Source: Candidatus Binatia bacterium (GTDB lineage Bacteria; Desulfobacterota; Binatia; UBA9968). Taken from it: a stretch of 64,000 nucleotides of DNA. Below the pieces are notes generated by a model that was not told the origin of the DNA, made no database searches, and saw only the letters and a list, made by a program, of their open reading frames with translations. The first letter of the stretch is position 1; the number at the start of each line of letters is the position of its first letter. Shown here piece by piece: positions 1 to 64,000 of this stretch. The stretch lies in contig DATBMR010000320.1 of NCBI GenBank assembly GCA_036554745.1, positions 1,732-65,731 on the forward strand, written 5' to 3'. Both the position numbers and the translations under genes were made by a program.

Positions 1-1
1 C

Positions 2-1291
2 GAGCGCGAAGATGTTTTGCGAGCGGCCCATTACAATACCGAGCTGATCCCGCAGGATCTGATCTACATCGACCTCAGCACCGACAGTGGCGTCAGCGCG
101 CTCAGCACCAACCAACTCGCCTTGGTGGCCGGAGCGAAATTTGTCGAACCCGGCATGGGGTTGGCCATGGAAGGGAGCCGCTCGTTCGCCCGGCTCGCCC
201 GTGAAATCGAACGCGTCTTTGGTTTCCCGTTCGTCGTACCGACGACCCAAGGGCGAGCGGCGGAAAGGATCTGGGCGAAGATCAACATCAAACCCGGCAG
301 TGTGGTTGCTGGTAACCTGCTGTTCCCATCAACCCGCAGTCACATTGAAATGAGCGGCGGGATGCTGGTCGATGTGTCCACCGACGCCGCCCACGTGCTT
401 ACCTCGTCCGAGCCATTCAAAGGCAACGTCGACCTCGATAAGCTCGCAGCCGTGATCCACGAACATGGCGCCGCTCACATCAGCTGCGTTTATGTCGAGC
501 TTGCCGTCAATGCGTGTGGCGGCCAGCCGGTTTCGCTCGCTAATCTCAAAGCCATCCGTGAACTCAGTGCGGCGCACAAGATTCCATTTTTTCTCGATGC
601 CTGCCGCATTCTCGAGAACAGCTACTTGGTGAGGGAGCGCGAACCCGGCTTGCAAAGACGATCGATTTGGCAAATCGTCCGTGAAACCTGTGATCTGGCG
701 GACGGCTGCACCATGAGCGCGCTCAAGGACCTGCTGGTACCGACCGGCGGTTTGATCCTGACGCGCGATGAAGCGGCCTATCGAAAAGCCGCCATGCAAG
801 GTTTTCTCGACGGCGCGCAGCTTAACAGCGCTGGGATGGAGACTCTGGCGGCGGCACTGGAAGAAATTACTGTTTCGGATGCCTATATAGAAAGTCGCGT
901 CGCCCAGGTGGAATATCTATGGCACCGCCTGAACGCAGCTGTGCCCCTGGTCCAACCGCTCGGCGGGCATGCGGTGTTCGTCGATCTCAAGAAGTTTCTG
1001 CCGCACCTAACCCCCGAGCAATTTCCCGCCGAGGCTTTGGCGGCATTTCTCTATCAAATATCCGGTGTGCGCGTGACCAAGGGACCCCCCCCGGCGCCGA
1101 GCCAGCAAGCGCGGGGGGTCGAGCTTTTGCGGCTCGCCGTACCGGCGCGCAAGTATTTGTGCGGCCACCTCGATGATGTTGCTGAGGCGATCCGCTACGC
1201 GTACGCGCATCGAGACGAGGTGCCGGCGCTAAAACGGGTCGACGACGTAAGCCGCGGCAAGTACGTACCAGCACAGTTCATACGGCTATGA
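2..1291 (+). CDS. PLP-dependent beta-eliminating lyase (tryptophanase / tyrosine phenol-lyase family), 5-prime end outside window
   Basis: The frame is open from base 2, and the ORF-track start at 17 is an internal TTG. EREDVLRAAHYNTELIPQDLIYIDLSTDSG, PTTQGRAAE and MSALKD (candidate PLP lysine) fit the TnaA/TPL family as I recall it. The stop overlaps the next start (ATGA at 1288-1291). Confidence 0.75.
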   Translation, partial: EREDVLRAAHYNTELIPQDLIYIDLSTDSGVSALSTNQLALVAGAKFVEPGMGLAMEGSRSFARLAREIERVFGFPFVVPTTQGRAAERIWAKINIKPGSVVAGNLLFPSTRSHIEMSGGMLVDVSTDAAHVLTSSEPFKGNVDLDKLAAVIHEHGAAHISCVYVELAVNACGGQPVSLANLKAIRELSAAHKIPFFLDACRILENSYLVREREPGLQRRSIWQIVRETCDLADGCTMSALKDLLVPTGGLILTRDEAAYRKAAMQGFLDGAQLNSAGMETLAAALEEITVSDAYIESRVAQVEYLWHRLNAAVPLVQPLGGHAVFVDLKKFLPHLTPEQFPAEALAAFLYQISGVRVTKGPPPAPSQQARGVELLRLAVPARKYLCGHLDDVAEAIRYAYAHRDEVPALKRVDDVSRGKYVPAQFIRL

Positions 1292-3075
1292 GCCTCACTG
1301 CCACAGCATTCGAGCCGCCGGCCCGGCACATCGGCCAGATGTTCTTTCAGAGAGTTGCGGAGCTTGGCGAACGTCCGTTCGTTCGGTGGCGGGAAGGCGA
1401 TGATTTAAAGGAGCTTACATGGCGCGACTTCGGCGCACGCGTGCGGCGTCTGATGATCGCGCTCCGGCGCCGCGGGCTTGTCCCGGGCGACACGGTGGCG
1501 ATGATCGGCAACAACAGCGTCGAATGGTTGTGCGCCGATCTCGCGACTCTCGCCGCGGGATTTCCTAACGTGATCGTCCAGCCCGGGTTATCGGACCGCA
1601 TGCTCGTCAAATTGCTCGCCCATGCCGGCTGTCGCGCCGCGTTCGTAAAGGATATCACCGCCGTGGGAAGGCTGCTCAATCTGCGCGGGCAATTGCCTGC
1701 GCTCAGGGACATCTGCGTCATGGAGGAAGAAGGTTCCAGCCTCCCGGATACGGTTTCGTTTCAGCAGTTGATCGGTTGCGCGAACAGTCCGGATGACCGG
1801 CAAGTTTGGGAAATGCTCGAGGCGGTTCACCCGAACGATCTCGCCACCATCATGTACACGTCTGGCTCCAGCGGCGAACCCAAAGGGGTCATGCGGACGC
1901 AGAACAATTTGCTCGCCAACATTACCAACGGCGGGGCGATCCGCGTGAGCGGACCGGAGGACGTGCTCGTCATCGTGTTGAGCCTCAACCATCTGTTTGG
2001 CCGTTTTGGATTCTTGAAGAGCGCGGTGATAGGCAGAACCGTAGCTCTGGTGGAAGCGACCGAACTGGCCGTTGACTTGAATGCCGTGCAGGCGCTCGCC
2101 GGGACGGCGATCGGAATCGTGCCGCGGGTTTTGGAACGGTTGTTTAACGCGATGCTCGACCGCGACAGTAATCGACGCGACTGGCAGGAGCTCGAGGCTT
2201 TGGACGAGCGCCGAAGCTGCGGTGCTCTCGACGAGGCCGGGCAAAAGCGCTTCAACGAACTGCGAGATCGAGTAAGTCAATCCGTTCGCGCCGCGCTCGG
2301 TGGGCGCATTCGTTATATCTCCTACAGTGCTGCCGCGATGCCGCCTCGCGTCATGAGATTTTTCGAGCAGGTCGGGATTCCGCTCATCGGCTCCTATGGT
2401 CTGACCGAGTGCGGCGGCGTGACAGTTTGCGGCGTCGGCGAGCACCGCCCGGGCAATTTAGGTAAGCCGTTTGCGAACGTCGAGCTTCGGATTGGCGAGG
2501 ACGGCGAAATCCTGGTGCGCGGTCCGACGGTGACGCCTGGCTACTTCAAAGACCCCGAAGCGACGCGCCAAGCGCTCGATGCCAACGGTTGGTTTCACAC
2601 GGGGGATCTCGGCGTAGTCGAAGCGGACGGCTCGCTTAGAATTGTCGGGCGCAAGAAAGATGTTTTTAATTGCGCTGACGGCTCGAACATCTATCCCGGA
2701 TTCATCGAGTTGCAACTGGAAAGCGAAACTTTTATCAAGCAAGCAATTCTGCTCGGCGATCGCAGGCCATTCGTTGCCGCTTTGGTCGTTCCCGATCGTG
2801 ACCGGATCGCGGCAGCGCGCGGTCGTGCGCCGGGAACCCTGTCTGCCGAGGAAATTTCGGCGGTGCTCTGGACCGCGATAGGGCGCGTCAACGGGCGGCT
2901 CGAAGACCATGAGAAAATCCGCAAGATCGCCGTCATCGAAGAAGATTTTCCGCATGAAGCGCGTAGCGTCAGTTCGTTTCAGAAAGTTAAAGTCGACCGT
3001 GCGGTGGTCGCTGCGCTGTACCAAAATGAAATCGCGATGATTTATTCCGCGGATTCGGAAGGAGAGCGAAGTTGA
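1288..3075 (+). CDS. AMP-dependent acyl-CoA synthetase/ligase (long-chain fatty-acid-CoA ligase-like)
   Basis: 595-aa ORF with the AMP-binding signature YTSGSSGEPKGV and a later TGDLGVVEADGSLRIVGRKKD block. The start overlaps the upstream stop, and the stop overlaps the downstream TTG start. Confidence 0.85.
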   Translation: MSLTATAFEPPARHIGQMFFQRVAELGERPFVRWREGDDLKELTWRDFGARVRRLMIALRRRGLVPGDTVAMIGNNSVEWLCADLATLAAGFPNVIVQPGLSDRMLVKLLAHAGCRAAFVKDITAVGRLLNLRGQLPALRDICVMEEEGSSLPDTVSFQQLIGCANSPDDRQVWEMLEAVHPNDLATIMYTSGSSGEPKGVMRTQNNLLANITNGGAIRVSGPEDVLVIVLSLNHLFGRFGFLKSAVIGRTVALVEATELAVDLNAVQALAGTAIGIVPRVLERLFNAMLDRDSNRRDWQELEALDERRSCGALDEAGQKRFNELRDRVSQSVRAALGGRIRYISYSAAAMPPRVMRFFEQVGIPLIGSYGLTECGGVTVCGVGEHRPGNLGKPFANVELRIGEDGEILVRGPTVTPGYFKDPEATRQALDANGWFHTGDLGVVEADGSLRIVGRKKDVFNCADGSNIYPGFIELQLESETFIKQAILLGDRRPFVAALVVPDRDRIAAARGRAPGTLSAEEISAVLWTAIGRVNGRLEDHEKIRKIAVIEEDFPHEARSVSSFQKVKVDRAVVAALYQNEIAMIYSADSEGERS

Positions 3076-3815
3076 CTCAAGTAGCATTGATCACGGGTGG
3101 GGGCGGCGGCATCGGCAGCGCGGTGGCCCGCCGAATGGCGGCTGCGGGGATTCTTGTCGTCGTTGCCGATCTCGACGGGGCCGCCGCCGAAAGCGTCGAG
3201 CATGAAATCGTCGGCACCGGCGGGAACGCCGCAGCCGTTGAGCTCGACGTGACGCGTGCGCCGGAGGTGAAGCGAATTGTTGTCGACGTAGAGAAGCGTT
3301 TCGGCCGCATCGATGTTCTCGCCAATATCGCCGGCGGCAGTGCCTACGTCAAACGGATCGAGGAATTGACCTGGGCAGAGTGGAAGGAGGTGATCGACGC
3401 CAATCTGAAGGGAACGTTTCTCATGTGCCGCGAGACCGCTCCGATCATGCAGCGGCAGAAGAGCGGGCGGATCATCAATACGGCGTCGAATTACGGCGTC
3501 ACCGGATCCGCTTTGCGCACGCCCTACGCCGCCGCGAAAGCCGGTATCATTGCCTTCACCAAATCGCTGGCGCTCGAGCTGGCGCCCGACCGTGTGCTCG
3601 CCAACACGGTCGCGCCCGGACCGACGGACACGCCGCGCGTGATGGCAAAAGAATCTGCCGAGGCGCGGCGGCGGCGTTGGTGGCCCAACATTCCGCTCGG
3701 GCGAACCGCGGCGCCGCAAGATCTTGCCGAGATGTATTATTTCCTCACGACCTCAGAGAGCGCGGCGATGACCGGGCAAACATTCCATGTCAACGGCGGG
3801 GTGGTAATGCCATGA
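3072..3815 (+). CDS. SDR family oxidoreductase (FabG-like)
   Basis: 247 aa with Rossmann motif ITGGGGGIG and catalytic YAAAK. The TTG start at 3072 overlaps the upstream TGA (3073-3075). Confidence 0.85.
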   Translation: MTQVALITGGGGGIGSAVARRMAAAGILVVVADLDGAAAESVEHEIVGTGGNAAAVELDVTRAPEVKRIVVDVEKRFGRIDVLANIAGGSAYVKRIEELTWAEWKEVIDANLKGTFLMCRETAPIMQRQKSGRIINTASNYGVTGSALRTPYAAAKAGIIAFTKSLALELAPDRVLANTVAPGPTDTPRVMAKESAEARRRRWWPNIPLGRTAAPQDLAEMYYFLTTSESAAMTGQTFHVNGGVVMP

Positions 3816-4561
3816 GGCTCAAAGATAAAGTCGCAGTGATCACGGGAGCGGCCCAAGGCATTGGCCGAGCGGTGGCGCTCGCCATGGGACGCGAAGGGGC
3901 CAAGCTGGTTATTGCCGATTTACAGGCGGAAAAAGCGCTGTCGGTGGCCAGCGAGTTGCAGAGCCAGGGCGCCCAAACGCTAGCCGTTGAAGTCGACGTC
4001 GCTCACGAGACATCCGTGCGACGGATGGCGGCGAGCGCGTTTAACCGCTTCGGCCGCGTCGATATCCTCGTTAACGTTGCCGGGATTTATTATCCTAAGG
4101 CATCGGTGGTTGAGCTGTCCGAGGAAGACTGGGATCGAACCATCGACATCAACGTCGGCAGCAATTTTCTTTGTGCTCGCGAATTCGTGCCGGCGATGCG
4201 CACGCAAAAAAGCGGGCGCATCATCAGTCTTGCGTCGGGAATCGGGCACTACGGTATGAGGCAATTCTCGCACTATGCCGCTTCTAAAGCGGCGGTAATG
4301 GGGTTTGTCAAAGCGCTCGCGCGCGAAGTAGGGCCGGACGGTATTACCGTTAACGCGATCTGTCCGGGCTCGGCGAATACCGACATGCCGCGCCAACACC
4401 GCTCCGAGGAAGAAGTCATGGCGCGCTTGCGCTCTACGCCTTTGCCCCACGTGCTCGAGCCCGAAGATATCGCCGGCCCGATTGTATTTCTCGCCAGCGA
4501 TGCGGCGGCTTATATCACGGGGCAGTCGTACAACATCAATTGTGGCAGTTACATGTTCTGA
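3812..4561 (+). CDS. SDR family oxidoreductase
   Basis: The track ORF runs 3380..4561, but SDR-like sequence begins at MRLKDKVAVITGAAQGIG (ATG 3812, ATGA overlap with the upstream stop). Catalytic motif YAASK. Confidence 0.85.
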   Translation: MRLKDKVAVITGAAQGIGRAVALAMGREGAKLVIADLQAEKALSVASELQSQGAQTLAVEVDVAHETSVRRMAASAFNRFGRVDILVNVAGIYYPKASVVELSEEDWDRTIDINVGSNFLCAREFVPAMRTQKSGRIISLASGIGHYGMRQFSHYAASKAAVMGFVKALAREVGPDGITVNAICPGSANTDMPRQHRSEEEVMARLRSTPLPHVLEPEDIAGPIVFLASDAAAYITGQSYNINCGSYMF

Positions 4562-4835
4562 GAAGCTCTAATCATGACACGCCTGAGTCGCACTTTATTC
4601 GCTGGGGAGCGGCGTCTCATCGCGAGAATCGTTCATGACCCAGAGGGTGTTGCCGTCGAAGCGGTGGAAGCGGCCTGCCCTCACCGAATGGTCCAAATTA
4701 ACTATGTCGCGGCAAACGGAGGTTCCACTGAGAGCGCAAGGGTAAATCCCTTGCCATGGCGCGCAGCAAGCATGGCGACAGCGCCGCTTGGTTGTGAATT
4801 CGCAATGAGGTCTGCTCGATCGAACTGAGCGCCGC

Positions 4836-5054
4836 TCAATCGATCGGGAATATCCTTCTACCGGTCTCTTCTTCCTCCAAGATAATCGCTTTAGTCGGGC
4901 AGATTTTCGCTGTCAACAAGATCTTTTCGTCACTGTCGGCTTTGGGGTCGATGACTTCGGCAATCATTTTGCCATCCAGTCTGAAGACTTTGGGCGCGGC
5001 TTGGACGCACTTGCCGTAACCATCGCATTTGGTTCGGTCAATCGTGATTTTCAT
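4836..5054 (-). CDS. small single-cluster ferredoxin
   Basis: MKITIDRTKCDGYGKC...ICPTKAI shows the Cys spacing of small 3Fe/4Fe ferredoxins. I chose ATG 5054 rather than 5084 because the longer version runs into an intergenic repeat. Confidence 0.6.
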   Translation of the reverse strand: MKITIDRTKCDGYGKCVQAAPKVFRLDGKMIAEVIDPKADSDEKILLTAKICPTKAIILEEEETGRRIFPID

Positions 5055-5102
5055 AAAACCTCTGGAGAAACCGAGATCCTTCACATCGTTCAGGATAACG
5101 GT

Positions 5103-5150
5103 CTCGCAAGACGAGATCCTTCACTTCGTTCCAGGATCTCGTCTCGCGAG
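5103..5150 (-). terminator. 17-bp-stem hairpin just downstream of the Bug receptor gene
   Basis: CTCGCAAGACGAGATCC (5103-5119) pairs with GGATCTCGTCTCGCGAG (5134-5150) with one mismatch. It starts 5 nt after the stop of the 5155..6180 gene. There is no clear U-tract. Confidence 0.35.
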
Positions 5151-5154
5151 GCCG

Positions 5155-6180
5155 TTACTTTAGAACCTCTTTCAGTTTGGCAACCAGCGCGGGCTCGAGC
5201 TTTAAGATCTCTTTGACATTCCGCTCGAGCGTCGCGCCGTCTTCCGGGTTGATGTCGAGGTTCGCTTTCTTCGCCTCGGCCAGCAGTTCGGGGTCTTTCA
5301 CCGTATCCATGAACGCCTTGCGCAGGATCTGCACGCGATCCTTGGGAGTATTCGGCGGCAAGACGTACGGGCGAACCGTCGGACCATGAACGCGGGCGAC
5401 CGTCGCGATCAGCCGCTTCGCCTCGTCCGTCTTCGCGTAATTGATCGCCAAAGGCAACTTGGTCAATTCCGGATGCGGCTTAAGGGTTGCGGCCACGATC
5501 AGCTTCAGATCACCCTGTTCCAGCTCTTTGCGCCACGTCGACTTGGTGGATTCCCACGAATTGCTTAGCCCCGCTACTTCGCCGCTGTTAAACGCGAGAC
5601 GGACATCGGCGGTGCCTTTATAGCCGGAGACCATCTGCGCCGGCAGTCCGATCGTCGCTCTGAACAGATTGGGAAAGTCGTCGGTGCCCGAGCCGGTGGC
5701 GACGCCGCCGAATTTCACGACTTTCTTGGAAGCCAGCCACGACTCGAGATCGCTGACGCCGCTGGATTTGGAGACGCCGAGCACGAAATTGTCCTGCGCC
5801 GGAACTCCGACGAATTCAAATTTAGCGGCGTCAAACTCTATCCCGGGCTTGCCCAGGAGTTGCTGCAAAAACAGCCCGCCGATGAAGTGGCCGATGGTGA
5901 GACCGTCCGGCTTTGCCGCCTTGAAGGAGTAATTGGCTGCGATCATGCTGCCGGCACCGGGCATGTTTTCCACGACGATCGCCGGATTGCCCGGGATATG
6001 TTTGCCCATGTGGCGCGCGATTGTCCGCGTGTAAGCGTCGTAGCCGCCGCCGGCGCTAAAACCGACAATCATACGAATCGATTTTCCTTCATAGAAATTC
6101 GCTTGGGCGAATGCAGCGCGCGGCGCGAAGGCGAGCAAGGACAATGACAGGAGTACGGATAAGCGGATCAGTGTTTTCAT
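5155..6180 (-). CDS. Bug family (TctC-type) tripartite tricarboxylate transporter substrate-binding protein
   Basis: A signal peptide (MKTLIRLSVLLSLSLLAF) is followed by FYEGKSIRMIVGFSAGGGYDAYTR and VENMPGAGS. Start 6180 is preceded by GGAGG. Confidence 0.85.
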   Translation of the reverse strand: MKTLIRLSVLLSLSLLAFAPRAAFAQANFYEGKSIRMIVGFSAGGGYDAYTRTIARHMGKHIPGNPAIVVENMPGAGSMIAANYSFKAAKPDGLTIGHFIGGLFLQQLLGKPGIEFDAAKFEFVGVPAQDNFVLGVSKSSGVSDLESWLASKKVVKFGGVATGSGTDDFPNLFRATIGLPAQMVSGYKGTADVRLAFNSGEVAGLSNSWESTKSTWRKELEQGDLKLIVAATLKPHPELTKLPLAINYAKTDEAKRLIATVARVHGPTVRPYVLPPNTPKDRVQILRKAFMDTVKDPELLAEAKKANLDINPEDGATLERNVKEILKLEPALVAKLKEVLK

Positions 6181-6260
6181 AATGTTTCCTCCACTGGATT
6201 GGATCCACGCAACAACGAACCAGAACATGGGCAAGTCGATTTCTCAGCCTTCACCTATGG

Positions 6261-7286
6261 CTATTTCGCACCCAAGATCTCTCTTAATTTAACTACCACC
6301 GTTGGACTGAGCTTGAAGAGCTTGTTGACCTTGTTTTCCATTTCTTCGCCGGTGATCGGCTCGATGTCAAGCTTGGCTTTGCGGGCGTCGGCGAGAAACT
6401 CCGGGTCTTTCAACGTGTCCTGGAAGGCCTTGCGCAGAGTATCGACGCGTTCTTTGGGCGTCCCGGGCGGCAACACGTAGGGACGGTAATAATCCGACGG
6501 CTCCTCGATGCCCAGTTGGATCAACTGGCGCGCCTCATCGTTCTTGGCGAGCTTGGACGCCAGTGGGACGGTGGGCAGCTCGGGATGCGGCTTGGAAAGA
6601 ATCTGTAATACGACGACCGCATCGCCTGACTGAATTGCCTTGGTCCAGGTGGCGCGGATCGAGTCCCAGGTCCAACAACCGCCCGCCAACTCACCGCTTT
6701 CAGCGGCGAGCCGGATCTCCGACGTTCCCTTGTATCCGCTCACCAGTTGAATCGGCAGTGCCGTTGTTGCCGCCAACATCCGGGGAATATCTTCAGTGGC
6801 TCCGCCGCCGATACCACCGACTTTGACCGGCGTTTTGGCGGCCAGCCAGCGCTCCACGCTGGTAATGCCGCTCGCCCTGGTAAACGCGCAGGCGCGATTG
6901 TCGGTTACCGGTGCGCCGATGAAGCGGAACTTGGCGGAATCAAAGTCGATGCCCTGGCGGCCGAGCCGCTGATACAAAAATAGCCCGCCATGAAAATGGC
7001 CGATGGTGAGACCGTCGGGTTTGGCCACTTTGTAGATATGATTGGCGCCGATCAGGTGGCCGGCGCCGGGCATATTCTCGACGACGAGCGACGGGTTACC
7101 GGGAATGAATTTCCCCATGTGACGCACGATGGTGCGCGTATAGGTATCGAAACCGCCGCCGGCCGAAGTCGCTACTACAATGCGGATGGTTTTGCCCTTG
7201 TAGAAAGGCTCTTGTGACCAAGCCGCACCCGCGAGTAGCAGGCAGAAGATAATGGCGCAACTCAGTGAGATGGGTCCCCGGTTCAT
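6261..7286 (-). CDS. Bug family (TctC-type) substrate-binding protein, paralogue of the neighbour
   Basis: FYKGKTIRIVVATSAGGGFDTYTR and VENMPGAGH parallel the adjacent gene. It has a signal peptide, and GGAGG lies upstream of ATG 7286. Confidence 0.85.
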   Translation of the reverse strand: MNRGPISLSCAIIFCLLLAGAAWSQEPFYKGKTIRIVVATSAGGGFDTYTRTIVRHMGKFIPGNPSLVVENMPGAGHLIGANHIYKVAKPDGLTIGHFHGGLFLYQRLGRQGIDFDSAKFRFIGAPVTDNRACAFTRASGITSVERWLAAKTPVKVGGIGGGATEDIPRMLAATTALPIQLVSGYKGTSEIRLAAESGELAGGCWTWDSIRATWTKAIQSGDAVVVLQILSKPHPELPTVPLASKLAKNDEARQLIQLGIEEPSDYYRPYVLPPGTPKERVDTLRKAFQDTLKDPEFLADARKAKLDIEPITGEEMENKVNKLFKLSPTVVVKLREILGAK

Positions 7287-7431
7287 GGCATGAGCCCTCC
7301 TCTCCGCCTAAAGCTGCGCGAATTTATGGAAAAGGCCTCAACGTGTCAAGCCGAATGTGATGGGAGAAGAAAATAGAGTGAGCCGTAAGACCTTGCCGTC
7401 TTCAGGGAGAGCGATCTCCGCAGTCACTCGT

Positions 7432-7460
7432 TTGACAGGGTAGCGATCGCGCTGTAAATT
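7432..7460 (+). promoter_or_regulatory. sigma70-like promoter candidate (TTGACA-N17-TAAATT)
   Basis: TTGACA at 7432-7437, a 17-nt spacer, then TAAATT at 7455-7460. This lies 18 nt upstream of ATG 7479. Confidence 0.4.
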
Positions 7461-7478
7461 TTCAGCGTCTAATGGGCA

Positions 7479-8348
7479 ATGTTTGACGAGGCCTCGATGA
7501 TAAACCCGACCGCGCTCTCCAAAACCCACATGGAATGCCGCAGCTTGCACGATTCCATGGCCGTGATGGTCGACTTGTTGGCGTTCGAGAAGATTTCTGA
7601 AGCCTCCGGAGAGGCCACGCTCAAGCATCCCAATTCTCCCTGGATACTGGTGTTGCATGAGGCGGGGGTTGAGGCACCGGCCAAACCGATGCACAACCAC
7701 TGGGGCGTGCGCGTGCAAACGACCGAGGAAGTCGACAAGGCGTACGAGTACCTCACGGCGCATAAGGAAAAGTACAAGCTCGGTGCTATCGGCAAACCGA
7801 CTTGGAGTCACGGATCGTACTCATGCTACTTTGTCGAACCGGGAACCAACGGGTGGGAAATCGAGTGCTACGAGGATTTTACCCGCAAGGAAGCGGCGGC
7901 GCAGAAATTCGGCGGCGTCAAGAAGCCCCATTGGGAAGAAGTCTACCCCGAAGAAAGATTTCCGGGACGCGGTTACGTGCCCCAGGCGTTCACCCATGGG
8001 ACGCTGGTCGCACGCGATCTGAACGTCAGCCGAGACTTTTACACCAAGGTTTTGGGTCTGGAAGTGCATCGTTTCAGCAGTATTGTGATTTACCTCAAGC
8101 ATCCAAGCACACGCACTTATGTGGTTTGCGCCGCGCGCAAAAATATCAAAATCTTCTCGCCAAACTTTCGCAACACCCTCGCGGTCGCATCCAAAGCGGC
8201 GGTCAAAGATACCTACCGCGAGTTTAGCGCACGAGCGAACGAGCTCGGAATCACCGAGGTGTCGGCCCTGCAGGAAAATAACGGGTCGGCTTCATTCTAC
8301 TTTAGAGATCCCGGCACCAACTGCTGGGAAATCGCCTTTCCGGACTGA
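7479..8348 (+). CDS. two-domain VOC (glyoxalase / extradiol dioxygenase fold) family protein
   Basis: There are two repeats of the VOC end motif (YFVEPGTNGWEIE and YFRDPGTNCWEIA) plus FYTKVLGLEV. The start could instead be ATG 7497, which has GAGG upstream. Confidence 0.75.
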   Translation: MFDEASMINPTALSKTHMECRSLHDSMAVMVDLLAFEKISEASGEATLKHPNSPWILVLHEAGVEAPAKPMHNHWGVRVQTTEEVDKAYEYLTAHKEKYKLGAIGKPTWSHGSYSCYFVEPGTNGWEIECYEDFTRKEAAAQKFGGVKKPHWEEVYPEERFPGRGYVPQAFTHGTLVARDLNVSRDFYTKVLGLEVHRFSSIVIYLKHPSTRTYVVCAARKNIKIFSPNFRNTLAVASKAAVKDTYREFSARANELGITEVSALQENNGSASFYFRDPGTNCWEIAFPD

Positions 8349-8354
8349 GGTGCT

Positions 8355-9383
8355 ATGACGGAAAAACCGCTCGAACAGATGGGTCTGCGCGACCTGCGCG
8401 AGATCATGCGCCGTCAAGTGCCCGCCGAGGCTTGGCGTCACTTCAACGGCGCGGCGGAGACCAAGGCGACTTTTCATCGCAATCCGCGCGCGTTTCGGCA
8501 GTATCTTTTTCGCCAGAAGATTTTTCACGATGTGTTCGAGCCGGATATTTCCATCGAGCTATTCGGCCACACGCTGCCGACGCCGGCGATCACCGCGCCG
8601 GTGGGGAGCTTTAGCCTCATCGGCAAAGATGCCGAGCGCGAGGTGGCCGAGGGCACCGACCGCGCCGGCGCGATGATGTTCACGAGCCAAGCCGCCAAAT
8701 TGGATCCCAAGGGATGGCGCAGCGCGGCCAAATCGCCGCTGGTTTTCATGGCCTACATGAACCGCGGTAAGGAAGAAGTGTCGGAGTACGCCAAGACGGC
8801 CGAGGATCTCGGTTTTGCCGCCGTCGGGATTACCATGGACACGGTACGGCCGGTGAAGATCGGCGACGAAGTGCCGCTTTCGACGAAAGACGGCAAGCCG
8901 CGCAAGGGTCATAAGTCTACGCCTGCGGATATCGAATGGATGAAGCAGCAAGTCAAGCTCCCGGTGGTGGTCAAAGGCATCATGGGTGCGCCCGACGCGC
9001 GCGTCGCCATCAGTGCCGGCGCCGACGCGCTGGTGGTGTCCAACCACGGCGGACGGATTCTCGATTTTAACCGCGCCGCACTCGAAGCCTTGCCGGAAGT
9101 GGTCGACGGAGTTGGCGGCAAAGTTCCGGTGTTGCTCGACAGCGGGGTTCGTAGCGGCGGGGACATCGTCAAGGCGCTGGCGCTGGGCGCCAAAGCCGTG
9201 TTGACAGGTCGGCCGATCGCCTGGGGCGCTGGTGCGTTCGGTGCGCCCGGCGTCGAACGGGTATTTGCGATTTTTGCCGAAGAGATCGAGCGAGTCTTGA
9301 CCATGACCGGTGTCGCTCGCGTGCGCGACGTGAGCCCGGCGATCTTGTTTCGCGAGGAGACGGGAGGGTTGCGCGGCTTATGA
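8355..9383 (+). CDS. FMN-dependent alpha-hydroxy acid dehydrogenase/oxidase family
   Basis: VVSNHGGRILD, DSGVRSGGDIVKALALGA and VVKGI are typical of the glycolate/lactate oxidase family. The stop overlaps the lemA start (ATGA). Confidence 0.85.
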   Translation: MTEKPLEQMGLRDLREIMRRQVPAEAWRHFNGAAETKATFHRNPRAFRQYLFRQKIFHDVFEPDISIELFGHTLPTPAITAPVGSFSLIGKDAEREVAEGTDRAGAMMFTSQAAKLDPKGWRSAAKSPLVFMAYMNRGKEEVSEYAKTAEDLGFAAVGITMDTVRPVKIGDEVPLSTKDGKPRKGHKSTPADIEWMKQQVKLPVVVKGIMGAPDARVAISAGADALVVSNHGGRILDFNRAALEALPEVVDGVGGKVPVLLDSGVRSGGDIVKALALGAKAVLTGRPIAWGAGAFGAPGVERVFAIFAEEIERVLTMTGVARVRDVSPAILFREETGGLRGL

Positions 9384-9937
9384 TCTTTGTCCTGTGGGCG
9401 ATTATTTTTTTGCTCGGCATCTGGATCATTTCGACCTACAACGCGCTGACCGCGTTGCGGCTGCGCATCCAAAACGCCTGGAGACAGATCGATGTGCAAC
9501 TGAAGCGCCGCTACGATCTTATTCCCAACCTCGTCGAAACCGTCAAAGGCTATATGCAATACGAGCAGGATACCCTGCAACGGGTCATCGACGCGCGCAG
9601 TCGCGCCATGGCATCCACGGGAGTTAAGGAGACCGCCGAAGCGCAGAACGTTCTCACGCAGTCGCTGGGAAAAATCTTTGCGCTGATGGAAAGCTATCCG
9701 GAACTCAAGGCCAACAAAAACGTTTTGGATCTCCAGGAGGAACTAACCACGACCGAGAATCAAATCGCCTTCGCGCGCCAGTACTACAATGATCTAGTGA
9801 CGCAGTATAACACCAAACAGCAAGTCTTCCCGTCGAACATGCTCGCCGGCTTTTTCGGCTTCGGGCCAAGCGAATTTTTTGAGGTCGCCGAAGCAGAGAA
9901 AGCACTGCCGCGCGTCAATCTCTCGCTCAGCCGCTAG
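9380..9937 (+). CDS. lemA: LemA family protein
   Basis: An N-terminal TM helix is followed by YNALTALRLRIQNAWRQIDVQLKRRYDLIPNLVETVKGY and YYNDLVTQYN. Confidence 0.85.
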   Translation: MIFVLWAIIFLLGIWIISTYNALTALRLRIQNAWRQIDVQLKRRYDLIPNLVETVKGYMQYEQDTLQRVIDARSRAMASTGVKETAEAQNVLTQSLGKIFALMESYPELKANKNVLDLQEELTTTENQIAFARQYYNDLVTQYNTKQQVFPSNMLAGFFGFGPSEFFEVAEAEKALPRVNLSLSR

Positions 9938-10017
9938 GGAGCGACCCGCTGGACACGCCGCCGGTCTCGGACTTCGTTGCCAGGCAAGCACATAACCAAC
10001 GCTGGAGTGCGGCGCTG

Positions 10018-10944
10018 GTGGCGATCTTCATATTATTTTTCCTGTTCATCGGCGTGGCGCTCGATTATCTGTATTTTGATGCTTTCACACGGGCAGGTTC
10101 GCCCTTGCCGATGGCGACGATCTTTGCGCTCGGTCTGGCGACTGTATCGACACTGACCGCGTACTACGGCGGCAGTGACATGATTCTTTCTTCGCTCGGC
10201 GCCCAGAGACTCAACCTGCAGATTCCCGAGCACCGCGAGTTGCACAACATCGTCACCGAGATGGCTTTAGCGTCGGGTTCGGCGATGCCGCGCATCTTTG
10301 TCGTCTTTAATCCGGCGCCCAACGCCTTCGCCACCGGCACCAACGAAAAGAATGCCGCAATCTGCGTTACGAGCGGTTTGTTGACGCTGTTGGACCGTGA
10401 GGAGACGCAAGGCGTGGTGGCGCACGAGATCTCGCACATTCGTAATGAAGATATCCTGCTCATGACATTGGTGAGCATTCTTCTGGGCGGCATCGCTATT
10501 CTTGCGGACTGGGGCCGGCGTGGTTTTTACAGCTCGAGGACCGGCCGGCGGCTCGGCAAGAAAAGCTTGCTGCTGTTCGTGCCGCTAATGATATTGATCG
10601 CGTTGTCACCGCTGATCGCGCGTTTACTGGCGATGGCCGTTTCGCGGCAACGGGAATACTTGGCGGACGCCACCGCTGCGCAGTACACGCGCAACCCGCA
10701 GGGCTTGGCGCGGGCTTTGGAAAAAATCCGCGACGCCGCGATGCCGTTCCACAAAGCGACGCGCGGCACCGCCCATCTGTTTTTTGTCAATCCATTGCGC
10801 TGGCACGTCAACGAGCGCGACGGCAGGTTGGCGGACTTGCTCGCCAGCCATCCGCCGGTCGAGCGCCGAATCGCCTTGCTCTACCGGATGGCCGGGACCG
10901 CGCGGCGGGTGATGCAAGATTCGCGACTTCAATTGGCTCAATAA
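10018..10944 (+). CDS. M48 family zinc metallopeptidase (HtpX-like)
   Basis: HEISHIRNED (HExxH) and several TM helices. The frame stays open upstream of GTG 10018 (…ARQAHNQRWSAAL), so the real start may be earlier. Confidence 0.8.
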   Translation: MAIFILFFLFIGVALDYLYFDAFTRAGSPLPMATIFALGLATVSTLTAYYGGSDMILSSLGAQRLNLQIPEHRELHNIVTEMALASGSAMPRIFVVFNPAPNAFATGTNEKNAAICVTSGLLTLLDREETQGVVAHEISHIRNEDILLMTLVSILLGGIAILADWGRRGFYSSRTGRRLGKKSLLLFVPLMILIALSPLIARLLAMAVSRQREYLADATAAQYTRNPQGLARALEKIRDAAMPFHKATRGTAHLFFVNPLRWHVNERDGRLADLLASHPPVERRIALLYRMAGTARRVMQDSRLQLAQ

Positions 10945-10959
10945 GCCGGAACGTCAGGC

Positions 10960-11529
10960 GTGTTACAATGTCCACAATGTGAGCGTGAGATGGCTGAGGT
11001 GAAGGCGCGGGCCAATCCCGGTTCGCTGATTCAGCTCGACCAGTGCCGGCAATGCGGCGGCATCTGGTGTGACAAGTGGGAGCTTTTCCCAGTCGCTACC
11101 GAAGAGGCCGATCGGCTGGATCCGGTCAACCAGGATCTTTTGCGCGAAGCCTTTCGTCGGCCGCAGAAGGCCCTGTATTGTCCGCGCTGTGCCGACGAGC
11201 TACGAGTGTGCGCCGATCCGGTCCTGCCAAAAGATATTCAGCTCTGGCGCTGCCGGCACTGTGACGGCATTTGGCTTAACCGCGGCCAGTTCCAACGCTA
11301 TAAGAACTATCAAACAAACACGCGCGCAGCGAAAATGGCTGAAGAAAGGATTGTTGCGAAATTGCCGGAAGTCTACGCCAAGCCAGAATCGTGGGTGGTT
11401 ACCGGTACCAAAGGCATCTATGCCTATCCGCGCGGTGAAGAGGAAGACGCCGAGCTGGCCGGCAAGAGCATGGGTGATGGCGCCAAGGTCGTGCTGCAAA
11501 CCCTGCTCCGCATGATCCTCGGAATCTGA
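10960..11529 (+). CDS. double zinc-ribbon (TFIIB-type zf) domain protein
   Basis: Two CxxC...CxxCxGxW modules: CPQCERE...CRQCGGIWCDKWEL and CPRCADE...CRHCDGIWLNRGQF. Confidence 0.6.
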   Translation: MLQCPQCEREMAEVKARANPGSLIQLDQCRQCGGIWCDKWELFPVATEEADRLDPVNQDLLREAFRRPQKALYCPRCADELRVCADPVLPKDIQLWRCRHCDGIWLNRGQFQRYKNYQTNTRAAKMAEERIVAKLPEVYAKPESWVVTGTKGIYAYPRGEEEDAELAGKSMGDGAKVVLQTLLRMILGI

Positions 11530-11540
11530 GAGCGGCTGGC

Positions 11541-11921
11541 TTAGACCAACGCGATCAGCTCGATCTCGAGCAGCGCGCCGCGCGGCAAATCCGCCACCGC
11601 GACCGTGGAGCGCGCGGGTTTGGCGGCACCGAGATACTCGGCATAAACTGCGTTCATCGCCGCAAAATCGGCAATATTTTTTAGAAAAACAGTGGTCTTG
11701 ACGACGCGTTCGAACGAAGATCCGGCCGCTTCGACGACGGCTCGCAGATTCTCCATCACACGCCGCGTTTGAACCGTGATATCGCCATCCACGACGTTGC
11801 CAGTGCTCGGGTCGAGCGGGATCTGTCCCGAGCAGTAAACGAACTCGCCGACCTTGATTGCTTGTTCATAGGGGCCAATCGCCTTGGGCGCGTTGGCCGT
11901 GCTGATGACTGCCTTGTCCAT
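11541..11921 (-). CDS. ridA: RidA/YjgF family reactive-intermediate deaminase
   Basis: 126 aa, with TANAPKAIGPYEQAIKVGEFVYCSGQIPLDP and a C-terminal LPRGALLEIE. Confidence 0.9.
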   Translation of the reverse strand: MDKAVISTANAPKAIGPYEQAIKVGEFVYCSGQIPLDPSTGNVVDGDITVQTRRVMENLRAVVEAAGSSFERVVKTTVFLKNIADFAAMNAVYAEYLGAAKPARSTVAVADLPRGALLEIELIALV

Positions 11922-12041
11922 TTAACCTGCTCCTTCAATCCTGCAACCAAGCTATATCAGGATTTCGTCCGCTCGCAATGACTCGGAAAGGCCCAGCTTG
12001 CGCCAGACACACCGGCTGTGATTGACTGCCAATAGTCACCG

Positions 12042-12239
12042 ATGAGGCTTATCACCGCTCACAAAATCCTGATCGCCAGCGCGACGATATTTTTCGTCTT
12101 TTTCGCGCTCTGGGAGTTGCGTCATTATTCCAGCGGGGGCGATCTTTGGACCGCCGCTCGCAGCGCCCTTTACTTCCTAGTCTCGGTAGGACTCGGGGTT
12201 TATCTAAAGAACCTTCGTCGGTGGTATAAGCTGAGGTGA
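12042..12239 (+). CDS. small two-TM membrane protein (hypothetical)
   Basis: 65 aa with two hydrophobic helices. The stop overlaps the GTG start of the HNH gene (GTGA at 12236-12239). Confidence 0.4.
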   Translation: MRLITAHKILIASATIFFVFFALWELRHYSSGGDLWTAARSALYFLVSVGLGVYLKNLRRWYKLR

Positions 12240-12529
12240 CCGGGGTCGTGAAACCTGAACCCTTTTTAGTCGAGATGACCGAGCAGCAAATTCGCCGGGA
12301 GCGGCAGCGGGCCCGCGAGTTGCGCGCAAGCGAGTGGTGGAAGCGCAAGCGCGCCGTAGGAATTTGTCACCACTGCGGGAAAAAGTTTTCGCCCGCAGAG
12401 CTAACCATGGACCATCTGGTGCCGATCATCCGCGGCGGAAAATCGACCAAGGGTAATTTGGTGGCGAGCTGCAAGAGGTGCAACTCTGAGCGCAAGCATC
12501 GGCTGCCGTTCGAGGTGGCTGTCGATTAA
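12236..12529 (+). CDS. small HNH endonuclease domain protein
   Basis: CHHCGKK...DHLVPIIRGG...NLVASCKRCNSERKH shows the HNH / CxxC pattern. Confidence 0.75.
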   Translation: MTGVVKPEPFLVEMTEQQIRRERQRARELRASEWWKRKRAVGICHHCGKKFSPAELTMDHLVPIIRGGKSTKGNLVASCKRCNSERKHRLPFEVAVD

Positions 12530-12582
12530 CCGATGCTTGGACGATGGTCTTCACCGAGAACGAGCTGATCGGAGGTAGAGCG

Positions 12583-13317
12583 ATGCCTATCGAAACTTTT
12601 TTGATGCGCACCATGTCCGACACCGTGGAGACCGACATCCGGCGGGTATTGACGATCGCCAACGAGCTCCTGCCGCGCTACAATTTGCCCGAACTCACCT
12701 TTGAGCAACTAAGAAAAATTGCCGATGGGCCCTTCGATCTGTTTCTCATCCCGTTGCTCTTCGCTAAGGAGTTCGAGCGGGACCGCAGTCTGCCTTTCAA
12801 CGAAGCCAAGCGAGTCGAAATTCGCAGGCAAGCTCTCGAGATCGCGCGAAAACATCGATATGACGTCGATCCGCCGGAATTTATTCCCGGTACCGAAGAG
12901 TCTTTGAGAGCAACAAAGGAAGCGGGCTTAAGAAACATCTTGTTGACTACCGGCGGACGGCGCTACAAGCATCAGGCGATGGAGAAGGCCGGCATCGGCG
13001 GCTACTTCGAGGAAATCGTCGACCGTGATCAAACCTATTACGCCAAGGAGCAGGGAATCTATTTTCTCTATCGTAAGTATAGAATCCAGCACATGCGGGT
13101 CATCTTGCTGAGCGGGACGGCGACATATCTAAGGGCCGCAAAAAACGCCGACGGCTGCAAGGTCGGAGACACCTATTTGGAAGTTATCCCGATCGCCCTG
13201 GCGAGCGAGTATTCGTACAATGATGAAGAAACTCTCACGGCGGCGAAACCGGCAGCGCTCATCCACCGCCTGGACGAGCTGCTGCCGACGTTAAAGGAGT
13301 TGGGCCCGTTGCGTTGA
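12583..13317 (+). CDS. HAD-fold-like protein lacking the catalytic Asp motifs (hypothetical)
   Basis: ILLTTGG, YAKEQG and LRAAKNADG resemble HAD motifs II-IV, but there is no N-terminal DxDxT. ATG 12583 has GGAGG 7 nt upstream, which I prefer over ATG 12544. Confidence 0.45.
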   Translation: MPIETFLMRTMSDTVETDIRRVLTIANELLPRYNLPELTFEQLRKIADGPFDLFLIPLLFAKEFERDRSLPFNEAKRVEIRRQALEIARKHRYDVDPPEFIPGTEESLRATKEAGLRNILLTTGGRRYKHQAMEKAGIGGYFEEIVDRDQTYYAKEQGIYFLYRKYRIQHMRVILLSGTATYLRAAKNADGCKVGDTYLEVIPIALASEYSYNDEETLTAAKPAALIHRLDELLPTLKELGPLR

Positions 13318-13374
13318 CCACCGCCCGAAGCTTTGCATCGAGCGCGATGGAAGGGCGCAGGACCGCAACGGGAG

Positions 13375-14340
13375 CTAAAGCCACCGGGCTTTGCGAAAAC
13401 GATAAAACAGATAGATGTCGACAGCTGCCATCAGCAGCAACGCCAGCGGATAGCCCAAAAACCAGTTCAATTCCGGCATATTCTGAAAGTTCATGCCGTA
13501 AACCCCGGCAATCAAAGTCGGCACGGTGACCAATGCACCGTAGGACGCCAAGCGCTTGGTTACGGCATTCTCCTGAATTGAGATGAGCGAGATCGTGACC
13601 GAAATTCCGGTGGTCACCATATCGCGCAAGCTGTCGATCGCCTGGTTGAGCCGCAGCAAGTGGTCATAAACATCGCGAAAATAGTCCTGCAGCGCCACGC
13701 AGAGCGGGGGCACGCGGCCGCCGAATAGTTTGGCTGTGGCCTCGAGCAGCGGTTCGGTGGCATGTTTGAGAATCATCAGCTTGCGTTTGGCGGAGTACAG
13801 AGCTTCGATGTGTTCGCGCACAGGTTGATCGGCGAAAATACGTTCTTCAATGTCCTCGATGGCGGATTCGATGCTATCGAGCACCGGAAAGTAGCGATCT
13901 ACGACGGCGTCCATGAGGGCATAGAGCACGTAGCCGGCGCCATGACGCAAAAATTCCGGTTCGTGTTCACAGCGAGCGCGCACGTCGGTAAAGCCGCGTG
14001 CGGCGCGCGAACGGACCGAGAGCACATATTTCGGGCCGGCAAAAATAGCCACTTCGCCGACATTGAGATCGCCGTTGTCTAGCTCTATCAGATGAAGCAC
14101 GACAAATAACGAATCATCGTATTCGTCTATCTTTGGCCGCTGGTGGCCGTGCTGCGCGTCCTCCACCGCCAAAGCGTGCAAGCCGAACTCCCGCTGCATC
14201 GCCTGAAGTTCGGCCGGCTCGGGTTCCTTGAGCGCGACCCAAACGAAACAGTCGGGGCGCGCGATATAGGAGCTGATTTCGTCTACGGATATGTCGGCGA
14301 GCTTGCGACCGTTCTGGTAGACGACGCAGTTGATGATCAT
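13375..14340 (-). CDS. corA: magnesium/cobalt transporter CorA
   Basis: GVYGMNFQNMPE (the GMN motif) between two C-terminal TM helices. Length is 321 aa. Confidence 0.9.
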   Translation of the reverse strand: MIINCVVYQNGRKLADISVDEISSYIARPDCFVWVALKEPEPAELQAMQREFGLHALAVEDAQHGHQRPKIDEYDDSLFVVLHLIELDNGDLNVGEVAIFAGPKYVLSVRSRAARGFTDVRARCEHEPEFLRHGAGYVLYALMDAVVDRYFPVLDSIESAIEDIEERIFADQPVREHIEALYSAKRKLMILKHATEPLLEATAKLFGGRVPPLCVALQDYFRDVYDHLLRLNQAIDSLRDMVTTGISVTISLISIQENAVTKRLASYGALVTVPTLIAGVYGMNFQNMPELNWFLGYPLALLLMAAVDIYLFYRFRKARWL

Positions 14341-14551
14341 TGGATGTCTCGCTGCTTGGTCCGTTTCGTACTCTCACTTGAAGGTCATGGCAGAGTCAAG
14401 GAAAATGTCGGAGGGGACTCACGAAGTCCGAGATGGTCGGGTAGTTTCCGGTGTACTTTGAGCTGATGTCGTTTGTCTCGTGCTGTAATAGCGAGGCGAC
14501 GTTCAGGTTGTTTGCGCTTGTCCCAAGGGAGAGAGTTGCCCTGGAGGTTCC

Positions 14552-15103
14552 ATGAAGCCTGTAAGTTTTCTGCAGGGCCGGGTGTGCGTTAAGGTCGGTG
14601 ACATTACCAAGGAAAATGTCGATGCGCTCGTGAACGCGGCCAACGGTACGTTGTTGGGCGGCGGCGGCGTCGATGGGGCGATTCATCGTGCCGGTGGGAG
14701 CGCCATCTTGGATGCATGCCGAGAAATCCGCCGCACGCAATATCCCGACGGCTTACCGACCGGCGAGGCGGTAATGACCGGCGGAGGCAACCTGCTGGCG
14801 AAGTACGTGATTCACACGGTCGGTCCGGTTTATGGGCGCGGCGGTCCTGAGAAGGCGGATTTGCTGGCGGCCTGTTATCGGAACTCGCTGGCGTTGGCGG
14901 TGGCCCATGGCCTTACGACCATCGCCTTTCCCGCGATTTCGACGGGCATTTATGGCTACCCGCAGAACCAAGCGGCCAAGGTCGTCTCCCACGCGATCGA
15001 GCAGTTCTTGGCAGGCGATCGTCACCTCAAAGAAGTTCGTCTGGTGTTTTTTAACGCCGGCGACGCCGAAGTGTTCTTGCAACATCAAGCGTTTACCGGA
15101 TAG
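14552..15103 (+). CDS. macro domain protein (O-acetyl-ADP-ribose deacetylase, YmdB-like)
   Basis: GDITKENVDALVNAANGTLLGGGGVDGAIHRAGG and AFPAISTGIYGYP. Confidence 0.85.
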   Translation: MKPVSFLQGRVCVKVGDITKENVDALVNAANGTLLGGGGVDGAIHRAGGSAILDACREIRRTQYPDGLPTGEAVMTGGGNLLAKYVIHTVGPVYGRGGPEKADLLAACYRNSLALAVAHGLTTIAFPAISTGIYGYPQNQAAKVVSHAIEQFLAGDRHLKEVRLVFFNAGDAEVFLQHQAFTG

Positions 15104-15188
15104 AAGAAGCGGCGGCAATATGACTGGCAATTTTGGATTTCTGTTCCGGGTGGGGCGGCACTTGGACGCTGTGGGCATTTAGGTTGAC

Positions 15189-16613
15189 ATGTCGAAGCCA
15201 GCGAGCGCCATACGAATCGGTATCGAGGGAGTTTCTTATTCGCTGACCCATGTGCCCGAGCTGGTGCGCTACGGCTCCAAGCCTTTGCGCGAGCTGCGCG
15301 CCCGGCCTGGGTTGCGCGACCAACTGCCGAAACATCTGCGCAGCTTTGCCGCTGCGACCGCCTATGCGCCGCACCAAGTCTATATCGGTAACATCGCGCC
15401 GGAGACACTCAGCGAGCTCGCCACACCCTGGTATGAAAGACTGCTCGAGGGCGTCTTGCCGCGAGGCCGCTTCGGTGATCTCGTCAATCAGAACGAGTTT
15501 TACGCGCGCCTGGCGGCCGCCGATCGTTTCGGTCTGGTGACATTCGAGCAGCGCTGGTTTGACGCGCACGCGAGGGTTTATGCGAATTCGGGCGAGCTGC
15601 GGCTAGGCTCGTTCGGTGACATTGAGACACGTTGCTCCAAGGGGGCGCTGGCACTGTATTCCGGTGAGCGCCTCGTCGGTGCCGTGGAGCCGGGACATAT
15701 CGATGACGCCAATCTCGCGGCTGAAGTCTTGTTGGAAAATTTCGCGGCGAAGGTTACGGCCGCCCATGCATTGCGCGGGGTTTTGGATCGGCTCAAGCTG
15801 GCCCCGAGTGAGATCGATTACGTTATCAGTTGCTCCGAGGAAGCGGTCGGCGACCGTTACAACCGCGGCGGCGGCAATCTGGCTAAAGCGATCGCGGAAG
15901 ATGCCGGCTGTGAAAACGCATCCGGCTCGGACACCAAGGCGTTCTGCGCCGGCCCGATGTATGCGATGGTCCATGGGGCCAGTTTGATTCAAGCCGGTGT
16001 GGCCAAGAGAGTCGCCGTCGTTGCCGGTGGATCAGTGGCCAAACTGGGCATGAAATTCGAGGCGCATTTAAAAAAGCAGATGCCGATTTTGGAAGACGTG
16101 CTCGGCAGCTTCGCTGCGATCCTGGCGCCTGCCAAGCCGGGACAGCCATGTATCCGCCTCGACTCCGTGGCATTTCACCCGGTGCGTGCCGGGTCATCGC
16201 CCCAGCTGATGGCGGAACACCTTGCAGAAAAGCCGCTGGCCCGGCTCGGCATAAAATTGACCGATGTGGACCGTTACGGAGTGGAGCTGCATAATCCGGA
16301 GATCACGGTGCCTGCAGGGAGCGGCGATGTGCCGCGCACGAACTACTTGACGCTGGCGGCTCTGGCCGTGATGCGCGGCCAGATTCGCAAGAATCAGATG
16401 GAAGATTTCGTCCGGATGCGCGGCATGTTAGGTTACGCTCCGACCCAAGGGCACATTCCCTCGGCGATTGTTTACTTGGGCCATGCGCTCGAAGGTTTGC
16501 GCAGCGGAAAAATTCGGTGTGCATTGTTAATGGCTAAAGGCAGCCTGTTTCTCGGCCGCATGACACAGCTTTCTGACGGCTGCTCCTTCTTGGTTGATTG
16601 CAAGGAATCCTAG
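15189..16613 (+). CDS. GrdC-like protein (glycine/sarcosine/betaine reductase component C beta-subunit-like, thiolase/KAS fold)
   Basis: LPKHLRSFAAATAYAPHQVYIGN and ISCSEEAVGDRYNRGGGNLAKA match my recollection of GrdC. FCAGP...VAVVAGGSVAKLG is a thiolase-like pattern. The gene sits 10 nt upstream of grdA. The assignment is from memory and needs HMM confirmation. Confidence 0.5.
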   Translation: MSKPASAIRIGIEGVSYSLTHVPELVRYGSKPLRELRARPGLRDQLPKHLRSFAAATAYAPHQVYIGNIAPETLSELATPWYERLLEGVLPRGRFGDLVNQNEFYARLAAADRFGLVTFEQRWFDAHARVYANSGELRLGSFGDIETRCSKGALALYSGERLVGAVEPGHIDDANLAAEVLLENFAAKVTAAHALRGVLDRLKLAPSEIDYVISCSEEAVGDRYNRGGGNLAKAIAEDAGCENASGSDTKAFCAGPMYAMVHGASLIQAGVAKRVAVVAGGSVAKLGMKFEAHLKKQMPILEDVLGSFAAILAPAKPGQPCIRLDSVAFHPVRAGSSPQLMAEHLAEKPLARLGIKLTDVDRYGVELHNPEITVPAGSGDVPRTNYLTLAALAVMRGQIRKNQMEDFVRMRGMLGYAPTQGHIPSAIVYLGHALEGLRSGKIRCALLMAKGSLFLGRMTQLSDGCSFLVDCKES

Positions 16614-16623
16614 CGGAGGCTGA

Positions 16624-17079
16624 ATGCAAAAAGGGAAAAAAATCATCGCTATCGGCGAGCGCGACGGCGTCCCGGGTCCGGTGATCGCCGAATGCCTGGA
16701 AGGCGCGGGCTACGAAGTTGTCTTCCAAGCGACCGAATGCTTTGTTTGAACCGCCGCAGGCGCGATGAACTTCGAGAACCAGGGAGTCATCAAGCGCCTA
16801 GCGGACCAGTATGGTCCGGAAAATCTGACAGTGGTGTTGGGCAATGGCGAAGCTACTGGGGTCGAAGTCTTTGCCGAGACGGTGACCGAAGGCGATCCAA
16901 GCTATGCCGGACCGCTGACCGGGGTGACGCTAAAAATTCCCGTCTACCACATCCTTGAAAACGAAGTGATCTCGGTGGTGCCGGATCAACTGCGCGAAGA
17001 AAAGTTGCAGCTCTCGTGCTTGGTGATCGACGTCGAGCCGATGCACCGAGTGCTTAAAGCGTCGCGGGAGAAGCTCTGA
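16624..17079 (+). CDS. grdA: glycine/sarcosine/betaine reductase complex selenoprotein A (GrdA), with selenocysteine TGA at 16747-16749
   Basis: ATG 16624 follows GGAGG. The translation is [55 protein letters not shown]..., in frame with track ORF 16765..17079. CFVUTAAGAM is the GrdA redox-centre hallmark. Confidence 0.8.
16751..16804 (+). promoter_or_regulatory. candidate bacterial SECIS stem-loop downstream of the grdA UGA
   Basis: Nested helices: CCGC/GCGG, AGGCGC/GCGCCU, GAUGA/UCAUC and CUUC/GGAG, with a 9-nt apical loop GAGAACCAG (16774-16782). The structure begins 2 nt after the UGA. Confidence 0.45.
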
Positions 17080-17083
17080 ATGC

Positions 17084-17177
17084 GTTCAAGGTTCAAACGT
17101 TCAAAGTTCAAACCGTTTTCTTCGCTGGTATCCTTCTGACGATTTGAACGGCTTGAACGGTTTGCACGACTTGCACC
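17084..17177. repeat. inverted arrays of GTTCAA(A/G) heptamer-like repeats (long imperfect hairpin)
   Basis: The left arm is gttcaag-gttcaaac-gttcaaa-gttcaaacc (17084-17114). The right arm (17141-17177) is its imperfect reverse complement (tttgaacg gcttgaacg gtttgcacg acttgcacc). The element lies between the convergent grdA and binding-protein genes. Confidence 0.6.
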
Positions 17178-17189
17178 AACTTCTTGCCG

Positions 17190-18188
17190 CTATTTCCGCG
17201 ACAGCCCTTTTATGAACCCTGATTCCTCCAGTTCTTTGATAAGCCGGGTGTCGATGTAATCTTTGACATTGGCGTGCGCTGCCTTTGGGTTTTTTTCGGC
17301 CATCTCTTGGAGAACGAGCTGGTATCCCTCGGCCGGGGGGTAGGGCGCGTCGGGCATGAACTTCGCGTGCCAGTCCCAAGCGTCCTCGAGAAATTTTCGG
17401 TCATTGACGCGTGAATACTTGCCCATGATTTTGATCGTTTCTTCCTTGTTGGTTTTGTAGTAATGGATGCCCTCGACATAGGCACGCAGGTAACGCCGGA
17501 CCAGATCGGGCTTTTCACGAACCAATTTTGTCGAAGTATAAATACCGTTCTGAGGGAATGGAATCTTCAGTGCCACCATGTCGACGACTGTCGGGTAGCC
17601 GAGCTTTTCGGCCATCGCCTTGCCCGCTTCGGTGACCACAGTAAAATGGACGATGCCTTTCTGCAAAGCCACCATGCGTTCGATGGAGCCGCCGATGACG
17701 CGCAGCTGAACGTCCTTAAAGGGGTCGATACCGATTTTCTTCAAGCCGACTTTCAACGCGAACTCAGCCGTCGTGCCAGCGATATGATTGCCGCCGATCT
17801 TGCCGCGCAGATCCTCATGTTTCTTGATGGTCGGTTGCGCGACCAGGTAGTAGGGCAGCACGTTGACATTGCCCGCGACGGCGACCACGTCGCCGCCGGC
17901 GAGGCGCGCGCTTGCTAAGCCAGGTCCGCCGCCCTCGCCAATCAGGATTTCACCGGCCAAAATCGATTGAATGCCGCGCACGCTGCCGGAAATAAAGATG
18001 ACGGTCGCATCGATGCCGTGTTTGTCGAAGATTTTGGCGTCTTTGGCGACCCACAAAACTGACGAGGACCCGGGTGTTGTCGAGATATACGACGTGTTCA
18101 ACTTGTCGGCGGCCAAGGATGGCAGTGCGAGTAAAGTTAACAAAGCCGCCGCTATGAGTGAGACCCGTTGTCGGATTTTTTGCCGCAT
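17190..18188 (-). CDS. NMT1/THI5-like (NitT/TauT-type) ABC transporter substrate-binding protein
   Basis: A signal peptide is followed by SSSVLWVAKDAKIFDKHGIDATVIFISGS. GGGAGGG lies upstream of ATG 18188. Confidence 0.75.
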   Translation of the reverse strand: MRQKIRQRVSLIAAALLTLLALPSLAADKLNTSYISTTPGSSSVLWVAKDAKIFDKHGIDATVIFISGSVRGIQSILAGEILIGEGGGPGLASARLAGGDVVAVAGNVNVLPYYLVAQPTIKKHEDLRGKIGGNHIAGTTAEFALKVGLKKIGIDPFKDVQLRVIGGSIERMVALQKGIVHFTVVTEAGKAMAEKLGYPTVVDMVALKIPFPQNGIYTSTKLVREKPDLVRRYLRAYVEGIHYYKTNKEETIKIMGKYSRVNDRKFLEDAWDWHAKFMPDAPYPPAEGYQLVLQEMAEKNPKAAHANVKDYIDTRLIKELEESGFIKGLSRK

Positions 18189-18311
18189 GAATAACCCTCC
18201 CTAGGCGAATTGAAGCTCGCGTTACGTTACACAAGTTCACACGTTAGCGCAAAGGAGTTTGGAGCCCGCGACGTTGACATCGTTTCGGAATTCAATTTCA
18301 ATCAACTCACG

Positions 18312-18959
18312 ATGAAGAAGCCGGTGGATCTGATTATGTTCGATCTTGACGGGACGATTGCAGACACCGGCCAGGACCTGGCCGATTCAGTAAACTTTAC
18401 ACGCGCGCACTTCGATCTGCCCCCGCTTGCAGAGCAAAGAGTTCTCATCCACATCGGCCGCGGCGTTGAGCATCTGCTGAAAAGCGTTTTGCCCGAAGCG
18501 GATGGCGATCGTTTTCAGGAAATGATGCAGGTTTTTCTCCGGCATTACGAAGAGCACATGCTAGACCAGACCGCTCTTTACCCTGGTGTGCTTGAGGTGC
18601 TCGATTATTTTCGCGGCAAGCGTCGCATCGTGGTAAGCAACAAAATCCATCGATTGACGGAAGCGATGCTGCGAGGTCTCGCTGTGGAGCAGCATTTCGA
18701 TGCTATCTTCGGCGGCGACAGCGCGGCAGAGAAGAAACCGCACCCCGCGCTGTTGACCATGGCTCTGGAGCGCTATCGCATTCCGGCATCCAAGGCACTC
18801 ATGGTCGGCGACGGTGATATCGATGTCGAGGCGGGAAAGCGCGCCGGCGTCATGACCTGCGGCGTAACCTACGGCCAGGGTGATAAGAACCGATTGATCG
18901 CGGCCAAAGCGGATGTCTTAATAGATGAGTTGACCGAACTGCCGAACTATTTTTATTGA
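18312..18959 (+). CDS. HAD-IA hydrolase (phosphoglycolate phosphatase-like)
   Basis: MFDLDGTIADT (DxDxT), VSNK, KKPHP and VGDGDIDVEAGKRAG. The start is taken at ATG 18312. Confidence 0.8.
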   Translation: MKKPVDLIMFDLDGTIADTGQDLADSVNFTRAHFDLPPLAEQRVLIHIGRGVEHLLKSVLPEADGDRFQEMMQVFLRHYEEHMLDQTALYPGVLEVLDYFRGKRRIVVSNKIHRLTEAMLRGLAVEQHFDAIFGGDSAAEKKPHPALLTMALERYRIPASKALMVGDGDIDVEAGKRAGVMTCGVTYGQGDKNRLIAAKADVLIDELTELPNYFY

Positions 18960-18984
18960 CGGATGCTGGAATCGGGAGGAATCC

Positions 18985-19383
18985 ATGACGGCAATCATTC
19001 CTGAAGCATTCAAAGACGTTCTTAATAAACGCGGCTTCGCTCACTTGGCAACCCTGACCAAGGACGGCAGCCCCCAGGTGACGCCGGTTTGGTGCGATTA
19101 CGACGGCACGCACATCCGAATCAACTCGGCCAAAGGGCGACTGAAGGACAAAAACATGCGCCGTGACAAGCGCGTCGCCTTATCCATCCAGGATCCGGAT
19201 AACCCCTATCGCTATATCGCGATCCGCGGCGATGTCGTCGAAATAACGGAGAACGGTGCGGACACACATATCGACGCTTTGGCGAAGAAGTATCTGGACA
19301 AGGACCGTTACCCCTTTCGCGCCCCCGGGGAAGTCCGCGTCCTATACAAGATTCGCCCCGATAAAGTCTCCACGATGGGCTGA
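18985..19383 (+). CDS. PPOX-class (pyridoxamine 5-phosphate oxidase-like, probable F420-dependent) protein
   Basis: 132 aa, with FAHLATLTKDGSPQVTPVWCDYDGTHIRINSAKGRLKDKNMRRDKRVALSI. Confidence 0.75.
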   Translation: MTAIIPEAFKDVLNKRGFAHLATLTKDGSPQVTPVWCDYDGTHIRINSAKGRLKDKNMRRDKRVALSIQDPDNPYRYIAIRGDVVEITENGADTHIDALAKKYLDKDRYPFRAPGEVRVLYKIRPDKVSTMG

Positions 19384-19528
19384 TCGCCGGACACGTGCGC
19401 GGCTGAATCCGGATTTCGCAGTTGCGATTGATCCGAAACGGCGAGACACAAGCCTTCTGTAGCGGGTCAATGGGTCCGTGCCTCTGAACGAAATTCAGTT
19501 TAACCGCACGGGGTAAGGGTGCTCGGGT

Positions 19529-20947
19529 TTAAGGGACGCCTATTTTACAAGCGATTCCGGTGGCGTCGGCGAATTTATTGAGCGCCGCGAGCGCGGCCAC
19601 TTTGTAACATTCCGCGAGCGTCGGGTAGTTAAACACAGCGTCAACAAAATAATCGAGTTTACCGCGGTGAGCGATCACCGCTTGGCCGATATGCACGAGT
19701 TCGGTGGCGCCTTCGCCGATTACATGGACGCCGAGCAGTTCTCGCGTCTCGCCGTGAAAGAGCAGCTTGAGCATACCCACCGTGTCCCCGATCAATTGTC
19801 CGCGCGCGATCTCGCGATAGCGCGCGACGCCGATCTCGTACGGCACGCCTGCGCGCGTAAGCTCGTCTTCGTTGCGGCCGACCATCGAGATTTCTGGGAT
19901 CGTATAGATGCCGTAGGGAAGTAAATGGATCGCGGTTTCGCAGGCGAGGCCGAAGGCGTGGCATGCCGCGTGACGCCCTTGTTGCATGGACGTGGATGCG
20001 AGAGCCGGGAACCCCACAACATCGCCGACGGCATAAATGTGCGGCACTGAAGTCTGAAAGTCTTTGTTCACTTTCAATCGACCCCGATCGTCAGCTTCGA
20101 TGCCGACTTTCTCAAGGCCGAGGTTCTTAGTCGCGCCGACACGCCCCGCTGAATAGACCAGCAGGGACGCGCGAATTTGTTTGCCGCTCTTAAGTTGCAG
20201 GACGACCAAGTTGCCGATCGGCTTGGATACGCCGACGACCTCTTCGTTGAGGCGCAAGGTAACGCCGACGTTGCGCATTTGATATTGTAGCGATTCCACA
20301 ATCTCGCTATCGACGAATTCAAGAAGTCGGGGTCGGCGCTCTACAAGGACCACGGGTATGCCTAAAGTGGCAAGTATCGAAGCGTATTCGCAGCCGATGA
20401 CGCCGCCGCCGACAATCGTCAGAGACTTGGGCAACTGCCGGAGCGAGAGCAGCGCGTCGCTGTCGACGATCGATTCTCCATCGAACGGAATGTCCGCCGG
20501 GCGCGCCGCTTCCGAGCCGACGGCGACGACAATGTAATCGGCGGTATGCTCATTGCCTTCGGAGCCTTGTTGAACCGCGAGACGGTGGGGGTCGACGAAA
20601 GACGCCGTGCCGATGATGAAGTCCACGGAATTTCGTACCAGTTGGTTTCGAACGATTTCTTGTTCGGCTTTGATCACGTGATCACAGCGTTGCGCGAGGT
20701 CCTCGAAAGTGATGTCTTTCTTGACGCGGTAGCTGGCGCCGTAAAGGTTGCGCTGGCGAAAACCCGAGAGAAACAGTACTGCTTCGCGCAGGGATTTGCT
20801 CGGGATAGTCCCGATATTGATGCAAACGCCGCCCGCAACGTTTTTTCGTTCGACGACGGCGACCTTCCTACCGACTTTCGCCGCTTGGATCGCCGCTTTT
20901 TGGCCGGCTGGGCCGGAGCCGATCACGAACATGTCATAGTGGGCCAT
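19529..20947 (-). CDS. sthA: soluble pyridine nucleotide transhydrogenase (Si-specific NAD(P)+ transhydrogenase)
   Basis: VIGSGPAGQKAA and GGVCINIGTIPSK (a single Cys rather than the CxxxxC disulfide), with the two-dinucleotide-fold layout of the flavoprotein disulfide reductase family. Confidence 0.8.
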   Translation of the reverse strand: MAHYDMFVIGSGPAGQKAAIQAAKVGRKVAVVERKNVAGGVCINIGTIPSKSLREAVLFLSGFRQRNLYGASYRVKKDITFEDLAQRCDHVIKAEQEIVRNQLVRNSVDFIIGTASFVDPHRLAVQQGSEGNEHTADYIVVAVGSEAARPADIPFDGESIVDSDALLSLRQLPKSLTIVGGGVIGCEYASILATLGIPVVLVERRPRLLEFVDSEIVESLQYQMRNVGVTLRLNEEVVGVSKPIGNLVVLQLKSGKQIRASLLVYSAGRVGATKNLGLEKVGIEADDRGRLKVNKDFQTSVPHIYAVGDVVGFPALASTSMQQGRHAACHAFGLACETAIHLLPYGIYTIPEISMVGRNEDELTRAGVPYEIGVARYREIARGQLIGDTVGMLKLLFHGETRELLGVHVIGEGATELVHIGQAVIAHRGKLDYFVDAVFNYPTLAECYKVAALAALNKFADATGIACKIGVP

Positions 20948-20974
20948 GAGGTGCTCCCGGGATCGCTGCGAACC

Positions 20975-21925
20975 TTACAACCTTCGCACGAGGTCGCTGT
21001 CCTTGAGTTTCTCAAAGGCGCGGGCAGCCACCGCGACATCCATGATGCCGGTGCCTTGAAGCTTGAAGAGCGTAATCTGCTTTTCGTTCGTTCGTCCGGG
21101 CACCTCGCCCAGTAGCAGGCGAGAAATTTCATGGACGCGATCCCAGGAGATGACTTTGTCGCGTGCGGCGCGAAAAACGTCGCTTTCGTTGACACCAACA
21201 GTTTCCTTAGAAGTAACGAATATCGGATCGGCGCGCCGCATCGTCTCTTCATCGAGTTCCTGCCTGGTGCGCGTCTTGTCGCCGTTGGCAATGGAGGTAA
21301 TGTGGGTTCCCGCCATGAGCCAGTTACCATCGAGTACCGGCGTCTTGGCATCGGTTGCCGTAATCACGATATCAGCGTCGGCTAGCGCTTCTTGAGCGCC
21401 GGCGACCGGACTTACTTTCCTATTCAGTTCACGGCTCATTTTATTCGCGAAGGCTTCACGATGTGCCTGCGACGGGCTGAAGACTTTGACCTGCGTCAAA
21501 TTTCTAACAACGGCGACCGCTTCGAGTTGGGTTTCGGCATGCGCGCCACTGCCGATGACCGCTACGCGGCTGGCGTCGAAGCGGGCCAAGTATTTGGCGC
21601 CGATGCCGCCAGCGGCGCCGGTGCGGTTTTCGTTGATCGAACAATCTTGAAACAGGATGAGGGGTTCACCGGTCTCCACGCTATATAGAATCACCGTTTC
21701 ATGGTGAACGCGCCGATCCAAATCGGTTTGAAGGTATGCGCCCATGGCGCCCCGGACCGACCCCGGCAGAAGACCAAAGATCATTCGGTTCGGATGATGA
21801 ATTCTGCGTCTGGGCAGGTCGAAGCCGCGGCCCAAAGCCATTTCCTTGAGAGCATCTTCAATGGCTTCGATCATCTCTGTGAGCGGGAGGATCTGATCAA
21901 TCGGCGTGTTTTCGAGAAAGAGCAT
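20975..21925 (-). CDS. ornithine cyclodeaminase / mu-crystallin family protein
   Basis: VAVIGSGAHAETQLEAVAVVRNL with the overall OCD_Mu_crystallin layout. Length is 316 aa. Confidence 0.8.
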   Translation of the reverse strand: MLFLENTPIDQILPLTEMIEAIEDALKEMALGRGFDLPRRRIHHPNRMIFGLLPGSVRGAMGAYLQTDLDRRVHHETVILYSVETGEPLILFQDCSINENRTGAAGGIGAKYLARFDASRVAVIGSGAHAETQLEAVAVVRNLTQVKVFSPSQAHREAFANKMSRELNRKVSPVAGAQEALADADIVITATDAKTPVLDGNWLMAGTHITSIANGDKTRTRQELDEETMRRADPIFVTSKETVGVNESDVFRAARDKVISWDRVHEISRLLLGEVPGRTNEKQITLFKLQGTGIMDVAVAARAFEKLKDSDLVRRL

Positions 21926-22068
21926 GGCGTAACAGAAGGGCGTGCCGCGACAAACGGAGCCTTGTTGGCCTCAAGGTGCCGCGCGCTTGTCGCTGGTAAA
22001 TTGTTGTCCCGCTGAGAATTCTACCCATCCCATGGTGCGAGGGACATGTTACGATCGAATGAAAACAA

Positions 22069-22755
22069 TCAGACTAACCCACCTTTTGCCACCAGCTTTT
22101 GTTCCCAGCGGCTCGCGTATTGGGACATTGCGTAACTGCAAATCCAATATACCATGGCGATAAAGAGGTAAAGTTCGAACGGACGAATTTCGCGGTTGTT
22201 GACGATCTGCGCGGCTTTGGTGAGATCGACGTAGCCGATGATTGACGCCAGAGAGGTATCTTTGAGGAGCACGATGAATTGCGTAACGAGTGCGGGAATC
22301 ATGTTGCGCAGCGCCTGCGGCAAAATCACATGACGCATCATCGCGGCATTGGCGAGCCCGCTGGCCGTGGCCGCTTCGCTCTGGCCGCGCGGCACCGACT
22401 GGATTCCCGCGCGCACGATTTCTGCGAGGTAGGCGGCCTCGAAAACGACAAAGGCGGTCAGGGCAACGCTGTATTCCGGGAGTGATCTGCCGAGCACTGC
22501 AGGAATGATGAACCAGAACCAAAAAATCACCATCACTAACGGCACGCCGCGAAAAAACTCGACGTAGATCTTTGCCGGCAGACTTATCCACGGTGAACGC
22601 GCGAGTCGCGCAATTCCGATAATCGTGCCAACCAAAAAGCCGAGCACGATCGCCGGCAGCGCCAGCCGCAGGGTTCCGCCGGCAAATGATCCCAGCCCGA
22701 TGAAGCCCTGGAACACGAGAAAGGCAAAGTTATCGGTGATGACTCGAACATCCAT
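22069..22755 (-). CDS. polar amino acid ABC transporter permease
   Basis: His/Glu/Gln/Arg-type permease with EAATASGLANAAMMRHVILPQALR (EAA loop). Confidence 0.85.
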   Translation of the reverse strand: MDVRVITDNFAFLVFQGFIGLGSFAGGTLRLALPAIVLGFLVGTIIGIARLARSPWISLPAKIYVEFFRGVPLVMVIFWFWFIIPAVLGRSLPEYSVALTAFVVFEAAYLAEIVRAGIQSVPRGQSEAATASGLANAAMMRHVILPQALRNMIPALVTQFIVLLKDTSLASIIGYVDLTKAAQIVNNREIRPFELYLFIAMVYWICSYAMSQYASRWEQKLVAKGGLV

Positions 22756-22756
22756 C

Positions 22757-23482
22757 TCAAACCTCGCCGGTGCGTACGCGGCCGATCATGCCCGGTATCG
22801 CTACGCGCCGCTCGATACACGTCATCACCGCAGCGATGAGCAGGCAGAGCACCAGATAAATGACCGTCCCGGCCGCCAACGCTTCAAATGCTTTCGCCGT
22901 GTAGGTTTCGATCTGGCGGGTTTGAAAGGTTAATTCCGCCACGCCGATCGTCAACGCAACGGACGAATTTTTGAGCAGATTGAGAGTTTCGTTGGTGGCG
23001 GGCGGAACGATTAACCGCAAGGCGATCGGGATGATGATGAGTCGGTAAGTCTCCAGCACGGTCAACCCGGTTGACGCGGCGGCTTCAAACTGGGTCTTGG
23101 GAACCGAGCCGATCCCGGAACGGATAACCTCAGAGAACCGCGCGCCGTGATAAAAGCCGAGAGCGCAAGCCCCAGCCCAGAACTCGGCGCCATGGTCAAA
23201 CAACCAATTGCGCAATAACTGTGGCAACAGCGGTGAAATGCCGAAATACCAGAAAAACATCCAGACGAGCAGCGGAACGTTGCGAAAAAATTCCACGTAA
23301 GCGGTGGCCAGCCACCGTAGAGGAGCACCCGGAAAGGTCCGCAACGCTCCCGATAGAGTGCCGAGCCAAACCGCAATCAGCCAACCAAGGGCGGATATCT
23401 CCAGTGTCACCAGAAGACCCTGAAGCAACCATTCACCGGTCTGGCCGGTCCAGAGGACGCTCCAGTTGAATTGATAACTCAT
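22757..23482 (-). CDS. polar amino acid ABC transporter permease
   Basis: FEAAASTGLTVLETYRLIIIPIALR EAA loop. It lies 1 nt from the next permease gene. Confidence 0.85.
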   Translation of the reverse strand: MSYQFNWSVLWTGQTGEWLLQGLLVTLEISALGWLIAVWLGTLSGALRTFPGAPLRWLATAYVEFFRNVPLLVWMFFWYFGISPLLPQLLRNWLFDHGAEFWAGACALGFYHGARFSEVIRSGIGSVPKTQFEAAASTGLTVLETYRLIIIPIALRLIVPPATNETLNLLKNSSVALTIGVAELTFQTRQIETYTAKAFEALAAGTVIYLVLCLLIAAVMTCIERRVAIPGMIGRVRTGEV

Positions 23483-23559
23483 TTTTTGGGACAGATGTCA
23501 GGCGCTAGGCGACGCGCAATAGTAAATGATCCCTGTTGCTTTCGCCGGTGGTTGCCTTC

Positions 23560-24420
23560 TTATTTGGGGACGACTTGCATTTGCAGAAACCGCTTGGTTT
23601 CGGGAGACAGCGGATAAGGCACTTCGCCCTTGGGCCCGAACCATTTGTCATAGAGCTGAAAATAAAGTCCTGACATAATGGCGTCCATCAAGCCGACGTT
23701 GACCAAATGCCGGAAATCGGAATCATTCTTGCGCATCGCCATCCCGTAGGGCTCGTACGAGAAAAATTCACCGACCACTGCCCAATCGTCGGGCTTCGGC
23801 GCTTTGGCGCGCAAACCCGCAAGCTGGATCCCGTCATTGGTGTAGGCTTCCACCTGCCCTTGGGCGAGAGCTTGAAAGGCGGCGGGCTGATCCGGAAATT
23901 CAAGCAACTTGGCATTGGGCACGCGCTCGCGAATGATCTTTGCATTGGTAGATCCTTGCTGGGCCGCAATGCGTCGGTTCCCAATCGATTGAATGCCTTT
24001 GATCGGGCTGCCTCTTTTCACCAGAAACTGCGCGCCGGTAACGAAAAAGGTCAAACTGAAGTCAACGCTTTCCCGCCGTGATTGCGTATCGGTCATGGTT
24101 TCAGCGACGAGATCGACGGCATTCGCCGTCAGCAGCGGAATCCGAGTCTGCGGCGTCGATTCCTTTTTTTCGACTTTGATTTGTTTGTTGAGTTTTTTAT
24201 TTAGCTCGGGGAGGATCGCTTTTTCGACCAAGTCGATCGAGAAGCCGACCCATTCATTACTCCGGTTGACGTAGGCGAACGGCGGAGAGCCGCGGCGCGT
24301 ACCGATGGTCAAGGCACCGCTTTTGGCGATTTTCTCCAACGTGGATTGTGCTCCCGCACGTTCGATCGCGCCGATCCAGAAGATCATCCCGAAGGCGATG
24401 AATAGCAGAGGCCGCTTCAT
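23560..24420 (-). CDS. polar amino acid ABC transporter substrate-binding protein
   Basis: A signal peptide (MKRPLLFIAFGMIF...) is followed by WVGFSIDLV and the type-3 SBP layout. Start 24420 has GAGGAG upstream. The longer track ORF overlaps the ATPase gene. Confidence 0.85.
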   Translation of the reverse strand: MKRPLLFIAFGMIFWIGAIERAGAQSTLEKIAKSGALTIGTRRGSPPFAYVNRSNEWVGFSIDLVEKAILPELNKKLNKQIKVEKKESTPQTRIPLLTANAVDLVAETMTDTQSRRESVDFSLTFFVTGAQFLVKRGSPIKGIQSIGNRRIAAQQGSTNAKIIRERVPNAKLLEFPDQPAAFQALAQGQVEAYTNDGIQLAGLRAKAPKPDDWAVVGEFFSYEPYGMAMRKNDSDFRHLVNVGLMDAIMSGLYFQLYDKWFGPKGEVPYPLSPETKRFLQMQVVPK

Positions 24421-24430
24421 ATCGTTCTCC

Positions 24431-25186
24431 TCAATGTGAAAGGATTTTGCTGAGAAATTGTTTTGCCCGCGGCGACTCCGGCGCCGCAAAAAATTTCTCC
24501 GGTTCATTGGCTTCGATGATTTGTCCCTGATCCATGAAAATGATCCGGTGAGCGACCCGTCGAGCAAAACCCATCTCATGCGTCACGACGACCATCGTCA
24601 TGCCGTCGTGGGCGAGGTCGGTCATGACCTCCAAGACTTCGTTGATCATTTCCGGGTCGAGGGCCGAAGTTGGTTCGTCGAACAGCATGATTTTCGGCTT
24701 CATCGCAAGCGCGCGAGCGATGGCGACGCGTTGTTGCTGCCCGCCGGAAAGGTTGGCTGGGTAAACACCGGCTTTATCCGGGATCCCTACTCGTTCCAAC
24801 AATTTCGTAGCGATTTTCTGCGCTTCGGCAGGCGATCGGCCCCTCACTTTGATCGGCGCTAGCGTGATGTTCTGCATCACGGTCATGTGCGGATACAAGT
24901 TGAAAGATTGGAAGACCATCCCCACATCGGCGCGCAAGCTCGGGGCGTCCAGACGAGCGTCGCAAACGGACCGTCCATCAACGATGATGTCCCCGGATTG
25001 AATCGTTTCGAGCCGGTTGATGCAGCGGATCAGAGTGCTTTTGCCGCTACCGCTCGGGCCGCAGACGACGACGACGGTCCCCGCTTCGATGAAGAGGTCA
25101 ATGTCTCTGAGGACCTGAAGCGAGCCGAACCATTTGTTGACCTTACGAAATTCGATCACGGTTATCGGACGTGGTTCGTCTGACAA
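24431..25186 (-). CDS. polar amino acid ABC transporter ATP-binding protein
   Basis: Walker [10 protein letters not shown], signature [15 protein letters not shown] and Walker [13 protein letters not shown]. Confidence 0.9.
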
Positions 25187-25353
25187 GATTGAAAATTTCT
25201 GACCGGCATACTATATGAACAACGGTCTTTTGCAACCACGAGGGAATGGAGCGGTCGCGCTCGCGTCATCGCCGAGCTGCAGTAGCGGCCGTATCACACG
25301 CCGCGGGTTGGTTTCCGAATCCCACTGACACGGGTCATTACTCAGAGTTCGTC

Positions 25354-25803
25354 GTGGATCTTTATCTCGTCAGGCATGGAGACGCCGTTACGGCGGCGGA
25401 GAATCCGCAGCGGCCGCTGTCGTTGGCAGGCCGGCGGCGGGTCGAACAGACCGCGCGTTTGGCGCTAGCGCGCGATCTCGCGATCTCGAAGATTTATCAT
25501 TCCGGCATATTGCGAGCGCAGGAAACCGCGGAGATCTTGGCTGAGCACATCATGCCCGCCGAAGGGACCGCGCCTCTGGCCGGCTTGTTGCCCGACGATG
25601 ATCCGGCAATAGTCGTGGCTGAGTTTGACAGTGCCACGGAATCGGTTCTGTTGGTCGGGCACCTGCCTTTTTTGAGTCGACTTGCTGCGTTGCTCGTTAA
25701 CGGCGACGCGGAAAGGCCGGTCGTCGACTTCTTCCCGGCGACCATGGTGTGTTGTTCGAGATTGGCTGCGCAGTGGAAAATCAGTTGGCGCATCGCGCCC
25801 TAG
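25354..25803 (+). CDS. sixA: phosphohistidine phosphatase SixA
   Basis: LYLVRHGDAV (the RHG motif) and LLVGHLPFLS. GTG 25354 gives the usual length of about 150 aa, whereas the track ORF starts at 25246. Confidence 0.7.
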   Translation: MDLYLVRHGDAVTAAENPQRPLSLAGRRRVEQTARLALARDLAISKIYHSGILRAQETAEILAEHIMPAEGTAPLAGLLPDDDPAIVVAEFDSATESVLLVGHLPFLSRLAALLVNGDAERPVVDFFPATMVCCSRLAAQWKISWRIAP

Positions 25804-25882
25804 CCGCGCGGATGCGGAGTTGACCGGGGCATGGGGATGGTCTAAAAAGAATCGTGCCAAGACAGGGTGAAAGGTTAATACG

Positions 25883-27169
25883 ATGGCTTCAGATACGTTG
25901 ACCATTATCGATAACCGAACCGGCAAGAAATACGATATTCCGATAAAGAACGGCGCCATCAAAGCGACCGATCTCTTCCAAATCAAAGTCGCAGAAGACG
26001 ATGGCCTCGTCAGCTACGACCCCGGTTTCATGAATACCGCCTCCTGCCAGAGCAAGATTACTTACATCGACGGGGACCGCGGGATCCTGCGCTATCGGGG
26101 CTATCCCATCGAGCAGATTGCAGAGAAGAGCAGCTACTTAGAAACCGCGTACTTGATACTTTACGGCGAGTTGCCGACACCATCACAGCTTGGAGAGTGG
26201 ACCCACAACATCACCTTTCACTCGATCATTCACGAAAATATTAAAAAACTCATCGACGGGTTTCATCATGACGCCCACCCGATGGGAATATTGGTGAGCA
26301 CCGTGGGTGCCCTCTCGACATTTTATCCGGAGGCGAAGAAGATCTTTGATGTGAAGTCGCGGCACGATCAAACCTACCGCCTGATCAGCAAGATGCCGAC
26401 ACTGGCGGCGTTCGCCTACCGGCACAGTCTCGGCCTGCCCTTTTCCTATCCGGATAACGACTTGAGCTACGCCGGCAATTTTCTCAACATGCTGTTCAAG
26501 ATGACTGAGCTCAAGTACGAACCGCATCCCGTGCTCGAACGGGCGCTGGATATTTTGTTCATCCTGCACGCCGATCATGAGCAAAACTGCAGCGCCAACG
26601 CCATGCGCAGCGTCGGCAGCTCGCACGTGGATCCTTATTCGGCCGTCGCCGCCGCCGCTGCCGCACTGTACGGGCCGCTGCACGGCGGCGCCAATGAAGC
26701 CGTGCTCAGGATGCTGATGGAGATCGGCGCCAAGAACAAGGTCCCGGAGTTCATCAAGAAGGTCAAAGGCGGCGAAGGGCGATTGATGGGATTCGGTCAT
26801 CGGGTTTACAAGAACTACGATCCCCGCGCCAAAATCATCAAAGAGATCGCCGACCAGGTTTTCGAAGTGAAAGGCCGTAATCCCTTGCTTGATATTGCTC
26901 TGGAGCTGGAGCGGATCGCTCTCGAGGACGAGTATTTCATCCGGCGTAAACTTTACCCCAACGTCGATTTTTATTCAGGCTTGATCTATCAATCGATGGG
27001 TCTGCCGATGGACATGTTTCCCGTCTTGTTTGCGATTCCACGGACCAGTGGGTGGATCGCCCAGTGGGAAGAGATGTTAACGGATGCCGACCAAAAATTG
27101 GCGCGTCCCAAGCAACTTTATCTCGGCGCCGCGCCGCGCGATTACGTGCCGATCGAAAAGCGCAAGTAA
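25883..27169 (+). CDS. gltA: citrate synthase
   Basis: GFGHRVYKNYDPRA, LHADHEQNCS and 428 aa, consistent with type II citrate synthase. Confidence 0.95.
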   Translation: MASDTLTIIDNRTGKKYDIPIKNGAIKATDLFQIKVAEDDGLVSYDPGFMNTASCQSKITYIDGDRGILRYRGYPIEQIAEKSSYLETAYLILYGELPTPSQLGEWTHNITFHSIIHENIKKLIDGFHHDAHPMGILVSTVGALSTFYPEAKKIFDVKSRHDQTYRLISKMPTLAAFAYRHSLGLPFSYPDNDLSYAGNFLNMLFKMTELKYEPHPVLERALDILFILHADHEQNCSANAMRSVGSSHVDPYSAVAAAAAALYGPLHGGANEAVLRMLMEIGAKNKVPEFIKKVKGGEGRLMGFGHRVYKNYDPRAKIIKEIADQVFEVKGRNPLLDIALELERIALEDEYFIRRKLYPNVDFYSGLIYQSMGLPMDMFPVLFAIPRTSGWIAQWEEMLTDADQKLARPKQLYLGAAPRDYVPIEKRK

Positions 27170-27255
27170 GGTTTAGCGCAAACGTGTCGCGATTGGTCGC
27201 ACGGTGAGTGGGTCGCAAACATCCTGATTCTAAAGCAGTTTAGGCCGCCGCCGTT

Positions 27256-27567
27256 TCATGTTTTAAAGTTCGGATAGCCGGCCTTTGCCGTTTTTGCCTT
27301 ATAATCCGCCACTAGCTCCTCGCGTGGTTTTTCGTGTACCCAGACAGCTTCGGTGAAACTCCACAACGTGAAAGGATGGGCACCCAGGGCGTAAAGCGCG
27401 CCGTAATCTTTAGTCGCCAATGCTTCGCGTTCTTGCGGTTCCAATTTCAATTTCTGAGTTTGCTCCCAGCGCTCGACGAACTGGCGCGGGTTCGCTTTGT
27501 ATTCCTTTTCCGCCGATTCGTTCATGTTGACCAAGTGAATGAGTTTGTTCATCAGATACTTACTCAT
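27256..27567 (-). CDS. LigA-like small subunit of a class III extradiol ring-cleavage dioxygenase
   Basis: 103 aa. MNKLIHLVNMNESAEKEYKANPRQF...EREALATKDYGALYALGAHPF resembles the LigA subunit, and the gene lies downstream of a LigB-like gene on the same strand. Confidence 0.55.
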   Translation of the reverse strand: MSKYLMNKLIHLVNMNESAEKEYKANPRQFVERWEQTQKLKLEPQEREALATKDYGALYALGAHPFTLWSFTEAVWVHEKPREELVADYKAKTAKAGYPNFKT

Positions 27568-27647
27568 TGAGGGTCCTTTCTGCGCCGAGATGGTCGCAAA
27601 GCCTCGCAGCCATAGCCCTTCCCTAACGCTTCCTTGTCGCTTGGAGA

Positions 27648-28493
27648 CTAAGCGTGCTTATCCCAACTAAAAAACGGGATTGCTGGGAAACCTGCGTCCA
27701 GACCTTCGGCGTAGGACGGCTTAGTCGCGTTTGCCACGCCCATCATCATTAAGAAATTCAAATAGCCGCTGGTCATGTTTCCGGAGGCGATCATCTTTTC
27801 CGGTGTGCAGCCGCCCGCGGCGCCGTCGATATCGCCATTTACAATCCAGCCCACCGCCGCGGCGTCGAAGTTGGGATCTGTCAAACGGCGCTCGAACTGC
27901 TTCGGTCCGCCGACTTCGAGCGACAGGTGGCCGCTTACAAGCACGCCGATCCGTTTACGGGTTGGCAGGCTGTCGATAGCGGCGCGAATCGCTTTACCCA
28001 CTTCGAAGTAGCGTCGTGGCCGCGGCATCGGCGGTGCGATACAGTTGGTCAGGATCGGTACGACCGGGATGTCCATTTCTGGGCGGACGAAGAGCATTGG
28101 CACAATGATCGAATGATCGATAGTGAGCTCGTTGGAATAGGCGAAGTCGACGCCGCGGTCGAAGGCGCCTTCCATGATCGCGTCGGCCACGTCGACATCG
28201 CCCGGGAGCTTGCATTTCGGCAAACCGAACTCTCGCTCCTCGTCATAGAACGTCCCGTCGTACTCTGTCATTTTACCAATCATGAACGCCGGCATGTTGT
28301 CCATGAAAAACTGGTGCAAATGATCGTTGCCGATACAGACGAGCACGTCAGGTTCGGCTTCGGCTAGCTTTTGCCGCATCATGGCGATGCGCTCCTGCAC
28401 CTTCGCCGCGCCCGGAGGCTGCTGCGGTTGTTTGAACAGCCGCGGCATGAATGGATTGTGCGTGATGCCGATGATCGAAACGATTTCTGCCAT
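27648..28493 (-). CDS. LigB-like catalytic subunit, class III extradiol dioxygenase
   Basis: VSIIGITHNP, VCIGNDHLHQFF and the LigB-family layout. Start 28493 is preceded by GGGAGG. Confidence 0.65.
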   Translation of the reverse strand: MAEIVSIIGITHNPFMPRLFKQPQQPPGAAKVQERIAMMRQKLAEAEPDVLVCIGNDHLHQFFMDNMPAFMIGKMTEYDGTFYDEEREFGLPKCKLPGDVDVADAIMEGAFDRGVDFAYSNELTIDHSIIVPMLFVRPEMDIPVVPILTNCIAPPMPRPRRYFEVGKAIRAAIDSLPTRKRIGVLVSGHLSLEVGGPKQFERRLTDPNFDAAAVGWIVNGDIDGAAGGCTPEKMIASGNMTSGYLNFLMMMGVANATKPSYAEGLDAGFPAIPFFSWDKHA

Positions 28494-28597
28494 GGGTTTG
28501 CCTCCCAAGCTTCGTTATTTCTGTTCTGCCATGGTTATGAATTTAACCGGCGCGCGTCTCCGAAACCGGATCAGCGAAAGAGACGCACACCATCGAA

Positions 28598-29572
28598 CTA
28601 ACGTCCTAGTGACTTAAAAAAACCGGACTTATCCAGTTCGTTGTAGATCGATGGGTCGATAAACTCCTCGGGCTTGCGATCTTTCGCCCGGGGGTCGGTT
28701 TCGGCCATTGACACTACGATATTTTCGAGCGCTTTGTAGGGTAATCTCGGTGGCCTTTCGGCAAAATTCGTGAAGTACTGATAGGATGATTCCAAGGTTT
28801 CACGATCTTCCGTGCGGGTCCACTTTCCAATTATTTTAAGAGCCAGTTCTTTGTCACGAAACAGGCGATCGACAGCCTCGCTATAGGCCATCAAAAACCG
28901 CTTTACGGTCTCCCGATCGTTTTTGATCGTCGAGCGGGTGGAAACGAGGCTTGTGGTTGGGTAATCAATACCTTCTTTTGCGAAGTTCGCGAGCATAACG
29001 AAGCCCGCCTTCTTCGCCTTAAAATCGCCGGGCGAAGACAGAATTCCTCCTTGGATGACCTTTGCCTGCATGCCAGCGAGAATTTCTGGCTGCCCGCCCA
29101 TTTGGAGAATTTTCACATCGCGATCGGCCTCTAAGGCGTATTTCTTCAAAAAAGCGCGCAAGCTGACGTCCGTCGAGGCGCCGTAGCGCGTAATTCCCAA
29201 GGCTCTGCCTTTCAGGTCTTGTGGTTTCTTGATCGATGGCTGAACGAAGAGATAGAAAGACGGCACGTTGACTACGCCTCCAATGATCACGATATCACCG
29301 CCGGCAAGATTAACGTTGACGATGTTACCACCGGCGAGAGCGAGCGCGAACTCTCCACCAATGATTGCCTGTGCCATACGACTGCCGCCAGCAACGTAAA
29401 CTGGATCGACGTAGAGGCCATGCTTTTCAAAAATCTTAGCGTCCTTGGCAAGGTAAAAGCCTGTTTGCGTGGCGCTGATGGCGCTATATCCGGCGGCGAT
29501 ACGCTTGGTTTGCGCGTGCGCAACGCCATGAATAAATAGCGTAAGCAACGTTAGGGCAAGCGCTCGTTTCAT
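28598..29572 (-). CDS. NMT1/THI5-like ABC transporter substrate-binding protein
   Basis: A signal peptide (MKRALALTLLTLFIHGVAHA) is followed by FYLAKDAKIFEKHGLYVDPVYVAGGS, a paralogue of the 17190..18188 gene. GGAGG lies upstream of ATG 29572. Confidence 0.75.
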   Translation of the reverse strand: MKRALALTLLTLFIHGVAHAQTKRIAAGYSAISATQTGFYLAKDAKIFEKHGLYVDPVYVAGGSRMAQAIIGGEFALALAGGNIVNVNLAGGDIVIIGGVVNVPSFYLFVQPSIKKPQDLKGRALGITRYGASTDVSLRAFLKKYALEADRDVKILQMGGQPEILAGMQAKVIQGGILSSPGDFKAKKAGFVMLANFAKEGIDYPTTSLVSTRSTIKNDRETVKRFLMAYSEAVDRLFRDKELALKIIGKWTRTEDRETLESSYQYFTNFAERPPRLPYKALENIVVSMAETDPRAKDRKPEEFIDPSIYNELDKSGFFKSLGR

Positions 29573-29759
29573 GGCCACGCCTCCTTCCGATGATCGTGGA
29601 TAACTTCTCGGATAATCTTGCGTACGCGGCTTATTAGCATATAAACCAAAATAGGCCAATACATCAGGAATTGTTGACTCAGCCAGTTGAGGAGTATAAG
29701 AGAACGGAGCCCCGACGCGATACGGCGGAGATTAAGTTCGCCAGGAGAATTTGCAATTT

Positions 29760-30953
29760 ATGACGATCGCGGAGATCCAGACAAAGAGCGAAAGCTGGAA
29801 CATGCGGATTATTGGCCATCATGATCTGAACGGTCACGGTGACGGCATGCAGTTATTGAAACAGGGACGCTACGTTTACCTCGCCCATCTCGGCACCTCG
29901 CCGATGGCGCTGAGCATCATCGACGTGGCCGATCCGAGCGATCCGCGGGTCGTGATGCAGATGCCGCACGCGCCTAATACGCACTCGCACAAGGTCCAGA
30001 TCGCCGGCGATATTTTGATTCAGAATCAGGAGCGACCCTACTTTGTGCGGGACTTGCCCGCCAGCACGCCGAACGAGGCTGGGATTAAGATTTACAGCAT
30101 CGAAAAACCGACCGAGCCCCGCGAGATCGGTACTATGAGACTTCAAGGCAAGGGCGTGCATCGCATGTGGTTCAGCGACGGCAAGTATGCCCATGTGGGC
30201 GCCATGCTGGCGGGTATCAACGAGCGCGCTTACCTGATCGCGGATATTTCCAACCCGGCCCATCCGAAGGAAGCCGGACGCTGGTGGATTCCCGGAACCA
30301 AAGAAGGCGAGGAAACGCCGCCAAACTGGACGCCGTTTGCCGGCGAACACTTTCACGTGCACGGCGCAATCCCTCACGGCGACCGCTCGTACGTCGCGCT
30401 GGTTGACGCTGGCATGGTGATCCTTGATATCTCCGACATAAGCAGACCGAAAACTATCAGCCACATCGACTGGAGCCCGCCGTTTGGCGGCTACGCCCAC
30501 ACGACCCTTCCACTGCCGGGTAGAAAGCTGGTCGTCGCGGTTGACGAGTCGGTGAAGTACGACTGCGCCGAAGGTGAGAAGCGCGTTTGGATCATCGATG
30601 TCCGCGAAGAGCGCAATCCGGTAATCGTCAGCACCTGTCCGGTGCCCCAGGGCGACTTCTGCCAGCGCGGCCTGCGCTTCGGCCCGCACAACGTTCACGA
30701 AAACCGGCCCGGCTCGTTCCAGAGCGAGAACATCATCTTCGTTACCTATTACAATGCGGGCCTGCGTATCTTCGATATCCGCAATCAGTACCGCCCGGAG
30801 GAGGTCGGCTACTTTATTCCGCCAGCGCCGGAAGGACAAAAGGCCCCGATGTTCAACGACTTGTATGTTGACACCGACGGCTTGATCTACGTGACCGACC
30901 GGATCAAGGGCGGCTTGTATATTTTGGAGTATACTGGACCGAAGATCCACTGA
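29760..30953 (+). CDS. LVIVD-repeat beta-propeller protein (function unknown)
   Basis: Recurrent hydrophobic-D-hydrophobic-x-(D/N)-P blades: ALSIIDVADPSDPRVV, GMVILDISDISRPKTI, GLRIFDIRNQYRPEEV and GLYILEY. The start is uncertain (TTG 29751, ATG 29760 or ATG 29802). Confidence 0.55.
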   Translation: MTIAEIQTKSESWNMRIIGHHDLNGHGDGMQLLKQGRYVYLAHLGTSPMALSIIDVADPSDPRVVMQMPHAPNTHSHKVQIAGDILIQNQERPYFVRDLPASTPNEAGIKIYSIEKPTEPREIGTMRLQGKGVHRMWFSDGKYAHVGAMLAGINERAYLIADISNPAHPKEAGRWWIPGTKEGEETPPNWTPFAGEHFHVHGAIPHGDRSYVALVDAGMVILDISDISRPKTISHIDWSPPFGGYAHTTLPLPGRKLVVAVDESVKYDCAEGEKRVWIIDVREERNPVIVSTCPVPQGDFCQRGLRFGPHNVHENRPGSFQSENIIFVTYYNAGLRIFDIRNQYRPEEVGYFIPPAPEGQKAPMFNDLYVDTDGLIYVTDRIKGGLYILEYTGPKIH

Positions 30954-31056
30954 GTTATTGAGGATGCGTCAAGCTCTCTATCTCTCTCCGGCGGATGGGA
31001 CATCAAGCGAGGTGCCGGTTGCAGGGAAACCGCCGCTGTGCATTGGATGATCCACC

Positions 31057-31941
31057 ATGCCTGATCGCCTGCTCATCAATGTCTTCAATGTCGACGCGGC
31101 GCTCGCGGCCGGCCGTGCAAAGGGAATTTTCGCTGCGCATGGGCTCGAAGTTGACGTGAAGGTGACGCCCAACTCGACGGAGCAAATGCGCGGCCTTGGC
31201 AAAGGCTCGTGGCAAATCGTTTCCACGGCTTTCGATAACGTGCTCGGTTGGGCGGGCCGCGAAGGCGCGGAAATCGTCGCGGTGGCCCAGGTCTCCGCCG
31301 GCAATACCCTCCCCGTCTACGTTCGACCCGAGATCAAAACCTGGGACGATCTTCGCGGCAAAGCTTTGGCCGTGGACGCGGTCGACACCGCTTACGCTCT
31401 GGTGCTGCGCCGCGTGCTGCTGGCCCACGGCCTCGCGATGGATCGCGGCGACTACACGTTGATACCGAAAGGAACAACCGGTTACCGATTGGAGTCGATG
31501 GCTCAGGGGGAAACTTTCGCCGGGGTGTTAAACCCGCCCTGGGACCAGAAGGCCGAGGCCGCGGGCATGAAACGCTTCGCCGACCACCGTGAAGTGCTGC
31601 CGGATTATCCCGGCGGTGTCTATGCGGTTAACCGCATGTGGGCGAGTGAAAACCGTGCCGTATTGAGCACATATTTTCGAGCTTGGAACCAAGCGTTACG
31701 TTGGGCTCAAGATGAAAAGAATCGCGATGAGGCGATTCGAGTTCTCGCCGAGGCTGAGAAAATCGACGCGAAGGCCGCGGCGAATCGTCTGCGTCAATCG
31801 CCCAAAGACGGCCGATTGAATCTGCCAGGCCTCGCAACCGTGCTCGCGTTGCGTGTGCAGTTTGGGCTTATTCCAGCGATGGGCGAGGATTTGCCAAAAT
31901 ATTATGACGAGAGTTTTTATCGGGAGACGTCTAACGATTAG
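31057..31941 (+). CDS. NMT1/THI5-like binding-protein homologue without signal peptide
   Basis: AGRAKGIFAAHGLEVDVKVTPNSTEQMRGLGKGSWQIV resembles NMT1-type SBPs. No hydrophobic N-terminus is present. Confidence 0.55.
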   Translation: MPDRLLINVFNVDAALAAGRAKGIFAAHGLEVDVKVTPNSTEQMRGLGKGSWQIVSTAFDNVLGWAGREGAEIVAVAQVSAGNTLPVYVRPEIKTWDDLRGKALAVDAVDTAYALVLRRVLLAHGLAMDRGDYTLIPKGTTGYRLESMAQGETFAGVLNPPWDQKAEAAGMKRFADHREVLPDYPGGVYAVNRMWASENRAVLSTYFRAWNQALRWAQDEKNRDEAIRVLAEAEKIDAKAAANRLRQSPKDGRLNLPGLATVLALRVQFGLIPAMGEDLPKYYDESFYRETSND

Positions 31942-31968
31942 TTGAAGATAAGGCAAGGAGGAATACTG

Positions 31969-33006
31969 ATGAATCGATTATTTTTGACCAGAATCGCCGG
32001 TGTGCTGGTGGGCCTGACCCTAGCGCTGGCGAGTACAAGCTTTGGCGCCGGGTCACCGGTCGACGATTTGATCGCCGGTGCAAAGAAGGAGGGCGTCATC
32101 GAGTTTTACGGCCCGTCCACTCTCGGTCCTGAAGGGGCGCAAGCGCTGGCTGCGGGTTTCAATAAAAAGTACGGCTTGAATATCAAACTGAACTTCAGCC
32201 CCTCCGGTAATATGACCCGGGACACGGCCAAGATCGTCGGCATGTCGGCCTCCGGACAGCCGCCCGAGTGGGATATCATGGTCGTCACCGACGCCCACCA
32301 TGGCTCGTTGTGGCTGAGAAAGTTACATCAGCCGTTTGACTACGCGGCTGCTGGAGTCAACAAAGAACGAATCGAGTACGACAGAGGTACGATTTCGGTG
32401 GCCAACCAGTTCGCGCTGCCGACTTACAACTCGAAGCTGGTAGCAGCCAAGGACGTGCCGACCAAATGGGAAGATTTGCTGGATCCGAAGTGGAAGGGCA
32501 AGCTCGGCGTCATCAACTCGACGCATCATTGGGGCCGCCTAGCCGCCGGGCCTTGGGGCGATGAGAAGACGTTAGACTTTGTCAAAAAACTTGCCGCGCA
32601 AAAACCGCTTTTGACGCGCGCCGGGGAGATGGCACAGCGGTTGATTCTCGGAGAAGTGTTAGTATCGGCGACTTTGCAAGACAGCCAGCTTCACGAATCG
32701 CAACAATCGGGCGCCCCGTTGGCTTTCGCCGAAAAGGTGCAGCCGGTTATCTCGCCGGAATATCACGTCGGCGTATTGAAAGGCGCACCGCATCCCAACG
32801 TAGCTCATCTATTCGTAATCTATATGGCTTCGCCGGAAGTGCAAGAGATCTGGAAAAAACACACCGGTCATACTTCCGCCTATGTTCCCGGGACTGACGC
32901 TTACAAGTTCGCCCAGGGCAAGCAAGTGGTCTACATGAAGCAGGACCAAGCCGCCAAGGTTGATAAGATTTCGCGGCAAATCGGCAAGATCCTGGGTTTC
33001 AATTGA
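31969..33006 (+). CDS. ABC transporter substrate-binding protein (family 1, iron(III)/polyamine-like)
   Basis: AAGGAGG precedes ATG 31969. A signal peptide (MNRLFLTRIAGVLVGLTLALA) is present, and the gene is followed by cognate permease and ATPase genes. Confidence 0.7.
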   Translation: MNRLFLTRIAGVLVGLTLALASTSFGAGSPVDDLIAGAKKEGVIEFYGPSTLGPEGAQALAAGFNKKYGLNIKLNFSPSGNMTRDTAKIVGMSASGQPPEWDIMVVTDAHHGSLWLRKLHQPFDYAAAGVNKERIEYDRGTISVANQFALPTYNSKLVAAKDVPTKWEDLLDPKWKGKLGVINSTHHWGRLAAGPWGDEKTLDFVKKLAAQKPLLTRAGEMAQRLILGEVLVSATLQDSQLHESQQSGAPLAFAEKVQPVISPEYHVGVLKGAPHPNVAHLFVIYMASPEVQEIWKKHTGHTSAYVPGTDAYKFAQGKQVVYMKQDQAAKVDKISRQIGKILGFN

Positions 33007-33044
33007 TGTCGCAGGCTTGCCGGTGACGGCATAGGGAGACGACT

Positions 33045-34805
33045 ATGAAAGTTGAATCTCGGAATGAATACGCGGTGGGCGCGTGGGAAGGCCTTTCCCG
33101 TTTTATGCCGCAGGGCGTGACGTTGTTCGCTACGGGTCTTTCGGGATTTCTCGTCGTGGTTATCGGGTTGCCGGTTGCGATGGTCGTTCTCATGAGCCTT
33201 CGCACCGGTTTCCCGGGCGAAGACGTGCCGTTCACCCTGGAAAATTTTGCCGCAGTTTACTTCACCCCACAAACCTACGAGATACTTCTCAACACGCTCT
33301 TTTTCGCGGTTCTTAGCGTGGGGATCACGCTCTTGATTGCCGTCCCGCTGGTGTGGATCCTCATGCGGACCGACATACCGTTGAAAAAAACCATTTACGT
33401 GCTCTTGACGATCGGTATCCTCATCCCGGTTTTTCTTCGGACCATTGCATGGATTTTGCTGCTCAGCCCGCGCATCGGGCTCGTCAATAAATGGCTCCAA
33501 GAGCTTTTCGCTCTGAGCGGGCCGCCGATCAACCTGTACAGCATTACCGGCATGGCGTTTGTCCAAGGCGTCTCTTTCGTGCCCGGGGCTTTCTTTATGC
33601 TGGCCGCGGCCTACCGGTCGATGGATCCATCCTTGGAAGAGGCGGCCTATACGTCCGGCGTCGGCAAGCTTAAGACGTTTTTGCGAATCAACATTCCCAT
33701 CACCTGGCCGGCCATCGCCGCCGTGATGGTTTATTTGTTTATGACCGCCATTGCCGTGTTTGAAGTCCCGGCGATTATCGGACTGCCGGCACGCATCCAT
33801 GTTTTGAGCTCCCTCATATTCACCTCGACGACGCCTTCGACCGGCCTCCCGGAATATGGCATGGCGGGCGCCTACGGCGCGATCATGCTGATTCTCGGCC
33901 TCACGCTTGCGGCGCTATACGTTCGTCTGGTCAAGCAAGGGAAGAAGTACACCGTCATCACCGGTCGCGGCTATCGCCCGCGTGAAATCGCCCTCGGCCG
34001 TTGGAAATGGCCCGCGCTGGGCTTTGTATTCGTTTATCTCGCGATCGAAGTCTTCATTCCCTTTGCCGTGCTCTTGTGGGCTTCGGTCCTGCCCTACTTG
34101 CAGCTGCCGTCGGCGGAAGCCCTGTCATCGTTGACCCTCAAGCACTATCTTGAAATCCCGGCCAATGTCGGCCCGCGTCCTTTCATCAATACGCTGATAT
34201 TGATGTTCGCCGTGCCCACGCTCACGATGATTCTTAGCGTGCTGGTATCGTGGATCGTGATCCGAACTCAAGTCTCGTTTCGTGGCTTTCTCGACACGCT
34301 GGTTTTTATTCCGCACGCGGTACCGGGAATCTTGATGGCCGTGGGTCTGGCGTACTTAGGGCTCGCCTACAGGGATTACTTTCCGTTATACGGCACGGTC
34401 GCAATCATCGTCCTGGCTCACACCATCAACTGGATCGCCTATGGCACGCGGACCACGAATAGTGTCATGATCCAAGTCCACCGCGAGTTAGAAGAAGCCG
34501 GCAGGGTATCGGGCGCATCGGTGCCGCGGGTTTTGGGCAAGATCGTTCTGCCGCTCATCGCCGCCGGAGTACTCAACAGCTGGATCTGGATCGGCATGCT
34601 TTCCTATCGCGAAGTGACCATGTCGTTGACCTTGATGACGCGCAGTAACGTCGTCATTTCCACGGTGGTCTGGCAATTTTGGGGGAGTGGGTGGATTCCC
34701 CAAGTGGCGGCGTTGGGGGTGATCTTGATCCTGTTCGCGACGCTCGTGGTCGGCGCCGTGCGTTTCGCGCTCTCTCGCTTGGGTGAGATCGGCAGCGCAT
34801 CGTAG
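33045..34805 (+). CDS. ABC transporter permease, duplicated (two-module) type
   Basis: 586 aa with about 12 TM helices and two EAA-like loops (LEEAAYTSGVGKLKTF and LEEAGRVSGASVPRVL), as in FbpB/ThiP-type permeases. Confidence 0.8.
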   Translation: MKVESRNEYAVGAWEGLSRFMPQGVTLFATGLSGFLVVVIGLPVAMVVLMSLRTGFPGEDVPFTLENFAAVYFTPQTYEILLNTLFFAVLSVGITLLIAVPLVWILMRTDIPLKKTIYVLLTIGILIPVFLRTIAWILLLSPRIGLVNKWLQELFALSGPPINLYSITGMAFVQGVSFVPGAFFMLAAAYRSMDPSLEEAAYTSGVGKLKTFLRINIPITWPAIAAVMVYLFMTAIAVFEVPAIIGLPARIHVLSSLIFTSTTPSTGLPEYGMAGAYGAIMLILGLTLAALYVRLVKQGKKYTVITGRGYRPREIALGRWKWPALGFVFVYLAIEVFIPFAVLLWASVLPYLQLPSAEALSSLTLKHYLEIPANVGPRPFINTLILMFAVPTLTMILSVLVSWIVIRTQVSFRGFLDTLVFIPHAVPGILMAVGLAYLGLAYRDYFPLYGTVAIIVLAHTINWIAYGTRTTNSVMIQVHRELEEAGRVSGASVPRVLGKIVLPLIAAGVLNSWIWIGMLSYREVTMSLTLMTRSNVVISTVVWQFWGSGWIPQVAALGVILILFATLVVGAVRFALSRLGEIGSAS

Positions 34806-34829
34806 TACGAAGCGAACGGACAGTTTCCG

Positions 34830-35903
34830 ATGATCAGCATTAGAAAGCTCCGCAAGATCTTTCAGGCGCAACAAGGCGTTGTGAATGCGCTGCGCGATAT
34901 CGATTTGGAGGTCGCCGAGGGCGAGTTTTGCGTCCTTCTGGGTCCGAGCGGATGCGGCAAAACAACCACCCTGAGATGCGTCGCCGGGCTGGAAAGGCCC
35001 GATCACGGAGAAATCGAAATCGGCGGCCGCTTGGTCAACGCGCCGGCGTCGCGAATTTATGTTCCCGCGGAGAAGCGCGCGATCGGCATGGTCTTTCAAT
35101 CGTATGCGATCTGGCCGCATATGAATGTTTTCCAGAATGTCGCTTTTCCATTGACTCAGGGCCAGAAGCGCGTCTCTAAATCTCAGGTTTCCGACCGCGT
35201 CCGCGCTGCGCTCAAAAGAGTGCAGCTGGACGGACTCGAAGATCGCCCCGCTACGGATCTGAGCGGCGGACAACAGCAGCGCGTTGCTATGGCGCGCGCG
35301 ATGGTGGCCGACGCCAAGGTCCTGCTGATGGACGAGCCGCTCAGTAACCTCGACGCGCGACTGCGCGAGCAGATGCGAGTCGAGTTGCGCAAGATCACCA
35401 AATCCATCGGTGTGACCACTCTCTATGTGACCCACGACCAGGCAGAAGCTCTCAGCCTGGGCGATAAGGTGTGCGTCATGAATCATGGGGAGATCCTGCA
35501 AATTGCGTCGCCGCACGAAGTCTACGCAAAGCCGGCGAATCTGTTCGTTGCGCAGTTCGTCGGCGAGATGAATTTCATTAAGGGCGCGGTAACCGGGCCC
35601 GGAAAGATCGAATCACCCGTGGGCGTCATTGCGGCGCCCGTGCCGCACGGCGTGAATACCGGTGCGGAGGTGACGCTAGCGATTCGTCCCGAACACATCG
35701 AACTCCTGCCGAAGCCGCGCGACGGCGCCGCCACGGTCGCCGCGCGGGTAGCCAGCCGCAACTACCTGGGCGATTCGGCGCTGCTCGAGCTCGAGGTAAA
35801 CGGCGTGACCTTGCTCGCCAAGCTAGCCGGCGATACGGCGTTGACCGTCGGTCAAACCGCTGCGGTCGAGTTCCCTGCGCACCGCTGGCACGTGTTTGCT
35901 TAG
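34830..35903 (+). CDS. ABC transporter ATP-binding protein (PotA/FbpC/MalK-like, with C-terminal TOBE-like domain)
   Basis: Walker A GPSGCGKTT, signature [15 protein letters not shown] and Walker B LLMDEPLSNLD. Confidence 0.9.
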   Translation: MISIRKLRKIFQAQQGVVNALRDIDLEVAEGEFCVLLGPSGCGKTTTLRCVAGLERPDHGEIEIGGRLVNAPASRIYVPAEKRAIGMVFQSYAIWPHMNVFQNVAFPLTQGQKRVSKSQVSDRVRAALKRVQLDGLEDRPATDLSGGQQQRVAMARAMVADAKVLLMDEPLSNLDARLREQMRVELRKITKSIGVTTLYVTHDQAEALSLGDKVCVMNHGEILQIASPHEVYAKPANLFVAQFVGEMNFIKGAVTGPGKIESPVGVIAAPVPHGVNTGAEVTLAIRPEHIELLPKPRDGAATVAARVASRNYLGDSALLELEVNGVTLLAKLAGDTALTVGQTAAVEFPAHRWHVFA

Positions 35904-36061
35904 CCTCGATTGTCTTGCTTCGGCCCGGCGGTCAATAAAACCACACTGTTCTTCGCTGTCTTTGCGCAGCTGACCTCCGGTGACTGATTGCAGTCGCCCG
36001 CCTTGCAGTGACCCGGTGTCTGTGACATACGGAGAACAATTCCAAACCAAAGGGAAGGCTC

Positions 36062-38137
36062 ATGACTTCATTTACTCGTAAACCAGTTGAAAATTTATTG
36101 CGCGCGAAGTCAGTGGCGATCGTCGGCGCTTCACCAAAAGGGGCATGGCCCCAGGGAATCTACCGGAATCTAAAAAACGCAAAATTCCCCGGCGGCGTAT
36201 ATCTTATCAACCCAAACTACAACGAATTGTTCGGCGACAAGTGCTATCCCAACCTCGCGGCGCTGCCGGAAGTGCCGGAGCAGTTGCTCATTCTCATTCC
36301 CACGCGCGCGGTTCTCGGTGTTTTGGAAGAGGCAGCGAAGCTCGGCACCAAGGCGGCGACCATTTATACCGCCGGCTTCGGTGAGGGCGACGATCCCAAA
36401 GGCAAAGAGCGAGCCGAAGCCATGAAAGATCTCTGCACACGCACCGGTATGGTGTTGTGTGGTCCGAACTGCATGGGCTCGTACTCGGTCGGCGAGGGGC
36501 TGTGGACGTTTCCGACCGCGAACCCGCTGCTCAAGAAGGGGCCGGTGGGATTGGTTTTTCAAAGCGGCGGCTCGCTCGGCAACTGGATCAAGGGGGCGAG
36601 CGAGCGCGGCATCGGGTTTACTTACGCGGTTTCCAGCGGCAACGAAGTAAGTCTCGATCTGGTCGATTATCTGTCGTTCCTGGTAGACGACCCCGACACC
36701 CGCCTGATCACGGTGATGGCCGAAGGCATTCGCCGGCCAGACGAGTTCATGACCGTTGCCGAGCACGCGCTCGGCAAGGGCAAGCCGATTCTAGTGGTCA
36801 AGCTGGGCCGCTCGGAGATGGGCAAACGCCAGGCGATCTCGCACACCGGTTCGCTGGCCGGCTCCGACGAAGTTTTCGATGCAGTCTGCAATCGTTTCGG
36901 TTTGATTCGCTGCCCCACGCTCGAAGACTTGACCGAAACCACTCTCGCTTTCATGGCAGGGCGATTTCCCAAAGGCAGCCGCTCGGCGATCGTCGTCAAC
37001 TCCGGTGGCATGAAGGGACTGATCTGTGATCATTGCGACGAGTTGAAGACCAATCTGGCACAGCTCAGTGATGAAACTAAGGAGGCGGTGCGGCCGCTGA
37101 TCCCCGCCGAGCTGGTCGTCGAGAATCCTTTGGAATGCGGCGTTGCCGGCTTTGGCGACGAGCAAGGGTTCATCAATATCGTCAAGCGTTACGCGGCAGA
37201 TCCCGGCGTCGATTTGCTTGCCATCCATGGCGAGTTGCCGCGCGGCCAGCAACGAAGCGCCGCACTCTTTAAAAGTGTCATGAGTGCGACGGATAAACCG
37301 GTGCTCGCGTTTGCCAGGTCGACCTATAGCTGTACGGATGAGAGCCGTGCCTTTCAGGAAGAAGCAGAGATGCCTTTCCTACAGGCGATCAAACCCACTT
37401 TGCGCGCGCTCGCCGGCCTCGGCTTATACGGTGAGCGCAGAGGGCGTGGTGTGCCGAAGCTGACTGCGCCGTCCGGGAACCCAGCCGATGTCGAAGGGGA
37501 GAATCTACATTCGCTGCTGCAACGACATGGCATCGGTTTGCCGAAACAAGCGATGGTTGGAACTGCCGCAGACGCGGCGGCGAAGGCAAAGGAAATCGGC
37601 TTTCCCGTAGCGGTCAAGTTGATCGCCGCCGAAGTCGTACACAAGACCGAGTCCGGCGCGGTCATTCTCGGAGTGAAAACGGCTGAAGAGGTCCAGGCCG
37701 AAGGACAGAAGCTACTGACTAAGACATTGGGGAGGGGCCATCTCTTGATCCAAGAGATGGTGCAGGGTACGGAAGTTCTGATCGGCGCGCGCAGCGACCC
37801 ACAGTATGGACCTTTTCTCATGGTCGGGCTCGGCGGTATCTTTGTCGAAGTTCTTAGGGATGTTTCGATTCGCCTCCTGCCGATCGATGAACGTGAGGCG
37901 CGCGACATGCTCAAAGAGCTGCGCGGCTACAGAGTGCTCGAAGGCGTCCGCGGTCAGGGGCCGCGCGACGTCGACGCGCTAGTAAAAGCGATGGTGGCGT
38001 TCTCGGAGATTTTCGCTGCGTATCGCAATTATCTGTCCGACATAGAGATCAATCCAATAATGGTTCGGCCGCGGGGTCAGGGAGCGGTTGCGGTAGATGT
38101 GCGGCTGGTGCGAAGTACAAAGTCTCAGGGTTTGTAG
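36062..38137 (+). CDS. ADP-forming acyl-CoA synthetase (acetate-CoA ligase family; CoA-binding + ATP-grasp fusion)
   Basis: 691 aa, with VAIVGASPK...NPNY (CoA-binding), the ligase-CoA domain GSLAGSD, and a C-terminal ATP-grasp domain (FPVAVKL...ESGAVILGV). Confidence 0.85.
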   Translation: MTSFTRKPVENLLRAKSVAIVGASPKGAWPQGIYRNLKNAKFPGGVYLINPNYNELFGDKCYPNLAALPEVPEQLLILIPTRAVLGVLEEAAKLGTKAATIYTAGFGEGDDPKGKERAEAMKDLCTRTGMVLCGPNCMGSYSVGEGLWTFPTANPLLKKGPVGLVFQSGGSLGNWIKGASERGIGFTYAVSSGNEVSLDLVDYLSFLVDDPDTRLITVMAEGIRRPDEFMTVAEHALGKGKPILVVKLGRSEMGKRQAISHTGSLAGSDEVFDAVCNRFGLIRCPTLEDLTETTLAFMAGRFPKGSRSAIVVNSGGMKGLICDHCDELKTNLAQLSDETKEAVRPLIPAELVVENPLECGVAGFGDEQGFINIVKRYAADPGVDLLAIHGELPRGQQRSAALFKSVMSATDKPVLAFARSTYSCTDESRAFQEEAEMPFLQAIKPTLRALAGLGLYGERRGRGVPKLTAPSGNPADVEGENLHSLLQRHGIGLPKQAMVGTAADAAAKAKEIGFPVAVKLIAAEVVHKTESGAVILGVKTAEEVQAEGQKLLTKTLGRGHLLIQEMVQGTEVLIGARSDPQYGPFLMVGLGGIFVEVLRDVSIRLLPIDEREARDMLKELRGYRVLEGVRGQGPRDVDALVKAMVAFSEIFAAYRNYLSDIEINPIMVRPRGQGAVAVDVRLVRSTKSQGL

Positions 38138-38357
38138 GTGCCAGCGGCAGTCGCGCCAAAAACAGACATCCGGCTTCATCGGGAAAAAAATCGAAGCGCG
38201 ATTCACAAGTCTGTGAAATCCCAGTTTTGGATGGTTAAGCGGGTCTCGGCTCGCATCGTAGATGCGTCTGCGATGTCGGTTCGGCAGACAGTTCGCGGAC
38301 GTTTTTCGCAACGAGAATCTCGCCGCGAGTTCTAGAAAGTTTGCCGAAGCGGAACCA

Positions 38358-38984
38358 CTACCTCGTAACCAGGCGGTTGGGCAGCTCGTTGGTGTCGTCG
38401 GGTTGGCGTGGAAAATGGATCGCGAGAATCTCGCCGCAGCGCTCAATAGCTTTACAAAAAGCGTCGGCGGCGTGCCCTGACTTGAGTCCTTGGGTGAGCA
38501 TGTGCGCGATCTCCTGCCAGGTGCCGCTTTCGACTTTCGTATTGATGCCCCGATCAGCGAGCACTTCGACCCGATGTTCCAAAAGGGAGACGAGAATAAG
38601 AATTCCGGTGTGGTCACGAGTGTAGTGAAGCCCATGTTCGGAGAAGAGGGCAAGCGCAAAACTATGAACCGCCTCGGTAGCACGATTGCTCGAGGCGAGC
38701 AGGCGCTTGGCGGCCGGGATTCGGGCCAGCAAGAAACCAACGAGCGCGCCGACGACAGGCCACAGGCGCCAATATTCTGATGCCCACGGATCGCTCCAGA
38801 AATATTCTATGATGACGCCGGTGAATAAGCCGCAGACGACGCCGAGTAGCTCAATTTCCGTATACCGGGCCGAAAAGGCAGCAATGATCGGCACGATCTC
38901 GCCGGCGGTCTTTGACTCGGCGGCGATGACCGCTTGCTCGATCCTCCTCTGCTCCTGCTCACTGAAAAATCTTTCGACGTTCAT
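38358..38984 (-). CDS. TPM-domain membrane protein (third gene of a lemA-TPM-TPM unit)
   Basis: FSEQEQRRIEQAVIAAESKTAGEIVPII followed by TM helices. It lies 2 nt downstream of the preceding TPM gene. Confidence 0.6.
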   Translation of the reverse strand: MNVERFFSEQEQRRIEQAVIAAESKTAGEIVPIIAAFSARYTEIELLGVVCGLFTGVIIEYFWSDPWASEYWRLWPVVGALVGFLLARIPAAKRLLASSNRATEAVHSFALALFSEHGLHYTRDHTGILILVSLLEHRVEVLADRGINTKVESGTWQEIAHMLTQGLKSGHAADAFCKAIERCGEILAIHFPRQPDDTNELPNRLVTR

Positions 38985-38986
38985 GA

Positions 38987-39808
38987 CTACCAGCTACCAG
39001 ACGCGCCGCCGCCGCCGAAGCCTCCGCCTCCGCCACTGAATCCACCGCCGCCTGACCCGCCGCCAAAGAAGCCTCCGCCGCTCGAATGGCCGCCGCCGAA
39101 ACCACCGGGTGGAAAGAAGATCGGCCCGTGTCGCCTACCGCGCGGCCCCCATATACGGTTTCTGCGTCGATCGGCACTGGAAGCAAATGCCATAAGACCG
39201 AACAGCGCCAAGGTGATGACGAGCATGGCGATGGAACTGAGTTCCGGTCCCTGTTCTCCGCCTCTTTTGCGGGCCGACTCCGGCAACGGTTCATTCTTAA
39301 TGACTTTCAGAACGGCGTCGATCCCGGAGATGATACCTCCGGCATAATCCCCCGCTCGGAAACGCGGCACGATATAGTTGCTCGTGATGGTCTTGGCGAT
39401 CGCGTCAGGCAGCACCCCTTCGAGGCCATAGCCTACCTCCAAACGCAACCGTCGATCGTTGACGGCGACGACAAGAATGACCCCGTTATCGAAGCCTTTT
39501 TTGCCGATCTGCCAATTTTCCGCAACGCGGATGCTGAAGCCTTCGATGTCTTCGCCTTCCAGCGTTGGAATCGTGAGCACCGCCACCTGGTGCCCAGTCT
39601 CCTGCTCGAACTGCACCAGTCGCGTTTCTAAGCTGCGAGTTTGCTCCTGGCTCATGACGCCGGCGTAGTCATTCACCCGACCACGAAGCGGTGGCACGTC
39701 CAACGCTATCGCCCGGTCTGGCGCAAGTGCAAGAATAATGATCGCAAGCAACGGACGAAGGAGCTGTCTTGTGAAATCGTCCGTAGCCTTGAACAGGTAA
39801 GCACTCAA
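38987..39808 (-). CDS. TPM domain protein (YgcG-like) with glycine-rich C-terminal tail
   Basis: RVNDYAGVMSQEQTRSLETRLVQFEQETGHQVAVLTIP...NGVILVVAVNDRRLRLEVGYGLEG, then one TM helix and a GGGFGGGG tail. Confidence 0.8.
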   Translation of the reverse strand: MSAYLFKATDDFTRQLLRPLLAIIILALAPDRAIALDVPPLRGRVNDYAGVMSQEQTRSLETRLVQFEQETGHQVAVLTIPTLEGEDIEGFSIRVAENWQIGKKGFDNGVILVVAVNDRRLRLEVGYGLEGVLPDAIAKTITSNYIVPRFRAGDYAGGIISGIDAVLKVIKNEPLPESARKRGGEQGPELSSIAMLVITLALFGLMAFASSADRRRNRIWGPRGRRHGPIFFPPGGFGGGHSSGGGFFGGGSGGGGFSGGGGGFGGGGASGSW

Positions 39809-39820
39809 CTAAATGGTACC

Positions 39821-40417
39821 CTAGAATTTTACCTGGGGTGGTTTTTGCGCCCCTTCCTCGGCGCTGAAAGTAGGTCGCACTTGAAGGCCGAGAAGATACT
39901 TGGCTGTCAAGTTTTCCGGGAACGAGCGTACCGCGGTATTATACGTGGCGACGTTTTCAATGTAACGCTTGCGCGCTACCGTGATACGGTTTTCTGTACC
40001 TTCGAGTTGCGCCTGCAGGTTCTGGAAGTTTTGATTGGCTTTTAGCTCGGGATATTTTTCGACCACGACCAAGAGGCGCGAAAGCGCGCTGGTTAGTTGG
40101 TTTTGAGTCTGCTCGAATTTTCTAAAAGTTTCAGGATTGTTTAATGCGTCGGCATCGATCTTGACCGAGGTTGCGGCGGCGCGAGCTTCGATCACCCTTT
40201 GCAACGTTTCCTGTTCGAAATTTGCGGCTCCCTTTACGGTAGCCACCAGATTCGGTATCAAATCCGCGCGTCGTTGATACTGATTTTGCACTTCTCCCCA
40301 AGCGCCCTTGACCTGCTCGTCCAAGCCTTGCAGCCGATTGTAGCCGCAGCCGGAAAGCAGCAGCATCGCTAGCCCAATGGAGACATATCGCAAGGTTTTG
40401 ACTATGTGTGTGCGCAT
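39821..40417 (-). CDS. lemA: LemA family lipoprotein
   Basis: MRTHIVKTLRYVSIGLAMLLLSGC lipobox, then QYQRRADLIPNLVATVKG. ATG 40417 is preceded by GGAGGG. Confidence 0.85.
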   Translation of the reverse strand: MRTHIVKTLRYVSIGLAMLLLSGCGYNRLQGLDEQVKGAWGEVQNQYQRRADLIPNLVATVKGAANFEQETLQRVIEARAAATSVKIDADALNNPETFRKFEQTQNQLTSALSRLLVVVEKYPELKANQNFQNLQAQLEGTENRITVARKRYIENVATYNTAVRSFPENLTAKYLLGLQVRPTFSAEEGAQKPPQVKF

Positions 40418-40579
40418 GAAGATGCCCTCCATAACTAACTTACAATAAGGAACTACCTTACAATAAGGCGGTGCGGCGCGGAAGGGCAAGAGATGTTGGC
40501 ACCCAAGTGCCCAAAATAGCAACGGCCCACATTGCGCGTGGGCCGTTCCTTAGAATCGCTTGAAAGGGAGGAGTTCGGT

Positions 40580-41431
40580 TTATTCCGCCGCTCCGACTTT
40601 GGGGCGCCACTTGTCAAACCGTTTTTCCATCCGGGTGATCAACTCCGTGCCGATCATACCCGTCAGAGCGAAAACCAGGACGCCGACAAATACCTTGTCA
40701 GTCTGAAAGGTGGCTCCAGCAACTGTGATCATGAAACCGATTCCGGCGGTCGCGGCATAAAGCTCGCCGACCATGACACCGACGATCGCTCGCCCAAGGC
40801 CCAGTCTCAAACCGGTAAGAATGAACGGGATCGTTGAAGGCAGCACGACGGTCTTAAAGAGCATCCACTCGGAAGCGCCGAAGCTTCTGGCTGCGTTAAG
40901 CAGGTTTACCGGCGTGGTTTTCACCCCGTCGCGCGTATTGATCAGGATTGGGAAGACTGCACCGAGAAAGATAATACCGATCTTCGAGAGTATGCCGATT
41001 CCAAGCCAGATGATCACCAATGGCAAAAGCGCCACGCGCGGGGTGGCGTTCATCGCGTTGACGAAGGGGTCGAATATATAGGAGATCTTCTTGTACCAGC
41101 CAAGCGAGATGCCAAAGGGGACTGCCACGGCAGCCGAGAGCAAATAGCCCCATAAAAGCTCTATGCCGCTGATATAAAGATCATGATAGATTTCACCCGA
41201 GGTAAAAAGCTGAACGGCGGCTTTCCAGATGAGCGAGGGCGCGCTCATGAACATCGGGTTGATCAGCTGAAAAGTATTGCCGACCAATTCCCAGATCAGC
41301 AAGAAGATAATCACCGACGCAGTGCCGAGGATCTTTTTCTCCTGATTGAGATAGAACTTGTATAACCTTGAGGCTTCGGCGACCCGTACGTCTAAAAGTA
41401 CTTCTTCTGCAGCATTTCCTTGATCAGCCAT
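40580..41431 (-). CDS. ABC transporter permease (NitT/TauT / SsuC-like)
   Basis: 283 aa with 6 TM helices and the EAA loop LLNAARSFGASEWMLFKTVVLPS. No ATPase or SBP gene is adjacent. Confidence 0.8.
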   Translation of the reverse strand: MADQGNAAEEVLLDVRVAEASRLYKFYLNQEKKILGTASVIIFLLIWELVGNTFQLINPMFMSAPSLIWKAAVQLFTSGEIYHDLYISGIELLWGYLLSAAVAVPFGISLGWYKKISYIFDPFVNAMNATPRVALLPLVIIWLGIGILSKIGIIFLGAVFPILINTRDGVKTTPVNLLNAARSFGASEWMLFKTVVLPSTIPFILTGLRLGLGRAIVGVMVGELYAATAGIGFMITVAGATFQTDKVFVGVLVFALTGMIGTELITRMEKRFDKWRPKVGAAE

Positions 41432-41915
41432 GGCTTTTATCCTTTCGTTTTTGAAGTGACATGCCTCTATCGGTTGCCTGCAAATGTTCAGTTGAGGGAT
41501 GGGTATCGTCGATGATTGTCTGAAGAAGCCTAACGAACGTCGGCCCGGCGGACTGCCACTCCAGCAGATGATGCATCGTCAAATTTTCAAGAAATTGTTC
41601 GCCGTCGCGGGTCAGCTTGACCAGCACTTGACGACGATCATCGGTTGCGCGCAAGCGGCAGAGAAAACCTCTTTCGACCAGGCGGTCGATCAACTCGACC
41701 GTACTATGGTGCTGCAACTGCATGCGCTCGGCTAGCACTCCGACGGTTGGTTTGAGGCCGTCGGGAAGCCCTATCACCGCCATCATTAGCTGGTGCTGCT
41801 GCGGCTCGATACCCGCATCACGGGCGGCCTTCTCACTGAATCGTAGGAACCGGCGGATTTGGTAGCGAAGTTCCGCCATGGCTTGAAAATCGCGCAGCTT
41901 TGAATCTCTGGACAT
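41424..41915 (-). CDS. MarR family transcriptional regulator
   Basis: The winged-helix region IEPQQHQLMMAVIGL...VGVLAERMQLQHHSTVELIDRLVERGFLCR...DRRQVLVKLT. I chose ATG 41915 because the 19 codons upstream are an AT-rich palindromic segment. Confidence 0.8.
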   Translation of the reverse strand: MSRDSKLRDFQAMAELRYQIRRFLRFSEKAARDAGIEPQQHQLMMAVIGLPDGLKPTVGVLAERMQLQHHSTVELIDRLVERGFLCRLRATDDRRQVLVKLTRDGEQFLENLTMHHLLEWQSAGPTFVRLLQTIIDDTHPSTEHLQATDRGMSLQKRKDKSHG

Positions 41916-41950
41916 ATATCGTCTTACGATTATATCGTAGAGCGATATAT
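41916..41950. promoter_or_regulatory. operator-like cluster of ATCGT/ACGAT half-sites directly upstream of the MarR gene
   Basis: ATATCGT-CTT-ACGAT-TAT-ATCGT-AGAG-CGATAT. The overlapping short palindromes sit in an AT-rich patch, and TATAAT reads on the minus strand within it. Confidence 0.4.
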
Positions 41951-42032
41951 CTATAATTGCTGCCTGTGTCAATAGCGGTTTCGAAATCTTAAGCGGTTTG
42001 GCGCGTTTGCTGGTCTATCTCAAGCTGTCGCG

Positions 42033-42061
42033 TTGACTTTCGAGGATTTTTCCTCTAGAAA
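42033..42061 (+). promoter_or_regulatory. possible rplU promoter (TTGACT-N17-TAGAAA)
   Basis: TTGACT at 42033-42038, a 17-nt spacer, then TAGAAA at 42056-42061. The -10 element is weak. Confidence 0.3.
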
Positions 42062-42086
42062 GGGTTGTTGCTCGCTAGAAAATCCT

Positions 42087-42401
42087 ATGAAATATGCGGT
42101 AATTAGAACAGGTGGTAAGCAGTATCGCGTCGCCGAAGGCGACGTCGTTCGGGTCGAAAAGTTGGCCGGAGAAGTGGGTGATAAGGTGACTCTGCCCGAC
42201 GTGTTATTCGTCGGTGGCAGCGATGAGGTAAAGATCGGTGCCCCGCTGGTGGCCGATGCGAGCGTAACCGGCGAGATCGTCGACCAATTGCGGGCTAAGA
42301 AAGTTCTTGTCTTTAAGAAAAAAAGGCGAAAGAGCTACAGCCGGCAGCGCGGTCATCGGCAATACCAAACCGCACTAAAAATAACCGCGATTGACGCTTA
42401 G
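42087..42401 (+). CDS. rplU: 50S ribosomal protein L21
   Basis: MKYAVIRTGGKQYRVAEGDVVRVEKL, 104 aa. Confidence 0.95.
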   Translation: MKYAVIRTGGKQYRVAEGDVVRVEKLAGEVGDKVTLPDVLFVGGSDEVKIGAPLVADASVTGEIVDQLRAKKVLVFKKKRRKSYSRQRGHRQYQTALKITAIDA

Positions 42402-42414
42402 TTAAGGATCGAAC

Positions 42415-42672
42415 ATGGCACACAAAAAGGCAGGTGGCAGCTCACGTAACGGGCGTGATAGTCAAGGGCAGCGCCGCGGCGTAAAGGTTTTCGGTGGCGA
42501 AACCGTGCGCGCGGGGAATATCTTGGTGCGTCAGCTCGGCACACGCATACACCCGGGTAAAAATGTCGGCATGGGCCGGGACTACACATTATTTGCGTTG
42601 ATCGATGGCGTAGTACGCTATGAGCGCAAGGACAAGGAGCGGAAACGCGTCGTCGTGCTTCCCGCTCCATAG
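42415..42672 (+). CDS. rpmA: 50S ribosomal protein L27
   Basis: [29 protein letters not shown], 85 aa. Confidence 0.95.
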
Positions 42673-42691
42673 TTTTGAGCACGCGTGACTG

Positions 42692-42719
42692 AAAAAGCCC
42701 CGGTCGGGGCTTTTTTTTT
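42692..42719 (+). terminator. rho-independent terminator after rpmA
   Basis: AGCCCC-GGTC-GGGGCT stem-loop (42696-42711) followed by a run of 9 T. Confidence 0.8.
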
Positions 42720-42787
42720 GCCCTTTGTCAGTTGAGGACAAAGGAGGAGTGAAGGTAAGATTCGGCTGACCTTTACCACAATCATGA

Positions 42788-44957
<2,170 letters not shown>

Positions 44958-44964
44958 GGTTCCG

Positions 44965-46236
44965 ATGCAGCTTCGTTCTATATCCGTCAAAGACCAGGCG
45001 CTCGACCTGGGAAAACGCGCGAAGGCGGCGGCACGCCGATTGGCACGGTTATCGCGTAGTGACAAGGACCGCACGTTGTTGTCCATGGCGGACAAACTCG
45101 AGGGGAAGAGTCCGTTCTTGCTCGAAGAGAACAACAAGGACCTAGAGTCGGCCAGGAAAGCGGGAGTCTCGAACGCCGTGCTCGATCGCATCGCGCTCGA
45201 TGCCGACCGGGTGAAGCGCATGGCGAAGGGGCTGCGCGAGGTTGCCGCATTGCCCGATCCGGTCGGCGAAGTGGTTAAGATGTGGCGCCGCCCGAATGGC
45301 TTGCAGGTGGGTCGCATGCGAATCCCGCTCGGAGTCATCGGAATTATTTATGAAGCACGCCCCAATGTGACGGCGGATGCCGCGGCGCTCTGTTTAAAAG
45401 CGGGCAACGCCGTGATCCTGCGCGGCGGTAGCGAGGCACATCACTCCAATCAAGCAATCGGCGCGCTTTTGCGCGAAGCCTGCGCCAACACCGCCGTGCC
45501 GTTGGACGTTGTGCAGATGGTCGAAGTCAAAGATCACGCCTTCGTCAACGAGCTGTTGCAGCTCGAAGGTTATATCGATCTCATTATTCCGCGCGGCGGC
45601 GAGGATCTTATCCGTGCGGTGGTGGGGAATTCCAGGATACCGGTGATTAAGCACTACAAAGGTGTCTGTCATATCTACGTCGATGCCGATGCTTCATTGG
45701 AGATGGCAGAGCGGATCTGTTTTAACGCCAAAGTGCAGCGCCCATCGGTCTGCAACGCCATGGAGACCTTGCTCGTGCACGAAGCGGTCGCGCCGAAGTT
45801 CGTGCCGGCGATGGTCGCCAAGTATCAGGCCGCCGGCGTGGAGATCCGCGGCTGTGAGAAAACCCGCGCGATCGCCGCAGGGATCAAGCAGGCGACGGAA
45901 TCCGATTGGACCGAAGAATACCTCGATCTGGTTCTCGCCGTGCGCATTGTGAAGGACATTGACGAGGCCATTGACCATATCGAGCGCTACGGCTCCGAGC
46001 ACACCGAGAGCATCATCACGAACAACTATCAAAGGTCTCGCGAATTCATCGAACGCGTCAACTCGTCGGCGGTGATGGTGAACGCCTCGACCCGGTTTAA
46101 CGATGGCGGCGAGCTCGGCCTCGGCGCCGAGATCGGTATCAGCACGAGTAAGATCCACGCCTTCGGTCCCATGGGGCTGGAAGAACTGACGACGACCAAG
46201 TTCATCGTTTTCGGCGCCGGGCAGGTGAGGGAATAG
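44965..46236 (+). CDS. proA: gamma-glutamyl phosphate reductase
   Basis: [20 protein letters not shown] and [11 protein letters not shown]. The ATG 44965 start gives 423 aa. Confidence 0.95.
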
Positions 46237-46377
46237 CAGAAAGACAAAGATAGAGGATGAAGGGGGAAGGAAGATGGGGAACAGGGTAGGGCAAATAGTC
46301 ATTCAGACGCCGCGCCTAAGGCCTTCAACTTTATCCTTCATCCCTTATCCTTCGTTCTTGCTGTTATTTGCCGCCTC

Positions 46378-47040
46378 ATGAAAATCGGTCTGTTCGGCGG
46401 CACCTTCGATCCCATACACTGGGGACATCTGCGCAGCGCCGAAGAGGTAGGCGAAACTTTCAGACTGGACCGCGTCTACTTTATTCCCGCCGCCGTGCCG
46501 CCCCACAAGCGCGGGCAGACTACGACGCCGGCGCGCGACCGACTGCGCATGGTGCGGCTTGCGGTGGCCAAGAACCCGCGATTCGAGGTTTCGACCGCCG
46601 AAATCGTCCGGCCCGGAGTTTCGTATTCCATCGATACGATTCGAGAGTTCGCTGCACGCAAGCGACCGGGCGACTCTCTCTACTTTATCATTGGTCTCGA
46701 TGCCTTTCGTGAGATCAATACCTGGAAGGATTTTGCGGCGATCTTCCCGCTCTGCAATTTCATCGTCACTTCGCGGCCGGGTCGCAAGGAAAAAGATCCG
46801 CTCAAGGGAACCTCCATTGCCGTAAAAAAACTCTTTTGTTATGATTTTAAGAGGAAAAACTATCGCCATGAGAGCGGCACGCGCATATTTTTCGCCGAGC
46901 TTACCGATATCGCGATCTCGGCGTCGGAGATTCGCGAGTTGGTTCGCCAGAGGAAATCCATCCGTTATTTAGTTCCAACCGAAGTAGAGAAATACATTGA
47001 GCGCCGCGGCCTATACCGCAACGGACGCGTCGAGCGGTGA
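46378..47040 (+). CDS. nadD: nicotinate-nucleotide adenylyltransferase
   Basis: MKIGLFGGTFDPIHWGHL and ISASEIR. Confidence 0.9.
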   Translation: MKIGLFGGTFDPIHWGHLRSAEEVGETFRLDRVYFIPAAVPPHKRGQTTTPARDRLRMVRLAVAKNPRFEVSTAEIVRPGVSYSIDTIREFAARKRPGDSLYFIIGLDAFREINTWKDFAAIFPLCNFIVTSRPGRKEKDPLKGTSIAVKKLFCYDFKRKNYRHESGTRIFFAELTDIAISASEIRELVRQRKSIRYLVPTEVEKYIERRGLYRNGRVER

Positions 47041-47450
47041 GCAGCGTGTCAGAGATCACTCCCTGGGATAAAGCACTGCTGTTGGCGCGCTTCGCGCTGG
47101 ATAAGAAGGCTTGCGACCTCGTCGTCCTCGACGTGCGCGAGCATACGTCAATTGCGGACTATTTCATTCTTTGTTCCGGCCGCTCGGACCGGCAGGTGCA
47201 AAGCATCGTCCAGGGGATCGAGGAGAATGCTGCCGAAGAAGGATTTCGCCCCTACGCCGTAGAAGGGGCGCAGCGCGGTCATTGGGCAGTGCTCGATTTT
47301 TCCGATGTCATTGTCCACGTATTTTACGAACCGGTCCGTGAATTCTACGATCTCGACGGTCTGTGGGGTCACGCGCCGCGGGCGCAATTACCGGAGTCGG
47401 TTGCGCGGCTCGTTGGCCAGTTCCAGATAGCCAACGATTCACTGGCTTAG
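47037..47450 (+). CDS. rsfS: ribosome silencing factor RsfS
   Basis: DKKACDLVVLDVREHTSIADYFILCSGRSDRQVQSI...WAVLDFSDVIVHVF. The start overlaps the nadD stop. Confidence 0.9.
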   Translation: MSSVSEITPWDKALLLARFALDKKACDLVVLDVREHTSIADYFILCSGRSDRQVQSIVQGIEENAAEEGFRPYAVEGAQRGHWAVLDFSDVIVHVFYEPVREFYDLDGLWGHAPRAQLPESVARLVGQFQIANDSLA

Positions 47451-47521
47451 GTCGCGCGCTTCTGTCATCGCGCGTGGCGAAGACCAGCGGCGGTAAGATC
47501 CTGGACAGAAAGGAAACTTCT

Positions 47522-49063
47522 TTGACGACGTCACCCGTGATTCTGGTCATCTTGGACGGCTTTGGAATTAACCCGAGAAAAGAAGGGAACGCGATTGCCG
47601 GTGCGCCGACCCCCAATCTCGATGCGCTGTTGCAGAACTATCCGAACTCCAGGTTATCCATGTCCGGCGTCGATGTCGGCCTGCCTGAGGGACAGATGGG
47701 CAATTCGGAAGTCGGCCACATGATCCTGGGAGCTGGCCGGATCGTTTATCAGGATCTTACGCTCATCCACAAAGATATCGAGGACGGGACCTTTTATCAT
47801 AACCCCGGTCTGCTTGCTGCGCTGCGCAAGACGAAAGCTGCGAGCAACCGCTTGCACCTGATGGGTCTGTTAGGTGACGGCGGCGTGCACAGCCACCAGC
47901 GCCACTTGGAGGCGATCATCGAGATGGCGCGCCGTGAGCAAATCGGGGAGATTTATCTGCATCTTTTTCTGGACGGGCGAGACACACCGCCGACCAGCGC
48001 CGAACAGTTCATGCTCGATCTCGCCGAAAAGCTCAGAGCCTATCCGAACACGAGAGTTGCCACAGTGAGCGGGCGCTACTACGCTATGGATCGAGACAAA
48101 CGTTGGGAGCGTATCGAAAAAGCTTATCTCTGTCTGACTGAGGGAGTCGGCAAAGAGGCGGATTCCGCGCTTACTGCGGTTCGCCAAAGTTACGCGGAGA
48201 AGACCACTGACGAGTTCGTTCTACCCACGGTGATCAAAGACGTAAGGCCAGCGGGTTTGATCAAGGATGGCGACGGCGTAATCTTTTTCAACTTCCGTGC
48301 CGATCGTGCGCGCGAGTTGACTAGGACATTGATCGACGAAGGTTTTGACGAATTCCCGCGCAAACGGCGACCGAAGCTTTCGTCCTACACGACGATGACG
48401 CAGTATGACGAGACATTCAATGTCACCTCCGCCTACAAGCCGCGGGAAATCAGGCGAATTCTCGGGGAGATCGTCAGCCAAGCGGGCATGCGCCAACTGC
48501 GCATTGCCGAGACCGAGAAATACGCTCACGTGACCTACTTTTTTAATGGCGGCGAAGAAAAGAAGTTTCCCGGCGAGGAGCGTATTCTGATCCCCTCGCC
48601 GAAGGACGTGGCGACTTATGATCTGAAGCCCGAGATGAGCGCGCGACCGGTAACCGAAGCCATGGTCAAATATATCCGCGACCAGGACGTGGGGCTGGTC
48701 ATCGCCAACTACGCCAATGCCGATATGGTCGGTCATACGGGCAATTTCGAGGCGTCCGTGCGTGCCGTCGAGGTGATCGACGAATGCCTCGGGAAGGTGG
48801 TCGATGCCGCCATGAGCAAAAAAGGCAAAGTCTTAATCACCGCAGACCACGGCAATATAGAACAGTTGATTGATTACGATACCGGCATGCCGCACACGGC
48901 CCATACGACAAATCTGGTGCCGGTGATTCTCGTCGATGACGATCGAAAAAAGTGCCGTCTCAATCAAGGGTCGGGCGTCGACATCGCGCCGACCGTCCTG
49001 CGATTGCTCAGTTTGCCGCAGCCTCAGGAGATGACCGGCCATTCGCTGATTGTCGAAGGCTGA
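47522..49063 (+). CDS. gpmI: 2,3-bisphosphoglycerate-independent phosphoglycerate mutase
   Basis: VILVILDGFG, GNSEVGHM and ITADHGN. TTG 47522 gives about 513 aa, and AAGGAAA lies upstream. The track ORF start at 47363 overlaps rsfS. Confidence 0.9.
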   Translation: MTTSPVILVILDGFGINPRKEGNAIAGAPTPNLDALLQNYPNSRLSMSGVDVGLPEGQMGNSEVGHMILGAGRIVYQDLTLIHKDIEDGTFYHNPGLLAALRKTKAASNRLHLMGLLGDGGVHSHQRHLEAIIEMARREQIGEIYLHLFLDGRDTPPTSAEQFMLDLAEKLRAYPNTRVATVSGRYYAMDRDKRWERIEKAYLCLTEGVGKEADSALTAVRQSYAEKTTDEFVLPTVIKDVRPAGLIKDGDGVIFFNFRADRARELTRTLIDEGFDEFPRKRRPKLSSYTTMTQYDETFNVTSAYKPREIRRILGEIVSQAGMRQLRIAETEKYAHVTYFFNGGEEKKFPGEERILIPSPKDVATYDLKPEMSARPVTEAMVKYIRDQDVGLVIANYANADMVGHTGNFEASVRAVEVIDECLGKVVDAAMSKKGKVLITADHGNIEQLIDYDTGMPHTAHTTNLVPVILVDDDRKKCRLNQGSGVDIAPTVLRLLSLPQPQEMTGHSLIVEG

Positions 49064-49100
49064 TCCGTATTCAGCAGCTTCGTCGTTATAAGTCAGGGCG

Positions 49101-49868
49101 ATGGATTACTCGCCGCGCTCATCGATCGTCGATCGGTTTGGTTGGGCCTTCGACTGGCTCTATCCGCCGCGTTGTCGTGCTTGCGCCGCCCGGATTGTCG
49201 GCGGCGATGCTGAATATTTCTGCGGCGAATGCTGGGCCAAGATTCAACGGGTCGGTCATCCTTTGTGCAATTTCTGCGGGCGTCCCTTTCCGGACGCCAG
49301 CGGCGACGATCATGCCTGCGCGGCCTGCATCACGCGCCCGCCGCAATTTGTCCAAGCACGAGCATGGGCCTGTTACCCGCGGGAAGCGAGCGAGGAACAT
49401 CCGCTCCGCCAAGCCGTCCAGAAATTCAAATACGGCCGCAAAGTCTCCCTCGGCAAACCGCTCGGTTGCGTCATGGCGCGTGGCTCGCGGGAATTTCTGG
49501 CCGGCTGCGCAGCTGACGTGATTATTCCCGTGCCGCTTCATCCCAAACGGCTGCGCTGGCGCGGCTTTAATCAAGCCGTGTTGCTCGCTCGGGAGATCAG
49601 CCGCGCTTATGCGGTGCCGATGGATCCGTTTTTACTGCGGCGAGTCAAGGAGACCGCCCCGCAGACGCAGCTTACCGAGGAAGAGCGACGCCGCAACGTG
49701 CGCAGCGCCTTCGCGTTGGCGCCGGGACCTGCGGTCGCCAAAAAAAATGTGTTGTTGGTCGACGATGTCTATACCTCCGGCGCGACCGTGAATGAATGTA
49801 GCCGGACGCTCACCAAAGGCGGCGCCCGGCAGGTTTTTGTGTTGACCTTGGCGCGCGCGGTGTCGTGA
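49101..49868 (+). CDS. comF: ComF family protein (double zinc ribbon + phosphoribosyltransferase domain)
   Basis: CRACAARI...CGECW and CNFCGRPF...CAAC ribbons, with the PRTase motif LLVDDVYTSGATV. Confidence 0.8.
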   Translation: MDYSPRSSIVDRFGWAFDWLYPPRCRACAARIVGGDAEYFCGECWAKIQRVGHPLCNFCGRPFPDASGDDHACAACITRPPQFVQARAWACYPREASEEHPLRQAVQKFKYGRKVSLGKPLGCVMARGSREFLAGCAADVIIPVPLHPKRLRWRGFNQAVLLAREISRAYAVPMDPFLLRRVKETAPQTQLTEEERRRNVRSAFALAPGPAVAKKNVLLVDDVYTSGATVNECSRTLTKGGARQVFVLTLARAVS

Positions 49869-49896
49869 GTCAGGGTTCTGTTCGGTTCAATCGCTC

Positions 49897-50481
49897 ATGT
49901 CGCAAGACGATCAGATCAGATGGAATCGGCAGCATGCCGAGAGCGGCGGCAGCGAAGAACCGTCGCGCTTTTTGCGTGAGGTCCTGGAAAGCGAGAGCTG
50001 GGACTTGCCACCGGGTAGGGCGCTCGATCTTGCCTGTGGTAAGGGACGCAACGCGCTCTATTTGGCTAGTCGAGGATTTCACGTAACCGCCGTCGACATC
50101 TCGCCGGTCGCGCTCGAGCGCGGACGGAGGCTGTGCGAACAGCGTTTGTTGGCGGTCGAGTGGCAACAAGCCGATCTGGAACATCTGCAGCTCAAAACGG
50201 CAGAGTACGATCTAATCGTGAATATCAATTACCTGCAACGCTCGCTGATCGAGAACATCAAAACGGCACTGAAAACCACCGGCCATGTAATTTTCGAAAC
50301 CTACTTGATCGACCAACAGATCATCGGCCATCCAAAAAATCCCGCCTATCTGCTTGCCCACAACGAGTTGCTCGAATATTTCCGTGACTTCCGCGTGCTC
50401 TCATACCGTGAAGGAAAATTTCCGGACGCCGGAAAGCCCTCCTATCGCGCCGGCATTTTCGCCCGGAAAAGCGCACAATAG
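49897..50481 (+). CDS. class I SAM-dependent methyltransferase (TehB-like)
   Basis: RALDLACGKGRNALYLASRGFHVTAVDIS and YDLIVNINYL. Confidence 0.75.
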   Translation: MSQDDQIRWNRQHAESGGSEEPSRFLREVLESESWDLPPGRALDLACGKGRNALYLASRGFHVTAVDISPVALERGRRLCEQRLLAVEWQQADLEHLQLKTAEYDLIVNINYLQRSLIENIKTALKTTGHVIFETYLIDQQIIGHPKNPAYLLAHNELLEYFRDFRVLSYREGKFPDAGKPSYRAGIFARKSAQ

Positions 50482-50525
50482 CCGCGCCGTGCGGATATCG
50501 CTCATTTAATTCCGGTCATGGGCGG

Positions 50526-50557
50526 TTGTATACATCACAATATATAAATATAATGAT
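50526..50557 (+). promoter_or_regulatory. promoter (TTGTAT-N17-TATAAT) overlapped by a 24-bp imperfect palindrome, candidate operator
   Basis: TTGTAT at 50526-50531 and TATAAT at 50549-50554. The palindrome ATCACAATATATAAATATAATGAT (50534-50557) has 9 of 12 pairs complementary. ATG 50567 lies 12 nt after the -10 element. Confidence 0.45.
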
Positions 50558-50566
50558 TGAGTCTTT

Positions 50567-51547
50567 ATGGAATTCGTCCGCGCACTCAAAGCGTTAGCGG
50601 ATCCGTTGCGCCTGCGCATTCTTTCGGCGGTTGCGGAGGAGGAGTTGACGGTTGGCGAGGTTCAGGAAGTCGTGGAGTCGGTGCAATCGTCAGTTTCGCG
50701 CAACCTTGCCATTTTGCGCGAGGCGGGCTTTGTTCAGGATCGCAAGGAGGGAACGAATGTTTATTTTTCCTTGCGGCAAAAAATGCCGGAGCCGATGCGG
50801 GACCTTGTCACGTCGCTGCCGGAGCGTATCGCCGACATCCCTGGAGTGAAGGGGGATCAGGCACGATTGGCGGCTTGCCGGCGCCGGCGCTTGCTCCGTT
50901 CTCAGAGTTATTTCGAATCGGTTGCGGGCGACTGGGAGCGGATTCGCAAGAGTTATTTCGACGATCGCGTGACTTCGATGGCGATCGAAAAATTGCTGCC
51001 GCGGAGTCTCACGCTAGCGGATATCGGTTGCGGCACCGGCAACTTGACTTTCGAGCTAGCGCGTTTCGCGCGCAAGGTGATCGGCATCGATCTCTCCAAC
51101 GAGATGCTGCTGCACGCGCGGGCGTTAGCCAAAGACCGGGCGCTCGACAACGTCGAGTTCCGCCGTGGCGACGCGCTGCGACTGCCGCTTCAGTCCCGTG
51201 GCGTCGATGCGGCGTTCTGTGTCATGGTGCTGCACTTTCTCCCGGACCCGGGACGCGCGATCGCCGAGCTTTGTCGGATAACCCGACCAGGCGGTTCGAT
51301 TATTCTGGTCGATCTGGTCGAGCACAAGCAGGACTGGATGCGCGAACAGATGGCGCACCAATGGCTGGGATTCGCCCGCCCTGCGATCGAGCGCTGGTTT
51401 CGTGCGGCTGGAGCCGACGCGTTCGATTACCATTTGACCGGTTCATTTGCGGGTGAGAGGTTGGCGCGCAACGGCAATCGGCCCGTCGAGATCTTCGTCA
51501 CGCGCGCAAGCCTGCCGGCAAAAAAGACAAGAAGGCGGAAGCGATGA
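50567..51547 (+). CDS. ArsR-family HTH fused to a SAM-methyltransferase-like domain (SahR-like regulator)
   Basis: The N-terminal ArsR HTH is [47 protein letters not shown]. The C-terminal domain has [11 protein letters not shown] and a [12 protein letters not shown] methyltransferase fold. The stop overlaps the metH start (ATGA). Confidence 0.7.
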
Positions 51548-54500
51548 GCAATCCGGAACGGCGACTTCATGACCTATTGTGCCGGCGCATCGTCGTTCTC
51601 GACGGCGCCATGGGGACGCTAATCCAAGCGCACAGGCTGGACGAGCAAGCCTTCCGTGGTGACCGGTTCTCCAGCCATTCTCGCGATCTGAAGGGCTGCA
51701 ACGACGTGCTGTGCATCACCCAACCGGATCTGGTTACCGCCCTCCATGTGCAGTATCTCGAAGCGGGTGCCGATATCGTCGAGACTAATACCTTCAACTC
51801 AACCTCGGTCTCGATGGCGGACTACAAGCTGGAGCCCTACGTTTACGAAATGAACGTCGCCGGAGCCAAGGCCGCGCGCCGCGCGGTCGAAATCGTCACG
51901 GAGAAAGATCCATCCCGTCCGCGCTTTGTCGCCGGCGCGATCGGACCGACCAACCGAACCTGCTCGATTTCCACCGACGTACACAGCGCAGCGACCCGCG
52001 GCGTCACTTACGACGAGCTTCGGGACGCCTATTATGAGCAGGCGCGCGGATTGATCGAGGGCGGTGCCGATCTCTTGCTGGTTGAGACGATCTTCGACAC
52101 GCTCAATGCGAAAGCGGCTTTTTTCGCGATCGCCAAACTCTTCGACGAACGCAGGATTCAATTGCCGCTCATGGCTTCGGTGACGTTTATCCAGCCCGGC
52201 AGCAATCGGGGCGTGACTGGGCAAACGATCGAGGCGTTCTGGAATTCCATCTCCCATGTGCCGCTGTTGAGCGTCGGCATGAATTGCGCGCTGGGGCCGA
52301 AGGAAATGCGCCCGTTAATCGACGAGCTGTCACGTATCGCGCCGGTTTACATCAGCGCCCATCCCAATGCCGGGCTACCCGATCCGCTGCTGCCGAGCGG
52401 TTTTCCCGAAACTCCGGAGTCGTTCACTCCCCAGCTGTGCGAATGGATCGATCAAGGATGGCTTAACATCGTCGGCGGCTGCTGCGGCACGACGCCGGCG
52501 CACATCAGAGCGATCGCCGAAGCGGTGAAGGATAAGCCGCCGCGAGCGGTGCGCGCGGTGGAGCCGTTCTTGCGCTTGAGCGGCCTAGAAAGCGTCAGCG
52601 TTCGGCCGGAGTCCAACTTCGTCAATATCGGTGAGCGCACCAACGTTACCGGTTCGCCGATGTTCGCCAAGCTCATTCTTGCCGGCGATTTCGAGAAAGC
52701 GGTCGGGGTCGCACGACAGCAGGTCGAAGGCGGCGCCCAGGTGATCGACGTCAACATGGATGAAGGCATGCTCGATTCGAAGGCGGCGATGGAGAAATTT
52801 TTGCGCCTGATCGCCGGGGAATCGGACATCGCGCGCGTGCCAGTGATGATCGACAGTTCCAAGTGGGAAGTCATCGAAGCAGGACTCAAGTGCCTGCAAG
52901 GCAAAGGCATCGTCAATTCAATCAGTCTCAAGGAAGGCGAAGAAAAGTTCATCCAGCAAGCGCGGCTCATCCGCCGTTACGGTGCGGCGGTGATCGTCAT
53001 GGCGTTCGACGAGCGCGGTCAGGCCGACACTTTGGAGCGCAAGACTGAGATCTGCGGGCGCTCCTATAAGATTCTCACAGAACAGGTCGGTTTCCCGCCC
53101 CAGGATGTGATTTTCGACCCGAATATTCTGACGGTCGGTACCGGCATCGAAGAGCACAATAACTATGCCGTCAACTTCATCGAGGCGACGCGCTGGATCA
53201 AACAGAATCTGCCGCTCGCCAAGGTCAGCGGCGGAGTCAGTAACGTTTCGTTCTCTTTTCGCGGCAACAATCCAGTGCGCGAAGCGATGCATTCAGCGTT
53301 TTTGTACCATGCCATCGAAGCGGGCATGGACATGGGGATCGTCAATCCCGGCATGCTCGCCGTCTACGAGGAAATTCCCAAGGATCTGCTCGAATTAGTC
53401 GAGGATTTGTTGCTCAACCGCCGCCCGGATGCGACCGAGCGCTTGGTCGCGTTCGCGGAGACCGTCAAGAAATCCGACAAGCCGGCGGTTAAGGACGACG
53501 GCTGGCGAGCCGGCACCGTGGAAGAGCGCCTGTCGCACGCACTGGTAAAAGGGATCACGGATTTTATCGATCAGGACGTTGAGGAGGCTCGGCTCAAGTA
53601 CGGCAAGCCGCTGGCGGTGATCGAAGGGCCCTTGATGGACGGCATGAATGTGGTCGGTGACCTGTTCGGCTCGGGAAAAATGTTCTTGCCGCAGGTAGTC
53701 AAGAGCGCGCGGGTGATGAAGAAAGCGGTGGCCTATCTGACACCGTTCTTGGAAGCGGAGAAAATGGCGGCGCAGGACAACGACAAGCGCACGAAATTGG
53801 TTTTCGCCACGGTCAAAGGCGATGTGCACGACATCGGCAAAAACATTGTCGGCGTGGTGCTCAGCTGCAACAATTACGACGTCATCGATCTTGGCGTCAT
53901 GGTGCCGGCGGATAAAATTATCGACACCGCGATCACGGAAAACGCCGACATCATCGGACTAAGCGGCCTGATCACGCCGTCGCTCGATGAGATGGCTTAT
54001 GTCGCCGGTGAGATGGAACGGCGCGGCTTGAACGTGCCCCTGCTGATCGGCGGTGCGACGACGAGCAAGCGTCACACCGCGGTCAAGATCGCGCCGGCTT
54101 ACAAACATGAAACGGTTCACGTGGTCGATGCGTCGCGCGCAGTGCCGGTGGTCGGCGCGCTGGTGCGGCCGGATTCGCGGCAGTTGCTCCAGCAACAGAA
54201 TCGCCGCGAACAGGAAGAGATCCGTGCCCAATTCGAAAACCGGGTCGGCACCCAGCTGCTAACCTACGATGAGGCGGTGCGCCACAAACTGCATACCGAA
54301 TGGGATGAGCAACACATCGCGGTCCCGGAATTCACCGGCCGACGGGTACTGCGGGATTTTCCGGTGGCGGAACTAGTGCCGTTCATCGACTGGTCGCCGT
54401 TCTTTCATACTTGGGAGATTCGCGGGCATTACCCTGACGTGCTGCACGACCAGGTAAGGGGTGCGGCTGCGCGCGAGTTGTTCGATAATGCTCAGGGACT

Positions 54501-55242
54501 GCTCAAGGAAATCGCCGACAAATGCCTGCTCAGGGCGCATGGGGTTTACGGCTTCTATCCAGCCAACAGCGACGACGATGATATCCTTGTTTATGCCGAT
54601 GCGACGCGCGCGAAAGTGCTTGCGCGGCTCCATACCTTGCGCCAGCAGAAACACAGCTCGCGGGGCAAGCCACAGCTGGCGCTTGCCGACTATATCGCGC
54701 CGGCCGCGACCGGCCGTGTCGATTACATCGGGGCGTTCGCTGTCACGGCCGGCGATGGGGCTCAGGAATTGGCCGAGCGTTTTGAAAAGGATCTGGATCA
54801 GTACAATTCGATCATGATCAAAGCGCTGGCCGATCGGCTGGCTGAGGCTTTCGCGGAATATCTGCACAAGCGAGTGCGAGCCGAGTGGGGCTATGGCAAA
54901 AATGAACGGCTGAGTCACGAAGATCTGATCGCGGAAAAATATCGCGGTATTCGCCCCGCTCCGGGCTATCCCGCCCAGCCTGACCACACCGAGAAGCCGA
55001 TCATTTTCGACCTGCTCGACGTTAACCACGCCACAGGCATCATTTTCACCGAGAGTTTCGCCATGTATCCGGCTGCATCGGTGTGCGGCCTCTATTTCGC
55101 CCACCCCGAGGCGCGCTACTTCGCCGTCAGTGCCATCGGCCGCGACCAGGTCGAGTCCTATGCCGCACGTAAAGGCATGCGAGTTGCAGAAGTCGAACGC
55201 TGGCTGTCGCCGATCCTCGGGTACGACCCAACGAAAAAATGA
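51544..55242 (+). CDS. metH: cobalamin-dependent methionine synthase
   Basis: 1232 aa with Hcy-binding, pterin-binding, B12-binding ([11 protein letters not shown], the DxHxxG motif) and AdoMet-activation domains in the canonical order. Confidence 0.95.
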
Positions 55243-55416
55243 TTTTCTTTAGGGCGAATTTTAGCGACTCGGAATTTTGAACGTGTGTTGATCCACGGTT
55301 AGTTGGATTCCACCAACTACGACCCCGCGTTGGCTGGCTTACCATAGGTCGCTTCACGTCGACTAACGGAAACTACTTTAGGTAGATCGGATGCGACCAC
55401 TTCTTCCGTGCGTCTC

Positions 55417-56103
55417 TCAATTTTGCGTGTCTTCCGATATGCGCCCTTGGTTTACCCGCAGCACTCGGGTGGCGCAGTGGCGCGCGAAATCTTCGTCATG
55501 AGTCGCCACAACCAGCGTGCGGCCTTCACGGGTCAAGCCGCGGAGCAGATCGCGCAGTTCCGTGCGCCGGTCCGCGTCAAGTGATGCGGTGGGCTCGTCC
55601 ATCAGCAAGAGCGGCGGGTCGACAGCGAGGGCACGAGCGATGGCGACCCGCTGGGCTTCGCCGCCGGAAAGCTCGCGCGGCAGCGCAGTCGCGCGATGCT
55701 CGATGCCAAGCGCCGAGAGCAATTCGCGGGCGCGGCGCTTGGCCTGGCGCCGGGGAATCCCGCGCGCATACACCGGCGCGAGCCAGACGTTTTTGAGGAC
55801 GGATAGGTGCTCAAAGAGATGGTGAAATTGGAACACCAGCCCGACTTTGGCGCGCAGCCGGTGAAGCACATTGGGGGAGTGGCAGCTGCCGGCGCACAAA
55901 GCAACGTCTTCCACCTGCACAGTCCCTGATTGAAACGTCTCAAGCCCGGCGATCACGCGGAGCAAGGTCGTTTTGCCGACACCGGACGGCCCCATCAACG
56001 CTACCAATTCGCCGCGCGCCACGTCGAACGTGGCCCCGCCAAGCACGCGCCGTTCACGACGAAAGAGATTCACGTCGTGCAAACGCAGCATGCGCTCGTT
56101 CAT
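55417..56103 (-). CDS. amino acid ABC transporter ATP-binding protein
   Basis: Walker A GPSGVGKTT, signature [15 protein letters not shown] and Walker B LLLMDEPTASLD. Confidence 0.9.
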   Translation of the reverse strand: MNERMLRLHDVNLFRRERRVLGGATFDVARGELVALMGPSGVGKTTLLRVIAGLETFQSGTVQVEDVALCAGSCHSPNVLHRLRAKVGLVFQFHHLFEHLSVLKNVWLAPVYARGIPRRQAKRRARELLSALGIEHRATALPRELSGGEAQRVAIARALAVDPPLLLMDEPTASLDADRRTELRDLLRGLTREGRTLVVATHDEDFARHCATRVLRVNQGRISEDTQN

Positions 56104-57698
56104 GCCGCTTGCACCCTCCAGCGTTGCTCAAGCCGCCGCGCCAATGCGGCCAACGGCAGGGACATCGCGAGATAAAGACCGGCGCACAGCAAGCCGGGAA
56201 TGATCCACGTACCGGTGTTCGTGGCGAAAATCTGCGTCTGCTTGGTCAGCTCGAGCACCGTAAGTACGGAGACGAGCGACGAGTCCTTCAGTAGGGCAAT
56301 AAAGTCGTTGGTCATTGGCGCCAACGCGAGGCGGAAGGCTTGCGGTCCCCGCACAAGAGTCAGCACCCGGCATTCGCTTAGGCCTAGGATGCGCGCAGCC
56401 TCAAGTTGACCGACCGGAACCGCTTCGAGTGCGCCGCGATAGATTTCGCTTTCATAGGCCGCGTAATTGAGCGCCAGACCTAAGAGCGCCGCGCCGAAAG
56501 CCGGCAGGCGAATCACATCGGCGATGCCGTAGTAAAGAACGAAGAGCTGGAGCAAGATCGGCGTGCCGCGCATGATCTCGACGTAACCGGTCAGGAGTGT
56601 TCTTGCGAGGGTGTTGCCGTAAACGCGCCCGCTCGCGATCGAGATCCCGAGCACTATTGCAAGCCCCATCGCCAGACACGAAAGCACGATGGTTACGACC
56701 GAAGCGCGCAAAAGCGATGGCAGATAGCGCAGTGTAGTTTGCCATGCGGAGAGCGCCGGCGCGGCATCGGCCGTCGTAAAACCGCTGATCGGAGGAACCG
56801 GCTCGCCGGCGAGAACTTGCGCATGAAGATCCGCTTGATCGCGATTCCAGACCCGCCACCTGCGAAAAATCTTTTCCAAAGTGCCGTCGCGCATGGCGCC
56901 GCGCAGTATTTCATTGACCTCGTCGCGCAGGACCATATTTCGCACCGCCAGCACGCCCACATAGTGGCCCACGGCAACGCTCTGCGGTTGAATGGTGAAC
57001 CCGGGGATCGATCGGGCACGTCGCTCGGCGAGAACATGGTCGAGCAGCACGGCGTCGACGCGACCGATCACCAAATCGCTGTAAGGATGGACGTCATCAT
57101 CGTAGGAAACCGGGTGTACGCCGAACTCTTGCTCCGCGCGCAGCAAGATTTGATAAGCAATCGTGCCGCCAAGCGTCGCGACGCGCCGGCCTCGAAGATC
57201 CGCGAGGCTGCGAAAGCGGGCTGCGTCCGAGTCGCGGACGCTCAGGACTTCGCGAAACCGGTAATAGGGAATCGTGGGTGCCATAGTTGCGCGCCGTGCC
57301 GGAGTGTCTTCGATGCCGCTGAGGCCGATCTCGGCATCGCCGCGCCCGATGGATTGGTCGATCGACGTGAAAGCAATATTGACAAAGCGCGCTCGACTCC
57401 CGAGTTTGCTCGCGATCAGTTCGGCGATCTCGACGTCGAAACCGACCAGCTTATCGGGCCGAGCCGGATCAGCCTCGACAAACGGCGCGCCGCCTTCAGG
57501 ATCGCCGGCCCAGCGGAATTCATGAATCGGTTCTGCGGTCTCGGAGAGAACCGGCGCCAAGGTCATTGAGGTCGTAAGAGCGGCCACCCGGATTAGGTAC
57601 CGTATTTTGGGCTTTATGGGATTGGTTTGCGCAGCTGCCGGAAAAACAGATTGAAGTTTATTTGTCAGGCGGGCTCGATGAAAGGTCAAAATCGCCAT
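56100..57698 (-). CDS. fused amino acid ABC transporter substrate-binding / permease protein
   Basis: The N-terminal type-3 SBP region is LVGFDVEIAELIASKLG. The C-terminal permease has the EAA loop QLEAARILGLSECRVLTLVRGPQA. The stop overlaps the ATPase start, and the N-terminal start is uncertain. Confidence 0.75.
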   Translation of the reverse strand: MAILTFHRARLTNKLQSVFPAAAQTNPIKPKIRYLIRVAALTTSMTLAPVLSETAEPIHEFRWAGDPEGGAPFVEADPARPDKLVGFDVEIAELIASKLGSRARFVNIAFTSIDQSIGRGDAEIGLSGIEDTPARRATMAPTIPYYRFREVLSVRDSDAARFRSLADLRGRRVATLGGTIAYQILLRAEQEFGVHPVSYDDDVHPYSDLVIGRVDAVLLDHVLAERRARSIPGFTIQPQSVAVGHYVGVLAVRNMVLRDEVNEILRGAMRDGTLEKIFRRWRVWNRDQADLHAQVLAGEPVPPISGFTTADAAPALSAWQTTLRYLPSLLRASVVTIVLSCLAMGLAIVLGISIASGRVYGNTLARTLLTGYVEIMRGTPILLQLFVLYYGIADVIRLPAFGAALLGLALNYAAYESEIYRGALEAVPVGQLEAARILGLSECRVLTLVRGPQAFRLALAPMTNDFIALLKDSSLVSVLTVLELTKQTQIFATNTGTWIIPGLLCAGLYLAMSLPLAALARRLEQRWRVQAA

Positions 57699-57946
57699 CG
57701 TTTGCAGCGAAGTTATCCGATGGCCGATCGAGATGTCAATATTACGATGGCCGAGGAGTCTCGGCGTTCCGCTGAGCTTCCTATCGAGCGCGGAAAGTGC
57801 TCATTCCGGATCGAAATGAGCTTCGACTTACGAGCGATGCCGGGGTTGATTCGAGCGAGAACGAGACAGAGTTATCATCTTATGAAGCCGGTGGAAAAGC
57901 GCGCTTGGCATTTGCGGCTGAGCGCGCTGGGGAACTGCCGAGTCGA

Positions 57947-57982
57947 GTTGCCGGCTGTCGGTCGCATTCGACAGCCGGCAAC
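57947..57982 (-). terminator. perfect 14-bp-stem hairpin downstream of the 58008..58580 gene
   Basis: GTTGCCGGCTGTCG (57947-57960), an 8-nt loop, then CGACAGCCGGCAAC (57969-57982). It lies about 25 nt past the stop on the minus strand and has no U-tract. Confidence 0.4.
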
Positions 57983-58007
57983 TCGGTGGGGAATCTGCCG
58001 CGCCGGT

Positions 58008-58580
58008 TTACCGGCCTTGTCTGTATCCTACAGCTCTTCTTCTGGCTTCTTCATCCTTGTCCACATTGACGCCTTCCTCTTCGGTGTAAGAAATGTCGTG
58101 GGCACCGGACCGTTCAAATATTTCCTTGACGCGCTTGGTTTCTTCGCTATTCTCAGAGTGAACGGCGATCAGAATGTTACCCTCTTTGATTTTACCCTCG
58201 TACAGTTTCGCCTCGTATTCCGGAATCCCCAGGCCGATGAGCGCTCCGGTGAGTCCACCCGCAGCGGCACCCGCGCCGGCGCCGGCAAGCGCCGCCATGA
58301 TTGGCCCGGCTGCGATAAACGGTCCGAGGCCGGGAATCGCCAAAGTGCCGATACCGACTAGCCATCCCAAAACACCGCCAACTACGCCTCCGGTCGCTGC
58401 GCCGGTTGCGGCGCCCTCAGGTGCCTTCGTGTGCTGCTCATGAGCAAAGTCCCGAGTGCCACTTTTATCGGGGAACAAAACCGAAATGTCATTGTTTGAA
58501 AAGCCTCCCGTGCGAAGCTCTTCGACGACTCTCTCAGCTTGAAATTCATTATCAACCAAACCGAAAACGGCTTTCGCCAT
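58008..58580 (-). CDS. general-stress-type membrane protein (YflT-like N-domain + glycine-zipper TM region)
   Basis: MAKAVFGLVDNEFQAERVVEELRTGGFSNNDISVLFPDK resembles the YflT/GSP17M domain. The central region GAATGGVVGGVLGWLVGIG...GAGAGAAAGGLTGALIGLG is Gly-zipper-like. Confidence 0.5.
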   Translation of the reverse strand: MAKAVFGLVDNEFQAERVVEELRTGGFSNNDISVLFPDKSGTRDFAHEQHTKAPEGAATGAATGGVVGGVLGWLVGIGTLAIPGLGPFIAAGPIMAALAGAGAGAAAGGLTGALIGLGIPEYEAKLYEGKIKEGNILIAVHSENSEETKRVKEIFERSGAHDISYTEEEGVNVDKDEEARRRAVGYRQGR

Positions 58581-58597
58581 AACGTCCTCCTACGTAA

Positions 58598-58993
58598 TTA
58601 GCTTGCCACTTCTAATTGGTTCTCCACTTGCTTCACGCCTGCCACTTGCTTCGCCTTTGCTTCAATCTTCGTTTTCTCCTGCTCGCTCTTCACCGGCCCG
58701 CGCAAGGTGACGGTTCCGTCATTGGTGATGATCTTGACATTCTTGGCGTCCGTCGAAAGGGTATCATCCGAGGTGATTGCCTGACGCACTTGCTGTGTGA
58801 TGGTCCGGTCCACTTCGTTCTCGGCCTGATCACCGGCAGTTTTTGTAGCGTCGCCGCGGTCCCGCTGGTTGCGAGCCGTATTGTCCGGCGCGGTTGCGGA
58901 CGGTGGCGATGCCTGGTTACCCTGATTACGCTCGTCGCCGCAGCCTGCCGTTCCAACGGCTGCGATAAACATGAACATGAGAATGTAGTTCAT
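58598..58993 (-). CDS. BON domain lipoprotein (OsmY-like)
   Basis: MNYILMFMFIAAVGTAGC lipobox and a BON segment IITNDGTVTLRGPVKSEQEKTKIEAKAKQVAGVKQVENQLEV. AAGGAGG lies upstream of ATG 58993. Confidence 0.75.
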   Translation of the reverse strand: MNYILMFMFIAAVGTAGCGDERNQGNQASPPSATAPDNTARNQRDRGDATKTAGDQAENEVDRTITQQVRQAITSDDTLSTDAKNVKIITNDGTVTLRGPVKSEQEKTKIEAKAKQVAGVKQVENQLEVAS

Positions 58994-59345
58994 TCGATCC
59001 TCCTTAGGCATTGGTACGAGTTGGCGCAATTCATATGCCAGAGCAAATGCCACTCATTTATGACGATCTCCAGGGGCGCACTTAAAAAAGTGTCCCGGAA
59101 CTCTTACAGACAGGGCCTTGCACTGTACTTAAAATGAACGTCCGTTTGCTTGCCCGATGGACGTCGTTCTTGAATTTTGATTTGACCTTGAAGTTATTTT
59201 GCCGGTGACCTATGGAACTCTCTTAGGCTCAGGTGAGAATGGGCATTGGGCGCCTCGCAGGCAAAGACGCTGCTCACGAGCATGGCTCGATGTGTTATTG
59301 GTTCATAGCCACGTCGAATTTCTCGCCGCCCCATGCCTGAGAGCT

Positions 59346-60061
59346 ATGAATATCGATCTACATTCCCCCTTCTTTCCGCTCGACGCACTGCAGAGTCCGG
59401 ACAAATATGAGAACCGCGCGCCGAAGCTAGTGCTCAATAACGGAAGGTTAACGTCACGTCACGGATTGGATTTCGCCCGGGGCTTTCTGCCGGAGCGTAC
59501 GATCCGGCAGAAAGGATCAAGGCGCTCGATGAGATGCAGATCGATCTGCAAGCGATCTCGCCGTCCCCGATCTTGCTTTTGTACTGGGAAGAGCCGAGGG
59601 TGGCGGCCCACTTTTCGCGCAAGCAGAACGAAGCCATTTCAAGGAGTTGTGCAAAAGCCGCTTCGACGGCCTTGGCAATGTGCCGCTTCAAAGTGTTCAA
59701 GATGCAATTGCAATCGCGCAGGAAGCCAAAAGCCTCGGGGTGCTCGGGCTGGAAATCGGCAACGCCGTCGGTGACAGGCCGCTCGACGATCCGAGCTTCG
59801 CACCGTTCTTCGAAGCGGTTCAAAAGCTCGACATGCTACTGTTCGTTCATCCACTTGAGGGCGGCCTTGACCGATGATCCGCTGGCGCCGGTGCTCGGCA
59901 ACTTTCTACAATTCACCTTTCGCACGACCATGATTGTAGAGCGCATGATCCTGAAGGGTATGTTCGACAAGTATCCCAATCTTCGGTTGTGCTTATCTCA
60001 TTGCGGAGGTCTGCTCGCTTTCACCGTCCATGCTAACGGAGAGGAGGAAATATCTCATTAG
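59346..60061 (+). pseudogene. amidohydrolase-2 (ACMSD-like decarboxylase/hydrolase) pseudogene with at least three frameshifts
   Basis: Family-like segments lie in different frames. MNIDLHSPFFP is in frame a. AYDPAERIKALDEMQIDLQAISPSP is in frame b. RFDGLGNVPLQSVQDAIAIAQEAKSLGVLGLEIG...FFEAVQKLDMLLFVHP is in frame c, ending at TGA 59875-59877. FRTTMIVERMILKGMFDKYPNLRLCLSHCGG returns to frame b. Confidence 0.65.
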
Positions 60062-60076
60062 CCGCCGGACTGACGC

Positions 60077-60985
60077 CTATCGTTGAACTTTAAGTTCAGC
60101 ATCGACATATTTCTTTAACCGAGTCATAAGCTCGAGGTCGCGAACCGGTATCTCATCGAACTTGGTCGTGCCCTCAAAAGCCTGCAACGCCTTCCTGCCC
60201 TCCTCAGTCTGGGGCATGTGAAGCAGAATCTCCCTAACTCTCTTCAACAGTGGGGCAGGGAGGTCCAGTCGATGGCTGACAATCTGCCGGGAAAAAAGGC
60301 CCGTCTCATGCAGGATGTTGAAGTTGTCAAGATTTTTCGCCAAGGTGAAATATTTTTGATCATCCGTTGCCCCGGCCGCCACCTCTCCATTCATCACCGA
60401 AAATACTGTATTCGTGTCGCCGTGAGTGAAAACATAACCCACTTCGTCGGGTTTCACGGGGTCGATTGCGTGTTTCTTGGGGACCAATCTTAGTCCATTT
60501 TCCAATAACACGACCTTCGGAAAGAAATAACTGGCCGAACCGAAGGGCTCTTCAAAGGCAATAATCTTGCCCTTGAGATCCTCTAATCGAGCAACGCCAC
60601 TGTCCTTTCGCGTGAAGATAATCGATCGATAGTCACCTTTCCCCATCTTCCAACGTCGGAGCAAGAGCTTACTGCCGGACAGGCGGCTAACAGCCACCGC
60701 GGGGAAAAAGCTATCGATATAGATATCTACTTGTCGCGTTTTCAGAAATGAGGACATCACAGAAATACTCTCCGCCACGACAACTTTTCCTTGGCTGATG
60801 CCCTCTGATTGCAACTGCCGCTCAAAATAGGTTGCGAGAGGCAAAAATTTTCTGGTCTCTGAGACCGGTGCCTTACTGATGGAACCTAGCTTGAAAGATG
60901 CCGCGCTTGCGTCGAGGAGTTGAGGCGAAAGCAAGACAATCGCCACCAGCGACAGCGTGTTTCCTAAACACCGCGGCATAATCAT
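60077..60985 (-). CDS. PhnD-like (phosphate/phosphonate-type) periplasmic binding protein, orphan
   Basis: A signal peptide (MIMPRCLGNTLSLVAIVLLS) and YRSIIFTRKDSGVARLEDLKGKIIAFEEPFGSASYFFP resemble Phosphonate-bd family SBPs. GGAGGAG lies upstream of ATG 60985. Confidence 0.55.
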   Translation of the reverse strand: MIMPRCLGNTLSLVAIVLLSPQLLDASAASFKLGSISKAPVSETRKFLPLATYFERQLQSEGISQGKVVVAESISVMSSFLKTRQVDIYIDSFFPAVAVSRLSGSKLLLRRWKMGKGDYRSIIFTRKDSGVARLEDLKGKIIAFEEPFGSASYFFPKVVLLENGLRLVPKKHAIDPVKPDEVGYVFTHGDTNTVFSVMNGEVAAGATDDQKYFTLAKNLDNFNILHETGLFSRQIVSHRLDLPAPLLKRVREILLHMPQTEEGRKALQAFEGTTKFDEIPVRDLELMTRLKKYVDAELKVQR

Positions 60986-61136
60986 CAGCTGTCTCCTCCG
61001 GGCAAGATGCGTGTTTCCTTTGGTTACGTCCCGTATGCGCGACAATTACCATGGATAAGAGGCTTTGTCTTTAAAAATTCGAAATCGCGCCAACGTTGGA
61101 GACGAGGCAAGCCGGGTTCTAGAGAAAAACTTACTA

Positions 61137-62390
61137 TCAGAGGGAGTCAACGGTTCGATTCTCTCTGCGCCCTCGTTCTAGTTCCTCTAGCTTGAGGAAG
61201 GGGACTAAGAGCCAGCAAAGAGCGGTGAAGGCGGCGCTGATGACGATCAGTCGCGTAAAGCCTACCTGATCGTAGAGCCATCCGCCGGTGATTTGCGAAA
61301 GCTGGACAGCCCCGTTGTAGACTGACGTCAGGAGGGCGAAGAATGTCGCTTCCACTTGCTTCGGGCAGGCCTTGGCCGCTAACTCGAGAAATGTGAGCTG
61401 GATGAACATCGCGACGCCACCGAATATCAGTGATATCACTATTGCAGAGATGTGATTTGCGTACCCGAGATAGGCGAGCGTCGCAATAACTCCAGCGACG
61501 ATGGCAAAGTGTATCAATTGCTTGAACGAAAAGGACTTGGAAAACGCGAAATAGAAGGCCGTTCCGACGATCCCCGATGTGTACGCGAGGGAATCCAGCG
61601 CCCCGACGAAGATTTTCGAGAAGTGGAGCACGTCGGTGGCATAATAAACCAGGGCCGGCCCGAATGAGGGACTAAAGTTGTAGAAAAAGATGAAGCCGCC
61701 CACGATCCAGAGGGTCCGGGATTTGATGGCGCCGCGGATGGCTGAAAACGTCTCGCCAAACTGTCTTTTGACACCCTCGACACGGGGCTCGCTGATCATA
61801 AAGATGCCCATCGTCAGTGTCATCAGAGGCCAAATGGTGGCGATCAGGAAAGTAAGGGACAGATTCTTGTTCTCAGCGAGCCAGCCCCCGCCGACACCGA
61901 CCATTATGGAGGCTAAGGAGATCGAGGCCCACTGGACCGCCTGAAACTGTCCGGTGACGCCGAGCCGGTTGCCATTCTCCACCATGAGCGCGTCGGTCAA
62001 TACGTCGGTGAACGCCAAGCCCAGCCCCATCAGCGTGAAAAACCCAGCGACACCCCAGTAGGTGTAGGATCCCATGAGACTAAGTGTTAGACCCATCGCT
62101 GCGGCAATGCCGGAAGTAACGATAAAATAGCTCTTCCGCCTTTGGCCGAACAGCGGCACGAAGTCCGAAATAAGGCCGTACACCGGCTTGATCAACCACG
62201 GAATGACGGTGATCGAAAAGAATGTCGCTGTTTGGGCGGAGCTAAGGCCAAGAGTGTCTTTTAGCAGGAATGTGATCGAAAGGTTCGGCAGATACCACAT
62301 CCCCTGGGCAAAGTAGACAATGGCAAAGACCAGCGCCAGACGACGTGCCTCCGGACTGTGGCGAAATGGTTGGAGACTCTGGAACTGCAC
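61137..62390 (-). CDS. MFS transporter, folate-biopterin transporter (BT1) family-like
   Basis: 12 TM helices. YFAQGMWYLPNLSITFLLKDTLGLSSAQTATFFSITVIPWLIKPVYGLISD matches the BT1 N-terminal signature as I recall it. Confidence 0.7.
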   Translation of the reverse strand: MQFQSLQPFRHSPEARRLALVFAIVYFAQGMWYLPNLSITFLLKDTLGLSSAQTATFFSITVIPWLIKPVYGLISDFVPLFGQRRKSYFIVTSGIAAAMGLTLSLMGSYTYWGVAGFFTLMGLGLAFTDVLTDALMVENGNRLGVTGQFQAVQWASISLASIMVGVGGGWLAENKNLSLTFLIATIWPLMTLTMGIFMISEPRVEGVKRQFGETFSAIRGAIKSRTLWIVGGFIFFYNFSPSFGPALVYYATDVLHFSKIFVGALDSLAYTSGIVGTAFYFAFSKSFSFKQLIHFAIVAGVIATLAYLGYANHISAIVISLIFGGVAMFIQLTFLELAAKACPKQVEATFFALLTSVYNGAVQLSQITGGWLYDQVGFTRLIVISAAFTALCWLLVPFLKLEELERGRRENRTVDSL

Positions 62391-62539
62391 GGCTTCATCA
62401 TAACGCGAAGCGTTGCACCCTGCACGGTTTAAGTTGTTGCAACACGCAGCGCTGCCTCGTTTACGGTCGATTGAGCGGCGCGATCGCTCCGGTATACTGG
62501 AATAAGGTTCATTTCCCTTGCGCAGCTTTGCTACGATCG

Positions 62540-63262
62540 ATGATTAGAACGCAAGCGCGGCGATCGATGGTGGTTCTGTGGCTCATGCTGGTGCTGCCGT
62601 CATGCGCGCCGCTGTCCAGTATAAAGGGGGTGAGTTCCGCGATCATTAGCGACAGTTTTACGGGCGGTACACCTGAACTCGCGTGGCGTCCCTACCCGCA
62701 TTTCAACAACGACAATCTCAAAGGAGCGACCGACTCCTCCTCGCCCGAAAGCGAGCCCGGCGTCGGTGTCCTCGACAACGGCGGTGCTGGCGGCTTCGCC
62801 GCGCTTTCCTACGCGGATACCCGCCGGCTCGAGGATTTTCAGCTCGAAGCTTGGCTGCACGTTCAGGTCACCAAACAAGAAAAGGGATCGCTTAACGGCA
62901 TCGCCTTCCGGGTCGATCCGGACAACGACAAGTATTATCGCTTTGCGGTCCACTTTGCCGCCGAGCCTTCTTTGTCGCTCGCCTACGTCGGTAGGGACTC
63001 CAACCATTTCCCGGTCATGGTAGCGGAGTGGAAGGCCGCCGCACTTTCGGGCGGCGCGCCCGAAACAAGCGGTTGGCACCGCGTCGTAATCGAGGTTAAA
63101 AACCACACGGCTGAAATCTTTTGGGATTCCATGCGGCTTCCTGGAGGTCCCTTTCGATTGGATCGCATTGGCTCCGGTCTTGTCGGAGTCTACGCAACTT
63201 TTACCGGCGGCCGCGGGATCGCTGAGACCAAGATAGACGGCCTGCGGATACGGACTCCATAG
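62540..63262 (+). CDS. secreted lipoprotein, possibly a concanavalin/DUF1080-like beta-sandwich (hypothetical)
   Basis: MIRTQARRSMVVLWLMLVLPSC lipobox. GWHRVVIEVKNHTAEIFWDSMRL resembles lectin-fold domains. The track ORF start at 62345 overlaps the divergent MFS gene. Confidence 0.45.
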   Translation: MIRTQARRSMVVLWLMLVLPSCAPLSSIKGVSSAIISDSFTGGTPELAWRPYPHFNNDNLKGATDSSSPESEPGVGVLDNGGAGGFAALSYADTRRLEDFQLEAWLHVQVTKQEKGSLNGIAFRVDPDNDKYYRFAVHFAAEPSLSLAYVGRDSNHFPVMVAEWKAAALSGGAPETSGWHRVVIEVKNHTAEIFWDSMRLPGGPFRLDRIGSGLVGVYATFTGGRGIAETKIDGLRIRTP

Positions 63263-63472
63263 CGTGCTGAAGCTCACTTGCCGCGGGAGTCAGTTCATCC
63301 GGAAGGTGCCCAGCGCGCTGCACATCCCAAAGCGAGACACTGGTCTTCTTTGGCGCGGCGCAGTTTGATATTAGTGAATGGTTGTCTTTCATAGACTCGC
63401 GAAAGAGAAGCGATCGGCTCGATGTCGAGGACGGAGGGCCTTCGGTCCGAACCGCTCCCACATCTCAAGCCG

Positions 63473-64000
63473 ATGAGAACGGTGAATCTCAACAATCAAA
63501 CCGCGTCTGACCAACCACACGTCAACCGCCTCGCGCTGTTCCTAGCGTTTTCCCGAATTAGCCTGTCGAGCTTCGGCGGTGCGCTATTCTGGGCGCGGCG
63601 GGAGCTCGTCGAACGACAGCGCTGGCTCACCGAACGCGAGTTCGTCGAATTGTTAACGATCGGGCAACTCTTGCCCGGACCGAACGTGCTCAATCTGACG
63701 GTGATGGTCGGCCATCGCTTTGCCGGCTGGACCGGAGCGGGGGCTGCCGTAACCGGGTATTTGGGTTGGCCCTGCCTTGTGGTCATCGCCATGGGAGTGC
63801 TCTACCAGCACTACGGCGATGTACAGCAGGTACAACACGCGCTCGCTGGCATGTCGAAGGTGGCGGCCGGATTGCTCCTCGCCACCGTGATCAAATTGGC
63901 GATGGTGTTGCCGCGGCGCTGGCGGCCCTGGCTATTCGGCATCCTGGCGTTTACGGGCGTAGGCTTTATGCGCTGGCCGCTTTTGTGGGTCCTTGGCGCG
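63473..64000 (+). CDS. chrA: chromate transporter (CHR family), 3-prime end outside window
   Basis: Absent from the ORF track because no stop occurs in the window. ATG 63473 opens a frame that runs to base 64000: MRTVNLNNQTASDQPHVNRLALFLAFSRISLSSFGGALFWARRELVERQRWLTEREFVELLTIGQLLPGPNVLNLTV... Confidence 0.75.
   Translation, partial: MRTVNLNNQTASDQPHVNRLALFLAFSRISLSSFGGALFWARRELVERQRWLTEREFVELLTIGQLLPGPNVLNLTVMVGHRFAGWTGAGAAVTGYLGWPCLVVIAMGVLYQHYGDVQQVQHALAGMSKVAAGLLLATVIKLAMVLPRRWRPWLFGILAFTGVGFMRWPLLWVLGA

Follow-up and report, generated by a model that had tools for sequence, protein, structure and literature searches.

The grdC-grdA locus

The window analysed here, a 64-kb stretch of DNA from a soil bacterium of the Candidatus Binatia type with 57% GC, contains two consecutive forward-strand genes related to parts of the glycine reductase (Grd) system. 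The first, a grdC-like gene (15189..16613, + strand), encodes a 474-aa protein classed as the thiolase-fold beta subunit of protein C, in a GrdD-less subclass (see below). This protein matches the NCBIfam equivalog model NF040746, "reductase complex component C subunit beta", with 540.5 bits for a cutoff of 450 bits, in agreement with the GrdC identity proposed in a preliminary description of this DNA. That description had made its reading depend on a match of the 474-aa protein to GrdC profiles, so the match leaves the reading standing. The Pfam domain DUF5940 lies at the C-terminus, and matches to ACP_syn_III and Thiolase_N are weak. An AlphaFold2 model (pLDDT 91.5) found FabH, OleA, thiolase and PKS18 as its best Foldseek matches (E about 1e-11). 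As modelled, GrdC is a protein of thiolase-like fold with a conserved putative active-site cysteine, C253, which is invariant in 83 of the 83 GrdC sequences compared. The fold is like that of FabH/KAS III, OleA and biosynthetic thiolase (TM about 0.5 on the target), and the presumed nucleophilic cysteine is found in an xFCAGP context resembling that of FabH. However, sequence identity to FabH, OleA and thiolase is just 14-20%, GrdC has an extra N-terminal region of ~170 residues in addition to the DUF5940 C-terminal part, and its presumed acyl donor is a selenoprotein, whereas enzymes of the thiolase superfamily use CoA or ACP. The assignment is therefore one to the predicted thiolase fold, with no membership of the FabH, OleA or thiolase enzyme families claimed. 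Besides C253, the window's GrdC retains H293, H330, N385 and H422, all conserved throughout the family, and it carries K31, R223, Y224, K289 and H368, the signature of the GrdD-less subclass.

The two genes are separated by a 10-nt spacer (16614..16623, + strand) that holds the GGAGG ribosome-binding site of grdA (TAG CGGAGGCTGA ATG). This arrangement, which had been described before and can be read directly off the sequence, suggests co-transcription and coupled translation of grdC and grdA. The second gene, grdA (16624..17079, + strand), encodes selenoprotein A, 151 aa long including Sec42 in the motif C39-F-V-U42. With the TGA read through, the product matches PF04723 (181 bits) and NF040748 (184.8 bits; cutoff 130 bits); together with the in-frame TGA, these scores uphold the earlier identification of grdA as a selenoprotein gene. 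The Sec codon (UGA; 16747..16749, + strand) lies in frame within ECFV-U-TAAGAM and is aligned with the stop codon of all GrdA homologues. Whether orthologues carry Sec or Cys had been raised as a point to check: in the related loci the position holds a stop codon in 75 of 75 GrdA genes and a Cys codon in none.

A hairpin located just 3' of the UGA (16754..16804, + strand) is a candidate bacterial SECIS element. Its minimum free energy is -27.8 kcal/mol (z -3.4), and only one of 200 shuffled sequences folds as well. The hairpin stretch is 95% identical in DNA among six Binatia-type loci, and invariant third-codon positions in grdA number 18/30 in codons 41-70 versus 24/122 elsewhere. A UGA, a stable hairpin and synonymous-site constraint are thereby all found at grdA. 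An Rfam scan of the window gave no match to the hairpin and no catalogued SECIS. A tRNA scan of the 64 kb found no tRNA, hence no tRNA-Sec, and no sel gene was found in the 64 kb by Pfam/NCBIfam annotation.

Gene neighborhood and content of the window

A Macro-domain gene of the O-acetyl-ADP-ribose deacetylase family (14552..15103, + strand; NF001664, 222.5 bits, cutoff 200) ends 85 nt upstream of grdC, and an NMT1-type binding-protein gene (17190..18188) lies downstream, convergent to grdA. Annotation bears out both neighbors as they were first described. In loci L004, L006, L008-L010 and L084-L089, as in the window, grdC is immediately preceded by the Macro gene at a distance of 30-85 nt; three inserted genes lie between the two in L001-L003. 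Membership of the Macro gene in the Grd system is uncertain, and the adjacency may be plain synteny because all such loci are of one lineage. A role of the Macro and NMT1 genes as functional partners of the pair was considered but is unsupported, their conservation being confined to one lineage in which NMT1 genes are very numerous.

When the six-frame translation of all 64 kb was searched with HMMs for the Grd and Trx parts, nothing was detected for GrdB, GrdE, GrdD or TrxA; the matches were to GrdC itself and, at 39 bits, to a single TrxB-like protein. The latter, a flavoprotein encoded at 19529-20947, was rejected as a dedicated GrdA reductase since it is the soluble transhydrogenase SthA (654 bits). 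Pfam/NCBIfam annotation of most of the larger ORFs (115 aa or longer, beyond the part annotated by synteny) revealed no further Sel, Trx or Grd gene. The profile searches and the annotation thus agree with the preliminary description in finding grdB, grdE, grdD, trxA/B and sel genes absent from the 64 kb. Its remark that the genome looks non-clostridial is right as well, the type being that of the Binatia. No pseudogene remnants of grdE or grdB were seen in the window, including the region beside a transporter gene homologous to the one between the B modules of L147. A promoter and terminator scan around the grdC-grdA pair gave no more than chance.

Recurrence of the gene pair

More than 16 contigs of the Candidatus Binatia-type soil lineage carry the grdC-grdA pair in the same syntenic setting. 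None of these loci has a grdB or grdE gene less than 10 kb away from the pair, and neither does the window, from 15 kb upstream to 47 kb downstream. Stand-alone pairs occur in at least seven separate lineages (L012/L033, L018, L028, L046, L054, L058, L077, L079), so that the neighborhood survey suggested at the outset yielded recurrent grdC-grdA pairs devoid of grdB and grdD both inside and outside the Binatia-type group. Genes near the stand-alone pairs encode EVE, TIR, amidohydrolase, M20 peptidase, CN-hydrolase and hydantoinase proteins, and no recurring alternative partner was found beside such pairs in other phyla. The nearest relatives of the pair (GrdC about 50%, GrdA about 58% identity) form a sister clade, L011, L023 and L050, in which grdC-grdA-grdE-grdB make up one operon. 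Parts of the reductase have drifted apart in still other lineages (L016, L049, L060, L064). A GrdC-like search returned at least 7426 matches (sequence clusters) and a GrdE search 1863, numbers that depend on word-sharing with the query and do not amount to a clean census.

Binatia GrdC retains nearly all of the residues conserved across all GrdC proteins, and Binatia GrdA retains the conserved 26-residue segment as well as PVYH. Since ancestral residues are kept, both proteins probably retain their ancestral job, which needs a carboxymethyl donor. Values of dN/dS among Binatia-type loci are 0.06-0.12 for grdC and 0.06-0.08 for grdA, indicative of strong purifying selection. These values, the retention of the Sec codon with its constrained hairpin, and reading frames that are intact in thousands of homologues (73-99% identity) already contradict the notion that the pair is what is left of a reductase operon undergoing decay, with no function today; the component genes missing from the neighborhood would speak for this notion, but it is extremely improbable. 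Literature searches on orphan grdA or grdC genes, GrdD-less clusters and Grd proteins in Binatia found nothing relevant.

A probable GrdD-less variant in many phyla

In the clostridial-type reductases of Eubacterium acidaminophilum, Clostridium sticklandii and C. difficile, the parts are GrdA, GrdB plus GrdE (or GrdF/G or GrdH/I), GrdC plus GrdD, and TrxA/TrxB. GrdD, the PlsX-like alpha subunit of protein C, carries the acetyl-thioester cysteine and forms acetyl phosphate. A sample of 80 GrdC loci from many phyla was divided into 14 canonical and 66 non-canonical loci. The GrdD HMM detected an adjacent grdD gene in 14/14 canonical loci and none within 10 kb in the 66 non-canonical ones; it found nothing in the 64-kb window or in any Binatia-type locus, and grdD was likewise absent within 10 kb of 80 metagenome GrdE loci. 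The grdD-bearing loci form one monophyletic clade of the Firmicutes type. In nearly all non-canonical loci, grdA directly follows grdC, taking the operon slot normally held by grdD, and grdE-grdB are usually found alongside. Residues 31, 223, 224, 289 and 368 of GrdC switch with the presence of GrdD, and in GrdC-GrdD fusions positions 31, 223 and 289 hold the residues typical of GrdD-linked proteins.

GrdD-less grdE-grdB-grdC-grdA clusters occur in Chloroflexota, Thermodesulfobacteriota, Actinomycetota, Methylomirabilota, Nitrospinota and others; no description of them was found in the searchable literature. They share with the Binatia pair the GrdC subclass signature, the order grdC-then-grdA, and Sec in GrdA, but differ from it in that the protein B genes are adjacent in most of them and consistently at another locus in the Binatia-type clade. 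Judging from these sequence comparisons, the pair most likely represents a widespread form of the system in which the customary last subunit, GrdD, is not encoded.

Protein B genes at separate loci

Scanning metagenomes with GrdE identified about 17 orphan grdE-grdB loci without grdC, all in one clade. Within this clade the GrdE proteins share 67-82% identity, and their identity to GrdE from elsewhere does not exceed 42%. The tetranucleotide composition of the longer orphan grdE-grdB contigs correlates with that of the window at 0.92-0.96, the correlation for GrdC loci of other lineages being at most 0.81. Among the members of the 90% clusters of the orphan B proteins are five that carry the NCBI label Candidatus Binatia, and a PPK2 flanking the orphan B module is Binatia-labelled as well; the same clusters also bear the labels Verrucomicrobiae, Limnocylindria and Terriglobales, Binatia being a broad class and MAG labels noisy. 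Furthermore, short intergenic repeats are common to the B-module and the grdC-grdA contigs. On the long contigs L173, L174 and L175 the B module stands alone, and neither grdD nor trx was found alongside either half.

No contig or MAG with both halves was found. A comparison of NCBI accession ranges gave no match between the two sets, and synteny between B-module contigs and the window was limited to paralogue-level or transporter matches. Two GrdE homologue searches had no Binatia-labelled match among the best 120, as expected from the strong divergence of Binatia GrdE. The orphan PAC2-grdE-grdB loci L091 and L092 were dismissed as the missing half, their tetranucleotide correlation with the window being just 0.25-0.37. 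Binatia GrdB, a Sec protein, has UxxGxxS and thus lacks both cysteines of the canonical UxxCxxC; it scores 287-332 bits with TIGR01918, far below the GrdB/F/H equivalog cutoffs. These features raise the possibility that Binatia GrdB may not do the canonical job.

A probable split reductase

The reading we favor, with a probability of roughly 0.6, is that the pair constitutes the protein A and protein C (beta) half of a selenium-dependent, GrdD-less reductase of the glycine/sarcosine/betaine type encoded in two unlinked pieces; we infer that both halves reside in the window's genome. In the protein B module, a GrdB-family selenoprotein and a pyruvoyl proprotein resembling GrdE would together bind a substrate of the amino-acid type, most likely one derived from glycine, such as sarcosine or betaine, and, by analogy, transfer a carboxymethyl group onto Sec42 of GrdA. 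GrdC would then accept the two carbons on Cys253 in the form of an acetyl thioester, and His422 and Asn385 may assist in catalysis. During this transfer Cys39 of GrdA would form a Se-S bond, and housekeeping thiol reductants would re-reduce GrdA. Because GrdD is missing, the acetyl group would have to leave GrdC directly, presumably to phosphate, CoA or water. Every chemical step of this scheme is drawn from the clostridial enzyme (Andreesen 2004, as cited in PMC13188914). Of the two explanations in the preliminary description, a split reductase or a minimal uncharacterised module, the split is thus favored as far as protein B is concerned, given the orphan grdE-grdB loci; a complete grdB/E/D-trx cluster elsewhere was not found.

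That the pair is instead an autonomous GrdA-GrdC module acting without Grd protein B appears unlikely. Its Sec could be loaded by another enzyme, or alkylated directly by an electrophile such as a haloacetate, with GrdC then converting the Se-carboxymethyl group to acetyl; or GrdA and GrdC could together form a couple for selenol/thiol redox chemistry or acyl transfer. The orphan grdE-grdB genes would in that event belong to other Binatia genomes or have another purpose. The empty surroundings of the Binatia-type pairs, the stand-alone pairs of other lineages and the excess of GrdC-like over GrdE matches all point that way, as does the failure to find both halves on one contig or in one MAG. 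In addition, Arkowitz and Abeles (1991) reportedly found that clostridial protein C accepts Se-carboxymethyl-selenoprotein A prepared by chemical means. However, the orphan B modules have Binatia composition, Binatia labels and shared repeats, their divergence spread resembles that of the pair (GrdE 76-82%, GrdC 71-83%), the ancestral residues of GrdC and GrdA are kept, no alternative partner recurs across lineages, and the match counts vary with the query. Also rather unlikely is a canonical reductase whose grdD, trxA, trxB and grdE-grdB genes are scattered elsewhere, with clostridial chemistry in which GrdD produces acetyl phosphate. The Binatia-type lineage evidently has its protein B at a separate locus, so other parts, grdD, trxA and trxB among them, might be unlinked too, the searches having covered individual contigs; the thioredoxin system is a housekeeping one whose linkage to grd genes is not obligatory for function. 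What weighs against such scattering is the absence of grdD from every non-canonical and metagenome GrdE locus against its presence in all canonical ones, the monophyly of the GrdD-linked clade, the five GrdC positions that track GrdD, and the occupation of its operon slot by grdA.

A wider extension of the split, GrdD-less reading is offered tentatively: outside Firmicutes there would be a large, so far undescribed class of GrdD-independent, selenium-dependent reductases, abundant in Binatia and other soil lineages, in which GrdC alone finishes the reaction. The basic residues specific to this class, K31, R223, K289 and H368, might serve to bind CoA or phosphate, so that acetyl-CoA, and not acetyl phosphate, could be the product. 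The Binatia member would have an unlinked, highly divergent protein B and a non-glycine substrate. Glycine reductase is generally regarded as an uncommon enzyme found in strict anaerobes, with energy gained via acetyl phosphate from GrdC-GrdD. GrdBE was counted in just 107 species from natural habitats (PMC9751293). The present data suggest that outside the Firmicutes most Grd-type systems have no GrdD, encode GrdA downstream of GrdC and possess a GrdC signature of their own, and that one of them is very common among soil bacteria of the Binatia type, the window's GrdC having matched more than 7400 sequence clusters. If GrdC alone releases the acetyl group, it would be necessary to revise the energetics assumed for these reductases and their product, the genomic criteria by which MAGs are said to encode a "glycine reductase" or a reductive glycine pathway, and estimates of soil selenium use. 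The four genes in two loci provide a concrete test system for the two-carbon handover from selenoprotein A.

Comparison with the clostridial reductase

As in the clostridial system, Binatia GrdA has the CxxU motif with Sec, Binatia GrdC passes the equivalog cutoff and keeps the family-wide Cys, His and Asn, and genes of the GrdE and GrdB (Sec) families exist on Binatia-type contigs. Unlike in that system, the Binatia-type modules have no grdD nearby and no linked trx genes, and protein B is unlinked, divergent and of the UxxGxxS type. The gene order also differs, grdA following grdC in Binatia and preceding grdB in clostridia, and so does the host, a soil bacterium as opposed to a fermenting Firmicute. 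Finally, Binatia GrdC, with its distinct signature, is about 40 residues shorter than clostridial GrdC.

The grdC-grdA pair and its surroundings

The grdC-like gene (15189-16613, + strand; 474 aa) matches the NCBIfam model for the reductase complex component C subunit beta with 540.5 bits (cutoff 450), in keeping with its original assignment. Its C-terminus corresponds to Pfam DUF5940, and the ACP_syn_III and Thiolase_N matches are weak. The TAG stop is followed by 10 nt that include GGAGG and then by the ATG of grdA (16624-17079, + strand), which encodes 151 residues on read-through and matches PF04723 (181 bits) and NF040748 (184.8 bits; cutoff 130). A TGA at 16747-16749, within the signature ECFV-U-TAAGAM, interrupts the frame. 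A hairpin (-27.8 kcal/mol, z -3.4) begins a few bases 3' of this UGA, in a stretch that is 95% identical at the DNA level over six related loci. Across the same loci, 18 of 30 third-codon positions are invariant in codons 41-70 versus 24 of 122 in the remainder of grdA, the pattern expected from an RNA element overlapping the coding sequence. The stable hairpin and the constrained third positions support decoding of the UGA as Sec. A Macro-domain gene ends 85 nt upstream of grdC and a convergent NMT1-type binding-protein gene lies downstream of grdA, as originally described. The spacer between the convergent genes (17080-17190) contains imperfect inverted GTTCAAAC/GTTTGAAC-type repeats and may terminate transcription in both directions; 21 nt of it are found again at the same place in comparison loci L085 and L086.

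The AlphaFold2 model of GrdC (mean pLDDT 91.5, pTM 0.92) has its best PDB matches in FabH, OleA, thiolases, PKS18 and SpoVAD (E ~1e-11, TM ~0.5 on the target); for GrdC itself there is no solved structure. Cys253, in the FabH-like context FCAGP, is invariant in all 83 GrdC proteins compared, among which H293, H330, N385 and H422 are also conserved. Binatia GrdC differs clearly from the family-wide consensus only at G328A, P428V and E470D and, near the Sec motif, Binatia GrdA differs only in AMNFENQ (AMDLENQ in others) and LKIPVYH (LGLPVYH).

HMMs for GrdB, GrdE, GrdD, TrxA and TrxB were made from related loci, their identities being verified with NCBIfam, and were run against all 64 kb in six-frame translation. 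Apart from GrdC, they recovered only a TrxB-like match of 39 bits. This match is the disulfide-reductase-like flavoprotein near the pair (19529-20947, - strand; Pyr_redox_2/Pyr_redox_dim), which is not a thioredoxin reductase but the soluble pyridine-nucleotide transhydrogenase SthA (654 bits; cutoff 465). Pfam/NCBIfam annotation of most remaining larger ORFs (>=115 aa) identified ordinary metabolism and transport genes, metH, proB/proA, obg and L21, and no Sel, Trx or Grd genes. No grdE or grdB remnant was present in the window, and tRNA and Rfam scans of it gave no match. Over this scope, the reported lack of grdB, grdE, grdD, trxA/B and sel genes was upheld; the preliminary description of the window proved correct in all respects checked. 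A 691-aa ADP-forming acyl-CoA synthetase-like protein (CoA_binding_2, Succ_CoA_lig, ATP-grasp_5) is encoded at 36062-38134 (+ strand), 19 kb downstream of the pair.

In a large protein collection, at least 7426 clusters are homologous to the GrdC-like protein. Every one of the best 120 is 73-99% identical, and the NCBI-named clusters among them are mostly Candidatus Binatia, with a few Limnocylindria or Terriglobales. Gene order was read from more than 16 contigs of the Binatia-type clade, some of them in assemblies of 0.16-1.97 Mb. Every contig has the order RidA - HNH - HAD - CorA - Macro - grdC - grdA(Sec) - NMT1 - HAD - PPOX - SthA - cyclodeaminase - amino-acid ABC transporter - citrate synthase, and none carries grdB, grdE, grdD or trx within 10 kb of the pair. 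With dN/dS of 0.06-0.12, grdC and grdA both evolve under strong purifying selection, which marks the pair as a functional unit that is being maintained, not as debris.

A GrdC subclass without linked grdD

An alignment of diverse GrdC sequences, searched against a single genome for each species, yielded 80 loci from many phyla, which were sorted by six-frame HMM searches and a GrdC tree. The 14 canonical loci (trxB-trxA-grdE-grdA-grdB-grdC-grdD; GrdC of 512-531 aa) form a single clade comprising Firmicutes and some Synergistota, Calditrichota and Varibaculum. In about 50 others, from Chloroflexota, Thermodesulfobacteriota, Actinomycetota, Methylomirabilota, Nitrospinota, Armatimonadota and other hosts, grdE-grdB accompanies grdC, grdA lies nearly always directly 3' of grdC, and no grdD occurs within 10 kb. 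The third layout, grdC-grdA alone, is that of the Binatia-type clade and of at least seven further lineages, each separate, so that the pair does recur elsewhere without grdB or grdD. As to whether GrdA orthologues carry Sec or Cys, a stop codon occupies the Sec position in 75 of 75 genes.

Residue states in GrdC split GrdD-linked proteins from all others (window numbering; GrdD-less state first): K/T at 31, V/C at 220, R/M at 223, Y/N at 224, K/N at 289 and H/Q at 368. Four natural GrdC-GrdD fusions from a representative search (P0125, P0127, P0129 and P0135; 842-861 aa) all have the GrdD-linked states at 31, 223 and 289, not K31/R223/K289, and three of them also at 224 and 368. Since the absence of GrdD extends over many loci and is matched by GrdC residue states, it is not peculiar to the window; judged by sequence, it is a property of a large GrdC subclass that includes the window's gene. 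The basic residues among the class-specific states hint at binding of phosphate or CoA. The searchable literature yielded no description of this subclass; in Desulfovibrio desulfuricans, the best-studied non-Firmicute case, both C subunits are present (PMC7547702).

Two Anaerolineae-type genomes (L012:8844-13711 and L033:8844-14100) have the order CaiB-type CoA-transferase - grdC - trxA - grdA - betaine-aldehyde-dehydrogenase-like ALDH - acyl-CoA dehydrogenase, with hydantoinase genes upstream of the stand-alone pair. The same ALDH family lies 3' of grdA in Acidimicrobiia loci L032 and L070.

Unlinked protein B modules in Binatia-type DNA

In the sister clade of Binatia-type GrdC (Nitrospinota-like loci L011, L023 and L050), grdC-grdA-grdE-grdB is a single operon. 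Among the best 120 matches listed by searches for GrdE homologues, none has a Binatia label. Orphan PAC2-grdE-grdB loci (L091:7121-10427 and L092:7154-10395) were rejected as the missing half, their composition being unlike that of the window (tetranucleotide r 0.25-0.37). They lie on contigs of 0.6-1.4 Mb from another lineage, and neither grdC nor grdA occurs within 8 kb of them; splitting thus extends beyond Binatia.

Scanning metagenomes with an alignment of diverse GrdE sequences returned 80 loci, 17 of which form a tight clade (67-82% mutual identity, <=42% to any other GrdE) where grdE-grdB is present and grdC never. The longer of these loci correlate with the window at 0.92-0.96 in tetranucleotide composition; by the same yardstick, 8-kb Binatia-type grdC-grdA fragments have a median of 0.93 and fall no lower than 0.90, and GrdC loci of other lineages reach at most 0.81. 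By exact-sequence look-up, the 90% clusters of the B-module proteins hold five Candidatus Binatia-labelled NCBI proteins (HEY3150318.1, HXK29634.1, MDZ4342715.1, HET7006429.1 and HET7005203.1), and a PPK2 flanking the module has a Binatia label too. Stray Limnocylindrales and Verrucomicrobiae labels also occur, with similar label noise in the GrdC-like clusters. Short intergenic repeats (56-118 nt, 80-93% identical) occur scattered on different Binatia-type contigs and served as a lineage marker; B-module and grdC-grdA contigs have such repeats in common at 85-93% identity. Of these elements, L157:180-295 resembles L084:11898-12012 and L085:345-462, and L173:20171-20226 resembles L084:17007-17061. 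The module also stands alone where the contig is long (259 kb for L173, 252 kb for L174, 146 kb for L175), and among the Binatia-type sequences compared no single contig or MAG was found to carry both grdC-grdA and grdE-grdB.

Identical or >90% identical proteins of both modules bear NCBI MAG labels of several phyla (Binatia, Verrucomicrobiae, Limnocylindria/-ales, Terriglobales and Deltaproteobacteria), a mixture that suggests noise in the binning or labelling of catalogued soil MAGs.

The Binatia-type GrdB-family proteins (L164:6492-7820, L170 and L163) keep the in-frame TGA but have the motif U-G-T-G-T-R-S-G, in which neither cysteine of the canonical U-x-x-C-x-x-C is left; L147 has a second copy (L147:11356-12700) with U-x-x-C-x-x-S. 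They pass only the broad selenoprotein-B subfamily model TIGR01918 (287-332 bits), scoring about 295 bits against GrdH and GrdF models with cutoffs of 775-800; the GrdE-like partner reaches 204-240 bits against a cutoff of 780. Their TTGTG stretch is nearer the GrdF motif given in the methods of PMC9751293 than the glycine-type TxGNxTxV. Genes beside the modules encode ABC transporters of the amino-acid type and binding proteins of the NMT1/SsuA type. For the substrate, natural guesses are sarcosine, betaine or a related amine.

An ABC transporter in the window (55417-57698, - strand; ATPase plus fused binding-protein/permease) shares 70-76% protein identity with one (L147:5221-7517) that sits between two divergent grdE-grdB modules on a Binatia-type contig. 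No grd remnant lies beside the window copy.

Interpretation of the pair

The best-supported reading, to which we assign a probability of about 60%, is a split, GrdD-less reductase. By analogy with the clostridial enzyme, from which the chemistry is carried over, an unlinked protein B would place a carboxymethyl group on Sec42 of GrdA and GrdC would accept the two-carbon group as an acetyl thioester on Cys253; general thiol systems would re-reduce GrdA, and the acetyl unit would depart without GrdD. The preliminary description had weighed a reductase split across the genome against a minimal module, and the split is the better option: orphan grdE-grdB in Binatia-type DNA favours it as regards protein B. 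A complete grdB/E/D-trx cluster was not found, neither half having grdD or trx beside it. Outside that frame fall a GrdD-less subclass that spans phyla and has grdA where grdD would stand, the very high abundance of this subclass among Binatia-type bacteria of soil, and its probable partnership in these bacteria with an unlinked protein B that has diverged strongly.

A scattered system that is canonical in every part, its grdD encoded elsewhere, would also fit the unlinked protein B; it appears rather unlikely, the window GrdC having the residue states of the GrdD-less class. An autonomous GrdA-GrdC module, independent of protein B, is consistent with the stand-alone pairs of other lineages, and the B modules of window-like composition make it rather unlikely. 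That the pair is a relic is contradicted by the selection data and has a negligible chance of being right.

The GrdD-less class may be approachable in culture. In the cultured Bacillota Lentibacillus kapialis JCM 12580 (L040), the order is grdE-grdB-grdA-trxB-grdC-trxA, and grdD does not occur within 10 kb. The GrdC of this strain clusters with the GrdD-less class, and the strain could be a test organism.
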